In this document: positions 1 through 64,000 of the stretch, piece after piece | Layout of the letters: every line of letters begins with the position of its first letter | Position numbering within the stretch: the stretch's first letter is position 1 | Assembly (NCBI GenBank): GCA_030390025.1 | Contig: JASTWF010000337.1 | Location: forward strand, 434,001 to 498,000 | From: Squalus acanthias | Lineage: Eukaryota | Direction: 5' to 3' | DNA length: 64,000 nucleotides | The notes under the pieces: generated by a model | Told to the model about the DNA's origin: nothing | Database searches by the model: none | What the model saw: the letters and a program-made list of their open reading frames with translations, nothing else | Made by a program: the position numbers and the translations under genes

Positions 1-1530
1 CGTGTATTTTGTATAGGTCACCAAATAGTGGGAAGGAGATCGAAGAGCAGATTTGCAGTGAAATTACTGAGAGATGCATGAACTACAGAGAAGTGATAAT
101 GAAATACTTTAACTACCCCAATATTGAATGGGGCAGTGATTGTGTTAAGGGCAGAGAGAGGGGGTGGAATTTCTGAACTTTCTTGATCAGTAAGTTCTCT
201 GCCCAACGAGGAAGGTTGGCATTGCTGGATCTAGTCCTGGGAAATAAAGTGGGTCAAGTGGAGATTGTCACATTGGGGAAGCATCTCGGGAATAGTGATC
301 ATAAGGTTTAGATTAGTTATGGAGAAGGACAAGGAGCAATCTAGAATAGAAATACTGAACTGGAGGAGGGCTAATTTCAGAGAATTGAGGAGAGATTTGT
401 CCCGGGTAAAATGGAGTCAAAGACTGGCAGGCAGAAATGTAATGGAGCAATGGGCGGGCTTTAAAGAGGAGATGGTTCGGGTACAGTCTAGGTACATTCC
501 CACAAGGGGGCAAGGGAGGGAAACCAAAGCCAGAGCTCCCTGGATGACGAAGGAGTTAGAGAGTAGGATGAAGCAGAAAAAGGGGGCATATGATAGATGT
601 CAGCTTGATAATCAGGCTGAATATAAAACGTACAGAGGAGAAGTGAAAAAGGAAATAAGAGGCATAAAGAGATAGTATGAGAAGCGACTGGCGGCTAACA
701 TAAAAGGAAATCCAAAGGTCTTCTATAGGCATATTAACAGTAAAAGGGTTGTCAATAGGTATGAGTGGCAAGTTGGCTAAGGTAGATTGGGAAATAAGAT
801 TAAAAGGTATGACAGTAGATAAGTAGTGACAAACATTTAAAGAAATATTCCAAAATTCTCAATGACTATACACTCCATTGAGAAATAAAAACTCCATGGG
901 AAAAGTGATCCATCCATGGCTAACTAAAGAAGTTAATGATAGTATTAAATTAAAAGAAGAGGCTCAAGTACTAGGTCCCTTGCTTTTTGTGGTATACATC
1001 AATGAGTTAGACATCAATGTAGGGGGCATGATCAAGAAGTTTGCAGATGATACAAAAATTGGCCGTGTGGTTGATAGTGAGGAAGAAAACTGTAGACTAC
1101 AATTGTACAGGGCTTTGGTGAGACCACACCTGGAGTACTGTGCACAGTTCTGGTCTCCTTATCTAAGGAAGGGCATACTTGCCTTAGAGCCACTAGATTG
1201 ATCCCTGGGATGAGAGGGTTGTTGTATGAGGAGAGATTGAGCCTATACTCTCTGGAGTTTAGAAGAATGAGAGGTGATCTCATTGAAACATATAAGATTC
1301 TGAAGGGGATTGACAGGGTAGATACTGAGAGGTTGTTTCCCCTGGCTGGAGACTCTAGAACTAGGGGGCATAGTCTCAGGATAAGGGGTCGGACATGTAA
1401 AACTGAGATGAGGAGGAATTTCTTCACTCAGAGGGTTGTGAATCTTTGGAATTCTCTGCCCCGGAGGGCTGTGGATGCCAGAGTACAAAAGCCAGGAGGC
1501 TATGCTAAACCTATATAAAACACTAGTTCT
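1..1530 (+). mobile_element. Mosaic of CR1 LINE ORF2 fragments (endonuclease, RT and C-terminal pieces)
   Basis: Translations include FADDTK, LYRALVRPHLEYCAQFWSPY and RGDLIETYKILKG; abrupt joins between non-contiguous ORF2 parts. Confidence 0.85.
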
Positions 1531-2097
1531 ATGATTCTATGGTTGGCTGATTATTGAACAATCTCCGGCTTTTATTTCAAGCAGGTGGCAGGGTCCCTGC
1601 TGCGACTGCAGTGTGTTGTCTTTTCCTTCCTTCTTATTCCAGATTCTATTAAAATTCGTCTTTGTCTGTCACTATTCAGTTCTGACGAAGGGCTTTGTCT
1701 GAAATAATAACCTTTCTTTTCCTGCCTCCACTTGCTGATTGACCTGTTTGCAGCATTTTGGTCTGATTGTTCTACACACTTTCAATACAGTCACAATCCT
1801 GGACGCCAACCTCCTTTAATCCCACGGATGCCCAGCCCAAAACCTGTCCCCCCTGCCCAGAAAACCCCACTACCTCCTAGACCCTTGCCCCGCCCAGCAA
1901 ACCCCGTCCAGACCCTGCGCCCCTGCCCAGAAACCCCCCTCTCCATGAACCTTTCCCCGCCCAGAAAACCCCATCCAGAACCCGCCCCCCTGCCAGACCC
2001 CTCCCTGCCCAGGAACACCCCCAGTACTCACACTGATCACCTCCCCCTCCCGCCGCTGTACTCACTCTGCACCCTCCGCCACCACCCCAGTACTCAC

Positions 2098-2146
2098 TCT
2101 GTACAGAAGTTCCTCAGGAGTCAGCACCTTCCCGTCTTCATCCAAC
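2098..2146 (-). CDS. SGSM3: SGSM3 coding exon (RUN domain): (R)LDEDGKVLTPEELLYR
   Basis: Minus strand tttttacag|G TTG GAT GAA GAC...TAC AGA|gtgagt; 49 nt; completes the split Arg codon of exon 16365-16435; matches recalled vertebrate SGSM3 sequence. Confidence 0.93.
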
Positions 2147-2258
2147 CTGTAAAAAGGAACCTTCATTAACCGATGGATTCCGAGCATTCAATTACGGGAA
2201 ATAACCACCAACTGCACAGTACCTGCTGGGATTCACCAGCTTGTACAGCACCTGGTAC

Positions 2259-2392
2259 CTCTACATTGCCCCATCAAACACTCCCAGGGCAGGTACAGCA
2301 TGGGTTAGATACAGAGTAAAGCTCCCTCTACACTGTCCCAACAAAGACTGCCAGGGCAGGTACAGCACGGGTTAGATACAGAGTAAAGCGCC
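2259..2392. repeat. ~62-bp minisatellite, left part (split by the LTR element)
   Basis: Unit ~gctccctctacactgtcccatcaaacactcccagggcaggtacagcacgggttagatacagagtaaa, about 2 copies; array resumes at 16117. Confidence 0.9.
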
Positions 2393-2933
2393 CGTTAAAA
2401 TAGTGACCATTTCTAGTTGACCATCTTCCCATCAGACCCTGCCTGTGTACAGCAAGTTAAAATGTCCTTGTGACGTGCTGGCTCTTGACGTTCGAGCTGA
2501 GCTTACAGATAACAGGTTTTCTTTGGGAACCGACTGAGCTTGTAGCTGCAAGAACCAGACACTTACAGATAATAGATGGATAACAACAAGATACGGTCAG
2601 GGACAAGGCCAGTATGTTTGTAATTAGAGACCGACTTATTGGGTATAATTATAGGACGAGTGGTCAGTGGTTGTTCGAGCTCTCAAGACAATCGGAAGTA
2701 GCGCAGCCTAGTGACGGAGGTCGAGCTAATCACCTTGAAGTCCGCGGGGAAACCAGGTTGTATTAATTGCATGTCATTTAATGTAATACTGTAGAACAGT
2801 TGTATAAGAACAATAATGTTATTAGTCAATATATATGAAAGCTTGTTGTTTAAAACCATTCGGGCCAGAGTTTTTGTTGCAGGTCTAACAACCCTTTATT
2901 GCTACAGTAACCACGGAAAGAAATCCACTAACA
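2393..2933 (+). repeat. 5' LTR (541 bp)
   Basis: Direct repeat of 15578-16116; about 8 substitutions and 2 single-base indels by eye; ends CTAACA. Confidence 0.93.
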
Positions 2934-2934
2934 C

Positions 2935-2952
2935 TGGCGGCCCTTGGTGGAC
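2935..2952 (+). promoter_or_regulatory. Primer-binding site, tRNA-Asn-like
   Basis: TGGCGGCCCTTGGTGGAC, 1 nt after the LTR; 15/18 match to TGGCGTCCCTGGGTGGGC, the recalled complement of the vertebrate tRNA-Asn 3' end. Confidence 0.7.
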
Positions 2953-3559
2953 TGGAGTTAAAGGTTTAAAAATAGGCGAACATAAAGGGAAAAGAGGACC
3001 AATTGGTTGTGACCGAGTTATTGAAAGGTAGCCAACCCCTCGAGCATAAACACGTGGAAGGATCGGTAGGGTCGTGCACACCCTTGGTAGGGGAAGCAGA
3101 AAACCTAGGCAGTCTGAGTGAAAGTGAGTGTGAATGAGTGAAAGTTTACTGACCTATGAATGTTTAACAGAGCTAAAAGCAGTTCAACTCTCTGTAGTCT
3201 TGTCTTTGATTAAAATGCCTAAAATACTTTCAACATTAATGTCTTTTCTACAAGTATATGCTGTTTTAAACTTGCTAATTGTTTTCTCTATGTATGTATA
3301 CACACGTGGATTATTTTTGAGATGCTTTGAATCATGTTTTTGGTCTTGAACTGATTTAAAGGGTGTGAATGTTCCTTGGGATCGTGACCAGGGAATACAA
3401 TGTAAACATTTGGCACTTTGAGTTCCTAACCCATTACACGGATCAGTATTTCCAAGGAGCATGATAGTGTGAATATCGTTGAGTATGTTCATTTCAATTT
3501 AAGATTGTGTGCCTGAACTGGGGAAAACTTTGTGATTTACATTTTAAGTTAAAGGTACT

Positions 3560-5810
3560 GGTTGGAGCTGCACTCCAGGCAAGTGGAGAGTGTTCCATCA
3601 CACTCCTGACTTGTGCCTTATAGATGGTGGAAAGGCTTTGGGAGTCAGGAGGTGAGACATTCGCTGCAGAACACCCTGCTCTTGTTGCCACAGTATTTAT
3701 GTGGCTGGTCCAGTTAAGTTTCTGGTCAATGGTGACCCCCAGGATGTTGATGGTGGGGGATTCGGCGATGGTAATGCTGTTGAATGTCAAGGGACGGTAG
3801 TTAGACTCTCGCTTGTTGGAGATAGTCATTGCCTGGCACTTGTGTAGTGCGAATGTTACTTGCCACTTATCAGCCCAAGCCTGAATGTCGTTCAGGTCGT
3901 GCTGCATGCGGGCATGGACTGCTTCATTATCTGAGGAGTTGTGAATGGAACTGAACACTGTGCAATCATCAGCGAACATCCCCACTTCTGACCTTATGAT
4001 GGAGGGAAGGTCATTGATGAAGCAGCTGAAGATGGTTGGGCCTGGGACACTGCCCTAAGGAACTCCTGCAGTGATGTCCTGGGGCTGAGATGATTGGCCT
4101 CCAACAACCACAACCATCTTCCTTTGTGCTAGGTATGACTCCAGCCAGTGGAGAGTTTTCCCCCTGATTCCCATCGACTTCAATTTTACTGGGGCTCCTT
4201 GATTCCACACTCGGTCAAATGCTGCCTTGTTGTCAAGGGCAGTCATTCTCGCCTCACCTTTGGAATTCAGCTCTTTTGTCCATGTTTGGACCAAGGCTGT
4301 AATGAGGTTGGGAGCTGAGTGGTCTTGGCGGAACCCGAACTGAGCATCGGTGAGCAGGTTATTGGCGAGTAAATGCTGCTTGATGACACTGTCAATGACA
4401 CCTTCCATCACTTTGCTGATGATTGAGGGTAGACTCATGGGGCGGTAGTTGGCTGGGTTGGATTTGTCCTGCCTTTTGTGGACAGGACATACCTGGGAAA
4501 TTTTCCATTTTGTCGGATAGATGCCAGTGTTGTAACTGTACTCGAACAGCTTGGCTAGAGGCACGGCTAGTTCTGTAGCATAAGTCTTCAGCACGACAGC
4601 CGGGATGTGTCGGGGCCCATAGCCTTTGCTGTAGTCAGTGCACTCAGCCGTTTCTTGATATCACGTGGAGTGAATCGAGTTGGCTGAAGACTGGCTTCTG
4701 TGATGGTGAGGTCCTCAGAAGGAGGCCGATATGGATCATCCACTCGGCACTTCTGGCTGAAGATGTTGCAAACGCTTCAGCCTTGTCTTCTGCACTTGCG
4801 TGCTGGGCTCCACCATCATTGAGGATGGGGATGTTCATGGAGCCGCCTCCTCCTCCCGTTAGTTGTTTAATGGTCCACCACCATTCACAACTGGATGTGG
4901 CAGGACTGCAGAGCATTGATCTGATCAGCTGATTGCAGGATCGCTTAGCTTTGTCTGTAGCATGCTGCCTCTGCTGTTTAGCATGCATACAGTCCTGAGT
5001 TGCAGCTTCCCCAGGTTGACACCTCATTTTTAGGGACACCTGGTGCTGCTCCTGGCATGTTCTTCTGCACTCCTCATTGAACCAGGGCTGGTTCCCTGGC
5101 TTGATGATAATGGTAGAGTGAGGGATTTGTGTCAGCCATTGCCAAGTTGGCAGCACCCTTGCCTCTGAATCAGAAGGTTGTGGGTTGAAATCCCACTCCA
5201 GGGACTTGAGCACAATAATCGAGGCCAACATTCCAGTGCCATCTTTCGGTGGGACAGGACATACCCAGGGATGGTGATGGAGGAGTCTGGGACACTGGCT
5301 GAAAGTTATGATTCTGTGAGTATGACTATGTCAGGCTGTTGCTTGACTAGTCTGTGGGACAGCTCTCCAAATTTTGGCACAAGTCCCCAGATGTTAGTGA
5401 GGAGGACTTTGCAGGGTCGACTGGGCTGGGTGTGCCGTTGTCGTGTCCGAATCCGGTGCCGAGATTGAAGCCGGGTGGTCCGTCCGGTTTTATGCTTATT
5501 ATTGTTTTTCATAGTGGTTTTTTACAACTGGGTGGCTCATTAGGCCATTTCAGAGGGCAGTTCAGAGTCAACCACATTGCTGTGGGTCTGGAGTCACACA
5601 GACCAGATAAGGACGGCAGATTTCCTTCCCATTAGTGAACCAGATGGGTTTTTACGACAATCCGATAGTTTCATGGTTACCATTATTGATACTAGCTTTT
5701 TATTCCAGATTTATTTAATTAACTGAATTTAAATTCCCCAGCTGCCGTGGTGGGATTTGAACTCATGTCTCTGGATCATTAGTCCAGGCCTCTGGATTAC
5801 TAGTCCCGTA
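3560..5810 (-). mobile_element. Decayed APE-RT LINE (CR1/Jockey-group-like, distinct from the main CR1 family) with tRNA-like 5' head
   Basis: VLLTNIWGL...PDIVILTES (APE start), DKSNPANYRP, AFDRVW, FADDCT; B-box GTTCAAATC on the minus strand near 5754-5762. Confidence 0.85.
5130..5250 (+). mobile_element. tRNA-derived SINE fragment nested in the LINE
   Basis: gcacccttgcctctgaatcagaaggttgtgggttgaaatcccactccagggacttgagcac; same family as 14372 and 34533. Confidence 0.75.
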
Positions 5811-5814
5811 AACA

Positions 5815-6097
5815 CAGGATTTTTTTTAACTTGTCCCATTGCCATCTCCTTTTGCCTGCACCATCATCCCTTTTGTCTCCCAATCTCTCCTGCCTTCCAT
5901 CCTATCACAGACCATCCCTTTTGTTCTTTCCTCCCCTCCCCCCTTTCCCTGCCCCTACACTTGCTTAAAAACCTGTTCCATCTCCAACTTTTTCCAGTTC
6001 TGACGAAGGGTCATCGACCAGAAACGTCAACTCTGTTTCTCTCTCCACAGATGCTGCCTGACCTGCTGAGTATTTCCACCATTTTCTGTTTTTATTA
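5815..6097 (+). mobile_element. Penelope-like element terminal segment containing a hammerhead motif
   Basis: ctgacgaagggtcatcgaccagaaacgtc followed by cacagatgctgcctgacctgctgagt; related partial copies near 1678-1765 and 27250-27360. Confidence 0.65.
5996..6032 (+). ncRNA. Minimal type I hammerhead ribozyme motif (possibly degenerate)
   Basis: AGTT-CTGACGA-ag-GGTC atc GACC-a-GAAA-c-GTC-AACT: stem I AGTT/AACT, both core boxes, stem II, GUC triplet. Confidence 0.55.
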
Positions 6098-6839
6098 CAA
6101 GTTACAGTTGCTGGTATAGATCAATTTGAATGTCTCCAAAGCACCTTGTTTTAATTGGATAACAGCTATAAAGATTGCTATCGCTTTATACAGTTTAAAT
6201 TAAAGATGTGTGGTCTTGTTTTAAATCAATTCGAATGTTTACAAAGCACTGTTTTCTTCATTTGGTTACTGGAAGTCTGAGACTTGCTATTGTGATTGAC
6301 TCCGCCCCCACCCAGGTAATCAGTAATCAGAATTTGTAAACTGGGCCGAGAGAAAATGCACCAAGTTAATCTATGATGGAATAAAGGAGAGAGGGAAAGA
6401 TTCTTCCCCTTTTCTACTGTCACAAGCTGCAGGAGATCTTTTGTTTCCACCGTACTGTCTCGAAGAGCCTGTGTGAATGTTTCAGAGCCCACAAGCTGTG
6501 GGAGGTTCCACCATTAACCCTTTTGTGTAGAAATGTTACAAAGATTTTGTTTAGATCTGAATACTAATATTTTCTTCAGTTATATTCAGTTTTTAGTCCT
6601 TTGAAGAAATAACAAATTTATTTTTAATTTTCTGGGTTTTTGTAAGCATGTGCTATTTTGATATTTTTATCTGTTGTGCAGTATGTTTAGTTAATAAAAT
6701 ATTGGCCTGAATTAAATTGGAATTATTGAGGTTAACTAATCTATTAAATTGTGAAAACCAGATTTTCATTATGGCCAGTGAAATTCTGATTACTGTAAAT
6801 TATCTGTGATTCTATGTGGAGGTATCTGATGTGATGAGA

Positions 6840-9779
6840 GGTAGAGGTAAACGAATATGATATGATTGGGATTACAGAAACATGGCTCCAGGGTGACCAA
6901 GGCTGGGAACTCAACATCCAGGGGTATTCAATATTCAGGAAAGATAGGCAAAAAGGAAAAGGAGGTGGGGTAGCATTGCTGGTTAAAGAGGGGATTAACA
7001 CAATTGTAAGGAAGGATATTAGCTCTGATGATGTGGAATCTGTATGGGTAGAACTGAGAAATACCAAGGGGCAGAAAACATTAGTGGGAGTGGTATACAG
7101 ACCCCCAAACAGTAATGCGGAGGTTGGGGATGGCATTAAATGGGAAATTAGAGAAGCGTACAATAATGGTACAGCAGTTATCATGGGTGACTTTAATCTA
7201 CATATAGATTGGGCTAACCAAATTAGTAACAGTACTGTGGAGGAGGAATTCCTGGAGTGTATACGGGACAGTTTCCTGGACCAATATGTCGAGGAACCAA
7301 CTAGAGATCAGGCCATCTTAGACTGGGTATTATGTAATGAGAAAGGATTAATTAGCAATCTTGTTGTGCGAGGCCCCTTGGGTCGAAGCGATCATAATAT
7401 GATAGAATTCTTCATTAAAATGGAGAGTGAAGTAGTTGACTCGGAGACTAGGGTCCTGAATTTAAATAAAGGAAACTACGATGGTATGAGGCGCGAGTTG
7501 GGTAGGATTGATTGGGGAATGTTACTCAAAGGGCTGACGGTGGATAGCAATGGCAAACATTCAATGATCGCATGGATGAACTGCAGAATTTGTTCATCCC
7601 AGTTTGGCATAAAAATAAGACAAAAAAGGTGACTCAACCGTGGCTAACAAGGGAAATTAGGGATAGCATAAGATCCAAGGAGAGGACATATAAATTGGCC
7701 AGAAAAAGCAGTAAACCTGAGGATTGGGAGCAGTTTAGGATTCAGCAAAGGAGGACAAAGGGATTAATTAAGAGGGGGAAAATAGAGTATGAGAGTAAAC
7801 TTGCAGGGAACATAAAAACTGACTGTAAAAGCTTTTGTAGATATGTGAAGAGAAAAAGATTGGTGAAGTCAAACGTAGGTCCCTTGCAGTCAGAATCAGG
7901 GGAATTTATAATGGGGAACAAAGAAATGGCAGGCCAATTAAATACATACTTTGGTTCTGTCTTCACAAAGGAGGACATAAATAACCTCCCAGAGATGTCA
8001 GGGAACATAGGGTCTAATGAGAGGGAGGAACTGAAAGAAATCAGTATTTGTAGGGAAATGGTGTTAGCGAAATTGACGGGATTGAAGGCCGATAAATCCC
8101 CAGGGCCTGATAATCTACATCCTAGGGTACTTAAGGAAGTGGCTCTAGAAATAGTAGATGCATTGCTGGTCATCTACCAAAATTCGATAGATTCTGGAAC
8201 GGTACCCATGGATTGGAGGGTAGCTAATGTTACCCCACTATTCAAAAAAGGTGGTAGAGAGAAAACGGGGAATTATAGACCGATAAGCCTGACATTGGTA
8301 GTGGGGAAAATGCTAGAGTCCATTATAAAAGATGTAATAGCAGAGCACTTGGAAAACAGTGACAGGATCGGACAAAGTCAACATGGATTTACAAAAGGTA
8401 AATCATGCTTGACTAATCTACTGGAATTTTTTGAAGATGTAACTGGTAAAATAGATAAGGGAGAACCAGTGGATGTGGTGTATTTGGACTTTCAGAAGGC
8501 TTTCGATAAGGTCCCACATAAGAGATTAGCGTGTAAAGTTAAGGCACATGGGATTGGGGGCAAGGTATTGACTTGGATAGAGAACTGGTTGGCAGACAGA
8601 AGGCAAAGAGTTGGAATAAACGGGTCTTTTTCCGAGTGGCAGGCAGTGACTAGTGGGGTACCGCAGGGATCGGTCCTAGGACCCCAGCTATTCACAATAT
8701 ATATTAATGATCTAGACGAGGGAACTAGATGTAATATCTCCAAGTTCGCAGACGACACAAAGCTGGGTGGGCGTGTGTGCTGTGAGGAGGATGCCGAAAA
8801 ACTCCAGCATGATTTGGACAGGTTGGGTGATTGGGCAGAATCATGGCAGATGCATTATAATGTGGATAAATGCGAGGTTATCCACTTTGGTGTCAAAAAC
8901 GGGAAGGCAGATTATTATCTGAATAGCAATAGATTGGGAGAAGGGGAAGTGCAACGAGACCTGGGTGTCCTTGTGCACCAGTCGCTGAAGGTAAGCATGC
9001 AGGTGCAGCAGGCGGTTAAGAAGGCAAATGGCATGTTGGCCTTCGTAGCGAGAGGGTTCGAATACAGGAACAAGGATGTCTTGCTGCAGTTGTACAGGGT
9101 ACTGAGTTTAGATGATCAGCCATGATCTCATCGAATGGCGGAGCAGGCTCGAGGGGCCTACTCCTGCTCCTATCTTCTATGTTTCTATGTCTATGTACAG
9201 GGCCTTGGTGAGACCACACCTTGAGTATTGTGTGCAGTTTTGGTCGCCTTATCTGAGGAAGGATGTTCTTGCCATGGAGGGAGTGCAGCGAAGATTCACC
9301 AGGCTGATACCTGGGATGGCAGGAATGACGTATGAGGAGAGATTGGGTCGATTGGGCTTATACTCGCTGGAGTTTAGAAGAATGAGAGGGGATCTCATTG
9401 AAACTTATAAAATTCTAACAGGACTAGACAGACTAGATGCAGGAAGGATGTTCCCGATGGCTGGGGAGTCCAGAACCAGGGGTCACAGTCTAAGGATAAG
9501 GGGTAAGCCATTTCGGACAGAGATGAGGAGGAATTTCTTCACCCAGAGAGTGGTGAACCTGTGGAATTCTCTACCACAGAAGGCAGTGAAGGACAATTCA
9601 ATAAATATATTCAAGAAGGAGTTAGATATATTTCTTAAGGCTAAAGGGATCAAGGGATATGGGGAAAAGGCAGGGACAGGGTAATGAATTTGGATGATCA
9701 GTCATGATCTCATTGAATGGCAGAGCAGGCTCGAGGGGCCGAATGGCCTACTCCTGCTCCTATCTTCTATGTTTCTATG
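6840..9779 (+). mobile_element. 5'-truncated CR1 LINE with near-complete ORF2 (APE + RT) and 3' tail
   Basis: ORFs 6862-7632, 7572-9125, 9112-9684 (ITETW, GDFN, SDHN, YLDFQKAFDKVPH, PQGSVLGP, FADDTK); one frameshift and one 103-bp insertion; tail ttctatgtttctatg; candidate TSD atgaga (6834-6839 / 9777-9782). Confidence 0.95.
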
Positions 9780-11253
9780 AGACGATCACAGTTCAAAAAT
9801 TGCTAGTTTTGAATTTCTTAAATGTTTAATGATTTGAAGTGGATGAGATGTTAATGTTGAGTGTAATTGACGTGGTTTTGTGCCTTTAAGATTTTGGGAC
9901 ATTTGAGGTGATTCTGCTTGTTTCATCACCTTGGTTGTATTGGAATGTGATAGCGGTCAGTAGACTGACAGCACCTTTAGATCATGTGACTGACTGGTCA
10001 GAAAAAAGTACCGGGAAGAACAAGAATGATTAAAGGATCTCCTGCTATCTCTATGACAACAATATGGAAAAATCTTGTGGTTGGACACCAAATGCTTTGA
10101 AAACAATTGGAGTTTAATTTGGAAAAATAAAAAGGCTGTCTTTCCTGATGAAATTTTTTTTGAAAAGCTAATAGTGACGTAACTAATGATTTCTGCTGTT
10201 TTAACGGATTTTCAAATCCTAATGATGGAAAACAAAACGTTCGGTAGGATCTCTGTGCAAGTTTTAAAGGTACAAAGACTTTGGAAAAAAAACAAAATGG
10301 AGTTTGGCTCTTTTTCAGTCGGCAAAGTTTAAAAAAATGTGAAGTAGCGCAAGTCCACGCGTCTGACGATATGTTCTGATAAAACATGCAAAGACGTTAA
10401 CCCTTTCCACCGGCAGCTGTTTTTAATTCACCAAAACGTCTTTTGTGTTGCTGAATGTAAATATATATCCTGGGCATTATTAAATTTAAAGTTTCTTAAT
10501 TTAAGTGGGTACGTCGCCATGGTGATAGAAGGAAATCATGAATTGGCAAATTAACCCGTTGGGCTCTCTTATTTAAGAGCCGCAATGGATTCTCTGGTTT
10601 TTTTCAAAAGAGTTTTCTGGACTCTATGAATGTTGAGGGCGTAGCAAGGGATCCAGCAGTTTTAAGAATTTAACACCTTATCCGCAGACAGCAGCAGATA
10701 TCAAATGTCACAGCGTGGCAACGATCTGGACTAAGACTTTGCCTTTCCAAAGATTCGGCATTAACCCATTCAGGGTCGTTTGTTATGTTCCAAGACAGAG
10801 TGCTTGTGGGTGTTGGTGGGGGCGGGGGGGGAGGGGTGGCGAATGTGGGAGTTACCTCCAAAACTAATTGCAAAGCACTTCTGTCTCCAATGTAAAACCA
10901 CCAAGCCTGGGCATCATTTGTTTCTGAAATTGGAACATAGAAGATAAATTGATCTGAGTTGCTGTTACACTCACGCACTCAAGAAGGGAAATTTTACCTG
11001 AAGTTTAAGGGGACGATCACATATTTTTTTTAAAAGAATGCAATCTAGGTGGTTCCTGCCCAGTGCTGTGTATCAAGAAAAAAGATCCTTTGGAGAAATA
11101 AAATTGAACATTGACAAGTACTGTCAGTCCAACAACACTGCTCTTTGGATTTGCGATAATTGTGAAATGACAAAATGGAGTCAGGCACAATATAGCGGGT
11201 TATTTTGGAAAATAAAAGGCCCAAGAGACGGTTCGGTTAAGTAAAATAAACAA

Positions 11254-13165
11254 ACTTGCTGTACCTGCATGTTAACTTTCTGTGATTCATGTACAAGTAC
11301 ACTCAGGTCCCTCTGAGTGCAAACATTTCCCAGTCTCTCACCATTCAAAAAATATTCTGCCTTTTGTCTTTCCTACCAAAGTGGATAACTTGACACTTCC
11401 CCACATTGTATTCTATTTGCCATGTTCTTGCCCACTCAGTCAACCTGTCTATATCTCTCTGCAGTCTCTTTGCATCCTCCTCACAGCTTACTTTACCACC
11501 TAACTTTGTATCAGCAGCAAACTTGGATACGTTACACTCAGTCCCTTCATCTAAGTCATTAATATAGATTGTAAATAGCTGAGGCCCAAGCACTGATCCG
11601 TGTGGCACCCCGCTAGTTACAGCCTGCCAACCGGAAAAAGTTCCGTTTATTCCTACTCTGTTTTCTGTCCATTAACCAATCCTCAATCCATGCTAATATA
11701 TTACTCCGAATCACGAGTCCTAATTTTGTGTAATAACCTTATCGAATGCTTTTTGAAAATCCAAATACACTACATCAACTGGTTCCCCCTTATCCATCCT
11801 ACCAGTTACATCTTCAAAAAAATCTAACAGATTTGTCAAACATGATTTCCCTTTCTCTGCCTAATCATATTATGATTTCTAAGTGCCCTGTTACCACGTC
11901 CCTAATAATAGATTCAAGCATTTTGCCTACTACTGATGTCAAGCTAACTGGCCTATAGTTCCCCGTTTTTTCTCTTCCTCCTTTCTTAAATAGCAGGGTT
12001 ATGTTTGCTACCTTCCAATCCTTGGGGACTGTTCTAGAATCTAGGGAATTTTGGAAAATTGATACCAATGCATCCACTATTTCTGCAGCTACCTCTTTTA
12101 AAATCCTAGGATGCAGGTCGCCAGGTCCAGGGGATTTGTCGCCACTTAGTACTGGAGAAATTAATGGGACTATGTCTTTACTTATACTGATTTCTTTAAA
12201 TTCCTCATTCTCTCTAGACCCTTGGTTCCCCACTATTTCCAGAATGTTTTTTGTGTCTTCTAGCATGAAGTCAGATACAAAGTATTTGTTTAATGTCTCT
12301 GCCATTTCCTTATATGCCCATTATAATTTCTCCTGTCTTTGCCTCTAACGGGCCCACGTTTACTTTAACTAATCTCTTCCTATTTACATACTTATAGAAA
12401 CGGTTACAATCTGCTTTTATGTCTCTTGCTAATTTACTCTCATATTCTTTTTTCTCTTTCCTGATCAATTTCTTGGTCCTCCTTTGTTGAATTCTAAAAT
12501 CCTCCCAATCCTTACTACTCTTTTTGGCAACATTATAAGCCTCTTCCTTTGATCTAATACTATCTTTAACTTCACTTGTTAGCCACGGTTGGACCACTTT
12601 TCCTGTGGGGTTTTTGTGCCTTAAAGGAATGTATATTTGTTGTAAATTATGTATTAATTTTTTAAATGCTAGCCATTGCTCATCTACCGTCATACATTTT
12701 AATGTAGTTTCCCAATCTACCTTAGCCAACTCGCCCCTCATACCTACGTAGTTTGCTTTGTTTAGATTTAAGACCCTAGTTTCAGAGTTAACTAAATCAC
12801 TTTCAAACTCAATATAAAATTCTATCATATTATGGTCACTCTTCCCTAAGGGCCCCTTTACTACAAGGTTATTAAATAACCCTTTCTCATTGCACAATAG
12901 TAGATCTAAAATAGCCTGTTCCCTAGTTGGTTCCTTAACATACTGATCTAGAAAACTATCTTGTATACATTCCATGAACTCGTCCTCCATACTATTACTG
13001 CAAATTTGGTTTGCCCAGTCTATATGTAGATTAAAGTCCCTCATGATTACTGTATTACCCTTGTTACATGCGCCTCTAATTTCCTGATTTATACTTTGCC
13101 CTACATTACAACTACTGTTTGGGGACCTATAAACAACTCCCATCAATGTTTTCTGCCCCTTGCTG
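11254..13165 (-). mobile_element. CR1 LINE ORF2 fragment with internal deletions
   Basis: ORFs 12310-13200, 11865-12305 and 11345-11608 are homologous to the 6840 element. Confidence 0.9.
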
Positions 13166-13430
13166 TTTGTTATGGCACGGATATGTGGTCGGAAGCTCAT
13201 TTCAGGGTCAAATATGTCACCAAGGTTGTGAACAGTCTAGTTCAGCCTCAGACAGATGCCAGGGAGAGGGATGGAGTCGGTGGCTAGGGAACGGAGTTTG
13301 TGGCGGGGACTGAAGAAAATGGCTTTGGTCTTCCCAATATTTAATTGGAGAAAATTTCTGCTCATCCAGAACTGGATGTCAGACAAGCAATTTAGAGACA
13401 GTGGAGGGGTCAAGAGAGGTGGTGGTGAGG
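13166..13430 (-). mobile_element. L2-type LINE fragment
   Basis: Reverse complement resembles 17900-18150 and 40060-40300. Confidence 0.75.
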
Positions 13431-13499
13431 TAATAATGGGTGAATTAGAATCAATCCAAAGGGGTTAGGGAAAAGATGTGTGAGGGCACCCATGAGTAA

Positions 13500-13720
13500 C
13501 ATAACATAAGAACATAAGAAATAGGAGCAGGAGTAGGCCATTTGGCCCCTCGAGCCTGCTCCACCATTTAATGAGATCATGGCTGATCTGATCTTGGGCT
13601 CAGCTCCATTTTCCTGTCCGCTCCCCATAACCCATCACTCCCTTATTTGCAACAAAAAAAAATCTGGGAAAATTCCTCTGCCACCCATCTAGGCGATCGA
13701 ACCAGGAGATCACTCTGGCC
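13500..13720 (-). mobile_element. CR1 3'-end fragment
   Basis: cataagaacataagaaataggagcaggagtaggcc tail signature. Confidence 0.75.
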
Positions 13721-14371
13721 CTTTTGCATAGACTGCCCCCTTGTCCTGATTCTTATCTCATGGATCAGGAGTTGTGCATGCTTTATGCTGTGGCAATGCT
13801 GGTTAGAGGCATCTTGGGACCAAATAAACACCAGTAACAATGGGTTTTGATTCAACACCCTCTCTCTTTGCCTTCTCCAAATCGACTGGCTTCCCCTGTA
13901 ACATACACCTAAAGGTGTGGGTCTCCGCCTCAACCTCCCTTCTTAGTAACGTGTATAGATTTGTTCTCTGCAAAGAAATAATTGCAGAGGCCTGTCTTAA
14001 TTATGCCTTTCACAATGCTGAATCTGCACCCACTTGTGCTGCGATTCTGATATGTTTCAGGTTTTTGGGATCTCTGTATCTAGTCATTGGACAAGGTTTG
14101 GAGGCTACCCACCAGAAGGCTTGGAATTTTGATTTGAATCCAGCTGTTGCTTAAATGGATCAGGTGAAAGCTCCCGAACTACAATTGGATCATTTGACTC
14201 CACAAATATCGACTGCATAAATACAGGTGCAAGAAACCACTTTATCTAAACCATATCTTGTGCTGTAGCAACAATTCCAAACCTCTGCTCACTTGTGTTT
14301 GTGATACAGGTGAACACCAGTTTGGAATTGTTCACAGCAATTAAGTGTACAATGGGTCTCAGAACTAAAAT

Positions 14372-14525
14372 AGTTAGCTGTGGCTCTGTGGGCAGCACTC
14401 TCACCTCCGAGTCAGAAGGCCGCGGGTTCAAGTCCCACTCCAGAGACCCGAGCACAAAAATCCAGGCTGACACCCCAGTGCAGTGCCGAGGGAGTGTTGC
14501 ATGGTCAGAGGTGCCCTCTTTCAGG
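14372..14525 (+). mobile_element. tRNA-derived SINE, 5' part (Deu-domain type)
   Basis: A-box-like tggctctgtgg, B-box ggttcaagtcc, then tactgaggga-like core. Confidence 0.8.
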
Positions 14526-15565
14526 TAACTTAAATCATCTGGGTACAATTCACCAAGAGTTATCAATCTGGTATCAATGTATATTCGAGTGAAAGCCAGG
14601 AAATTGTAAGTGTGACAAGTTAATTGATAGCTTTCTCCTGGAGATTTTTGTGTCCTTGCCTATACTGAACAATAAGGAAACTGCATTTGAGAGCATGGCC
14701 ACTATCGAGACATAAGCAAAGACCTCCACACCGCCCCCCCGATCTTTTAATAAGATAACCTGAAATGTCCAAGAAAGGTTTGCATCTGATGTCACGTGTG
14801 GCATGATCTTGGGATGTGTGTGTGCAAATGTGATAAGTTACATGTGAGGCAACTAGCATGCGGAAATGCTCAGTTACTTGACAATAGCACAACATGAAAT
14901 GGTTAATGTGGCTCAGGAGAGTGAGAAAACCTTTAATCAAGGCACTGACATATGTTCCATAGAGAAACCAACCTTTTTATGAAACAATCAGGATAGAGTT
15001 AAACACAGAGGGATTGAAATTGAAGTAAAGAGGGACATAGAATTTGGATTTACGAAATCCGTGGGTTGGGTTCCTTTGAGTTAACAATGAAATTGGAACA
15101 ATTGAGGGCTAGGGAGAAATAATACTTAGCAAGAATTATCCACAAAATGGATAAGGGTAAAGGGAGTGCTGAGAATCTTTGAAGTCCATGATTTCTCGAT
15201 AATATGGGACACTGTAGCTTTCTGTACAATGTATTATGATCTTCTCTGTCTGGATCATGATGTGTAGTATTGGGCAAATGAGACTTGGATTAGTGATCAC
15301 GTACATGCTGCTTGGACAAGCCCTTAAAAACTGAAGAGGGAAACAGATCCCGGTTAGAGGAGAGCTCTATCAAATATGCTGTGTAAAGGACGATTACCAA
15401 CAGCTGAAATAAAAGGGGCTCGTTGGCACAATATGTATATGGTACGTTTGTTTATGTGAATGTAACATCAACCGACTGTAAACTCAAGGTGATCTAAGGT
15501 GAGGCCAGAAAGGAAATTCACGGGTAAAAGTGAAAGTCGACCCAGTGTGGTTCCAACTCAGGTTC

Positions 15566-15577
15566 AAAAGGAGGGAA
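15566..15577 (+). promoter_or_regulatory. Polypurine tract
   Basis: AAAAGGAGGGAA directly abutting the 3' LTR. Confidence 0.85.
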
Positions 15578-16116
15578 TATTAGAATAGTGACCATTTCTA
15601 GTTGACCATCTTCCCATCAGACCCTGCCTGTGTACAGCAAGTTAAAATGTCCTTGTGACGTGCTGGCTCTTGACGTTCGAGCTGAGCTTACAGATAACAG
15701 GTTTTCTTTGGGAACAGACTGAGCTTGTAGCTGCAAGAACCAGACACTTACAGATAATAGATGGATAACAACAAGATACGGTCAGGGACAAGGCCAGTAT
15801 GTTTGTAATTAGAGACCGACTTATTGGGTATAATTATAGGACGAGTGGTCAGTGGTTGTTCGAGCTCTCAAGACAATCGGAAGTAGCGCAGCCTAGTGAC
15901 GGAGGGCGAGCTAATCACCTTGAAGTCCGCGGGGAAACCAGGTTGTATTAATTGCATGTCATTTAATGTAATACTGTAGAACAGTTGTATAAGAACAATA
16001 ATGTTATTAGTCAATATATATTAAAGCTTGTTGTTTAAAACCATTCGGCCAGAGTTTTTGTTGCAGGTCTAACAACCCTTTATTGCTACAGTAACCGCGG
16101 AAAAAATCCGCTAACA
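15578..16116 (+). repeat. 3' LTR (539 bp)
   Basis: Repeat of 2393-2933; starts TATTAG, ends CTAACA; ATTAAA at 16020-16025. Confidence 0.93.
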
Positions 16117-16326
16117 GATCCCTCTACACTGTCCCATCAAACACTCCCAGGGCAGGTACAGCACGGGGTTAGATATAGAGTAAAGCTCCCTCTACACTGT
16201 CCCATCAAACACTCCCAGGGCAGGTACAGTATGGGTTAGATACAGAGTAAAGCTCCCTCTACACTGTCCCATCAAACACTCCCAGGGCAGGTACAGCACG
16301 GGGTTAGATACAGAGTTAAACTCCCT
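16117..16326. repeat. ~62-bp minisatellite, right part
   Basis: About 3.3 copies of the same unit as 2259-2392. Confidence 0.9.
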
Positions 16327-16364
16327 AAAACAAATTCTAACTCGTGAAAAACAGCAGAATGTAC

Positions 16365-16435
16365 CTGTATGTTTTACACAGCACTAGTCGAGAATACACC
16401 GAGTCGAAGTCTCGTTCCACCTCCTTACCAGCAGC
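16365..16435 (-). CDS. SGSM3: SGSM3 coding exon: [23 protein letters not shown](R)
   Basis: ccatag|GCT GCT GGT...TAC AG|gtacat; 71 nt; phases fit both neighbouring exons. Confidence 0.95.
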
Positions 16436-16454
16436 CTATGGAATAAGGGATGGG

Positions 16455-16745
16455 TGGCAGTGGGGGGAGGAGGGGGAAGAGAGAAAAAAAGGGGGCGAGG
16501 GAGCAAAGGGGAGAAAGAAGAAAGGGGGGGGGGGGGAAGATGAGGCGAAAGAGAAAGGGCAGACAGACGGTACGAGTGGGTAACAAGGGAAGACAGAAAC
16601 AGGGGGAAGGGAAGATAGAGAGCGGGGAAGAGAGGGGAGCGGAAGAGAGAAACAGGGAGGGGAAGAAAGGGGGAGAGGAGAGGTAGAGTTGGAAAGAGAG
16701 GATAGGGAAGAGGAGAGAGAGAGAAAGGGAAAGAAGAAAAACAAA
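16455..16745. repeat. Purine-rich low-complexity tract (pyrimidine-rich on the SGSM3 sense strand)
   Basis: Almost entirely G/A; lies within the 407-nt intron. Confidence 0.8.
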
Positions 16746-16842
16746 ATTGAGAGGCACACCACAAATTGTTTATGTACGAAAACAGTGTGAAATATCGGAG
16801 AAGTTGAAATGTTTTTCACAATCCAGGGACAGCCTCCATTAC

Positions 16843-16995
16843 CTCTTCAATAAAAAGCCAGGGATGGCAGGGGCCACCGAGAATAGATGGTTTCTTCAAA
16901 CCCTGCTCAAATATTGCCTTAAGTGCTGGACACAGTGATCCTCGGACCAGGTCTGTTACTGCTTCTGTTACCGAATCATCTCCAGCCACCGAGTA
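16843..16995 (-). CDS. SGSM3: SGSM3 coding exon: [51 protein letters not shown]
   Basis: tttgtag|TAC TCG GTG...GAA GAG|gtaatg; 153 nt, phase 0-0. Confidence 0.95.
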
Positions 16996-17078
16996 CTACA
17001 AACAGAAACATAAATCACACCGTCAGCGGCAAATACACAGCAGAGAAAACCTTTCAGAGCAAAGCAGACAGTCCATTC

Positions 17079-17685
17079 TGGAACAGGGTGAGGATGGGAT
17101 GCCTGTATTCAGCACACTATATGGAACAGGGCGACGATGGGATGCCTGTACCCGGCACACTATATGGAACAGGGTGAGGATGGGATGCCTGTACCCGGCA
17201 CACTATATGGAACAGGGTGAGGATGGGATGCCTGCATTCAGCACACTATATGGAACAGGGTGAGGATGGGACGCCTGTACCCGGCACACTATATGGAACA
17301 GGGTGAGGATGGGATGCCTGTATTCAGCACACTATATGGAACAGGGCGAGGATGGGATGCCTGTATTCAGCACACTATATGGAACAGGGCGAGGATGGGA
17401 TGCCTGTACCCGACACACTATATGGAACAGGGCGAGGATGGGATGCCTGTATTCAGCACACTATATGGAACAGGGCGAGGATGGGATGCCTGTATTCAGC
17501 ACACTATATGGAACAGGGCGAGGATGGGATGCCTGTACCCGATACACTATATGGAACAGGGCGAGGATGGGATGCCTGTATTCAGCACACTATATGGAAC
17601 AGGGCGAGGATGGGATGCCTGTACCCGACACACTATATGGAACAGGGCGAGGATGGGATGCCTGTATTCAGCACACTATATGGAA
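17079..17685. repeat. 43-bp minisatellite, about 14 copies
   Basis: ggaacagggYgaggatgggatgcctgta(ttcag|cccgR)cacactatat. Confidence 0.95.
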
Positions 17686-17689
17686 ACAC

Positions 17690-18960
17690 CTGGTTCCATT
17701 CTTATCTATCTGGTTGTAGCCAGAGAATCTCCTGTAATGGCTTCTCACCCGCTCCATTACCTCTGGTGCCCCTCAAGGATCGATCCTTGGTCCGCTTCTA
17801 TTTCTCATCTACATGCTGCCTCTCGGTGACATCATCCGAACACACAGCATCAGGTTCCACATGTACGTTGACGACACCCAGCACTACCTCACCACCCCAT
17901 CTCTCGACCCCTCCACGGTCTCTAATTGTCTAACTGCCTGTCCGACATCCAGTATTCGATGAGCAGAAGTTTCCTCCAACTAAATATTGGGAAGACTGAA
18001 GTCTTCGGTCCCCGCCACAATCTCCATTCCCTAGCTACAAACTCCATGCCTCTCCCTGGCAACTGTCTGAGGCTGAACCAGACTGTTTGCAACCTTGGCG
18101 TCCTATTTGACTGAGAGTGAGCTTCCGACCACATATCCGCGCTGTCACTAAGACCGCCTATTTCCACCTCCCCAACATCGCCCGATTCCGCCTCAGCTCA
18201 TCTGCTGCTGAAACCCTCATCCATGCCTTTGTTACTTCTACTGGACTATTCTAACGCTCTCCTGGCCGACTTCCCACCTTGCATGCTCCGTAAACTTGAG
18301 GTCATCCAAACCTCTGCTGCCGGTGTCCTAACTCGCACCAAGTCCAGTTCACCCATCACTCCTGTGCTCGCTGACCAACACTGGCTCTCAGTTAAGCAAC
18401 GCCTCGATTTTAAAATTATCATTCTTGTTTTCAAATCCCTCCGTGGCCTCGCCTCTCCCTATCCTCCCCTCGGCCTCTCTTCTCCACTACAAACCGTCCA
18501 GGAGCTCCTCGCACTTCTTGTTGGAGGTGAGCGTGGAGGAGACAGGGGAGAGGGGTTTAAGAAGACGGTTGGTAGTGGAAAAGAGAAGCCGAGGGCTATC
18601 TTTACATTCCTGGATGATCCTGGAACAGTGAGCAGTTTTGGCAGAGGAGTGTAGGACCTGATGGCGCTTTGTGGTCCAGTCAGATCTGGCGATGAATGGC
18701 TAAACCAGTTGTGCACCATAAATGTTCAAGTCTGCATCCCTTGAACTAAGGGAGCAGAAATGGGGGCCGTACCAGGGTGAACGACCATGGTGAGAGAGAG
18801 TGATGGTTTCAGTGGGGACAAGGGTGTCAAAGGTGGAGGTGAGGGTGTGATTGAACAGATTGGTAGCTGCAGCAATGTCGTGGTGAATGAAGGGCCAAAG
18901 GCTAGAGAGTTGGGAATTTGAAAGTGCCGCTGTAAGTGACTTGGGGGGGAGAATTTTCAC
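17690..18960. mobile_element. L2-type LINE fragments (+ strand to ~18460, probable - strand piece ~18610-18960)
   Basis: Degenerate PQGSILGP and YADD region, DYSNALL, ITPVLADQHWL. Confidence 0.75.
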
Positions 18961-19134
18961 AGAGGTCGCCCGTGACCCGGTTTGGGGGAGTGTGTCTCTC
19001 TTGTTCCAGGGTGCGGGGTGCTTTCTGGATTGAGTGGGGGGGGGGGGGGTTCTCTGGATGAGGGGATGGTGTGTGGCTTATGGAGACTGGAAAAAACTAC
19101 AATACAACACCTGAAAATTAAAACATTTATAATA

Positions 19135-20169
19135 TAAGAACATAAGAAATAGGAGCAGGAGTAGGCCAATCGGCCCCTTGAGCCTGCTCCGCCATTCAAT
19201 AAGATCATGGCTGATCTGATCCTAACCTCAAATCTAAAGAACACAAGAAGTAGGAGCAGGACCCGGGCAATCAGCCCCTGGGCCCGCTCCGCCACCCACA
19301 GGGCCTTGACCAATCCGAACTCAGCCTCATGTCCAATTTCCTGCCCGCTCCCCGTAACCCCTAATTCCTTTTACTTCTAGGAAACTGTCTATTTCTGTTT
19401 TAAATTTATTTAATGATGTAGCTTCCACAGCTTCCTGGGGCAGCAATTTCCACAGACCTACTACCCTCTGAGTGAAGAAGTTTCTCCTCATCTCAGTTTT
19501 GAAAGAGCAGCCCCTTATTCTAAGATTATGCCCCCTAGTTCTAGTTTCACCCATCCTTGGGAACATCCTTACCGCATCCACCCGATCAAGCCCCTTCACA
19601 ACCTTATATGTTTCAATAAGATCGCCTCTCATTCTTCTGAACTCCAATGAGTAGAGTCCCAATCTACCCAACCTCTCCTCATATGTCCACCCCCGGGATT
19701 AACCGAGTGAACCTTCTTTGTACTGCCTCGAGAGCAAGTATGTCTTTTCTTAAGTATGGACACCAAAACTGTATGCAGTATTCCAGGTGCGGTCTCACCA
19801 ATACCTTATATAACTGCAGCAATACCTCCCTGTTTTTATAATCTATCCCCCTAGCAATAAAATCCAACATTCCGTTGGCCTTCTTGATCACCTGCTGCAC
19901 CTGCATACTAACTTTTTGATTTTCTTGCACTCGGACCCCCAGATCCCTTTATACTGCAGTACTTTCCAGTTTCTCGCCATTAAGATAATAACTTGCTCGC
20001 TGATTTTTCCTGCCGAAGTTCATAACGTCACATTTTCCAATATTGTATTGCATCTGCCAAATCTCCGCCCACTCACCCAGCCTGTCTATATCCCCTTGTA
20101 GGTTTTTTATGTCCTCCTCACTTTCTACTTTCCCTCCCATCTTTGTATCATCTGCAAACTTTGATATGT
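19135..20169 (-). mobile_element. CR1 3' portion with tail
   Basis: ORFs 19949-20203, 19679-19930, 19327-19671; taagaacataagaa tail. Confidence 0.9.
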
Positions 20170-20199
20170 CAGTTTTCTCTTCTCTCCTGAAGGCAATGA

Positions 20200-20920
20200 A
20201 CACTGCACAGACTTCAAGAGCCCACCAGTACCATGCTCAATGACCATTCACTGACCGCTGCACAGACTCCGAGAGCCCACCAGTACTGTGCTCAATGACC
20301 ATTCACTGACCGCTGCACAGACTCCGAGAGCCCACCAGTACCGTGCTCACTGACCGCTGCACAGACTCCGAGAGCCCACCAGTACCGTGCTCACTGACCG
20401 CTGCACAGACTCCGAGAGCCCACCAGTACCGTGCTCACTGACCGCTGCACAGACTCCGAGAGCCCACCAGTACCATGCTCACTGACCGCTGCACAGACTC
20501 TGAGAGCCCACCGGTACCGTGCTCACTGACCATTCACTGACCGCTGCACAGACTCTGAGAGCCCACCGGTACCGTGCTCAATGACCATTCACTGACCGCT
20601 GAACAGACTCCGAGAGCCCACCAGTACCGTACTCAATGAACATTCACTGACCGCTGCACAGAGTCCGAGAGCCCACCAGTACCGTGCTCAATGAACATTC
20701 ACTGACCGCTGCACAGAGTCCGAGAGCCCACCAGTACCGTACTCAATGAACATTCACTGACCGCTGCACAGAGTCCGAGAGCCCACCAGTACCGTACTCA
20801 ATGACCATTCACTGACCGCTGCACAGACTCCGAGAACCCACCAGTACCGTGCTCAATGACCATTCACTGACCGCTGCACAGACTCCGAGAACCCACCAGT
20901 ACCGTGCTCAATGACTATTC
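20200..20920. repeat. 39/51-bp minisatellite, about 15 copies
   Basis: ctgaccgctgcacagactccgagagcccaccagtaccgtgctca with an optional extra atgaccattca-type segment. Confidence 0.95.
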
Positions 20921-21405
20921 TATACATGTGACTGAAGACTGTGTGAGCAATCTGTGATCATGGAAAGCCATCACACAAGAGGGGCCCAATTCTGTCCTCA
21001 TGTGATATACAGCAGTGACTGGACAGTGAACATAAACAGGAAGGAGGCCTTTATTTTTCCCCTCCCTCGCCCAGGAGCAGAAGGTGGTGGTGAGCCGCCT
21101 TCTTGAACCGCTGCAGTCCGTGTGGTGAAGGTACTCCCACAGTGCTGTTAGGTAGGGAGTGCCAGGATTTTGACCCAGCGACGATGAAGGATCGGCGATA
21201 TACTTCTAAGTCAGGATGGTGTGTGACTTGGAGGGAAACTTGGAGGTGGTGGTGTTCCCATGCGCCTGCTGCCCTTGTCCTTCTAGGTGGAAGTGGTTGT
21301 GGGTTTGGGAGGTGTTGCCGAAGAAGCCTTGGCGAGTTGCTGCAGTGTATCTTGTAGATGGTACACACTGCAGCCATGGTCCACCGATGGTAGAAGGAGT
21401 GAATG

Positions 21406-22497
21406 TAATATATTAGCATGGATAGGGGATTGGCTAACTAACACAAAACAGAGAGTCGGGATACAATCAGTAACTAGTGGGGCGCCACAGGGATCAGTGC
21501 TGGGGCCTCAATTATTACAATCTATATTAATGACTTGGATGAAGGGACCAAGTGTACTGTAGCCAAATTTTCTGATGATACAAAGATAGGTGGGTTAGCA
21601 AGTTGTGAGGAGGACACAGGGAGTCTGCAAAGGGATATAGATAGGTTAAGTGAGTGGGCAAAAATTTGGCAGATGGAGTATAATGTGGGAAAATGTGAGG
21701 TTATCCACTTTGGAAGGAAGAATGAAAAAGCAAATTATTATTTAAATGGAGTGACTACAAAATGCTGCGGTACAAAGGGATCTGGGGGTCCTAGTACAGG
21801 AAACACAAAAAGGTAGCAAGCAGGTACAGCAAGTAATTAGGAAGGCTAATGGAATGTTGGCCTTTATTGCAAGGGCGATGGAGTATAAAAGTAGGGAAGT
21901 TTTGATGCAACTTTACAGGGCGCTGGTGAGACCGCACCTGGAGCACTGCGTACAGTTTTGGTCTCCATATTTAAGGAAGGATATACTCGCATTGGAGGCA
22001 GTTCAGAGAAGGTTCACTAGGTTGATTCCTGGGATGAAGGGGTTGACGTATGAGGAAAGGTTGAGCAGGTTGGGCCCTATACTCATTGGAGTTTAGAAGA
22101 ATGAGAGGTGATCTTATTGAAACATATAAGATACTGAGGGGGATTGACAGGGTAGATGCTGAGAGGATGTTTCCCCTAGTGGGGGTATCTAGAACTAGGG
22201 GCATAATTTCAGAATAAGGGGCCGCCCATTTAAGACGGAGATGAGGAGGAATTTCTTCTCTCAGAGGGTTGTGAATCTTTGGAATTCTCTTCCCCAGAGA
22301 ACTGTGGAGGCGGAGTCATTGAATATGTCCAAGGCGGAGATTGACAGACATTTGAACTACAAGGGAGTCAAGGAGTATGGGGAGAGAGCGGGAAAGTGGT
22401 GTTGAGGCCAAGATTGGATCAGCCATGATCTTATTGAATGGCGGAGCAGGCTTGAGGGGCCGAATGGCCGACTCCTACTTCTGCTTCTTATGTTCTT
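21406..22497 (+). mobile_element. CR1 3' portion with tail
   Basis: PQGSVLGP, FSDDTK, RPHLEHCVQFWSPY; ends cttatgttctta. Confidence 0.9.
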
Positions 22498-22796
22498 AAG
22501 GTGGTGGATGGGGTGCCAAACAAATGGGCTGCTTTGTCCTGGATGGTGTCGAGTTTCTTGAGTGCTGTTGGAGCTGCACTCATCCAGGCAAGTGGAGAGT
22601 ATCCCATCACATTCCTTACTTGTGCCTTGTAGATGGTGAAAAGGCTTTGGGGAGTCAGGAGGTGAGACACTCGCCGCAGAATACGTAGCCTCTGATCTGC
22701 TCTTGTTGCCACAGTGTTTATGTGGCCAGTCCAGTTAAGTTTCTGGTCAATGGTGACCCCCAGGATGTTGATGATGGGGGATTCGGTGATGGTAAT

Positions 22797-24685
22797 GAGA
22801 ACATAAGAAATAGGAGTAGGCCATTCGGCCCTTCGAGCCTGCTCCGCCATTCAATGAGATCATGGCTGATCTTCTGCCTCAACTCCATTCACCGGCCCTA
22901 TCGCCATATCCCTTGAGCCTTTACTAGTCAGAAATCTATCGACTTCTGTTTTGAATAGACCCAATGACTGAGCCTCCACAGCCCTCTGGGGTAGGGAATT
23001 CCAAAGATTTACCACCCCCTGTGTGAAGAAATTTCTTCTCATCTCAGTCCTGAATGTCCTACCCTTTATCCTGAGGCTGTGGCCCCTGGTTCTAGATTCC
23101 CCAGCCAAGGGAAACATTCTCCCAGCATCTACCCTATCAAGCCCTGTAATAATTTTGTATGCTTCAATGAGATCCCCTCTCATTCTTCTGAATTCAACAG
23201 AATACAGGCCTAGTTTACTCAATCTCTTCTCATACAACAGTCCCGCCATCCCAGGAATCAATCTCGTGAACCTTCATTGCACTCCCTCTATGGCAAGTAT
23301 ATCCTTCCTTAGGTAAGGAGACCAAAATTGTACACAGTTCTCCAGGTGTGGTCTCACCAAGGCCCTATATAATTGGAGTAAGACTTCTTTACTCCTGTAC
23401 TCAAATCCTCTTGTAATGAAGGCCAGCATACCATTTGCCTTCCTAATGGCTTGCTGCACCTGCACATTCATTTTCAGTGACTCATGTACAAGGACACCCA
23501 GGTCCCTTTGAGCATCTGCATTCCCCAATCTTTCACCATTTAGGAAATACTCTGCCTTTGTTTTTTCTACCAAAGTGGATAGCTTCACATTTATCCACAT
23601 TATATTCCATCTGCCATGTTCTCGCCCACTCACTGAGCCTTTCGAGATCCCCTTGAAGCCTCTTCACAACTGACACTGCCACCTAGCTTTGTATCATCAG
23701 CAAATTTGGAAATGTTACATTTAGTCCCCTCATCCAAATCATTGATATAGATTGCGAATAGCTGGGGCCCAAGCACCGATCCTTGCAGTGCTCCACTAGT
23801 CACAGCCTGCCATCCTGAAAAAGACCTGTTTATCCCTACTCTTTGTTTTCTGTCTGTTAACCAATTCTCAATCCATGCTAGTATATTACCCCCAATTCCA
23901 TGTGCCCTAATTTTGTTCACCAACCTCTTGTGTGGGACCTTATCGAAGGCCTTCTGAAAATCCAAATACACCACATCTACCAGTTCCCCTTTGTCTACTC
24001 CACTAGTTACATCCTCAAAGAACTCCAGTAGGTTTGTCAAACAGGATTTCTCTTTCATAAATCCATGTTGACTCTGCCCAATCTTACTATTAGTTTCTAT
24101 GCAACCAGTTATTGCATCCTTTATAATAGATTCCAGCATTTTCCCAACTACTGATGTGAGGCTAATAGGTCTGTAGTTCCCCATTTTCTCTCTCTCTCCT
24201 TTCTTAAATAGCGGGGTTACATTTGTTATCCTCCAATCTGCAGGAACCGTTCCAGAATCTATAGAATTTTGGAAGATGACAACTAATGCGTCCACTATCC
24301 CAATGGCCACCTCTTTCAAAACCTTAGGATGTAGGTCATCCAGTCCTTGGGATTTATCGATTTTTAGTCCCATTAATTTTGCTAGTACTGTTTTTTTACT
24401 AATAATAATTTCTTTAAGTTCCTCATTCTCGCCACACCCTTGGTTTTCTCGTATTTCTGGGAGGTTTTTTGTGTCTTCCTCCGTGAAGACAGAAACAAAG
24501 TATTTATTTAATTTCTCTGCCATTTCCTCATTCCCCATTATAAATTCTCCCGTCTCTGACTGTAAAGGACCTACATTTACCTTCGCCAGTCTTTTCCTTT
24601 TCACATACCTACAGAAGCTTTTACAATCCGTTTTTATATTTTTCGCTAGTTTGTGCTTATATTCCATTTTCCCTTTCTTTATCAA
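22797..24685 (-). mobile_element. CR1 RT region to 3' tail
   Basis: ORFs 23630-24685, 23274-23633, 22860-23261. Confidence 0.92.
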
Positions 24686-25535
24686 TTTAAAAAGGGTAGT
24701 AGGCAGAAGGCTGGAAATTATAGACCAGTTAGCCTAACATCTGTGGTGGGTAAAATTTTGGAGTCTATTATTAAGGAGACAGTAACGGAACATTTAGATA
24801 AACATAATTTAATAGGACAAAGTCAGCATGGCTTTATGAAGGGGAAGTCATGTCTGACAAATTTGCTTGAGTTCTTTGAGGACATAACGTACAGGGTGGA
24901 TAAAGGGGAACCAGTGGACGTAGTGTATTTAGACTTCCAGAAGGCATTCGACAAGGTGCCACATAAAAGATTATTGCTCAAGATAAAAAAAATCACTGGA
25001 TTGCGGGTAATATTCTGGCATGGGTGGAGGATTGGTTATCTAACAGGAAGCAGAGAGTTGGGATAAATGGTTGATTCTCGGACTGGCAACCAGGGGTCGG
25101 TGCTGGGTCCCCAACTCTTTACAATCTATATTAACGATTTGGAGGAGGGGACCGAGTGTAACATATCAAAGTTTGCAGATGATACAAAGATGGGCGGGAA
25201 AGTAGAAAGTGAGGAGGACATAAAAAACCTACAAGGGGATATAGACAGGCTGGGTGAGTGGGCGGAGATTTGGCAGATGCAATACAATATTGGAAAATGT
25301 GAGCTTATGCACTTTGGCAGGAAAAATCAGAGAGCAAGTTATTATCTTAATGGCGAGAAACTGGAAAGTACTGCAGTACAAAGGGATCTGGGAGTCCTAG
25401 TGCAAGAAAATCAAAAAGTTAGTATGCAGGTGCAGCAGGTGATAAAGAAGGCCAACGGAATGTTGGCTTTTATTGCTAGGGGGATAGATTATAAAAACAG
25501 GGAGGTATTGCTGCAGTTATATAAGGTATTGGTGA
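24686..25535 (+). mobile_element. CR1 RT fragment, truncated at both ends
   Basis: ORFs 24653-25066 and 25067-25588. Confidence 0.9.
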
Positions 25536-26778
25536 CTTCAGTTTTACTAGGGCTCCTTGATGCCAGACTCAGTCAAATGCTGCCTTGATGTCAAGGGCAG
25601 TCACTCTCACCTCACCTCTGGAATTCAGCTCCTTTGTCTATGTTTGGACCAAGGCTGTAATGAGGTCGGGAGCCGAGTGGTCTTGGCGGAACCCAAAGTG
25701 GGCATCAGTGAGCCGGTTATTGGTGAGTAAGTACCACTTGATAGCACTGTTGGTGACACCTTCCATCACTTTGTTGATGATTGAGAGTAGACTGATGGGG
25801 CGGTAATTGGCCGGGTTGGATTTGTCCTGCTTTTTGTGGACAGGACATACCTGGGCAGTTTTCCACATTGTCGGATAGATGCCAGTGTTGTAGCTGTACT
25901 GGAGCAGCTTGGCTAGAGGCGCGGCTAGTTCTGGAGCACAAGTCTTCAGCACGACAGCTGGGATGTTGTCGGGGCCCATAGCCTTTGCTGTATACAGTGC
26001 GCTCAGCCGTTTCTTGATATCACGTGGAGTGAATCGAATTGGCTGAAGATTGGCTTCTGTGATGGTGGGGACCTCAGGAGTAGGCCGATATGGATCATCC
26101 ACTCGGCACTTCTGGCTGAAGATGGTTGCAAACGCTTTAGCCTTGTCTTTTGCACTCACGTGCTGGGCCCCACCATCATTGAGGATGGGGTTATTCATGG
26201 AGTTAATGATTCCCAACTGACAACAGGGAATTCAGCAAAGGCTGGATATTGAAGCTAAGTTTCTGGTTGGTACATCTCAGCCCCACGCTGGGTGCAGCAG
26301 TTACTCAAAGCGAGCAGGGACCCATACATGTAAATTTATTTGATGCTACATTACTGAATGAGCAGTGAAAACCTTCCTCCATTTACAGGGCAACCATGGA
26401 ATCCATCCCGGCACACAAGGGTACATTTTGTAAAGTCGCTGGGGCAGAACCTTTCTCAACAGGAGCACGGAGATCACTAGCCCGCACTGTGGCCCTCTCA
26501 TTATCAGGTGGCACAGTCAATCACCGGGAAATCAGGAGCACGGCAAATTGGGCCTTGAGAGCCCGGTTCACCAATCCATGCCAGGAGCCGAGCCTGGCAA
26601 CATGTAGCGCAGTGTATCGGCAGGGCCATTCGAAACCGTACGCGAGAAGGGACTGCCATTTCTGCATGTGCGGTTACAGTTGACACTGTACATAGGTGCC
26701 CTGTACATAATTACAAATGTGGCCAAAAGCTGGAGAACTCTCACACTCGGTACCAACACATTTCATCACTGAATTCAC

Positions 26779-26828
26779 CTCTTTACTTCGTTCATCCAGA
26801 ACCTCCACAAATTTCGCAGGAAACCAGC
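26779..26828 (-). CDS. SGSM3: SGSM3 coding exon (SH3 C-terminal part): (G)WFPAKFVEVLDERSKE
   Basis: ttccgacag|GC TGG TTT CCT...AAA GAG|gtgaat; 50 nt; completes the Gly codon of exon 33405-33459. Confidence 0.95.
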
Positions 26829-27994
26829 CTGTCGGAAGAAAGGGTCAAAGGTTAATTGTAACAAAACTTCCCAGGCACGGTAGGTCCAGACGCTGCAGAG
26901 CTCCAAGTGCGCCTGTGTATTTGAAGTGTTAGTTCAATGTATTGGATGGGCCATTTTGCAGTCGCACGATATAAACAGTGCAGCAGCCTGGGGCCACCCG
27001 AGCCTGCAGTGATCAGGGCGAGATTGTTTTCTGTACCAATTAGTTAATTTAAGGCAAGCACAACAGTCCTCCTATCCTCACTGCAATCCCAAGGTCAAGC
27101 ACAATTTTTTAATTTCCAGAGAGGGAGTGAAAACAGTGCGTCAGTCGGTTTGAAATCTGAGATTGCTGCTGTCAGCTACTGCGTCAACAATTTCAGGACC
27201 ATCCAACAAAACAGAACATAAAGATGCACAACAATCTATAATAAAAACAGAAACATTAACTCTGTTTCTCTCTTCACAGATGCTGCCTGACCTGCTGAGT
27301 ATCTCCAGCATTTTCTGTTTTTATTATAGATTTCCAGCATCTGCAGTATTTTCTTTTTGTATCACAACAATCTATAGTTCTGCGACAAATATGCAAATCT
27401 TCCCTCGACATGTTGCAAAATCTCATGACATTTAAGTGTTCAGTACTGCCGTGCCCATTCACAAGCTGACGAATGCAGCACGGCTGCAACACTCTGCTTA
27501 GCTCAGCAGTAAGAAGCTGTGCCTATCTAACGAGCCAGAGAATTTACTCAAATACATCGTTCAGAGAAGGGCCGTTGTCTAATGACATTGCTCAGTGAAT
27601 ATCGACTGAACTGACCCACTCAGTTCAGCACTGGAGCATGAACTGCAGGGCCTTATCCCTCGATCACTCTTCTTCATAATACAGCCTGTGTTATGGGTTG
27701 TCAGATAGCCACCAACACCAGCCCTCCCCCGCTCTAGACTCAATAATTCTCCTCCTCAATTGAGTGTTACCCAGCCCTTCCCGACTCCCAGCCCTCCAAG
27801 AGAGAAACAGAGAGTGAGACAGAGGCAGAGAGAGAGACAGACAGAGACAGAGAGAGACAGAGAACGGGCGAGGGGGCGACAGAGCGGGGGGGGGGGGGAC
27901 CGAGGGAGGGCGACCGACCGAGGCAGCGAGCGACAGAGAGAGCGCGCGGCAGAGAGCGCCCGACAGAGAGAGCGCGACAGAGAGAGGGTGACAA

Positions 27995-29102
27995 AACATA
28001 AGAAATAGGAGCAGGAGTAGGCCATTCGGCCCTTCGAGCCTGCTCCGCCATTCAATGAGATCAAGGCTGATCTTCTGCCTCAACTCCATTCACCGGCCCT
28101 ATCGCCATATCCCTTGATGTCTTTACTAGTCAGAAATCTATCGACTTCTGTTTTGAATATACCCAATGACTGAGCCTCCACAACCCTCTGGGGTACAGAA
28201 TTCCAAAGATTCACCACCCTGTGTGTGAAGAAATTTCTTCTCATCTCAGTTCTGAATGGCCTACCCTTTATCCGGAGGCTGTGGCCCCTGGTTCTAGACT
28301 CCCCAGCCAAGGGAAACATTCTCCCAGCATCCACTCTATCAAGCCCTGTAATAATTTTGTATGCTTCAATGAGATCCCCTCATTTTTCTGAATTCAAGAG
28401 AATACAGGCCTAGTTTACTGAATCTCTTCTCATACGACAGTCCCGCCATCCCAGGAATCAATCTCGTGAACCTTCATTGTACTCCCTCTATGGCAAGTAT
28501 ATCCTTCCTTAGGTAAGGAGACCAAAATTGTACACAGTACTCCAGGTGTGGTCTCACCAAGGCCCTATATAATTGGAGTAAGACTTCTTTACTCCTGTAC
28601 TCAAATCCTCTTGTAATGAAGGCCAGCATACCATTTGCCTTCCTAATGGCTTGCTGCACCTGCACATTCATTTTCAGTGACTCATGTACAAGGACACCCA
28701 GGTCCCTTTGAGCATCTGCATTCCCCAACCTTTCACCATTTAAGAAATAGTCTGCCTTTCTGTTTTTTCTACCAAAGTGGTTAACTTCACATTTATCCAC
28801 ATTATATTCCATCTGCCATGTTCTCGCCCACTCACTGAGCCTGTTGAGATCCCCTTGAAGCCTCTTCACATCTGACACTGCCACCTAGCTTTGTATCATC
28901 AGCAAATTTGGAAATGTTACATTTAGTCCCCTCATCCAAATCATTGATATAGATTGTGAATTGCTGAGGGCCCAAGCACCGATCCTTGCGGTACCCCACT
29001 AGTCACAGCCTGCCACCCTAAAAAAGACCCGTTTATCCCTACTCTGTTTACTGTCTGTTAACCAATTCTCAATCCATGCTAGTACATTACCCCCAATTCC
29101 AT
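27995..29102 (-). mobile_element. CR1 3' portion with tail
   Basis: ORFs 28474-28884 and 28080-28334; very similar to 22797-23901. Confidence 0.92.
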
Positions 29103-29795
29103 ATTATGGCTATTAGATCAAACCTGTTAATTTCTATCTGTGCTATTAATTCATCTATTTTGTTGCGAATGCTTTGCACATTCAGAGATAGTGCCTTTAG
29201 CTTTAACATTTCTATTTTTCCTGATGTCACCTTAATCACTGATGCGTTATTACCTTTGTTACTCTTCCTGACTCACTGCTTATTTTTACCCAAAACTCTA
29301 CTCTGCTCTAGAGCCTTGACATTTTCTCGCTGCTTTTAAATTTACTCTTTCCTGAATCCTCCCACCCACCCCGCCCCCCCTTCATTAGTTTAAAGCCCTG
29401 TCTACTGTCCTAGTTATTCGGTTCGCCAGGACACTGGTCCCAGCCCAGTTTAAGTGGAGCCCGTCCCAACGGATTAGCTCCCTCTTTCCCCAGTACTGGT
29501 GCCAGTGCCCCATGAATTGAAACTCCTTCCTCCCACACCACTCTTTGAGCCACACATTTAAACCTCTAATCTGTTTGTCCCCATGCCAATTTGTGCATGG
29601 CTCAGGTAACAATCCAGAGATTATTACCTTTGAGGTTCTGCTTTTTAATTTTGATCCTAGCTGCTCAACCTCATTCCTAGTTCTACCTATGTTGTTGGTT
29701 CCTACGTGGACCACGACAACTGGAACGTCCCCCTCCCACTCCAAGTTCTTCTCCAGCCGCGAGGAGATGTCTTTAACCCTGGCACTGGGCAGGCA
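29103..29795 (-). mobile_element. CR1 ORF1 (SGNH esterase) fragment plus start of ORF2
   Basis: VVVHVGTNN, VIISGLLP and DGLHLN motifs in ORF 29385-29936. Confidence 0.85.
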
Positions 29796-29816
29796 AGAGA
29801 GAGAGAGAGAGAGAGA

Positions 29817-30752
29817 GTGTGACAGAGCACAGCGTATCCAAGTTTGCTGACGATACAAAGCTAGGTGGGAAAGTAAGCTGTGAAGAAAACAGAAAAAGAC
29901 TGCAAAGGGATTTAGATAGACTAAGTGAGTGGGCAATAAGGTGGCAGATGGCGCATAATGTAGGGAAATGTGAAATTATTCACTTTGGTAAGAATAGGAA
30001 AACAGAATATTTTTTAAATGGTGACAAACTATTAAATATTGGTGTTCAGATAGATTTCGGTGTCCTAGTACAAGAAACACGGAAAGTTAACATGCAGGTA
30101 CAAGTAATTAGGAAGGAAAATGGGCTTTATTGCAAGAGGGTTGGAGTACAAGAGTAAGGAAGTCTTGCTACAATTGTACAGGGTCTTGGTGAGGCCACAC
30201 CTGGAGTATTGTGCAGAGTTTTGGTCTCCTTATCTAAGGAAGGATATACTTGCCTTGGAGGTGGTGCAACGAAGATTCACTAGATTGATTCCTGGGATGA
30301 GAGGGTTGTCCTATTATGAGATTGTGTAGAATGGGCCTATACTCTCTGGAGTTTAGAAGAATGAGAGGTGATCTCATTGAAACATACAAGATTCTGAAGG
30401 GGATTGACAGGGTTGATGCTGAGAGGTTGTTTCCCCTGGCTGGAGTGTCTAGAACCAGGGGTCACAGTCTCAGGATAAGGGGCCAGACTTTTAAGACTGA
30501 GATGAGGAGGAATTTCTTCACTCAGAGCGTTGTGAATCTCTGGAATTCTCTGCCCCAGAGGGTTGTGGATGCTCAGTCGTTGAGTTGTCAAGGCTGAGAT
30601 AGATAGATTTTCGGAATCAAGGGATATGGGGATAGGGCAGGAAAGTGGAGTTGAGGTAGAAGATCAGCCATGATCTTATTGAATGGCGGAGCAGGCTCGA
30701 GGGGGCCGTATGACCTACTCCTGCTCCTAATTCTTATGTTATGTTCTTATTT
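29817..30752 (+). mobile_element. CR1 3' portion with tail
   Basis: FADDTK through to ttcttatgttatgttcttat. Confidence 0.9.
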
Positions 30753-30892
30753 ATAGTCACTAGTTCTGGTCTCCCCACAAAATGGAAACATTTTCTTTAC
30801 TTCTACCCTATCAAACCCTTTCATAATCAGGTCTCTATCAGGTCACCCCTCAACCTTCTCCTTTTGAGAGAGACAAGCACCAGTCTGTTCAG

Positions 30893-31512
30893 TCATAGAA
30901 TCATAGAATGGTTACAGCACAGAAGGAGGCCATTCGGCCAGTCAAGTCCGTGCTGGCTCTCTGCAAAAGCACTTCAGATAGTCCCACTCCCCCCGCCCGC
31001 CCGTTCCCCTGCAAAAACTTTTTTCAGGCACTGATCCAACTCCTTTTGAAAGCCGTGATTGAGTCTGCCTCCACCACCCTTTCAGGCAGTGCATTCCAGA
31101 TCCTAACAACTCGCTGCGTTAAAAGGTTTTCCCTCATGTCACCTTTGGTTCTTCTGCCAATCACCTTAAATCTGTGTCCTCTGGTTCTCGGCCCTTCCGC
31201 CAATGGGAACAGTTTCTCTCTCTCTACTCTGTCCAGACCCCTCATGATTTTGAACACCTCGATCAAATCTCCTCTCAACCTTCTCTGCTCCAAGGAGAAC
31301 AACCCCAGCTTCTCCAGTCTATCCACGTAACTGAAACCCCTCATTCCTGGAATCATTCTTGTAAATCTTTTCTGCACCCTCTCTAAGGCCTTCACATCCT
31401 TCCTAAAGTGCGGTGGCCAGAATTGGACACAATACTCCCGTTGAGGCCGAACCAGTGTTTTATAAAAGTACATTGTAACTTCCTTGCTTTTGTACTCTAT
31501 GCCTCTATTTAT
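30893..31512 (-). mobile_element. CR1 3' portion (different subfamily, catagaat tail)
   Basis: YCVQFWPPHFRKD, RGDLIEVFKIM; tcatagaatcatagaat. Confidence 0.88.
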
Positions 31513-31514
31513 GG

Positions 31515-32143
31515 GAGACGGAGATGGGGGGAGGGGGAAGAGGGGGAGGAGGAGGGGGAAGAGGGGGAGGGAAAGAGGGGGAGGGAAAGAGGGGGAGGGA
31601 AAGAGGGGGAGGGAAAGAGGGGGAGGGAAAGAGGGGGAGGGAAAGAGGGGGAGGGAAAGAGGGGGAGGGAAAGAGGGGGAGGGAAAGAGGGGGAGGGAAA
31701 GAGGGGGAGGGAAAGAGGGGGAGAGGGGGAGGGAAAGAGGGGGAGGGAAAGAGGAGGCGGGGGAAAGGGGGGAGGGGGAGGAGGGGAGGGGGGGGGGGAG
31801 AGGGGGAGGGGGGGAAGAGAGGGGAAGAGGGGGAGGGGAGAGGAAGGAGGGGGGGAAGAGGGGGAGGGGAGAGGAAGGAGAGGGGGGAGAGTGAGAGAGG
31901 CAGAGGGGGGAGAGCGAGAGAGGCAGAGGGGGGAGAGAGAGAGAGAGGCGGAGGGGGGAGAGAGAGAGAGAGGCGGAGGGGGGAGAGAGAGAGAGAGGCA
32001 GAGGGGGGAGAGAGAGAGGCAGAGGGGGAGAGAGAGAGAGAGAGGCAGAGGGGGAGAGAGAGAGAGAGGCAGAGGGGGAGAGAGAGAGAGGCACAGAGGG
32101 GGAGAGAGTTAGGGAGGCAGAGGGGGAGAGAGAGAGGCGCAGA
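31515..32143. repeat. Polypurine simple repeat: (GGGGGAGGGAAAGA)n grading into GA/GGCAGA repeats
   Basis: About 15 perfect 14-mers followed by degenerate G/A repeats. Confidence 0.95.
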
Positions 32144-32501
32144 GGGGGGAAAATTCAGTTGGTTGCGCCTCCCGTTAGCGCCTTAAGAGGGTGCTAATGG
32201 TGCGCAAAGCAACTAGCGCCCAGCGCGGCGATGTTTGCGTCGCTCGTGAAATTGACCAGACATTTTGCGGCGGCACTAAACACTACCGCCACGATCTCCT
32301 GTGCCCGCAGATCGTGACGTCAGTCGAGTGCGCAACGCCCCAGAGCAGATATTGAGTGGCGCCCCCTGCCTTACCGCCTGCCGCTAGCAACGACAGGTTG
32401 AGGGGAGCGTTTTGCAGTCGGGAAGGGACTGGGGGAGCGCTATTTAAAGGCAACTGCTTCCTGCCTTTTTTTGTCTGTGACATTTTTGAACCACGCATTC
32501 T

Positions 32502-32532
<31 letters not shown>

Positions 32533-33028
32533 CTGGAGATTCAACGCTGTGTGAAGGAGTTTTGGGTACTGAGCAGCACTTTGCAGGTTCATTCTGATTT
32601 GATCTTCCTTGTATCGATTTAGAAGAGTCTGTGGGGGCTGCACTCTGAGCTCTTTCCCATGGCCTCTCCATTGTTCTTTCCAGCAGATTTGATGTACAGG
32701 TCTCTCCAGGCCGAGATTCAAGGCTGCAATGAGCAGGGTGTGGATGGAGAGCAAGATCGACCCTCACCTTTGAGAACTGGCTGGCGCCATTGTGTGTGTG
32801 TTCCATTGCTGACTGACATCACATGAGCTTCGCCAGCGCTGAGGTAGCGCCTCGCTCCTCGGCATTAGCGCCTTGAGAGGTGTGTAGCGCCTGATTTAGT
32901 GCTCCAATCACCTCCAGGGGCAATAGAGGCCAAGTTTGCATTCGGAGATGATAATTATCGCCGGGCGCTAAACTTTGCGCCCGGCCGATATTTGCGCCCC
33001 AAACGGGGTGATACCGAATTTCTCCCCC
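32144..33028. mobile_element. Non-autonomous TIR DNA transposon (PIF/Harbinger-like MITE)
   Basis: Left end GGGGGGAAAATTCAGT versus right-end reverse complement GGGGGAGAAATTCGGT; AGA on both flanks; CpG-rich subterminal agcgcc/ggcgct motifs. Confidence 0.65.
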
Positions 33029-33404
33029 AGAGGCTCTAGGGGCTGAATGGCCTACTCCTGTTCCTATGACAGAGACAGAAAGAGAGCGAGAGTCAGGGAC
33101 AGACAGAGATCTAAAGATCACAATTTGTTTGCAACAAGGGTCTGTGGGTAACATTCTGATGGGATGTGTGCCTGTGGATTTACAGAAACCTTTCTGTTTA
33201 CTCACTGCTTGTTGCTGCCATCTGCTGGTGATTTTGGGACAATCCAAACCAGCAGCAATTTCAAAAATTCATCTGGCCAGACTGTGGAAAGATGGGCAGA
33301 TGGCAACCCTGACTTTGAACGGCCCCTCGTCCTACGCAGCCGAGCTGTCCTGCTGGCACAGGCAGGGCTTTGATCAGATTGAAGAGTAAGGTACGAGCAC
33401 TCAC

Positions 33405-33459
33405 CTCGCAGCCCGTTCAGCTCTCCCACCCAGCAATGCTCATCCTTCTGTGATATAAT
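33405..33459 (-). CDS. SGSM3: SGSM3 coding exon (SH3): IISQKDEHCWVGELNGLR(G)
   Basis: ctctttcag|ATT ATA TCA CAG...CGA G|gtgagt; 55 nt. Confidence 0.95.
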
Positions 33460-33574
33460 CTGAAAGAGACAAGTGGCCATCTCAGTCAGGCAGAAATGGG
33501 ACACTCGAGATTCGACAACAAAAACACAACACTGCGAATCTAAAACAAAGACAGAAAGTGCAGAGGGAGAAAGA

Positions 33575-33955
33575 CTTGCTTTTGCATAGCACCTCGTCAT
33601 GTTTTTCAGAAACAAAGCGCTACATATACAAGTTGAAATACACTCTCCGTTGTTAAATGGACAAGCAGCCACTTCACAAACAGCAACATCCCGATAACCG
33701 CCGGGAGATGAATGAGCAGTTAACCTATTTTTGGTGGCATTTGCTGAGGGAGGAATCTTGCACAGACACTGGGAGAAGACCTGGCTCTTCAAATAGCGCC
33801 TGGGGATCTTTAACATCCAGACAGGGGCTCCATTTAAAGTCTGACCAGACAGCACTCCTGAGAATGTCTGCCTGGATGGTGTGTTCAAGTCCTGCAATGG
33901 GGCTTCTACCCACACAACCTTCTGACTCAGAGACAACCTACTGAGCCAAGCTGCC
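33575..33955 (-). mobile_element. Degenerate tRNA/Deu-type SINE
   Basis: Reverse complement begins cttggctcagtaggttgtctctgagtcagaaggttgtg. Confidence 0.7.
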
Positions 33956-34532
33956 CCAGTATTTCAGTCAATGCCTGAAAGGCAGGTAAAGGTATAGCTG
34001 GAACTTTGCTTTGGGATTCTCAGGATGTATCTCGCGGTGTTCCTGTCCCCAGGCACGGACTGACCCTGCTGTGTGATTGGCACTGATGACACCAATCGTC
34101 TCATTCAGGGCTCCAAGGATGCTGTAAAAAGGATCAGGTGGAACTGCAATACTTTCAATTACATTTTATTTTCCCCTCTTCTGAAGGAGCGGACTCTTGC
34201 TGTGTAAATTCCACAGGTGCCAGCTGGCCTCCAGCACCTCACCCAAGTCGATGCCAGGCTATTTATCCACAAGACCATCAAACACAGGCCCGACATTCCC
34301 CCATTTGACTCTGAGCTGATGTTTGCCTCCCTACCCAGGGTGAAGCCAATGAGGACCTCACCGCTGCCTCTCAGCGCACACCGGCAATGAAGCGGCAATC
34401 ATCCTGCTGTGTACGTTCAGCTACTCGCTGCCTCAGCCAGCCGACGTATCAGGAGCAGCTGTATACACAATACTGGTCTTCGAATACAAGATTCAACACA
34501 CGGAGCTTGTTCAGACTGTGCTGATCTTGGGC

Positions 34533-34960
34533 GTCAGCCGTGGCTCAGCACTCTCGCCTCTCTGAGTCAGAAGATCATGGGTTTAAACTCCACTCTTGTG
34601 ACTTGAGCACATAATCTTGGCTGATATTTCAGCGCAGTACTGAGGGAGCGCTGCATTGTCGGAGGTGCTGTCTTTCAGATGAGACTTTAAGCCGAGGCTC
34701 CATCTGCCCCCTCAGTTGGATGGAAAAGATTCCACGGTACTATTTTGAAAAAGAGCAGGGGAGTTCTCTCCGGTGTCCTGGCCAATATTTATTGCTCAAG
34801 CCACACCACCAGAAACAGCTAAACTGGACATTTATCACAATGCTGGTAGTGGGGTCTTGCTGTTCGCACATTGGCTGCCGAATTTCCTTACATTACAACA
34901 GTGACTACCCAAAACTAATCCACTGGCTGTAAAGCTCTTTGGGCCATCGGGGGATATGAA
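34533..34960 (+). mobile_element. tRNA/Deu-type SINE, near full length
   Basis: tggctcag...tctgagtcagaag...tactgagggagcgctgc...gtgtcctggccaa...ttggctgcc...tgtaaagc. Confidence 0.8.
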
Positions 34961-34967
34961 AAGGAAC

Positions 34968-35750
34968 AAGCAGCATAGTGGTTATGTTACTGGACCAGTA
35001 ATCCGGAGACGCGAGTTCAAATCCCACCATGGCCGTTTGTGAATTGAATTAAAAGCTAGCATCAGTGACCATGAAGCTATCGGATTGTCGTAAAAACCCA
35101 TCTGGTTCATTAATGTCCTTTAGGGAAGGAAACCGGCCTATATGTGACTCCAGACCCACAGCAATGTGGTTGACTCTTAACTGCCCTCTGAAATAGCCCA
35201 GCAAGCCACTCAGTTGTACCAAACCGCTACAAAAAGGTATAAGAAAAATAAAACTGGACAGACCACTAGGCATCAGATTCGGACACGACAACGGCACACC
35301 CAGCCCAGTCGACCCTGCAAAGTTCTCCTCACTATCAGGGGACTTGTGCCAAAATTGGGAGAGCTGTCCCACAGACTAGTCAAGCAACAGCCTGACATAG
35401 TCATACTCACAGAATCATACCTTTCAGCCAATGTCCCAGACTCCTCCATCACCACCCTGGGTATGTCATGTTCTGTCCCACCGGCAGGACAGACCCACCA
35501 GAGGTGGTGGCACAGTGGTATACAGTCAGGAGGGAGTTGCCCTGGGGGTCCTCAACATTCCTCCAGACCCCATGAAGTCAGCATCAGGTCAAACAGGGGC
35601 TGAGTACTACTGACCGCCCTCCCTCAGCTGGTGAATCAGCACTCCTCCATGTTGAACAGCACTTGGAAGAAGCACTGAGGGCACAGAATGTACTCAATAT
35701 CCATCACCAAGAGTGGTTCGGTAGCACCATTACTGACCGAGTCCTGAAAG
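34968..35750 (+). mobile_element. 5' end of the tRNA-headed APE-RT LINE
   Basis: gcatagtggtt (A-box-like), gagttcaaatc (B-box), then CKVLLT.RGLVPKLGELSHRLVKQQPDIVILTES. Confidence 0.82.
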
Positions 35751-37566
35751 CCTGAGCTTCATCCCCTTAGGCCCATCTCAATGAATTTTGAGCTCGGCAT
35801 GGTGCCGAGCTCTTTTTCCTTCTTCTTCGTGTTCACTTCTTTGGCCAGGAGTCTTCCCCACCCCACCCCGCAGAGCTGACCCTTTCTCCCGTTTTCAGAA
35901 CTCTCGTTCTACCTGGACCCCTCCCTCTGGCCTCTTACCCGCTCTAGATCTTTTCATTGCGAACTGTCGGCGTGACATCAGCCGTCTCAATTTCTCTGCT
36001 CCCCTCACTCACTCCAACCTACCTCCCTCTGAACTTGCAGCACTCCGTTCTCTCAGCTCCAACCCCAACATTGTCATTAAACCTGCTGACAAGGGTGGTG
36101 CTGTTGTTGTTTGGCGAACTGACCTCTACCTTGTGGAGGCTGAACGCCAACTCTGACACCTCCTCCTCCCTCCCCCGGACATGACCCCACGACCAAACAT
36201 CAAGCCATTGTTTCCAAGACTGTCACTGACCTCATCTCCTCTGGAGATCATAGAAACATAGAAGATAGGAGCAGGAGGCGGCCATTCGGCCCCTCGAGCC
36301 TGCTCCGCCATTCGATGAGATCATGGCTGATCATCCAAACTCAGTACCCTGTACCTGCCTTCTCCCCATATCCCTTGATACCTTTAGCTTTAAGAAATAT
36401 ATCTAACTCATTCTTGAATATATTTAATGACTTGGCCTCAACTACCTTCTGTGGTAGAGAATTCCACAGGTTCACCACTCTCTGGGTGAAGGAATTCTTC
36501 CTCATTTCTGTCCTAAATGGCTTACCCCTTATCCTTAGATTATGACCCCTGGTTCTGGACTCTCCGACCATCGGGAACATTCTTCCTGCATCTAGTTTGT
36601 CCAGACCTGTCAGAATTTTATATGTTTCGATGAGATCCCCTCTCATTCTTCTATACTCCAGCGAGTATAAGCCCAATCGACCCAATCTCTCCTCATATGT
36701 CATTCCTGCCATCCCAGGTATCAGCCTTGTGAATCTTTGCTTAACTCCTTCCATGGCAAGAACATCCTTCCTCAGATAAGGCGACCAAAACTGCACACGG
36801 TACTCAAGGTGTGGTCTCACCAAGGCCCTGTACAACTGCAGCAGGACATCCCTGTTCCTATACTCAAACCCTTTTGCTATGAAGGCCAACATACCATTTG
36901 CCTTCTTCGCCGCCTGCTGCACCTGCATGCTTACCTTCAGCGACTGGTGCACAAGGACACCCAGGTCTCGTTGCACTTCCCCTTCTCCCAATCTATTGCC
37001 ATTCAGATAATAGTCTGCCTTTCTGTTTTTGACACCAAAATGGATAACCTCGCATTTATCCACGTTATATTGCATCTGCCACGCTTCTGCCCACATCATC
37101 CTGGAGTTTCTCGGTATCCTCCTCGCAGCACACACTCCCACCCAGCTTTGTGTCATCTGCAAACTTGGAGATATTACATTTAGTTCCCTTATCTAGATCA
37201 TTAATGTATATTGTGAATAGCTGGGGTCCAAGGACCGATCCCTGCGGTACCCCACTAGTCACTGCTTGCCACTTGGAAAAAGACCCATTAATTCCTACTC
37301 TCTGCTTTCTGTCCGCCAACCAGTTCTCTATCCAAGTCAATACCTTGCCCCCAATCCCATGTGCCTTAACTTTACACGCTAATCTCTTATGCGGGACCTT
37401 ATCGAAAGCCTTTTGAAAGTCCAAATACACCACATCTACTGGTTCTCCCTTATCTATTTTCCCAGTTACATCCTCAAAAAATCTTCCCTCCATGGCTGTC
37501 AACCTCATAGTCCCCCAAACCTGCACAGCCCACTTCTACCTCCTTCCCAAGATCCACAAACAGGAC
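35751..37566 (+). mobile_element. Penelope-like RT fragment, split by a CR1
   Basis: NIVIKPADKGGAVVVW in ORF 35788-36156; resumes near 37480 with ttctacctccttcccaagatccacaaa (degenerate FYLLPKIHK). Confidence 0.8.
36249..37480 (-). mobile_element. CR1 3' portion, same subfamily as 6840-9779
   Basis: ORFs 37065-37526 and 36341-37162 are nearly identical in protein to the 6840 element. Confidence 0.92.
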
Positions 37567-37837
37567 TTGGGAAGGAGGTAGAACTTGCCCTGGTAGACTT
37601 CATAATTTCAGCCTGTTCTTGCCCTGATAGCAATGTCTGCTTCACCCCTCTCCTTTGTAAAAACAGACGCAAAGTATTCATTAAAAACCCTACCGACGTC
37701 TCCCGCCTCCATACACACATTACCCTTCTGCCCACATGCAATGTCTGGGACCAAGCTCTGAGATGGAGATGGATTTGTGGCTCAAAGGAAAAATGTCTGT
37801 GGCCAGTGAGAGCTTGGTCCTCAATGCCAATCACCAT

Positions 37838-39460
37838 TGGGTAATGGTTGATGTGTGTTTTTGTGACTGGAAGGCTGTTTCCAGTGGGGTTCCGCAGGGC
37901 TCAGTACTAGGTCCCTTGCGTTTTGTGGTATATATCAACGATCTTGACTTGAATATAGGGGGTATAATTAAGAAGTTTGCAGATGATACTAAAATCGGCT
38001 GTGTGGTTGATACTGAAGAAGGAAGCTGTAGACTGCAGGAAGATATCAATAAATTGTTCAGGTGGGCAGAACAGTGGCAAATGGAATTCAATCCGGAGAA
38101 GTGTGAGGTAATGCATTTGGGGAGGGCTAACAAGGAAAGGGAATACACATTAAATGATAGGACACTGAGTAGTGTAGAGGAACAAAGTGACCTTGGAGTG
38201 CATGTCCACAGATCCCTGAAGGTAGCAGGCCAGGTAGATAAGGTGGTTAAGAAGGCATACGGTATGCTTGCCTTTATTAGCCGTGGTATAGAATACAAGA
38301 ACAGAGGGGTTATGCTTCAACTGGATAAAACACTAGTTAGGCCTCAGCTAGAGTACTGCGTGCAGTTCTGGTCACCACATTACAGGAAAGATGTAATTGC
38401 GCTAGAGAGGGTACAGAGAAGATTTACAAGGATGTTGCCGGGAGTAGAGAATCTTAGCTATGAGGGAAGACTGGATAGGCTGGGTCTGTTTTCCTAGGAA
38501 CAGTGGAGAGACCTTATTGAGGTGTATAAAATTATGAGGGGCATAAAGTGGATAGAAAGGACCTATTTCCCTTAGCAGAGGGGTCAAAAACCAGGGGGCT
38601 ACGATTTAAAGTAATTGGTGGAAGGTTTAGAGGAGATTTGAGGGGAAATTTCTTCACCCAGAGGGTTGTGGGGGTCTGGAACTCACAGGCTGAAAGGGTG
38701 GTAGAAGCAGGAACCCTAACCACATTTAAAAAGTACTTGGATGTTCACTTGGGATGCTCTAACCTGCAGGGCTACGGACGAAGAGCTGGGAAGTGGGATT
38801 AGGCTGGATAGCTCTTTGTTGGCCGGCGTGGACACGATGGGCCGAAATGGCCTCCTTCCGTGCTGTAACTTTCTAAGATTCACCAATGCCCTGTACAGTT
38901 GTAGCAAGACTTCCCTACTTTTATACTCCATGCCCCTTGCAATAAAGGTCAACATTCCATTTGCCTTCCTACTTGCTGTACCTGCATGCTAAGTTTTTAT
39001 GTTTCATCCCGACTCTCTGGTTTCTGTTAGTTAGCCAATCCTCTATCCATGCAAATATATTACCCCCAACCCCGTGAGCTCTTATCTTGTGTAGTAACCT
39101 TTTATGTGGCACCTTATCGAATGCCTTTTGCAAATCCAAATACACATCTACTGGTTCCCCTTGATCCACCCTGCTCGTTACATCCTCAAAGAACTCTAAT
39201 AAATTTGTCAAACACGATTTCCCTTTCATAAAACCATGTTGACTCTGCTTGATTGTATTATGATTTTTTTTTAAATGTCCTGCTATTACTTCCTTAATAA
39301 TGGATTCCAGCATTTTCCCAATGACCGATGTTAGGCTAACTGGCCTATAGTTTCCTGCTTTCTGTCTCCTTCCTTTCTTGAATAGGGGCGTTACATTTGC
39401 GGTTTTCCAATCCGCTGGGACCTTTCCAGAATCTAGGGAATTTTGGAAGATCACAACCAA
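37838..39460. mobile_element. Two CR1 fragments: + strand ~37838-38880, - strand ~38880-39460
   Basis: ORF 37736-38497 (+) and ORF 38969-39460 (-). Confidence 0.88.
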
Positions 39461-40951
39461 TGCTGACTCCTCTGTCCTTGCAACCTACCGCCCCATCTCC
39501 AACCTCCCTTTTCTCTTCAAAGTCCTTGAACATGCTGCCGCCTCCAAAATCCGTGCCCATCTTTCCCGGAACTCCAGGTTTGAATCCCTTCAACACAAAA
39601 GCAAAATACTGCGGATGTTGGAGTAATGAATCCCTTCAATCTGGTTTCCGTCCCGCCACAGTACTGAAACCACCCTTATCAAAGTCATAAATTACATCCT
39701 ATGTGGCTGTGACCGTGGTAAACTATCCCCCCTCGTCCTTTGCGACCAGTCTGCAGCCTTTGACATAGTTGACCACACCATCCTCCTCCAACGCCTCCCC
39801 TTCATCGTCCAGCTGGGTGGGACTGCACTCGCCTGCTCCATTCATATCTATAACAGTTGTAGCCAGAGAATTGCCTGCAATGACTTCTCTTCCTGCTCCC
39901 GTACCATTACCTCTGGAGTGCCCCCAAACATCTATCCTTGGCCCCCTCCTATTTCTCATCTACAGGCTGCCCCTCGGCGACATCATCCGAAAATACAGCG
40001 TCAGTGTCCACATGTACGCTGACGTCACCCAGCTCTACCCCACCACCACCTCTCAGCCCCTCCACTGTCTCTAATTTGTCACACTGCTTGTCCAACATTC
40101 AGCAATGTACGAGCAGAAATTTCCTCCAACTAAATACTGTATTGGGAAGACCAAAGCCATTGCCTTCGGTCCCTGCCACAAACTTTGTTGAAGTCAGCGA
40201 CTCCACCCCTCTCCCTGGCAACTGTCTGAGGCTGAACCAGACGGTTTGCAAACTAGTTGTCGTATTTAACATGAGCTTCCGACCACATATCTGCACCATC
40301 ACTAAGACTGCCTACATCCACTTTCGGAAAAATTGCCCGAATCCATCCCTGCCTCAGCTCATCCGCTGCTGAAACCCTCATCTGTACCTTTGTTACCTCT
40401 AGACTGGACTATTCCAACGCTCTCCTGGTGGCCTCCCATCTTCCACCCTCCATAAACTTGAACTCATCCAAAACTCTGCTGTCTGTATCCTATTTCGCAA
40501 CAAGTACCGTTCACCAATCACCCCTGTGCTCGCTGACCTACATTGGCTCCCAGTCCGGCAATGCCTCAGTTTTAAAATAATCATCCTCGTTTTCAATGCC
40601 TTCCACGGTCTTGTCCTCCCTATTTCAAACATTTTCCAGCCCTACAACCCTCTGCGCTCCTCCAATTCTGGCCTCTTGCGCATCCTCTATTTTAATCGCT
40701 CCATCATTGGCGACCGTGCCTTTAGCTGCCTGGCCCCTAAGCTCTGGAATTCCCTCCCTAAACCTCTCCGCATTTGTAACTCTCTCTTCTTCTTTAAGAT
40801 GCTCCTTAAAACCTAGCTCTTTGACCAAGCTTTTGGCCACCTATCCTAATATCTCATGTGACTCGGTATCAAATTTTGCATGAAAACACTCCTGTGAAGT
40901 TCCTTGGGACGTTTTACTACATGAAATGCTCTTTATCAATGCAAGTTGTTG
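39461..40951 (+). mobile_element. Decayed L2-type LINE, RT to 3' end
   Basis: [48 protein letters not shown]; tail aatgcaagttgttg. Confidence 0.85.
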
Positions 40952-42527
40952 TAAGGTCTCTGGGTACAGTGCCCTGTATGGTCTCTGGGTACAGTGCACT
41001 GTATGGTCTCTGGGTATAGCGCCCATTGTGTGGGGTTCAGTGCAGTGTATGGTTTCTGGGTACAGTGCACTGTATGGTCTCTGGGTACAGTGCCCATTGT
41101 GTGGGGTTCAGTGCAGTGTATGGTCTCTGGGTACAGTGCACTGTAAGGTCTCTGGGTACAGTGCACTGTATGGTCTCTGGGTACAGTGCACTGTATGGTC
41201 TCTGGGTACAGTGCACTGTATGGTCTCTGGGTATAGCGCCCATTGTGTGGGGTTCAGTGCAGTGTATGGTCTCTGGGTACAGTGCACTGTAAGGTCTCTG
41301 GGTACAGTGCCCATTGTGTGGGGTTCAGTGCACTGTAGGGTCTCTGGGTACAGTGCCCTGTATGGTCTCTGGGTACAGCGCCCATTGTGTGGGGTTCAGT
41401 GCACTGTAGGGTCTCTGGGTACAGTGCACTGTATGGTCTCTGGGTATAGCGCCCATTGTGTGGGGTTCAGTGCAGTGTATGGTCTCTGGGTACAGTGCAG
41501 TGTAAGGTCTCTGGGTACAGTGCAGTGTATGGTCTCTGGGTACAGTGCCCATTGTGTGGGGTTCAGTGCAGTGTATGGTCTCTGGGTACAGTGCAGTGTA
41601 AGGTCTCTGGGTACAGTGCCCATTGTGTGGGTTCAGTGCACTGTAGGGTCTCTGGGTACAGTGCAGTGTATGGTCTCTGGGTACAGTGCAGTGTATGGTC
41701 TCTGGGTACAGTGCCCATTGTGTGGGTTCAGTGCACTGTAGGGTCTCTGGGTACAGTGCACTGTATGGTCTCTGGGTACAGTACCCATTGTGTGGGGTTC
41801 AGTACAGTGTATGGTTTCTGGGTACAGTGCACTGTATGGTCTCTGGGTACAGTGCCCATTGTGTGGGGTTCAGTGCAGTGTATGGTCTCTGGGTACAGTG
41901 CACTGTATGGTCTCTGGGTACAGTGCCCATTGTATGGGGTTCAGTGCAGTGTATGGTTTCTGGGTACAGTGCCCTGTATGGTCTTTGGGTACAGTGCCCA
42001 TTGTGTGGGTTTCAGTGCACTGTATGGTCTCTGGGTACAGTGCACTGTAAGGTCTCTGGGTACAGTGCAGTGTATGGTCTTTGGGTACAGTGCCCATTGT
42101 GTGGGGTTCAGTGCAGTGTATGGTTTCTGGGTACAGTGCACTGTATGGTCTCTGGGTACAGCGCCCATTGTGTGGGGTTCAGTGCAGTGTATGGTTTCTG
42201 GGTACAGTGCACTGTATGGTTTCTGGGTACAGTGCCCATTGTGTGGGGTTCAGTGCCCATTGTGTGGGGTTCAGTGCAGTGTATGGTGTCTGGGTACAGT
42301 GCCCAATGTGTGGGGGTCAGTGCCCAATGTGTGGGGTTCAGTGCAGTGTATGGTGTCTGGGTACAGTGCCCACAGTGTGGGGTTCAGTGCAGTGTATGGT
42401 GTCTGGGTACAGTGCCCAATGTGTGGGGGTCAGTGCCCAATGTGTGGGGTTCAGTGCAGTGTATGGTGTCTGGGTACAGTGCCCACAGTGTGGGGTTCAG
42501 TGTAGTGTATGGTGTCTGAGTACAGTA
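40951..42527. repeat. Satellite block A (25-bp and 21-bp monomers)
   Basis: cagtgcaStgtatggtctctgggta and cagtgcccattgtgtggggtt. Confidence 0.97.
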
Positions 42528-43272
42528 CTGCAAGTGAGGAGGATGCAAGGAGGCTTTAAGGGTATATAGGCTGGTTAAGTGAATGGGCAAGAACATGGCA
42601 AATGGAATATAATGTGGAGAAATGTAAAGTTATCCACTTTGGTAGGAAAAATAGAAAAGCAGAGTATTTTTTTAAATGGTGAGAGATTGGGAAATGTGGG
42701 TGTTCAGATGGACCTGGGTGTCCTTGCACACGAATCACTGAAAGTTAACAAGCAGGTACAGCAAGCAATTAGGAAGGCAAATGGTATGTTGGCCTTTATA
42801 ACAAGAGGATTTGAGTATAAGAGTAAAGACGTCTTACTGCAACTATATAGGGCCCTGGTTAGACCACACCTGGAGTATTGTGTACAGTTTTGGTCTCCTT
42901 ACCTAAGGAAGGATATACTTGCCATAGAGGGAGTGCAACGAAGGTTCACCAGACTGGTTCCTGGGATTTAGGGGATTGTTCTATGAGGAGAGATTGAGTA
43001 GACTAGGCCTATATTCTCTAGAGTTTAGAAGAATGAGAGGTGATCTCATTGAAACATACAAAGTTCTTACAGGACTTGACAGGGTAGATGCAGGGACGAT
43101 GTTTCCCCCAGCTGGGGAGTCTAGAACCAGGGGTCACAGTCTCAGAATAAGGGGTCGGCGATTTAGGACTGAGATGAGGAGAAATCTCTTCACTCAGAGG
43201 CTGGTGAACTTTGGAATTCTCCACCCCAGAGGGCTGTGGAGGCTCAGTCGTTGAGTATATTCAAGACAGAGC
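42528..43272 (+). mobile_element. CR1 fragment inside the satellite, lacking both the 5' part and the 3' tail
   Basis: ORFs 42579-42971 and 42976-43254; stops at ttcaagacagag. Confidence 0.92.
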
Positions 43273-46200
43273 CTATGGAGTCTGGGTACAGTGCTCACTG
43301 TGTGGGGTTCAGTGCAGTGTATGGAGCCTGGGTGCAGGGTGCACCGTGTGGGGTCAGTGCAGTGTATGGAGTCTGGGTACAGTGCAGTGTATGGAGTCTG
43401 GGTACAGTGCTCACTGTGTGGGGTTCAGTGCAGTGTATGGAGCCTGGGTGCAGGGTGCACCGTGTGGGGTCAGTGCAGTGTATGGAGTCTGGGTACAGTG
43501 CAGTGTATGGAGTCTGGGTACAGTGCTCACTGTGTGGGGTTCAGTGCAGTGTATGGTGTCGGGGTACAGTGCAGTGTATGGTGTCGGGGTTCAGTGCTCA
43601 CTGTGTGGGGTTCAGTGCAGTGTATGGAGCCTGGGTACAGGGTGCACCGTGTGGGGTCAGTGCAGTGTATGGAGTCTGGGTACAGTGCCCACCGTGTGGG
43701 GTTCAGTGCAGTGTATGGTGTCGGGGTTCAGTGCAGTGTATAGTGTCTGGGTACTGTGCCCAATGTGTGGGGTTCAGTGCAGTGTATGGAGTCTGAGTAC
43801 AGTGCTCACTGTGTGGGGTTCAGTGCAGTGTATGGAGTCTGGGTACAGTGCTCACTGTGTGGGGTTCAGTGCAGTGTATGGTGTCTGGGTACAGTGCAGT
43901 GTATGGTGTCGGGGTTCAGTGCTCACTGTGTGGGGTTCAGTGCAGTGTATGGTGTCTGGGTACAGTGCTCACTGTGTGGGGTTCGGTGCAGTGTATGGTG
44001 TCGGGGTTCAGTGCTCACTGTGTGGGGTACAGTGCAGTGTATGGTGTCGGGGTTCAGAGCAGTGTATGGTGTCGGGGTACAGTGCAGTGTATGGTGTCGG
44101 GGTTCAGTGCAGTGTATGGTGTCGGGGTACAGTGCTCACTGTCTGGGGTTCAGTGCAGTGTATGGTGTCGGGGTTCAGCGGAGTGTATGGTGTCTAGGTA
44201 CAGTGCTCACTGTGTGGGGTTCAGTGCAGTGTATGGTGTCGGGTTTCAGTGCAGTGTATGGAGTCGGGGTTCAGTGCTCACTGTGTGGGGTTCAGTGCAG
44301 TGTATGGTGTCGGGGTACAGTGCAGTGTATGGTGTCGGGGTTCAGTGCAGTGTATGGAGTCTGGGTTCAGTGCAGTGTATGGAGTCTGGGTTCAGGGCAC
44401 TATATGGAGTCTGGGTGCAGTGCTCACTGTGTGGGGTTCAGAGCAGTGTATGGTGTTGGGGTACAGTGCTCACTGTGTGGGGTTCAGTGCAGTGTATGGA
44501 GTCAGGGTACAGTGCCCACTGTGTGGAGTTCAGTGCAGTATATGGAGTCTGGGTACAGTGCTCACTGTGTGGGGTTCAGTGCAGTGTATGGTGTCGGGGT
44601 TCAGTGCTCACTGTGTGGGTTTCAGTGCAGTGTATGGAGTCTTGGTACAGTGCTCACTGTGTGGGGTTCAGTGCAGTGTATGGTGTCGGGGTACAGTGCT
44701 CACTGTGTGGGGTTCAGTGCAGTGTATGGAGTCTGGGTACAGTGCACACTGTGAGGGGTACAGTGCTCACTGTGTGGGGTTCAGTGCAGTGTATGGAGTC
44801 GGGGTACAGTGCAGTGTATGGAGTCTGGGTACACTGCCCACTGTGTGGGGTTCAGTGCAGTGTATGGTGTTGGGGTTCAGTGCAGTGTATGGAGTCTGGG
44901 TACAGTGCTCACTGTGTGGGGTTCAGTGCAGTGTATGGTGTTGGGGTACAGTGCTCACTGTGAGGGGTACAGTGCAGTGCATGGAGTCTGGGTACAGTGC
45001 CCACAGTGTGGGGTTCAGTTCCCATTGTTTGGGGTTCAGTGCAGTGTATGGAGCCTGGGTACAGGGTCCACCGTGTGGGGTCAGTGCAGTGTATGGAGTC
45101 TGGGTACAGGGTCCACCGTGTGGGGTCAGTGCAGTGTGTGGAGTCTGGGTACAGTGCCCACTGTGTGGGGTTCAGTGCACTGTATGGTGTCGGGGTTCAG
45201 TGCAGTGTATGGTGACTGGGTGCAGTGCTCGCTGTGTGGGGTTCAGTGCACTGTATGGAGCCTGGGTACAGTGCCCACTGTGTGGGGTTCAGTGCAGTGT
45301 ATGGAGTCTGGGTACAGTGCCCACCGTGTGGGGTTCAGTGCAGTGTATGGTGTCGGGGTTCAGTGCAGTGTATAGTGTCTGGGTACAGTGCTCACTGTGT
45401 GCGGTTCAGTGCAGTGTATGGAGCCTGGGTACAGGGTGCACCGTGTGGGGTCAGTGCAGTGTATGGAGTCTGGGTACAGTGCCCGTGTGGGGTTCAGTGC
45501 AGTGTATGGAGTCTGGGTACAGTGCCCACCGTGTGGGGTTCAGTGCAGTGTATGGTGTCAGGGTTCAGTGCTCACTGTGTGGGGTTCAGTGCAGTGTATG
45601 GAGTCTGGGTACAGTGCCCACCGTGTGGGGTTCAGTGCAGTGTATGGTGTCGGGGTTCAGTGCAGTGTATAGTGTCTGGGTACTGTGCCCACCGTGTGGG
45701 GTTCAGTGCAGTGTATGGTGTCGGGGTTCAGTGCAGTGTATAGTGTCTGGGTACTGTGCCCAATGTATGGGGTTCAGTGCAGTGTATGGAGTCTGGGTAC
45801 AGTGCTCACTGTGTGGGGTTCAGTGCAGTGTATGGTGTCGGGGTACAGTGCAGTGTATGGTGTCAGGGTTCAGTGCTCACTGTGTGCGGTTCAGTGCAGT
45901 GTATGGAGCCTGGGTACAGGGTGCACCGTGTGGGGTCAGTGCAGTGTATGGAGTCTGGGTACAGTGCCCGTGTGGGGTTCAGTGCAGTGTATGGAGTCTG
46001 GGTACAGTGCCCACCGTGTGCGGTTCAGTGCAGTGTATGGTGTCGGGGTTCAGTGCAGTGTATAGTGTCTGGGTACTGTGCCCAATGTGTGGGGTTCAGT
46101 GCAGTGTATGGAGTCTGGGTACATTGCTCACTGTGTGGGGTTCAGTGCAGTGTATGGTGTCGGGGTTCAGTGCAGTGTATCGTGTCGGGGTTCAGTGCTC

Positions 46201-49200
46201 ACTGTGTGGGGTTCAGTGCAGTGTATGGTGTTGGGGTTCAGTGCAGTGTATCGTGTCGGGGTTCAGTGCTCACTGTGTGGGGTTCAGTGCAGTGTATGGC
46301 GTCTGGGTACAGTGCAGTGTATGGTGTCGGGGTTCAGTGCTCACTGTGTGGGGTTCAGTGCAGTGTATGGTGTCTGGGTACAGTGCTCACTGTGTGGGGT
46401 TCGGTGCAGTGTATGGTGTCGGGGTACAGTGCCCAGTGTGTGGAGTTCAGTGCAGTGTATGGTGTCGGGGTTCAGTGCTCACTGTGTGGAGTTCAGTGCA
46501 GTGTATGGTGCCTAGGTACAGTGCTCACTGTGTGGGGTTCAGTGCTGTGTATGGTGTCGGGGTTCAGTGCAGTGTATGGAGTCGGGGTACAGTGCTCACT
46601 GTGTGGGGTTCAGTGCAGTGTATGGTGTCGGGGTACAGTGCAGTGTATGGAGTCTGGGTACAGTGCTCACTGTGTGGGGTTCAGTGCAGTGTATGGAGTC
46701 TGGGTACAGTGCAGTGTATGGAGTCTGGGTACAGTGCTCACTGTGTGGGGTACAGTGCAGTGTATGGAGCCTGGGTACAGTGCCCACTGTGTGGGGTTCA
46801 GTGCAGTGTATGGAGTCTGGGTACAGTGCTCACTGTGTGGGGTACAGTGCAGTGTATAGTGTCTAGGTACTGTGCCCAATGTATGGGGTTCAGTGCAGTG
46901 TATGGAGTCTGGGTACAGTGCTCACTGTGTGGGGTTCAGTGCAGTGTATGGTGTCGGGGTACAGTGCAGTGTATGGTGTCGGGGTTCAGTGCAGTGTATG
47001 GTGTCAGGGTTCAGCGCTCACTGTGTGCGGTTCAGTGCAGTGTATGGAACCTGGGTACAGGGTGCACCGTGTGGGGTCAGTGCAGTGTATGGAGTCTGGG
47101 TACAGTGCCCACCGTGTGGGGTTCAGTGCAGTGTATGGAGTCTGGGTACAGTGCCCGTGTGGGGTTCAGTGCAGTGTATGGAGTCTGGGTACAGTGCCCA
47201 CCGTGTGCGGTTCAGTGCAGTGTATGGTGTCGGGGTTTAGTGCAGTGTATAGTGTCTGGGTACTGTGCCCAATGTGTGGGGTTCAGTGCAGTGTACGGAG
47301 TCTGGGTACATTGCTCACTGTGTGGGGTTCAGTGCAGTGTATGGTGTCGGGGTACAGTGCAGTGTATGGTGTCGGGGTTCAGTGCTCACTGTATGGGGTT
47401 CAGTGCAGTGTATGATGTCGGGGTTCAGTGCTCACTGTGTGGGGTTCAGTGCAGTGTATGGCGTCTGGGTACAGTGCAGTGTATGGTGTCGGGGTTCAGT
47501 GCTCACTGTGTGGGGTTCAGTGCAGTGTATGGTGTCTGGGTACAGTGCTCACTGTGTGGGGTTCGGTGCAGTGTATGGTGTCGGGGTACAGTGCCCAGTG
47601 TGTGGAGTTCAGTGCAGTGTATGGTGTCGGGGTTCAGTGCTCACTGTGTGGAGTTCAGTGCAGTGTATGGTGCCTAGGTACAGTGCTCACTGTGTGGGGT
47701 TCAGTGCTGTGTATGGTGTCGGGGTTCAGTGCAGTGTATGGAGTCGGGGTACAGTGCTCACTGTGTGGGGTTCAGTGCAGTGTATGGTGTCGGGGTACAG
47801 TGCAGTGTATGGAGTCTGGGTACAGTGCTCACTGTGTGGGGTTCAGTGCAGTGTATGGAGTCTGGGTACAGTGCAGTGTATGGAGTCTGGGTACAGTGCT
47901 CACTGTGTGGGGTACAGTGCAGTGTATGGAGCCTGGGTACAGTGCCCACTGTGTGGGGTTCAGTGCAGTGTATGGAGTCTGGGTACAGTGCCCACTGTGT
48001 GGGGTACAGTGCAGTGTATAGTTTCTAGGTACTGTGCCCAATGTATGGGGTTCAGTGCAGTGTATGGAGTCTGGGTACAGTGCTCACTGTGTGGGGTTCA
48101 GTGCAGTGTATGGTGTCGGGGTACAGTGCAGTGTATGGTGTCGGGGTTCAGTGCAGTGTATGGTGTCAGGGTTCAGTGCTCACTGTGTGCGGTTCAGTGC
48201 AGTGTATGGAACCTGGGTACAGGGTGCACCGTGTGGGGTCAGTGCAGTGTATGGAGTCTGGGTACAGTGCCCACCGTGTGGGGTTCAGTGCAGTGTATGG
48301 AGTCTGGGTACAGTGCCCGTGTGGGGTTCAGTGCAGTGTATGGAGTCTGGGTACAGTGCCCACCGTGTGCGGTTCAGTGCAGTGTATGGTGTCGGGGTTC
48401 AGTGCAGTGTATAGTGTCTGGGTACTGTGCCCAATGTGTGGGGTTCAGTGCAGTGTACGGAGTCTGGGTACATTGCTCACTGTGTGGGGTTCAGTGCAGT
48501 GTATGGTGTCGGGGTACAGTGCAGTGTATGGTGTCGGGGTTCAGTGCTCACTGTATGGGGTTCAGTGCAGTGTATGGTGTCGGGGTTCAGTGCTCACTGT
48601 ATGGGGTTCAGTGCAGTGTATGGTGTCGGGGTTCAGTGCTCACTGTGTGGGGTTCAGTGCAGTGTATGGCGTCTGGGTACAGTGCAGTGTATGGTGTCGG
48701 GGTTCAGTGCTCACTGTGTGGGGTTCAGTGCAGTGTATGGTGTCTGGGTACAGTGCTCACTGTGTGGGGTTCGGTGCAGTGTATGGTGTCGGGGTACAGT
48801 GCCCAGTGTGTGGGGTTCAGTGCAGTGTATGGTGTCTGGGTACACTGCTCACTGTGTGGAGTTCAGTGCAGTGTATGGTGTCGGGGTTCAGTGCTCACTG
48901 TGTGGAGTTCAGTGCAGTGTATGGTGTCTAGGTACAGTGCTCACTGTGTGGGGTTCAGTGCAGTGTATGGTGTCGGGGTTCAGTGCAGTGTATGGAGTCG
49001 GGGTACAGTGCTCACTGTGTGGGGTACAGTGCAGTGTATGGTGTCGGGGGTCAGTGCAGTTTATGGTGTCGGGGTTCAGTGCAGTGTATGGTGTCGGGGT
49101 TCGGTGCAATGTATGGTGTTGGGGTACAGTGCTCACTGTGTGGGGTACAGTGCAGTGTATGGTGTCGTGGTACAGTGCAGTGTATGCTGTCGGGGTTCAG

Positions 49201-52200
49201 TGCAGTGTATGGTGTCTGGGAACAGTGCTCACTGTGTGGGGTTCAGTGCAGTGTATGGTGTCGTGGTTCAGTGCAGTGTATGGTGTCGGGGTACGGTGCC
49301 CACTGTGTGGGGGACAGTACTCACTGTGTGGGGTTCAGTGCATTGTATGGAGTCGGGGTACAGTGCAGTGTATGGTGTCGGGGTACAGTGCAGTGTATGG
49401 AGACTGGGTACAGTGCCCACTGTGTGGGGTACAGTGCAGTGTATGGTGTCGGGGTACAGTGCCCACTGTGTGGGGTTCAGTGCAGTGTATGGTGTCGGGG
49501 TTCAGTGCAGTGTATGGAGTCGGGGTACAGTGCTCACTGTGTGGGGTACAGTGCAGTGTATGGTGTCGGGGGTCAGTGCAGTTTATGGTGTCGGGGTTCA
49601 GTGCAGTGTATGGTGTCGGGGTTCGGTGCAATGTATGGTGTTGGGGTACAGTGCTCACTGTGTGGGGTACAGTGCAGTGTATGGTGTCGGGGTTCAGTGC
49701 AGTGTATCGTGTCGGGGTTCAGTGCTCACTGTGTGGGGTTCAGTGCAGTGTATGGTGTTGGGGTTCAGTGCAGTGTATCGTGTCGGGGTTCAGTGCTCAC
49801 TGTGTGGGGTTCAGTGCAGTGTATGGCGTCTGGGTACAGTGCAGTGTATGGTGTCGGGGTTCAGTGCTCACTGTGTGGGGTTCAGTGCAGTGTATGGTGT
49901 CTGGGTACAGTGCTCACTGTGTGGGGTTCGGTGCAGTGTATGGTGTCGGGGTACAGTGCCCAGTGTGTGGAGTTCAGTGCAGTGTATGGTGTCGGGGTTC
50001 AGTGCTCACTGTGTGGAGTTCAGTGCAGTGTATGGTGCCTAGGTACAGTGCTCACTGTGTGGGGTTCAGTGCTGTGTATGGTGTCGGGGTTCAGTGCAGT
50101 GTATGGAGTCGGGGTACAGTGCTCACTGTGTGGGGTTCAGTGCAGTGTATGGTGTCGGGGTACAGTGTAGTGTATGGAGTCTGGGTACAGTGCTCACTGT
50201 GTGGGGTTCAGTGCAGTGTATGGAGTCTGGGTACAGTGCAGTGTATGGAGTCTGGGTACAGTGCTCACTGTGTGGGGTACAGTGCAGTGTATGGAGCCTG
50301 GGTACAGTGCCCACTGTGTGGGGTTCAGTGCAGTGTATGGAGTCTGGGTACAGTGCCCACTGTGTGGGGTACAGTGCAGTGTATAGTGTCTAGGTACTGT
50401 GCCCAATGTATGGGGTTCAGTGCAGTGTATGGAGTCTGGGTACAGTGCTCACTGTGTGGGGTTCAGTGCAGTGTATGGTGTCGGGGTACAGTGCAGTGTA
50501 TGGTGTCGGGGTTCAGTGCAGTGTATGGTGTCAGGGTTCAGTGCTCACTGTGTGCGGTTCAGTGCAGTGTATGGAACCTGGGTACAGGGTGCACCGTGTG
50601 GGGTCAGTGCAGTGTATGGAGTCTGGGTACAGTGCCCACCGTGTGGGGTTCAGTGCAGTGTATGGAGTCTGGGTACAGTGCCCGTGTGGGGTTCAGTGCA
50701 GTGTATGGAGTCTGGGTACAGTGCCCACCGTGTGCGGTTCAGTGCAGTGTATGGTGTCGGGGTTCAGTGCAGTGTATAGTGTCTGGGTACTGTGCCCAAT
50801 GTGTGGGGTTCAGTGCAGTGTACGGAGTCTGGGTACATTGCTCACTGTGTGGGGTTCAGTGCAGTGTATGGTGTCGGGGTACAGTGCAGTGTATGGTGTC
50901 GGGGTTCAGTGCTCACTGTATGGGGTTCAGTGCAGTGTATGGTGTCGGGGTTCAGTGCTCACTGTGTGGGGTTCAGTGCAGTGTATGGCGTCTGGGTACA
51001 GTGCAGTGTATGGTGTCGGGGTTCAGTGCTCACTGTGTGGGGTTCGGTGCAGTGTATGGTGTCGGGGTACAGTGCCCAGTGTGTGGGGTTCAGTGCAGTG
51101 TATGGTGTCTGGGTACACTGCTCACTGTGTGGAGTTCAGTGCAGTGTATGGTGTCGGGGTTCAGTGCTCACTGTGTGGAGTTCAGTGCAGTGTATGGTGT
51201 CTAGGTACAGTGCTCACTGTGTGGGGTTCAGTGCAGTGTATGGTGTCGGGGTTCAGTGCAGTGTATGGAGTCGGGGTACAGTGCTCACTGTGTGGGGTAC
51301 AGTGCAGTGTATGGTGTCGGGGGTCAGTGCAGTTTATGGTGTCGGGGTTCAGTGCAGTGTATGGTGTCGGGGTTCGGTGCAATGTATGGTGTTGGGGTAC
51401 AGTGCTCACTGTGTGGGGTACAGTGCAGTGTATGGTGTCGTGGTACAGTGCAGTGTATGCTGTCGGGGTTCAGTGCAGTGTATGGTGTCTGGGTACAGTG
51501 CTCACTGTGTGGGGTTCAGTGCAGTGTATGGTGTCGTGGTTCAGTGCAGTGTATGGTGTCGGGGTACGGTGCCCACTGTGTGGGGGACAGTACTCACTGT
51601 GTGGGGTTCAGTGCATTGTATGGAGTCGGGGTACAGTGCAGTGTATGGTGTCGGGGTACAGTGCAGTGTATGGAGTCTGGGTACAGTGCCCACTGTGTGG
51701 GGTACAGTGCAGTGTATAGTGTCTGGGCACAGGGCACTATATGGAGTCTGGGTGCAGTGCTCACTGTGTGGGGTTCAGTGCAGTGTATGCAGTCTGGGTT
51801 CAGGGCACAATATGGAGTCTGGGTGCAGTGCCCACTGTGTGGGGTTAAGTGCAGTGTATGGAGGCTGGGTGCAGTGCAGTGTATGGAGTCTGGGTTCAGT
51901 GCAGTGTATGGAGTCTGGGTTCAGGGCACTATATGGAGTCTGGGTACAGTGCTCACTGTGTGGGGTTCAGTGTACTGTATGGAGTCAGGGTACAGTGTGC
52001 ACTGTGTGGTGTTCAGTGCACTGTATGGAGTCTGGGTACAGTGCTCACTGTGTGGGGTTCAGTGCAGTGTATGGTGTCGGGGTTCAGTGCTCACTGTGTG
52101 GGTTTCAGTGCAGTGTATGGAGTCTTGGTACAGTGCTCACTGTGTGGGGTTCAGTGCAGTGTATGGTGTCGGGGTACAGTGCTCACTGTGTGGGGTTCAG

Positions 52201-55200
52201 TGCACTGTATGGAGTCTGGGTACAGTGCTCACTGTGTGGGGTTCAGTGCACTGTATGGAGTCTGGGTACAGTGCACACTGTGTGGGGTACAGTGCTCACT
52301 GTGTGGGGTTCAGTGCAGTGTATGGAGTTGGGGTACAGTGCAGTGTCTGGAGTCTGGGTACAGTGCTCACTGTGTGGGGTTCAGTGCAGTGTATAGAGTC
52401 TGGGTACAGTGCTCACTGTGTGGGGTTCAGTGCAGTGTATGTAGTCTGGGTACAGTGCTCACTGTGTGGGGTTCAGTGCAGTGTATGGTGTTGGGGTACA
52501 GTGCTCACTGTGTGGGGTTCAGTGCACTGTATGGAGTCGGGGTACAGTGCCCACAGTGTGGGGTTCAGTTCCCCTTGTTTGGGGTTCAGTGCAGTGTATG
52601 GAGCCTCGGTACAGGGTCCACCGTGTGGGGTCAGTGCAGTGTATGGAGTCTGGGTACATTGCCCACCGTGTGCGGTTCAGTGCAGTGTATGGAGTCTGGG
52701 TACGGTGCCCACTGTGTGGGGTTCAGTGCAGTGTATGGTGTCGGGGTTCAGTGCAGTGTATGGTGACTGGGTGCAGTGCTCACTGTGTGGGGTTCAGTGC
52801 AGTGTATGGTGTCGGGGTACAGTGCTCCCTGTGTGGGGTTCAGTGCACTGTATGGAGCCTGGGTACAGTGCCCACTGTGTGGGGTTCAGTGCAGTGTATG
52901 GAGTCTGGGTACAGTGCCCAATGTGTGGTATACAGTGCAGTGTATAGTGTCTGGGTACTGTGCCCACTGTGTGGGGCTCAGTGCAATGTATGGTGTCGGG
53001 ATTCAGTGTAGTGTATGGTGTCGGAGTACAGTGCCCACTGTGTGGGGTACAGTGCAGTGTATAGAGTCTGGGTACAGTGCTCACTGTGTGGGGTTCAGTG
53101 CAGTGTATAGTGTCTGGGTACTGTGCTCACTGTGTGGGGTTCAGTGCAGTGTATGGTGTCGGGGTTCAGTGCAGTGTATGGTGTCGGGGTACAGTGCCCA
53201 CTGTGTGGGGTTCAGTGCAGTGTGTGGAGTCTGGGTTCAGTGCAGTGTATGGTGTCGGGGTTCAGTGCAGTGTATGGAGTCTGGGTACAGTGCCCACTGT
53301 GTGGGGTTCAGTGCACTGTATGGAGTCTGGGTACAGTGCCCACTGTGTGGGGTTCAGTGCACTGTATGGAGTCTGGGTAAAGTGCTCACTGTGTGGGGTT
53401 CAGTGCAGTGTATGGTGTCTGGGTACAGTACAGTGTATGGTGTCGGGGTTCAGTGCTCACTGTGTGGGGTTCAGTGCAGTGTATGGTGTCGGGGTACAGT
53501 GCAGTGTATGGTGTCGGGGTACAGTGCCCACTGTGTGGGGTACAGTGCTCACTATGTGGGGGGACAGTGCAATGTATGGTGTCGGGGTTCAGGGCACTGT
53601 ATGGAGGTTGGGTACAGTGCTCACTGTGTGGGGTTCAGTGCAGTGTATGGTGTCGGGGTACAGTGCAGTGTATGATGTCGGGGTTCAGTGCAGTGTATGG
53701 TATCGGAGTTCAGTGCAGTGTATGGTGTCGGGGTTCAGTGCTCACTGTGTGGGGTTCAGTGCACTGTATGGAGTCTGGGTACAGCGCTCACTGTGTGGGG
53801 TTCAGTGCTCACTGTGTGGGGTTCAGTGCCCATTGTGTGGGGTTCAGTGCAGTGTATGGAGCCTGGGTACAGTGCTCAGTGTGGGGTCAGTGCAGTGTAT
53901 GGTGTCGGGGTTCAGTGCAGTGTATGGTGTCGGGGTACGGTGCTCACTGTATGGGGTACAGTGCTGTGTATAGTGTCTGGGTACAGTGCCCACTGTGTGG
54001 GGTACAGTGCAGTGTATGGAGTCTGGGTACAGTGCTCACTGTGTGGGGTTCAGTGCAGTGTATGGTGTCGGGGTACAGTGCCCACTGTGTGGGGTTCAGT
54101 GCAGTGTATGGAGTCTGCGTGCAGTGCTCACTGTGTGGGGTTCAGTGCAGTGTATGGTGTCGGGGTACAGTGCCCACTGTGTGGGGTTCAGTGCAGTGTA
54201 TGGAGTCTGGGTGCAGTGCTCACTGTGTGGGGTTCAGAGCAGTGTATGGTGTCGGGGTACAGTGCCCACTGTGTGGGGTTCAGTGCAGTGTATGGAGTCG
54301 GGGTACAGTGCTCACTGTGTGGTGTTCAGTGCAGTGTATGGAGTCTGGGTACAGTGCTCACTGTGTGGGGTTCAGTGCAGTGTATGGAGTCTGGGTACAA
54401 TGCCCACTGTGTGGGGTACAGTGCAGTGTATGGTGTCGGGGTTCAGTGTAGTGTATGGTGTCGGGGTACAGTGCAGTGTATGGAGTCTGGGTACAGTGCT
54501 CACTGTGTGGGGTACAGTGCAGTGTATGGTGTCGGGGTTCAGTGTAGTGTATGGTGTCGGGGTACAGTGCAGTGTATGGAGTCTGGTACAGTGCTCACTG
54601 TGTGGGGTACAGTGCAGTGTATGGAGTCTGGGTTCAGTGCAGTGTATGGAGTCTGGGTTCAGTGCAGTGTATGGAGTCTGGGTACAGTGCTCACTGTGTG
54701 GGGTACAGTGCAGTGTATGGAGTCTGGGTTCAGTGCAGTGTATGGAGTCTGGGTACTGTGCAGTGTATGGAGTCTGGGTACAGTGCTCACTGTGTGGGGT
54801 TCAGTGCAGTGTATGGAGTCTGGGTTCAGTGCAGTGTATGGAGTCTGGGTACTGTGCAGTGTATGGAGTCTGGGTACAGTGCTCACTGTGTGGGGTTCAG
54901 TGCAGTGTATGGAGTCTGGGTTCAGTGCTCACTGTGTGGGGTTCAGTGCAGTGTATGGAGTCTGGGTTCAGTGCTCACTGTGTGGGGTTCAGTGCAGTGT
55001 ATGGAGTCTGGGTACAGTGCCCACTGTGTGGGGTTCAGTGCAGTGTATGGAGTCTGGGTTCAGTGCTCACTGTGTGGGGTTCAGTGCAGTGTATGGAGTC
55101 TGGGTACAGTGCCCACTGTGTGGGGTACAGTGCAGTGTATGGTGTCGGGGTTCAGTGTAGTGTATGGAGTCTGGGTACATGGGCCCACTGTGTGGGGTAC

Positions 55201-58200
55201 AGTGCAGTGTATGGTGTCGGGGTACAGTGCAGTGTATGGAGTCTGGGTACAGTGCTCACTGTGTGGGGTACAGTGCAGTGTATGGAGTCTGGGTTCAGTG
55301 CAGTGTATGGAGTCTGGGTTTAGTGCAGTGTATGGAGTCTGGGTACAGTGCTCACTGTGTGGGGTTCAGTGCAGTGTATGGAGTCTGGGTACAGTGCAGT
55401 GTGTGGAGTCTGGGTTCAGTGCAGTGTATGGTGTCTGGGTACTGTGCAGTGTATGGAGTCTGGGTACAGTGTTCACTGTGTGGGGTTCAGTGCAGTGTAT
55501 GGAGTCTTGGTACAGTGCCCACTGTGTGGGGTTCAGTGCACTGTATGGAGTCTGGGCACAGTGCCCACTGTGTGGGGTTCAGTGCACTGTATGGAGTCTG
55601 GGTACAGTGTCCACTGTTTGGGGTTCAGTGCAGTGTATGGTGTCTGGGTACAGTGCAGTGTATGGTGTCGGGGTTCAGTGCAGTGTATGGTGTCGGGGTA
55701 CAGTGCAGTGTATGGTGTTGGGGTACAGTGCCCACTGTGTGGGGTACAGTGCTCACTATGTGGGGGACAGTGCAATGTATGGTGTCGGGGTTCAGGGCAC
55801 TGTATGGAGGTTGGGTACAGTGCTCACTGTGTGGGGTTCAGTGCAGTGTATGGTGTCGGGGTACAGTGCAGTGTATGATGTCGGGGTTCAGTGCAGTGTA
55901 TTGTGTCGGGGTTCAGTGCTCACTGTGTGGGGTTCAGTGCACTGTATGGAGTCTGGGTACAGCGCTCACTGTGTGGGGTTCAGTGCTCACTGTGTGGGGT
56001 TCAGTGCCCATTGTGTGGGGTTCAGTGCAGTGTATGGAGCCTGGGTGCAGTGCTCAGTGTGGGGTCAGTGCAGTGTATGGTGTCGGGGTTCAGTGCAGTG
56101 TATGGTGTCGGGGTTCAGTGCAGTGTATGGAGTCTGGGTACAGTGCTCACTGTGTGGGGTTCAGTGCTGTGTATGGAGTCTGCTACAGTGCCCACTGTGT
56201 GGGGTACAGTGCAGTGTATAGTGTCTGGGTACTGTGCTCACTGTGTGGGGTTCAGTGCAGTGTAGGTGTCGGGGTTCAGTGCAGTGTATGGTGTCGGGGT
56301 ACAGTGCCCACTGTGTGGGGTTCAGTGCAGTGTATGGAGTCGGGGTACAGTGCTCACTGTGTGGTGTTCAGTGCAGTGTATGGAGTCTGGGTACAGTGCT
56401 CACTGTGTGGGGTTCAGTGCAGTGTATGGAGTCTGGGTACAGTGCTCACTGTGTGGGGTTCAGTGCAGTGTATGGAGTCTGGGTTCAGTGCTCACTGTGT
56501 GGGGTTCAGTGCAGTGTATGGTGTCGGGGTACAGTGCTCACTGTGTGGGGTTCAGTGCAGTGTATGGTGTCGGGGTACAGTTCACTGTGTGGGGTTCAGT
56601 GCAGTGTATGGAGTCTGGGTACAGTGCCCACTGTGTGGGGTACAGTGCAGTGTATGGTGTCGGGGTTCAGTGTAGTGTATGGTGTCGGGGTACAGTGCAG
56701 TGTATGGAGTCTGGGTACAGTGCTCACTGTGTGGGGTACAGTGCAGTGTATGGAGTCTGGGTTCAGTGCAGTGTATGGAGTCTGGGTTTAGTGCAGTGTA
56801 TGGAGTTTGGGTACAGTGCTCAATGTGTGGGGTTCAGTGCAGTGTATGGAGTCTGGGTACTGTGCAGTGTATGGAGTCTGGGTACAGTGCCCACTGTGTG
56901 GGGTTCAGTGCAGTGTATGGAGTCTGGGTTCAGTGCTCACTGTGTGGGGTTCAGTGCAGTGTATGGAGTCTGGGTAGAGCGCTCACTGTGTGGGGTTCAG
57001 TGCAGTGTATGGAGTCTGGGTACAGTGCCCACTGTGTGGGGTTCAGGGCAGTGTATGGAGTCGGGGTTCAGTGCAGTGTATGGAGTCTGGGTACAGTGCT
57101 CACTGTGTGGGGTTCAGTGCAGTGTATGGAGTCTGGGTACAGCGCTCACTGTGTGGGGTTCAGTGCAGTGTATGGAGTCTGGGTTCAGTGCTCACTGTGT
57201 GGGGTTCAGTGCAGTGTATGGTGTCGGGGTACAGTGCTCACTGTGTGGGGTTCAGTGCAGTGTATGGAGTCTGGGTACAGCGCTCACTGTGTGGGGTTCA
57301 GTGCAGTGTATGGAGAATGGGTACAGTGCAGTGTATGGAGTCTGGGTTTAGTGTAGTGTATGGTGTCGGGGTACAGTGCAGTGTATGGAGTCTGGGTACA
57401 GTGCTCACTGTGTGGGGTACAGTGCAGTGTATGGAGTCTGGGTTCAGTGCAGTGTATGGAGTCTGGGTTTAGTGCAGTGTATGGAGTCTGGGTACAGTGC
57501 TCACTGTGTGGGGTTCAGTGCAGTGTATGGAGTCTGGGTACAGTGCAGTGTGTGGAGTCTGGGTTCAGTGCAGTGTATGGTGTCTGGGTACTGTGCAGTG
57601 TATGGAGTCTGGGTACAGTGTTCACTGTGTGGGGTTCAGTGCAGTGTATGGAGTCTGGGTACAGTGCCCACTGTGTGGGGTTCAGTGCACTGTATGGAGT
57701 CTGGGCACAGTGCCCACTGTGTGGGGTTCAGTGCAGTGTATGGAGTCTGGGTACAGTGCCCACTGTTTGGGGTTCAGTGCAGTGTATGGAGTCTGGGTAA
57801 AGTGCTCACTGTGTGGGGTTCGGTGCAGTGTATGGTGTCTGGGTACAGTGCAGTGTATGGTGTCGGGGTTCAGTGCAGTGTATGGTGTCGGGGTACAGTG
57901 CAGTGTATGGTGTTGGGGTACAGTGCCCACTGTGTGGGGTACAGTGCTCACTATGTGGGGGACAGTGCAATGTATGGTGTCGGGGTTCAGGGCACTGTAT
58001 GGAGGTTGGGTACAGTGCTCACTGTGTGGGGTTCAGTGCAGTGTATGGTGTCGGGGTACAGTGCAGTGTATGATGTCGGGGTTCAGTGCAGTGTATGGTG
58101 TCGGAGTTCAGTGCAGTGTATGGTGTCGGGGTTCAGTGCTCACTGTGTGGGGTTCAGTGCACTGTATGGAGTCTGGGTACAGCGCTCACTGTGTGGGGTT

Positions 58201-61200
58201 CAGTGCTCACTGTGTGGGGTTCAGTGCCCATTGTGTCGGGTTCAGTGCAGTGTATGGAGCCTGGGTACAGTGCTCAGTGTGGGGTCAGTGCAGTGTATGG
58301 TGTCGGGGTTCAGTGCAGTGTATGGTGTCGGGGTACGGTGCTCACTGTATGGGGTACAGTGCTGTGTATAGTGTCTGGGTACAGTGCCCACTGTGTGGGG
58401 TTCAGTGCAGTGTATGGTGTCTGGGTACTGTGCCCACTGTGTGGGGTTCAGTGCAGTGTATGGTGTCGGGGTACAGTGCTCACTGTGTGGGGTTCAGTGC
58501 AGTGTATGGAGTCTGGGTACAGTGCTCACTGTGTGGGGTTCAGTGCAGTGTATGGAGTCTGGGTACAGTTCACTGTGTGGGGTTCAGTGCAGTGTATGGA
58601 GTCTGGGTACAGTGCTCACTGTGTGGGGTTCAGTGCAGTGTATGGAGTCTGGGTACAGTGCTCACTGTGTGGGGTTCAGTGCAGTGTATGGTGTCGGGGT
58701 ACAGTGCCCACTGTGTGGGGTACAGTGCAGTGTATGGAGTCTGGGTACAGTTCACTGTGTGGGGTTCAGTGCAGTGTATGGAGTCTGGGTACAGTGCTCA
58801 CTGTGTGGGGTTCAGTGCAGTGTATGGAGTCTGGGTACAGTGCTCACTGTGTGGGGTTCAGTGCAGTGTATGGTGTCGGGGTACAGTGCCCACTGTGTGG
58901 GGTTCAGTGCAGTGTATGGAGTCTGGGTGCAGTGCTCACTGTGTGGGGTTCAGTGCAGTGTATGGAGTCTGGGTACAGTGCTCACTCTGTGGGGTTCAGT
59001 GTAGTGTATGGTGTCGGGGTACAGTGCCCACTGTGTGGGGTTCAGTGCAGTGTATGGAGTCTGGTACAGTGCTCACTGTGTGGGGTTCAGTGCAGTGTAT
59101 GGTGTCGGGGTTCAGTGCAGTGTATGGAGTCTGGGTGCAGTGCTCACTGTGTGGGGTACAGTGCTGTGTATGGAGTCTGCTACAGTGCCCACTGTGTGGG
59201 GTACAGTGCAGTGTATAGTGTCTGGGTACTGTGCTCACTGTGTGGGGTTCAGTGCAGTGTATGGTGTCGGGGTTCAGTGCAGTGTATGGTGTCGGGGTAC
59301 AGTGCCCACTGTGTGGGGTTCAGTGCAGTGTATGGAGTCGGGGTACAGTGCTCACTGTGTGGGGTTCAGTGCAGTGTATGGAGTCTGGGTTCAGTGCTCA
59401 CTGTGTGGGGTTCAGTGCAGTGTATGGTGTCGGGGTACAGTTCACTGTGTGGGGTTCAGTGCAGTGTATGGAGTCTGGGTACAGTGCTCACTGTGTGGGG
59501 TTCAGTGCAGTGTATGGAGTCTGGGTACATGGGCCCACTGTGTGGGGTACAGTGCAGTGTATGGTGTCGGGGTTCAGTGTAGTGTATGGTGTCGGGGTAC
59601 AGTGCAGTGTATGGAGTCTGGGTACAGTGCTCACTGTGTGGGGTACAGTGCAGTGTATGGAGTCTGGGTACATGGGCCCACTGTGTGGGGTACAGTGCAG
59701 TGTATGGAGTCTGGGTTTAGTGTAGTGTATGGTGTCGGGGTACAGTGCAGTGTATGGAGTCTGGGTACAGTGCTCACTGTGTGGGGTACAGTGCAGTGTA
59801 TGGAGTCTGGGTTCAGTGCAGTGTATGGAGTCTGGGTTTAGTGCAGTGTATGGAGTCTGGGTACAGTGCTCACTGTGTGGGGTTCAGTGCAGTGTATGGA
59901 GTCTGGGTACAGTGCAGTGTGTGGAGTCTGGGTTCAGTGCAGTGTATGGTGTCTGGGTACTGTGCAGTGTATGGAGTCTGGGTACAGTGTTCACTGTGTG
60001 GGGTTCAGTGCAGTGTATGGAGTCTGGGTACAGTGCCCACTGTGTGGGGTTCAGTGCACTGTATGGAGTCTGGGCACAGTGCCCACTGTGTGGGGTTCAG
60101 TGCAGTGTATGGAGTCTGGGTACAGTGCCCACTGTTTGGGGTTCAGTGCAGTGTATGGAGTCTGGGTAAAGTGCTCACTGTGTGGGGTTCGGTGCAGTGT
60201 ATGGTGTCTGGGTACAGTGCAGTGTATGGTGTCGGGGTTCAGTGCAGTGTATGGTGTCGGGGTACAGTGCAGTGTATGGTGTTGGGGTACAGTGCCCACT
60301 GTGTGGGGTACAGTGCTCACTATGTGGGGGACAGTGCAATGTATGGTGTCGGGGTTCAGGGCACTGTATGGAGGTTGGGTACAGTGCTCACTGTGTGGGG
60401 TTCAGTGCAGTGTATGGTGTCGGGGTACAGTGCAGTGTATGATGTCGGGGTTCAGTGCAGTGTATGGTGTCGGAGTTCAGTGCAGTGTATGGTGTCGGGG
60501 TTCAGTGCTCACTGTGTGGGGTTCAGTGCACTGTATGGAGTCTGGGTACAGCGCTCACTGTGTGGGGTTCAGTGCTCACTGTGTGGGGTTCAGTGCCCAT
60601 TGTGTCGGGTTCAGTGCAGTGTATGGAGCCTGGGTACAGTGCTCAGTGTGGGGTCAGTGCAGTGTATGGTGTCGGGGTTCAGTGCAGTGTATGGTGTCGG
60701 GGTACGGTGCTCACTGTATGGGGTACAGTGCTGTGTATAGTGTCTGGGTACAGTGCCCACTGTGTGGGGTTCAGTGCAGTGTATGGTGTCTGGGTACTGT
60801 GCCCACTGTGTGGGGTTCAGTGCAGTGTATGGTGTCGGGGTACAGTGCTCACTGTGTGGGGTTCAGTGCAGTGTATGGAGTCTGGGTACAGTGCTCACTG
60901 TGTGGGGTTCAGTGCAGTGTATGGAGTCTGGGTACAGTTCACTGTGTGGGGTTCAGTGCAGTGTATGGAGTCTGGGTACAGTGCTCACTGTGTGGGGTTC
61001 AGTGCAGTGTATGGAGTCTGGGTACAGTGCTCACTGTGTGGGGTTCAGTGCAGTGTATGGTGTCGGGGTACAGTGCCCACTGTGTGGGGTACAGTGCAGT
61101 GTATGGAGTCTGGGTACAGTTCACTGTGTGGGGTTCAGTGCAGTGTATGGAGTCTGGGTACAGTGCTCACTGTGTGGGGTTCAGTGCAGTGTATGGAGTC

Positions 61201-64000
61201 TGGGTACAGTGCTCACTGTGTGGGGTTCAGTGCAGTGTATGGTGTCGGGGTACAGTGCCCACTGTGTGGGGTTCAGTGCAGTGTATGGAGTCTGGGTGCA
61301 GTGCTCACTGTGTGGGGTTCAGTGCAGTGTATGGAGTCTGGGTACAGTGCTCACTCTGTGGGGTTCAGTGTAGTGTATGGTGTCGGGGTACAGTGCCCAC
61401 TGTGTGGGGTTCAGTGCAGTGTATGGAGTCTGGTACAGTGCTCACTGTGTGGGGTTCAGTGCAGTGTATGGTGTCGGGGTTCAGTGCAGTGTATGGAGTC
61501 TGGGTGCAGTGCTCACTGTGTGGGGTACAGTGCTGTGTATGGAGTCTGCTACAGTGCCCACTGTGTGGGGTACAGTGCAGTGTATAGTGTCTGGGTACTG
61601 TGCTCACTGTGTGGGGTTCAGTGCAGTGTATGGTGTCGGGGTTCAGTGCAGTGTATGGTGTCGGGGTACAGTGCCCACTGTGTGGGGTTCAGTGCAGTGT
61701 ATGGAGTCGGGGTACAGTGCTCACTGTGTGGGGTTCAGTGCAGTGTATGGAGTCTGGGTTCAGTGCTCACTGTGTGGGGTTCAGTGCAGTGTATGGTGTC
61801 GGGGTACAGTTCACTGTGTGGGGTTCAGTGCAGTGTATGGAGTCTGGGTACAGTGCTCACTGTGTGGGGTTCAGTGCAGTGTATGGAGTCTGGGTACATG
61901 GGCCCACTGTGTGGGGTACAGTGCAGTGTATGGTGTCGGGGTTCAGTGTAGTGTATGGTGTCGGGGTACAGTGCAGTGTATGGAGTCTGGGTACAGTGCT
62001 CACTGTGTGGGGTACAGTGCAGTGTATGGAGTCTGGGTTCAGTGCAGTGTATGGAGTCTGGGTTTAGTGCAGTGTATGGAGTCTGGGTACAGTGCTCAAT
62101 GTGTGGGGTTCAGTGCAGTGTATGGAGTCTGGGTACAGTGCAGTGTGTGGAGTCTGGGTTCAGTGCAGTGTATGGTGTCTGGGTACTGTGCAGTGTATGG
62201 AGTCTGGGTACAGTGCTCACTGTGTGGGGTTCAGTGCAGTGTATGGAGTCTGGGTTCAGTGCTCACTGTGTGGGGTTCAGTGCAGTGTATGGAGTCTGGG
62301 TACAGCGCTCACTGTGTGGGGTTCAGTGCAGTGTATGGAGTCTGGGTTCAGTGCTCACTGTGTGGGGTTCAGTGCAGTGTATGGAGTCTGGGTTCAGTGC
62401 TCACTGTGTGGGGTTCAGTGCAGTGTATGGAGTCTGGGTTCAGTGGTCACTGTGTGGGGTTCAGTGCAGTGTATGGAGTCTGGGTACAGTGCTCACTGTG
62501 TGGGGTTCAGTGCAGTGTATGGAGTCTGGGTTCAGTGCTCACTGTGTGGGGTTCAGTGCAGTGTATGGTGTCGGGGTACAGTTCACTGTGTGGGGTTCAG
62601 TGCAGTGTATGTAGTCTGGGTACAGTGCTCACTGTGTGGGGTTCAGTGCAGTGTATGGAGTCTGGGTACATGGGCCCACTGTGTGGGGTACAGTGCAGTG
62701 TATGGTGTCGGGGTTCAGTGTAGTGTATGGTGTCGGGGTACAGTGCAGTGTATGGAGTCTGGGTACAGTGCTCACTGTGTGGGGTACAGTGCAGTGTATG
62801 GAGTCTGGGTTCAGTGCAGTGTATGGAGTCTGGGTTTAGTGCAGTGTATGGAGTCTGGGTACAGTGCTCAATGTGTGGGGTTCAGTGCAGTGTATGGAGT
62901 CTGGGTACAGTGCAGTGTGTGGAGTCTGGGTTCAGTGCAGTGTATGGTGTCTGGGTACTGTGCAGTGTATGGAGTCTGGGTACAGTGCTCACTGTGTGGG
63001 GTTCAGTGCAGTGTATGGAGTCTGGGTTCAGTGCTCACTGTGTGGGGTTCAGTGCAGTGTATGGAGTCTGGGTACAGCGCTCACTGTGTGGGGTTCAGTG
63101 CAGTGTATGGAGTCTGGGTTCAGTGCTCACTGTGTGGGGTTCAGTGCAGTGTATGGAGTCTGGGTTCAGTGGTCACTGTGTGGGGTTCAGTGCAGTGTAT
63201 GGAGTCGGGGTACAGCGCTCACTGTGTGGGGTTCAGTGCAGTGTATGGAGTCGGGGTACAGCGCTCACTGTGTGGGGTTCAGTGCAGTGTATGGAGTCGG
63301 GGTACAGTGCTCACTGTGTGGGGTTCAGTGCAGTGTATGGAGTCTGGGTACAGCGCTCACTGTGTGGGGTTCAGTGCAGTGTATGGAGTCTGGGTACAGC
63401 GCTCACTGTGTGGGGTTCAGTGCAGTGTATGGAGTCGGGGTACAGTGCTCACTGTGTGGGGTTCAGTGCAGTGTATGGTGTCGGGGTTCAGTGCAGTGTA
63501 TGGTGTTGGGGTACAGTGCAGTGTATGGTGTCGGGGTACAGTGTCCACTGTGTGGGGTTCAGTGCAGTGTATGGAGTCTGGGTACAGTGCTCACTGTGTG
63601 GGGTTCAGTGCAGTGTCTGGAGTCTGGGTACAGTGCAGTGTATGGTGTCGGGGTTCAGTGCAGTGTATGGAGTCTGGGTACAGTGCAGTGTATGGTGTCG
63701 GGGTTCAGTGCAGTGTATGGAGTCTGGGTTCAGTGCAGTGTATGGAGTCGGGGTTCAGTGCAGTGTATGGTGTCGGGGTTCAGTGCAATGTATGGAGTCT
63801 GGGTTCAGTGCTCACTGTGTGGTGTTCAGTGCAGTGTATGGAGTCTGGGTGCAGTGCTCACTGTGTGGGGTTCAGTGCAGTGTATGGTGTCGGGGTTCAG
63901 TGCCCACTGTGTGGGGTACAGTGCAGTGTATGGAGTCTGGGTACAGTGCTCACTGTGTGGGGTTCAGTGCAGTGTATGGAGTCTGGGTACAGTGCTCACT
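43273..64000. repeat. Satellite block B (>20 kb, runs off the window) with higher-order repeats
   Basis: cagtgcagtgtatggWgtcKgggtW (25 bp) and cagtgcYcactgtgtggggtW (21 bp) in irregular order. Confidence 0.98.

Follow-up and report, generated by a model that had tools for sequence, protein, structure and literature searches.

The element and its host locus

The window that we analyzed is a stretch of 64,000 nt from Squalus acanthias (contig JASTWF010000337.1 of assembly GCA_030390025.1, positions 434,001-498,000 of the forward strand). It contains an element of 13,724 nt, with the LTR, interior and LTR arrangement of a retroelement (Table 1). The element is supported as a genuine LTR retroelement: the layout claimed in an earlier note on this DNA is borne out by long direct repeats, a primer-binding site (PBS), a polypurine tract (PPT), a target-site duplication and a multi-copy interior. 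The last four also exclude the contrary case that the note had named, two independent solo-LTR insertions.

Table 1. Features of the LTR retroelement and its surroundings (positions in the window).
Feature	Position	Strand	Remarks
Host exon downstream of element	2098..2146	-	canonical splice sites; SGSM3-like
Left half, 68-bp tandem array	2258..2392	.	TRF (2258-2393, period 67)
5' target-site duplication copy, putative	2388..2392	+	GCGCC; intact unit GCTCC
5' LTR	2393..2933	+	541 nt; starts CGTTAA, ends CTAACA; TATA-like TATAA at 2803
Interior piece 1, likely leader	2934..3559	+	multi-copy; without detected domain
Primer-binding site	2935..2952	+	best match tRNA-Asn(GUU), 15-16/18
Nested block	3560..6097	-	broken APE-RT LINE, SINE-like and other repeat fragments; RVT_1 match
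Interior piece 2	6098..6839	+	multi-copy; without detected domain; one paralogue-like contig begins matching at 6097
Nested LINE, presumably CR1-type	6840..9779	+	endonuclease and RT, broken; short repeat tail; ATGAGA direct repeat at junctions
Interior piece 3	9780..11253	+	without detected domain; short very-high-depth stretches near 10488 and 10936
Nested block	11254..13430	-	broken CR1-type LINE and second repeat fragment
69-nt interior piece	13431..13499	+	unique within window; outside domain scan
Nested LINE 3'-tail fragment	13500..13719	-	13500-13644 repeated in window; 13645-13719 putative
Interior piece 5	13720..14371	+	13800-14249 near single-copy; 108-codon open frame 13828-14154
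Nested SINE-like head	14372..14525	+	79% to 5146-5239; high depth
Interior piece 6	14526..15577	+	3' part multi-copy; without domain or true protein relative
Polypurine tract	15566..15577	+	AAAAGGAGGGAA; adjoins 3' LTR
3' LTR	15578..16116	+	539 nt; starts TATTAG, ends CTAACA
TATAA and ATTAAA in 3' LTR	15988; 16020	+	roles presumed
3' target-site duplication copy, putative	16117..16121	+	GATCC
Right half, 68-bp tandem array	16119..16326	.	TRF, 3.1 copies, 93% matches
Host exon upstream of element	16365..16435	-	canonical splice sites; SGSM3-like
Host exon, start of RUN domain	16843..16995	-	weak matches: Pfam E 0.078, Iporin E 0.03

The two LTRs, described before as about 98% identical, align at 98.2% identity with 10 differences (eight substitutions and two gaps). 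Both end in CA, as part of CTAACA, but the proposed start TGTTAG is found in neither: the 5' LTR begins with CG and the 3' LTR with TA, so that a single change separates either start from TG. As for the "perfect 6-bp inverted repeat", it is only a composite of both LTRs. The PPT lies, as had been seen, directly against the 3' LTR, and purine runs of at least 12 nt end at only 26 of ~12,600 element-internal positions. The PBS is where it had been placed, 1 nt past the 5' LTR (TGG at 2935), but its match is imperfect, with 2-3 mismatches in 18. The fit to tRNA-Asn(GUU) was found in 116 of 125 tRNA calls, a comparison made with non-host tRNAs and a pattern partly chosen from recall, and one tRNA-Arg(CCU) likewise reaches 16/18. 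Judging from this complementarity, tRNA-Asn is the likely primer. ARAGORN found no tRNA genes in the 64-kb window. Self-priming, as in Gypsy elements of the Tf1 type, was rejected because a complement of ~11 nt to the own LTR is expected and the longest perfect one has only 5 nt (best 11-mer, 7/11). The folding of the LTR-end/PBS region was no better than that of shuffles (z +1.07).

The element interrupts a tandem array, the left half of which matches 16119-16326 at 90-92%. The intact array unit reads GCTCC at the three unit boundaries examined, and each duplication copy is one change away from it. By parsimony the duplication measures 5 bp; it would be 6 bp if the first base of the 5' LTR had been lost. 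Minus-strand exons at both sides confirm the antisense intronic position given in the earlier note. Its gene name, SGSM3, fared less well: we take the host gene to be SGSM3-like, the profile matches being the weak RUN-domain ones of the next exon (Pfam E 0.078, Iporin E 0.03). The intron between the two flanking exons has 14,218 nt, of which 13,724 are the element. The insertion has thus enlarged an intron of ~0.5 kb to 14.2 kb, an instance of an LTR element and nested LINEs swelling shark introns.

The interior and the search for genes

Nested LINE and SINE sequences make up ~8.0 kb of the element, in at least five blocks. The LINEs were recognized by RVT_1 and endonuclease Pfam matches (E 1e-10 to 1e-33), and the block at 3560..6097 has 79-94% matches elsewhere in the window and very high depth. 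The non-nested remainder amounts to 4,615 nt at GC 34-43%, in agreement with the ~4.5 kb of AT-rich native interior estimated before.

Also the lack of protease, RT, RNase H and integrase motifs was corroborated. A Pfam scan of the five large interior pieces, covering 30 of 30 frames, gave no family below E 0.08, that is, no significant family, and no RT appeared outside the nested LINEs in the frames scanned. Stop depletion did not exceed chance in any frame when compared with shuffles (lowest p 0.05 in 10 strand-piece tests), and open frames in the five pieces reach 132 codons at most, a length not exceeding that in shuffles. The 108-codon frame of piece 5 (p 0.06 against shuffles) had no relatives, the top score of an Atlas search (0.82) being inside the shuffled range. 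Word-seeded searches of large protein collections gave no match for the 3 of 30 frames searched, and PDB searches with interior frames gave unrelated weak matches only. The two proteins found by a full HMMER scan were discarded as artefacts, being tandem-repeat translations. Ankyrin matches (E 0.012-0.019) were judged to be chance, and so was the single Rfam match (E 0.68). By eye, piece 3 has gag-like traits (a Gly-rich patch and a Cys/His run) and pieces 5-6 have env-like ones (Cys-rich, with a hydrophobic stretch); the domain and protein searches supported neither. No recognisable gag or env was found by the Pfam, protein-collection and PDB searches, which could miss decayed distant genes, and heavily frameshifted gag, env and accessory genes from a distant lineage could have escaped all searches. 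Having no pol, the element is not placeable as ERV, Gypsy or BEL.

Copies of the family in sequencing contigs

The LTR, the leader and the 3' interior have many related copies in sequencing contigs of two organisms. In run X1, where contigs of the own locus have a depth of 10-13, the summed depth relative to single-copy was ~90x for the LTR, 22x for piece 1, 34x for piece 2 and 85x for the 3' interior, values that serve as a rough guide and not as copy numbers. The pattern was the same in runs X3 and X6, giving 12-90x on these parts in all three DNA-type runs, and the depth of the 5' LTR contigs was ~66-90x single-copy across the three. Paralogue-like contigs were 11-12% different from the window. 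In each of the three DNA-type runs examined, the depth of segment 13800-14249 stayed near the single-copy level. The earlier view of the native interior as that of a family stands, then, for the multi-copy leader and 3' interior, and not for the family-wide status of this segment.

The stretch or a part of it is contained in 20 of the 22 sequencing runs listed (8 organism labels, 9 studies). Shares are below 0.2 in 15 of the 20, and only X6 and X10 of those were assembled against the window, so that this wider spread carries no weight. RNA runs are absent from the listed holders; for X10 an RNA origin is only a guess, and the low cover in this run is uninformative on expression. Neither viral nor metagenome contigs contained an exact match to the LTR start, and the AACA plus Asn-PBS pattern was absent from viral contigs. 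No autonomous helper element was found. The contig joints and loose ends were dominated by LINE contigs, so that gag/pol carried by other copies at a point deleted in this one could have been overlooked. Regarding the proposal "non-autonomous or deleted, mobilised in trans", the blank protein searches fit the first part, and the trans-mobilisation, with no partner found, is presumed.

The gene-less interior could also be explained by loss after insertion: an autonomous ERV or LTR retrotransposon would have left this one copy, which was then internally deleted or heavily decayed, the gene-less form never having spread. We consider this origin possible, if rather unlikely. The uneven interior depth, with 13800-14249 near single-copy, would be expected if copies differ by deletions, an old age leaves time for them, and in zebrafish the gene-less type is the older class (PMC8672886). 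However, no trace of pol was found at any junction, while the LINEs that inserted later are readily recognised. That the leader and the 3' interior are both multi-copy fits a deleted copy and a non-autonomous family alike.

LTR identity and age

Taken at face value, the LTR identity (1.5% distance) would suggest that the insertion is young; it might be a copy, already decayed and LINE-laden, that was re-mobilised as a 13.7-kb RNA. One X3 contig that spans the junction between piece 5 and the SINE with 17 differences also hints at a second SINE-bearing copy. However, reverse transcription and integration yield LTRs that are identical over their full length, flanked by an exact duplication, and here change is greatest in the LTR ends, the duplication and the PBS: neither TG start is intact, each duplication copy is altered, and so are 2-3 of the 18 PBS bases. 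Six of the 10 LTR differences are located in the outer ~25-27 nt (binomial P 9e-5), and substitutions affect 5/26 positions at the ends versus 3/513 in the core (Fisher P 9e-6, with the ends delimited post hoc).

In organism B, four contigs of low depth differed from the window at 106 of 2200 positions (4.8%), against a difference of 0.6% between the two LTR cores. At 4.8%, 24.7 core substitutions would be expected and only 3 are seen (P 3e-8). Among the variable sites listed (40 of 1,639), these contigs span 14. At 12 of these the residual depth of organism B for the letter of the window is at least the contig depth, and at five of the 12 that letter occurs in no contig from either organism-A DNA run examined; at 2 of the 14 the letter is not shared. 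These private letters, in contigs that are already 4.8% different, also stand against a young insertion, which we regard as very unlikely. Together with the end-clustered differences they indicate that the 98% identity of the LTRs is probably not the age of the element. None of the organism-B contigs listed bridges flank and LTR; they are presumably orthologous to the element locus but could instead represent a close paralogue.

An assembly artefact (collapse or cross-polishing) might produce the same contrast of high core and low end identity by mis-polishing. But the core retains three substitutions and a gap, and in the independent run X1 the letter shared by the LTRs at 2630 has two-copy depth (23.6 in agreement with the window, about two single-copy loci), none of the five organism-B contigs agreeing. 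The PBS, the PPT and the split array are placed exactly as one element predicts, which also argues against the LTRs being separate insertions. We find either of these explanations highly improbable. Gene conversion between the LTRs is likely the best explanation of the core identity. An observation that does not favor it is that at 2573 the window-agreeing depth in X1 was 71.6, more than two LTRs explain.

By hand arithmetic with the formula of Han 2015 (PMC4422223) and its assumed rate of 2.2e-10 per site per year, an age of ~34 million years follows from the LTR distance of 1.5%. If the organism-B contigs are orthologous, their distance of 4.8% would mean at least ~110 million years by the same arithmetic and assumed rate. 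LTR distance is the sole basis of published shark ERV ages, and the probable conversion here is a warning for such dating.

Proposed history of the element

Our preferred interpretation, which we consider reasonably probable, is that the element is an old, dead member of a multi-copy LTR family without detectable gag, pol or env, likely mobilised by a helper and with LTR cores likely re-homogenised by conversion. Following established LTR-element biology, a transcript from the 5' LTR would be packaged by the Gag/Pol of the helper, minus-strand DNA would be primed at the PBS by a host tRNA, likely Asn, and the PPT would prime the plus strand. The helper integrase would then have inserted the element into the 68-bp tandem array through a 5-bp staggered cut. 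Antisense in the intron, the copy would have gathered at least five nested blocks while decay hit the termini, the duplication and the PBS, and conversion may have reset ~510 nt of LTR core.

A more daring reading would have a gene-less, tRNA-Asn-primed shark LTR family, more than 100 million years old, parasitising an unsampled retroviral lineage. The 4.6-kb interior would either function as non-coding RNA or be what is left of genes that resemble none in present libraries, and the family would be the counterpart of MaLR in cartilaginous fish, with frequent LTR resetting by conversion. We see this as unlikely; if true, LTR dating of shark ERVs would be too young by several-fold.

Comparison with known systems

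MaLR/ERV-L of mammals and the LARDs of plants are LTR elements with a non-coding or gag-only interior that are moved in trans, and MaLR/ERV-L make a 5-bp target duplication. The mode that we propose is similar and the duplication is like that of MaLR/ERV-L, but hosts and primer are other, and the likeness is by description, not by sequence.

Foamy-like ERVs occur in fish, amphibians and elephant shark, and some (guppy, Amazon molly, newt) use a tRNA-Asn PBS, as described in PMC5210030 and PMC5512871. Their primers are tRNA-Lys, -Asn or -Thr, so the Asn best match of the shark element is a trait that is not group-specific. They have GGGTG at the PPT/LTR junction (PMC5210030) and, in two cases, a 4-bp duplication (PMC5512871), whereas the shark element has GGGAA followed by the LTR and 5 bp. 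The GGGAA junction, the 5-bp duplication and the lack of a foamy pol speak against a foamy-like ERV.

BHIKHARI (Bik-1/Bik-2) of zebrafish and ENS-1/ERNI of chicken are non-autonomous LTR families without pol and env (bioRxiv 10.1101/2024.03.25.586437). They are young and have retained a single long ORF, that of gag (617 aa in Bik-1), in contrast to the 132 codons of the longest frame here. Lokiretroviruses could be compared through gag and env only, PBS and duplication data being absent from the main text of the paper. Membership in Lokiretrovirus/BHIKHARI was rejected, there being no long or stop-depleted gag-like frame and no Pfam match, including the F-like env (PF00523).

LTR conversion is documented (PMC7251063; PMC4921805), and in plants ~25% of LTR pairs show it. 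Those pairs are like ours in an identity that exceeds the true age; here the case is one locus of a shark-type genome, and it is made by end-clustered differences and a second organism.

We found no description of the family in the searched literature, which excluded most subscription journals and repeat databases. Set against published descriptions, and not against Dfam/Repbase, the family is probably new and its architecture ordinary; it would add no more than a missing entry to a shark repeat library. PMC8672886 describes zebrafish "LTR-LTR" elements that likewise have two LTRs of ~500 nt and no recognisable gag, pol or env. No type is commoner there (36.5% of ~3,315 elements), and none is older on average. 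The host group is another, and 8 kb of nested LINE/SINE swell the shark copy; the likeness to these elements concerns the layout, not the PBS type or the helper.

Structure and insertion site of the element

The LTR element (2393-16116) takes up 13,724 of the 14,218 nt of a host intron. The earlier note had placed it antisense within an SGSM3 intron. Minus-strand exons do flank it on both sides (see table), and the gene, which we presume to be SGSM3, gives only weak RUN-domain matches by sequence search. The two LTRs were 98.2% identical over 541 columns of a global alignment, with ten differences (eight substitutions and two gaps), in agreement with the near-identity of about 98% previously noticed. 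Both end in CTAACA and start differently, CGTTAA in the 5' LTR and TATTAG in the 3' LTR, so that the TGTTAG start described before was a composite carried by neither. The PBS 1 nt past the 5' LTR (TGG at 2935) and the PPT adjoining the 3' LTR, also described before, were recovered, and purine runs like that of the PPT terminate at only 0.2% of the positions within the element. Inside the LTR, an 11-nt direct repeat (2502-2512 and 2562-2572, 60 nt apart) is possibly an old enhancer-type duplication.

Coordinates of the features in and around the element
Feature	Position	Strand	Remarks
5' LTR	2393-2933		
3' LTR	15578-16116		
PPT	15566-15577		AAAAGGAGGGAA; adjoins 3' LTR
Interior pieces 1-6	2934-3559, 6098-6839, 9780-11253, 13431-13499, 13720-14371, 14526-15577		non-nested
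Host exon	2098-2146	minus	canonical splice sites
Host exon	16365-16435	minus	canonical splice sites
Further host exon	16843-16995	minus	
Further host exons	26779-26828, 33406-33459	minus	upstream of RUN-domain exon; taken by us to resemble an SH3 domain
Minisatellites in other host-gene introns	17079-17685, 20203-20920, 31513-32150		43, 55 and 14 bp
Satellite-like array, ~23 kb	40950-64000		21-, 25-, 46- and 71-bp units; strong strand skew

The element interrupts a 68-bp tandem array. At the split point the array unit reads GCTCC in three of three boundaries listed, and the flanks GCGCC and GATCC are a 5-bp duplication with one change per copy relative to it. The summed contig depth of the 68-bp unit (2258-2392 and 16119-16326) reached millions in all three DNA-type public runs (X1, X3 and X6), hence it is an extremely abundant repeat.

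We searched for the primer with a pattern made of the PBS complement plus the tRNA T-arm, and fetched 140 loci. ARAGORN found 125 tRNAs bearing the pattern in 120 of them, 116 Asn(GUU), 8 Arg and 1 Tyr, all non-host. The PBS agreed with tRNA-Asn(GUU) at 15/18 positions in 114 tRNAs and at 16/18 in 2, and one of the 8 tRNA-Arg reached 16/18. The primer is likely tRNA-Asn, judging from tRNAs that are not the host's and a pattern whose open positions were chosen by us. Self-priming of the Gypsy type was discarded, the complement being only 5 nt.

An interior without detectable genes

At least five nested blocks account for ~8,029 nt of the element; they match other repeats within the window and include LINE endonuclease and RT domains. 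The LINE/SINE content suggests a genome of shark type. One nested CR1-type ORF is broken by a 103-nt LINE 3'-tail copy (9091-9193) that contigs of all four runs skip (joint 9090 to 9194). The junction between piece 5 and a SINE head is crossed by one X3 contig (14211-14417; 17 differences, 20 gaps, first 271 letters unmatched), which hints at a second locus with this junction.

The non-nested interior amounts to 4,615 nt in six pieces, close to the ~4.5 kb first estimated, and the reported lack of pol motifs there was confirmed by Pfam, with no family below E 0.08 in any of the 30 frames translated from the five large pieces (stops read as X). No frame exceeded dinucleotide shuffles in stop depletion (lowest p 0.05) or open-frame length (lowest p 0.06). 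Three interior frames were run against large protein collections. Three word-seeded searches gave nothing at E 1 or below, and two HMMER matches near E 1e-3 (exhaustive search, one frame) were rejected as tandem-repeat translations. Three PDB searches of interior frames returned weak unrelated matches only, and the 108-codon frame scored within the shuffled range in the Atlas search. These blank searches make the absence of pol very likely; gag, env or accessory genes from a distant lineage, if heavily frameshifted, could have gone undetected.

A dispersed family

We aligned contigs from four public runs over 2100-15577. Organism A is represented by X1 and X3, from two studies, and by X10, an RNA run by guess; X6 comes from organism B. 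Seven X1 contigs match the interior with 12 differences in 2,768 nt at depth 10-13, so the locus is present in organism A. Against this yardstick of 10-13, the LTR reached ~90x in summed X1 depth, piece 1 22x, piece 2 34x, 13800-14249 2.7x and the 3' interior 85x; the relative depths, in the same order, were 66, 30, 12, 1.4 and 24 in X3 and 73, 15, 31, 0.9 and 31 in X6. Summed contig depth does not equal copy number, but the contrast between parts is large and three paralogue-like contigs are 11-12% divergent, so that the LTR, leader and 3' interior are parts of a dispersed family. The middle of piece 5 (13800-14249) lies within the element although its depth is close to single-copy in X1, X3 and X6; it may be host DNA picked up by the element, or a segment missing from most copies.

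Age of the element and probable LTR gene conversion

Of the ten LTR differences, six lie in columns 1-6 or in the final 21 columns of the alignment (P 9e-5 for clustering in 25 nt at either end). Substitutions were 5/26 at the ends versus 3/513 in the core (P 9e-6, with boundaries chosen after seeing the data). Changes are seen at the TG start of each LTR, in each copy of the duplication and at 2-3 bases of the PBS. Recent re-mobilisation would yield perfect ends and a perfect duplication, whereas those found here are changed, and we regard a young or re-mobilised copy as very unlikely.

Four organism-B contigs (depth 2.6-3.9) were 4.8% (106/2200) from the window. At 3345, 9845, 9849, 9879 and 9886 organism B agrees with the window and every X1/X3 contig compared differs, which points to an orthologous copy; none of the contigs listed for organism B spans a junction. 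The four contigs span 14 of the 40 sites listed out of 1,639 variable ones, and there the organism-B residual depth for the window's letter was at least that of the contig at 12 and none at 2. If the insertion predates the organism A/B split, ~25 core substitutions would be expected and 3 were observed (P 3e-8). At site 2630 the letter common to both LTRs has two-copy depth in X1 and support in 0/5 organism-B contigs; at 2573, 0/15 organism-B contigs agree and the agreeing X1 depth exceeds two LTRs' worth.

LTR-LTR gene conversion fits the end clustering, the decayed termini, the organism-B distance and the core deficit. The worthwhile detail is that LTR identity likely understates the age of the element. 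Gene conversion is given for ~25% of plant LTR pairs in PMC7251063 and documented among human LTRs in PMC4921805. At the rate assumed in PMC4422223, 1.5% would correspond to ~34 and 4.8% to ~110 million years (hand arithmetic), and the shark mutation rate measured in PMC10587355 is low, 7e-10 per generation.

Mode of spread and comparison with known elements

The proposed mechanism takes as its observed basis the cis-signals, the split target, the multi-copy LTR and interior and the lack of detectable genes. Transcription would start from the 5' LTR (the 3' LTR contains TATAA, with ATTAAA 32 nt further on), the RNA would be packaged and copied by the Gag and Pol of a helper with a tRNA as primer, and integration would occur with a 5-bp stagger; repeats would later nest inside and the LTRs be converted. 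We consider it probable that the element spread as a gene-less form. That its genes were lost after insertion seems rather unlikely, and old age with conversion holds under either alternative. The element is real and of an ordinary kind; an artefact would be very improbable.

By its sequence, it can be assigned only to LTR retroelements in general. This part of the original LTR retroelement/ERV proposal stands, and the ERV filing was dropped, since the element offers neither an env nor an RT that could be placed. Foamy-like ERVs, as described in the cited parts of PMC5210030 and PMC5512871, may share the tRNA-Asn primer that is likely here, but their GGGTG junction and 4-bp duplication were not found. 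Neither was the gag ORF or F-like env that the cited part of PMC7947760 gives for lokiretrovirus/BHIKHARI. The literature search found no description of the family, which is probably an unlisted shark family and may already be catalogued in Dfam or Repbase. The element would work like MaLR and LARD, which are non-autonomous LTR elements. The same applies to BHIKHARI and ENS-1, as presented in bioRxiv 10.1101/2024.03.25.586437, and in zebrafish gene-less two-LTR elements are reported as the commonest structure, 36.5% (PMC8672886).
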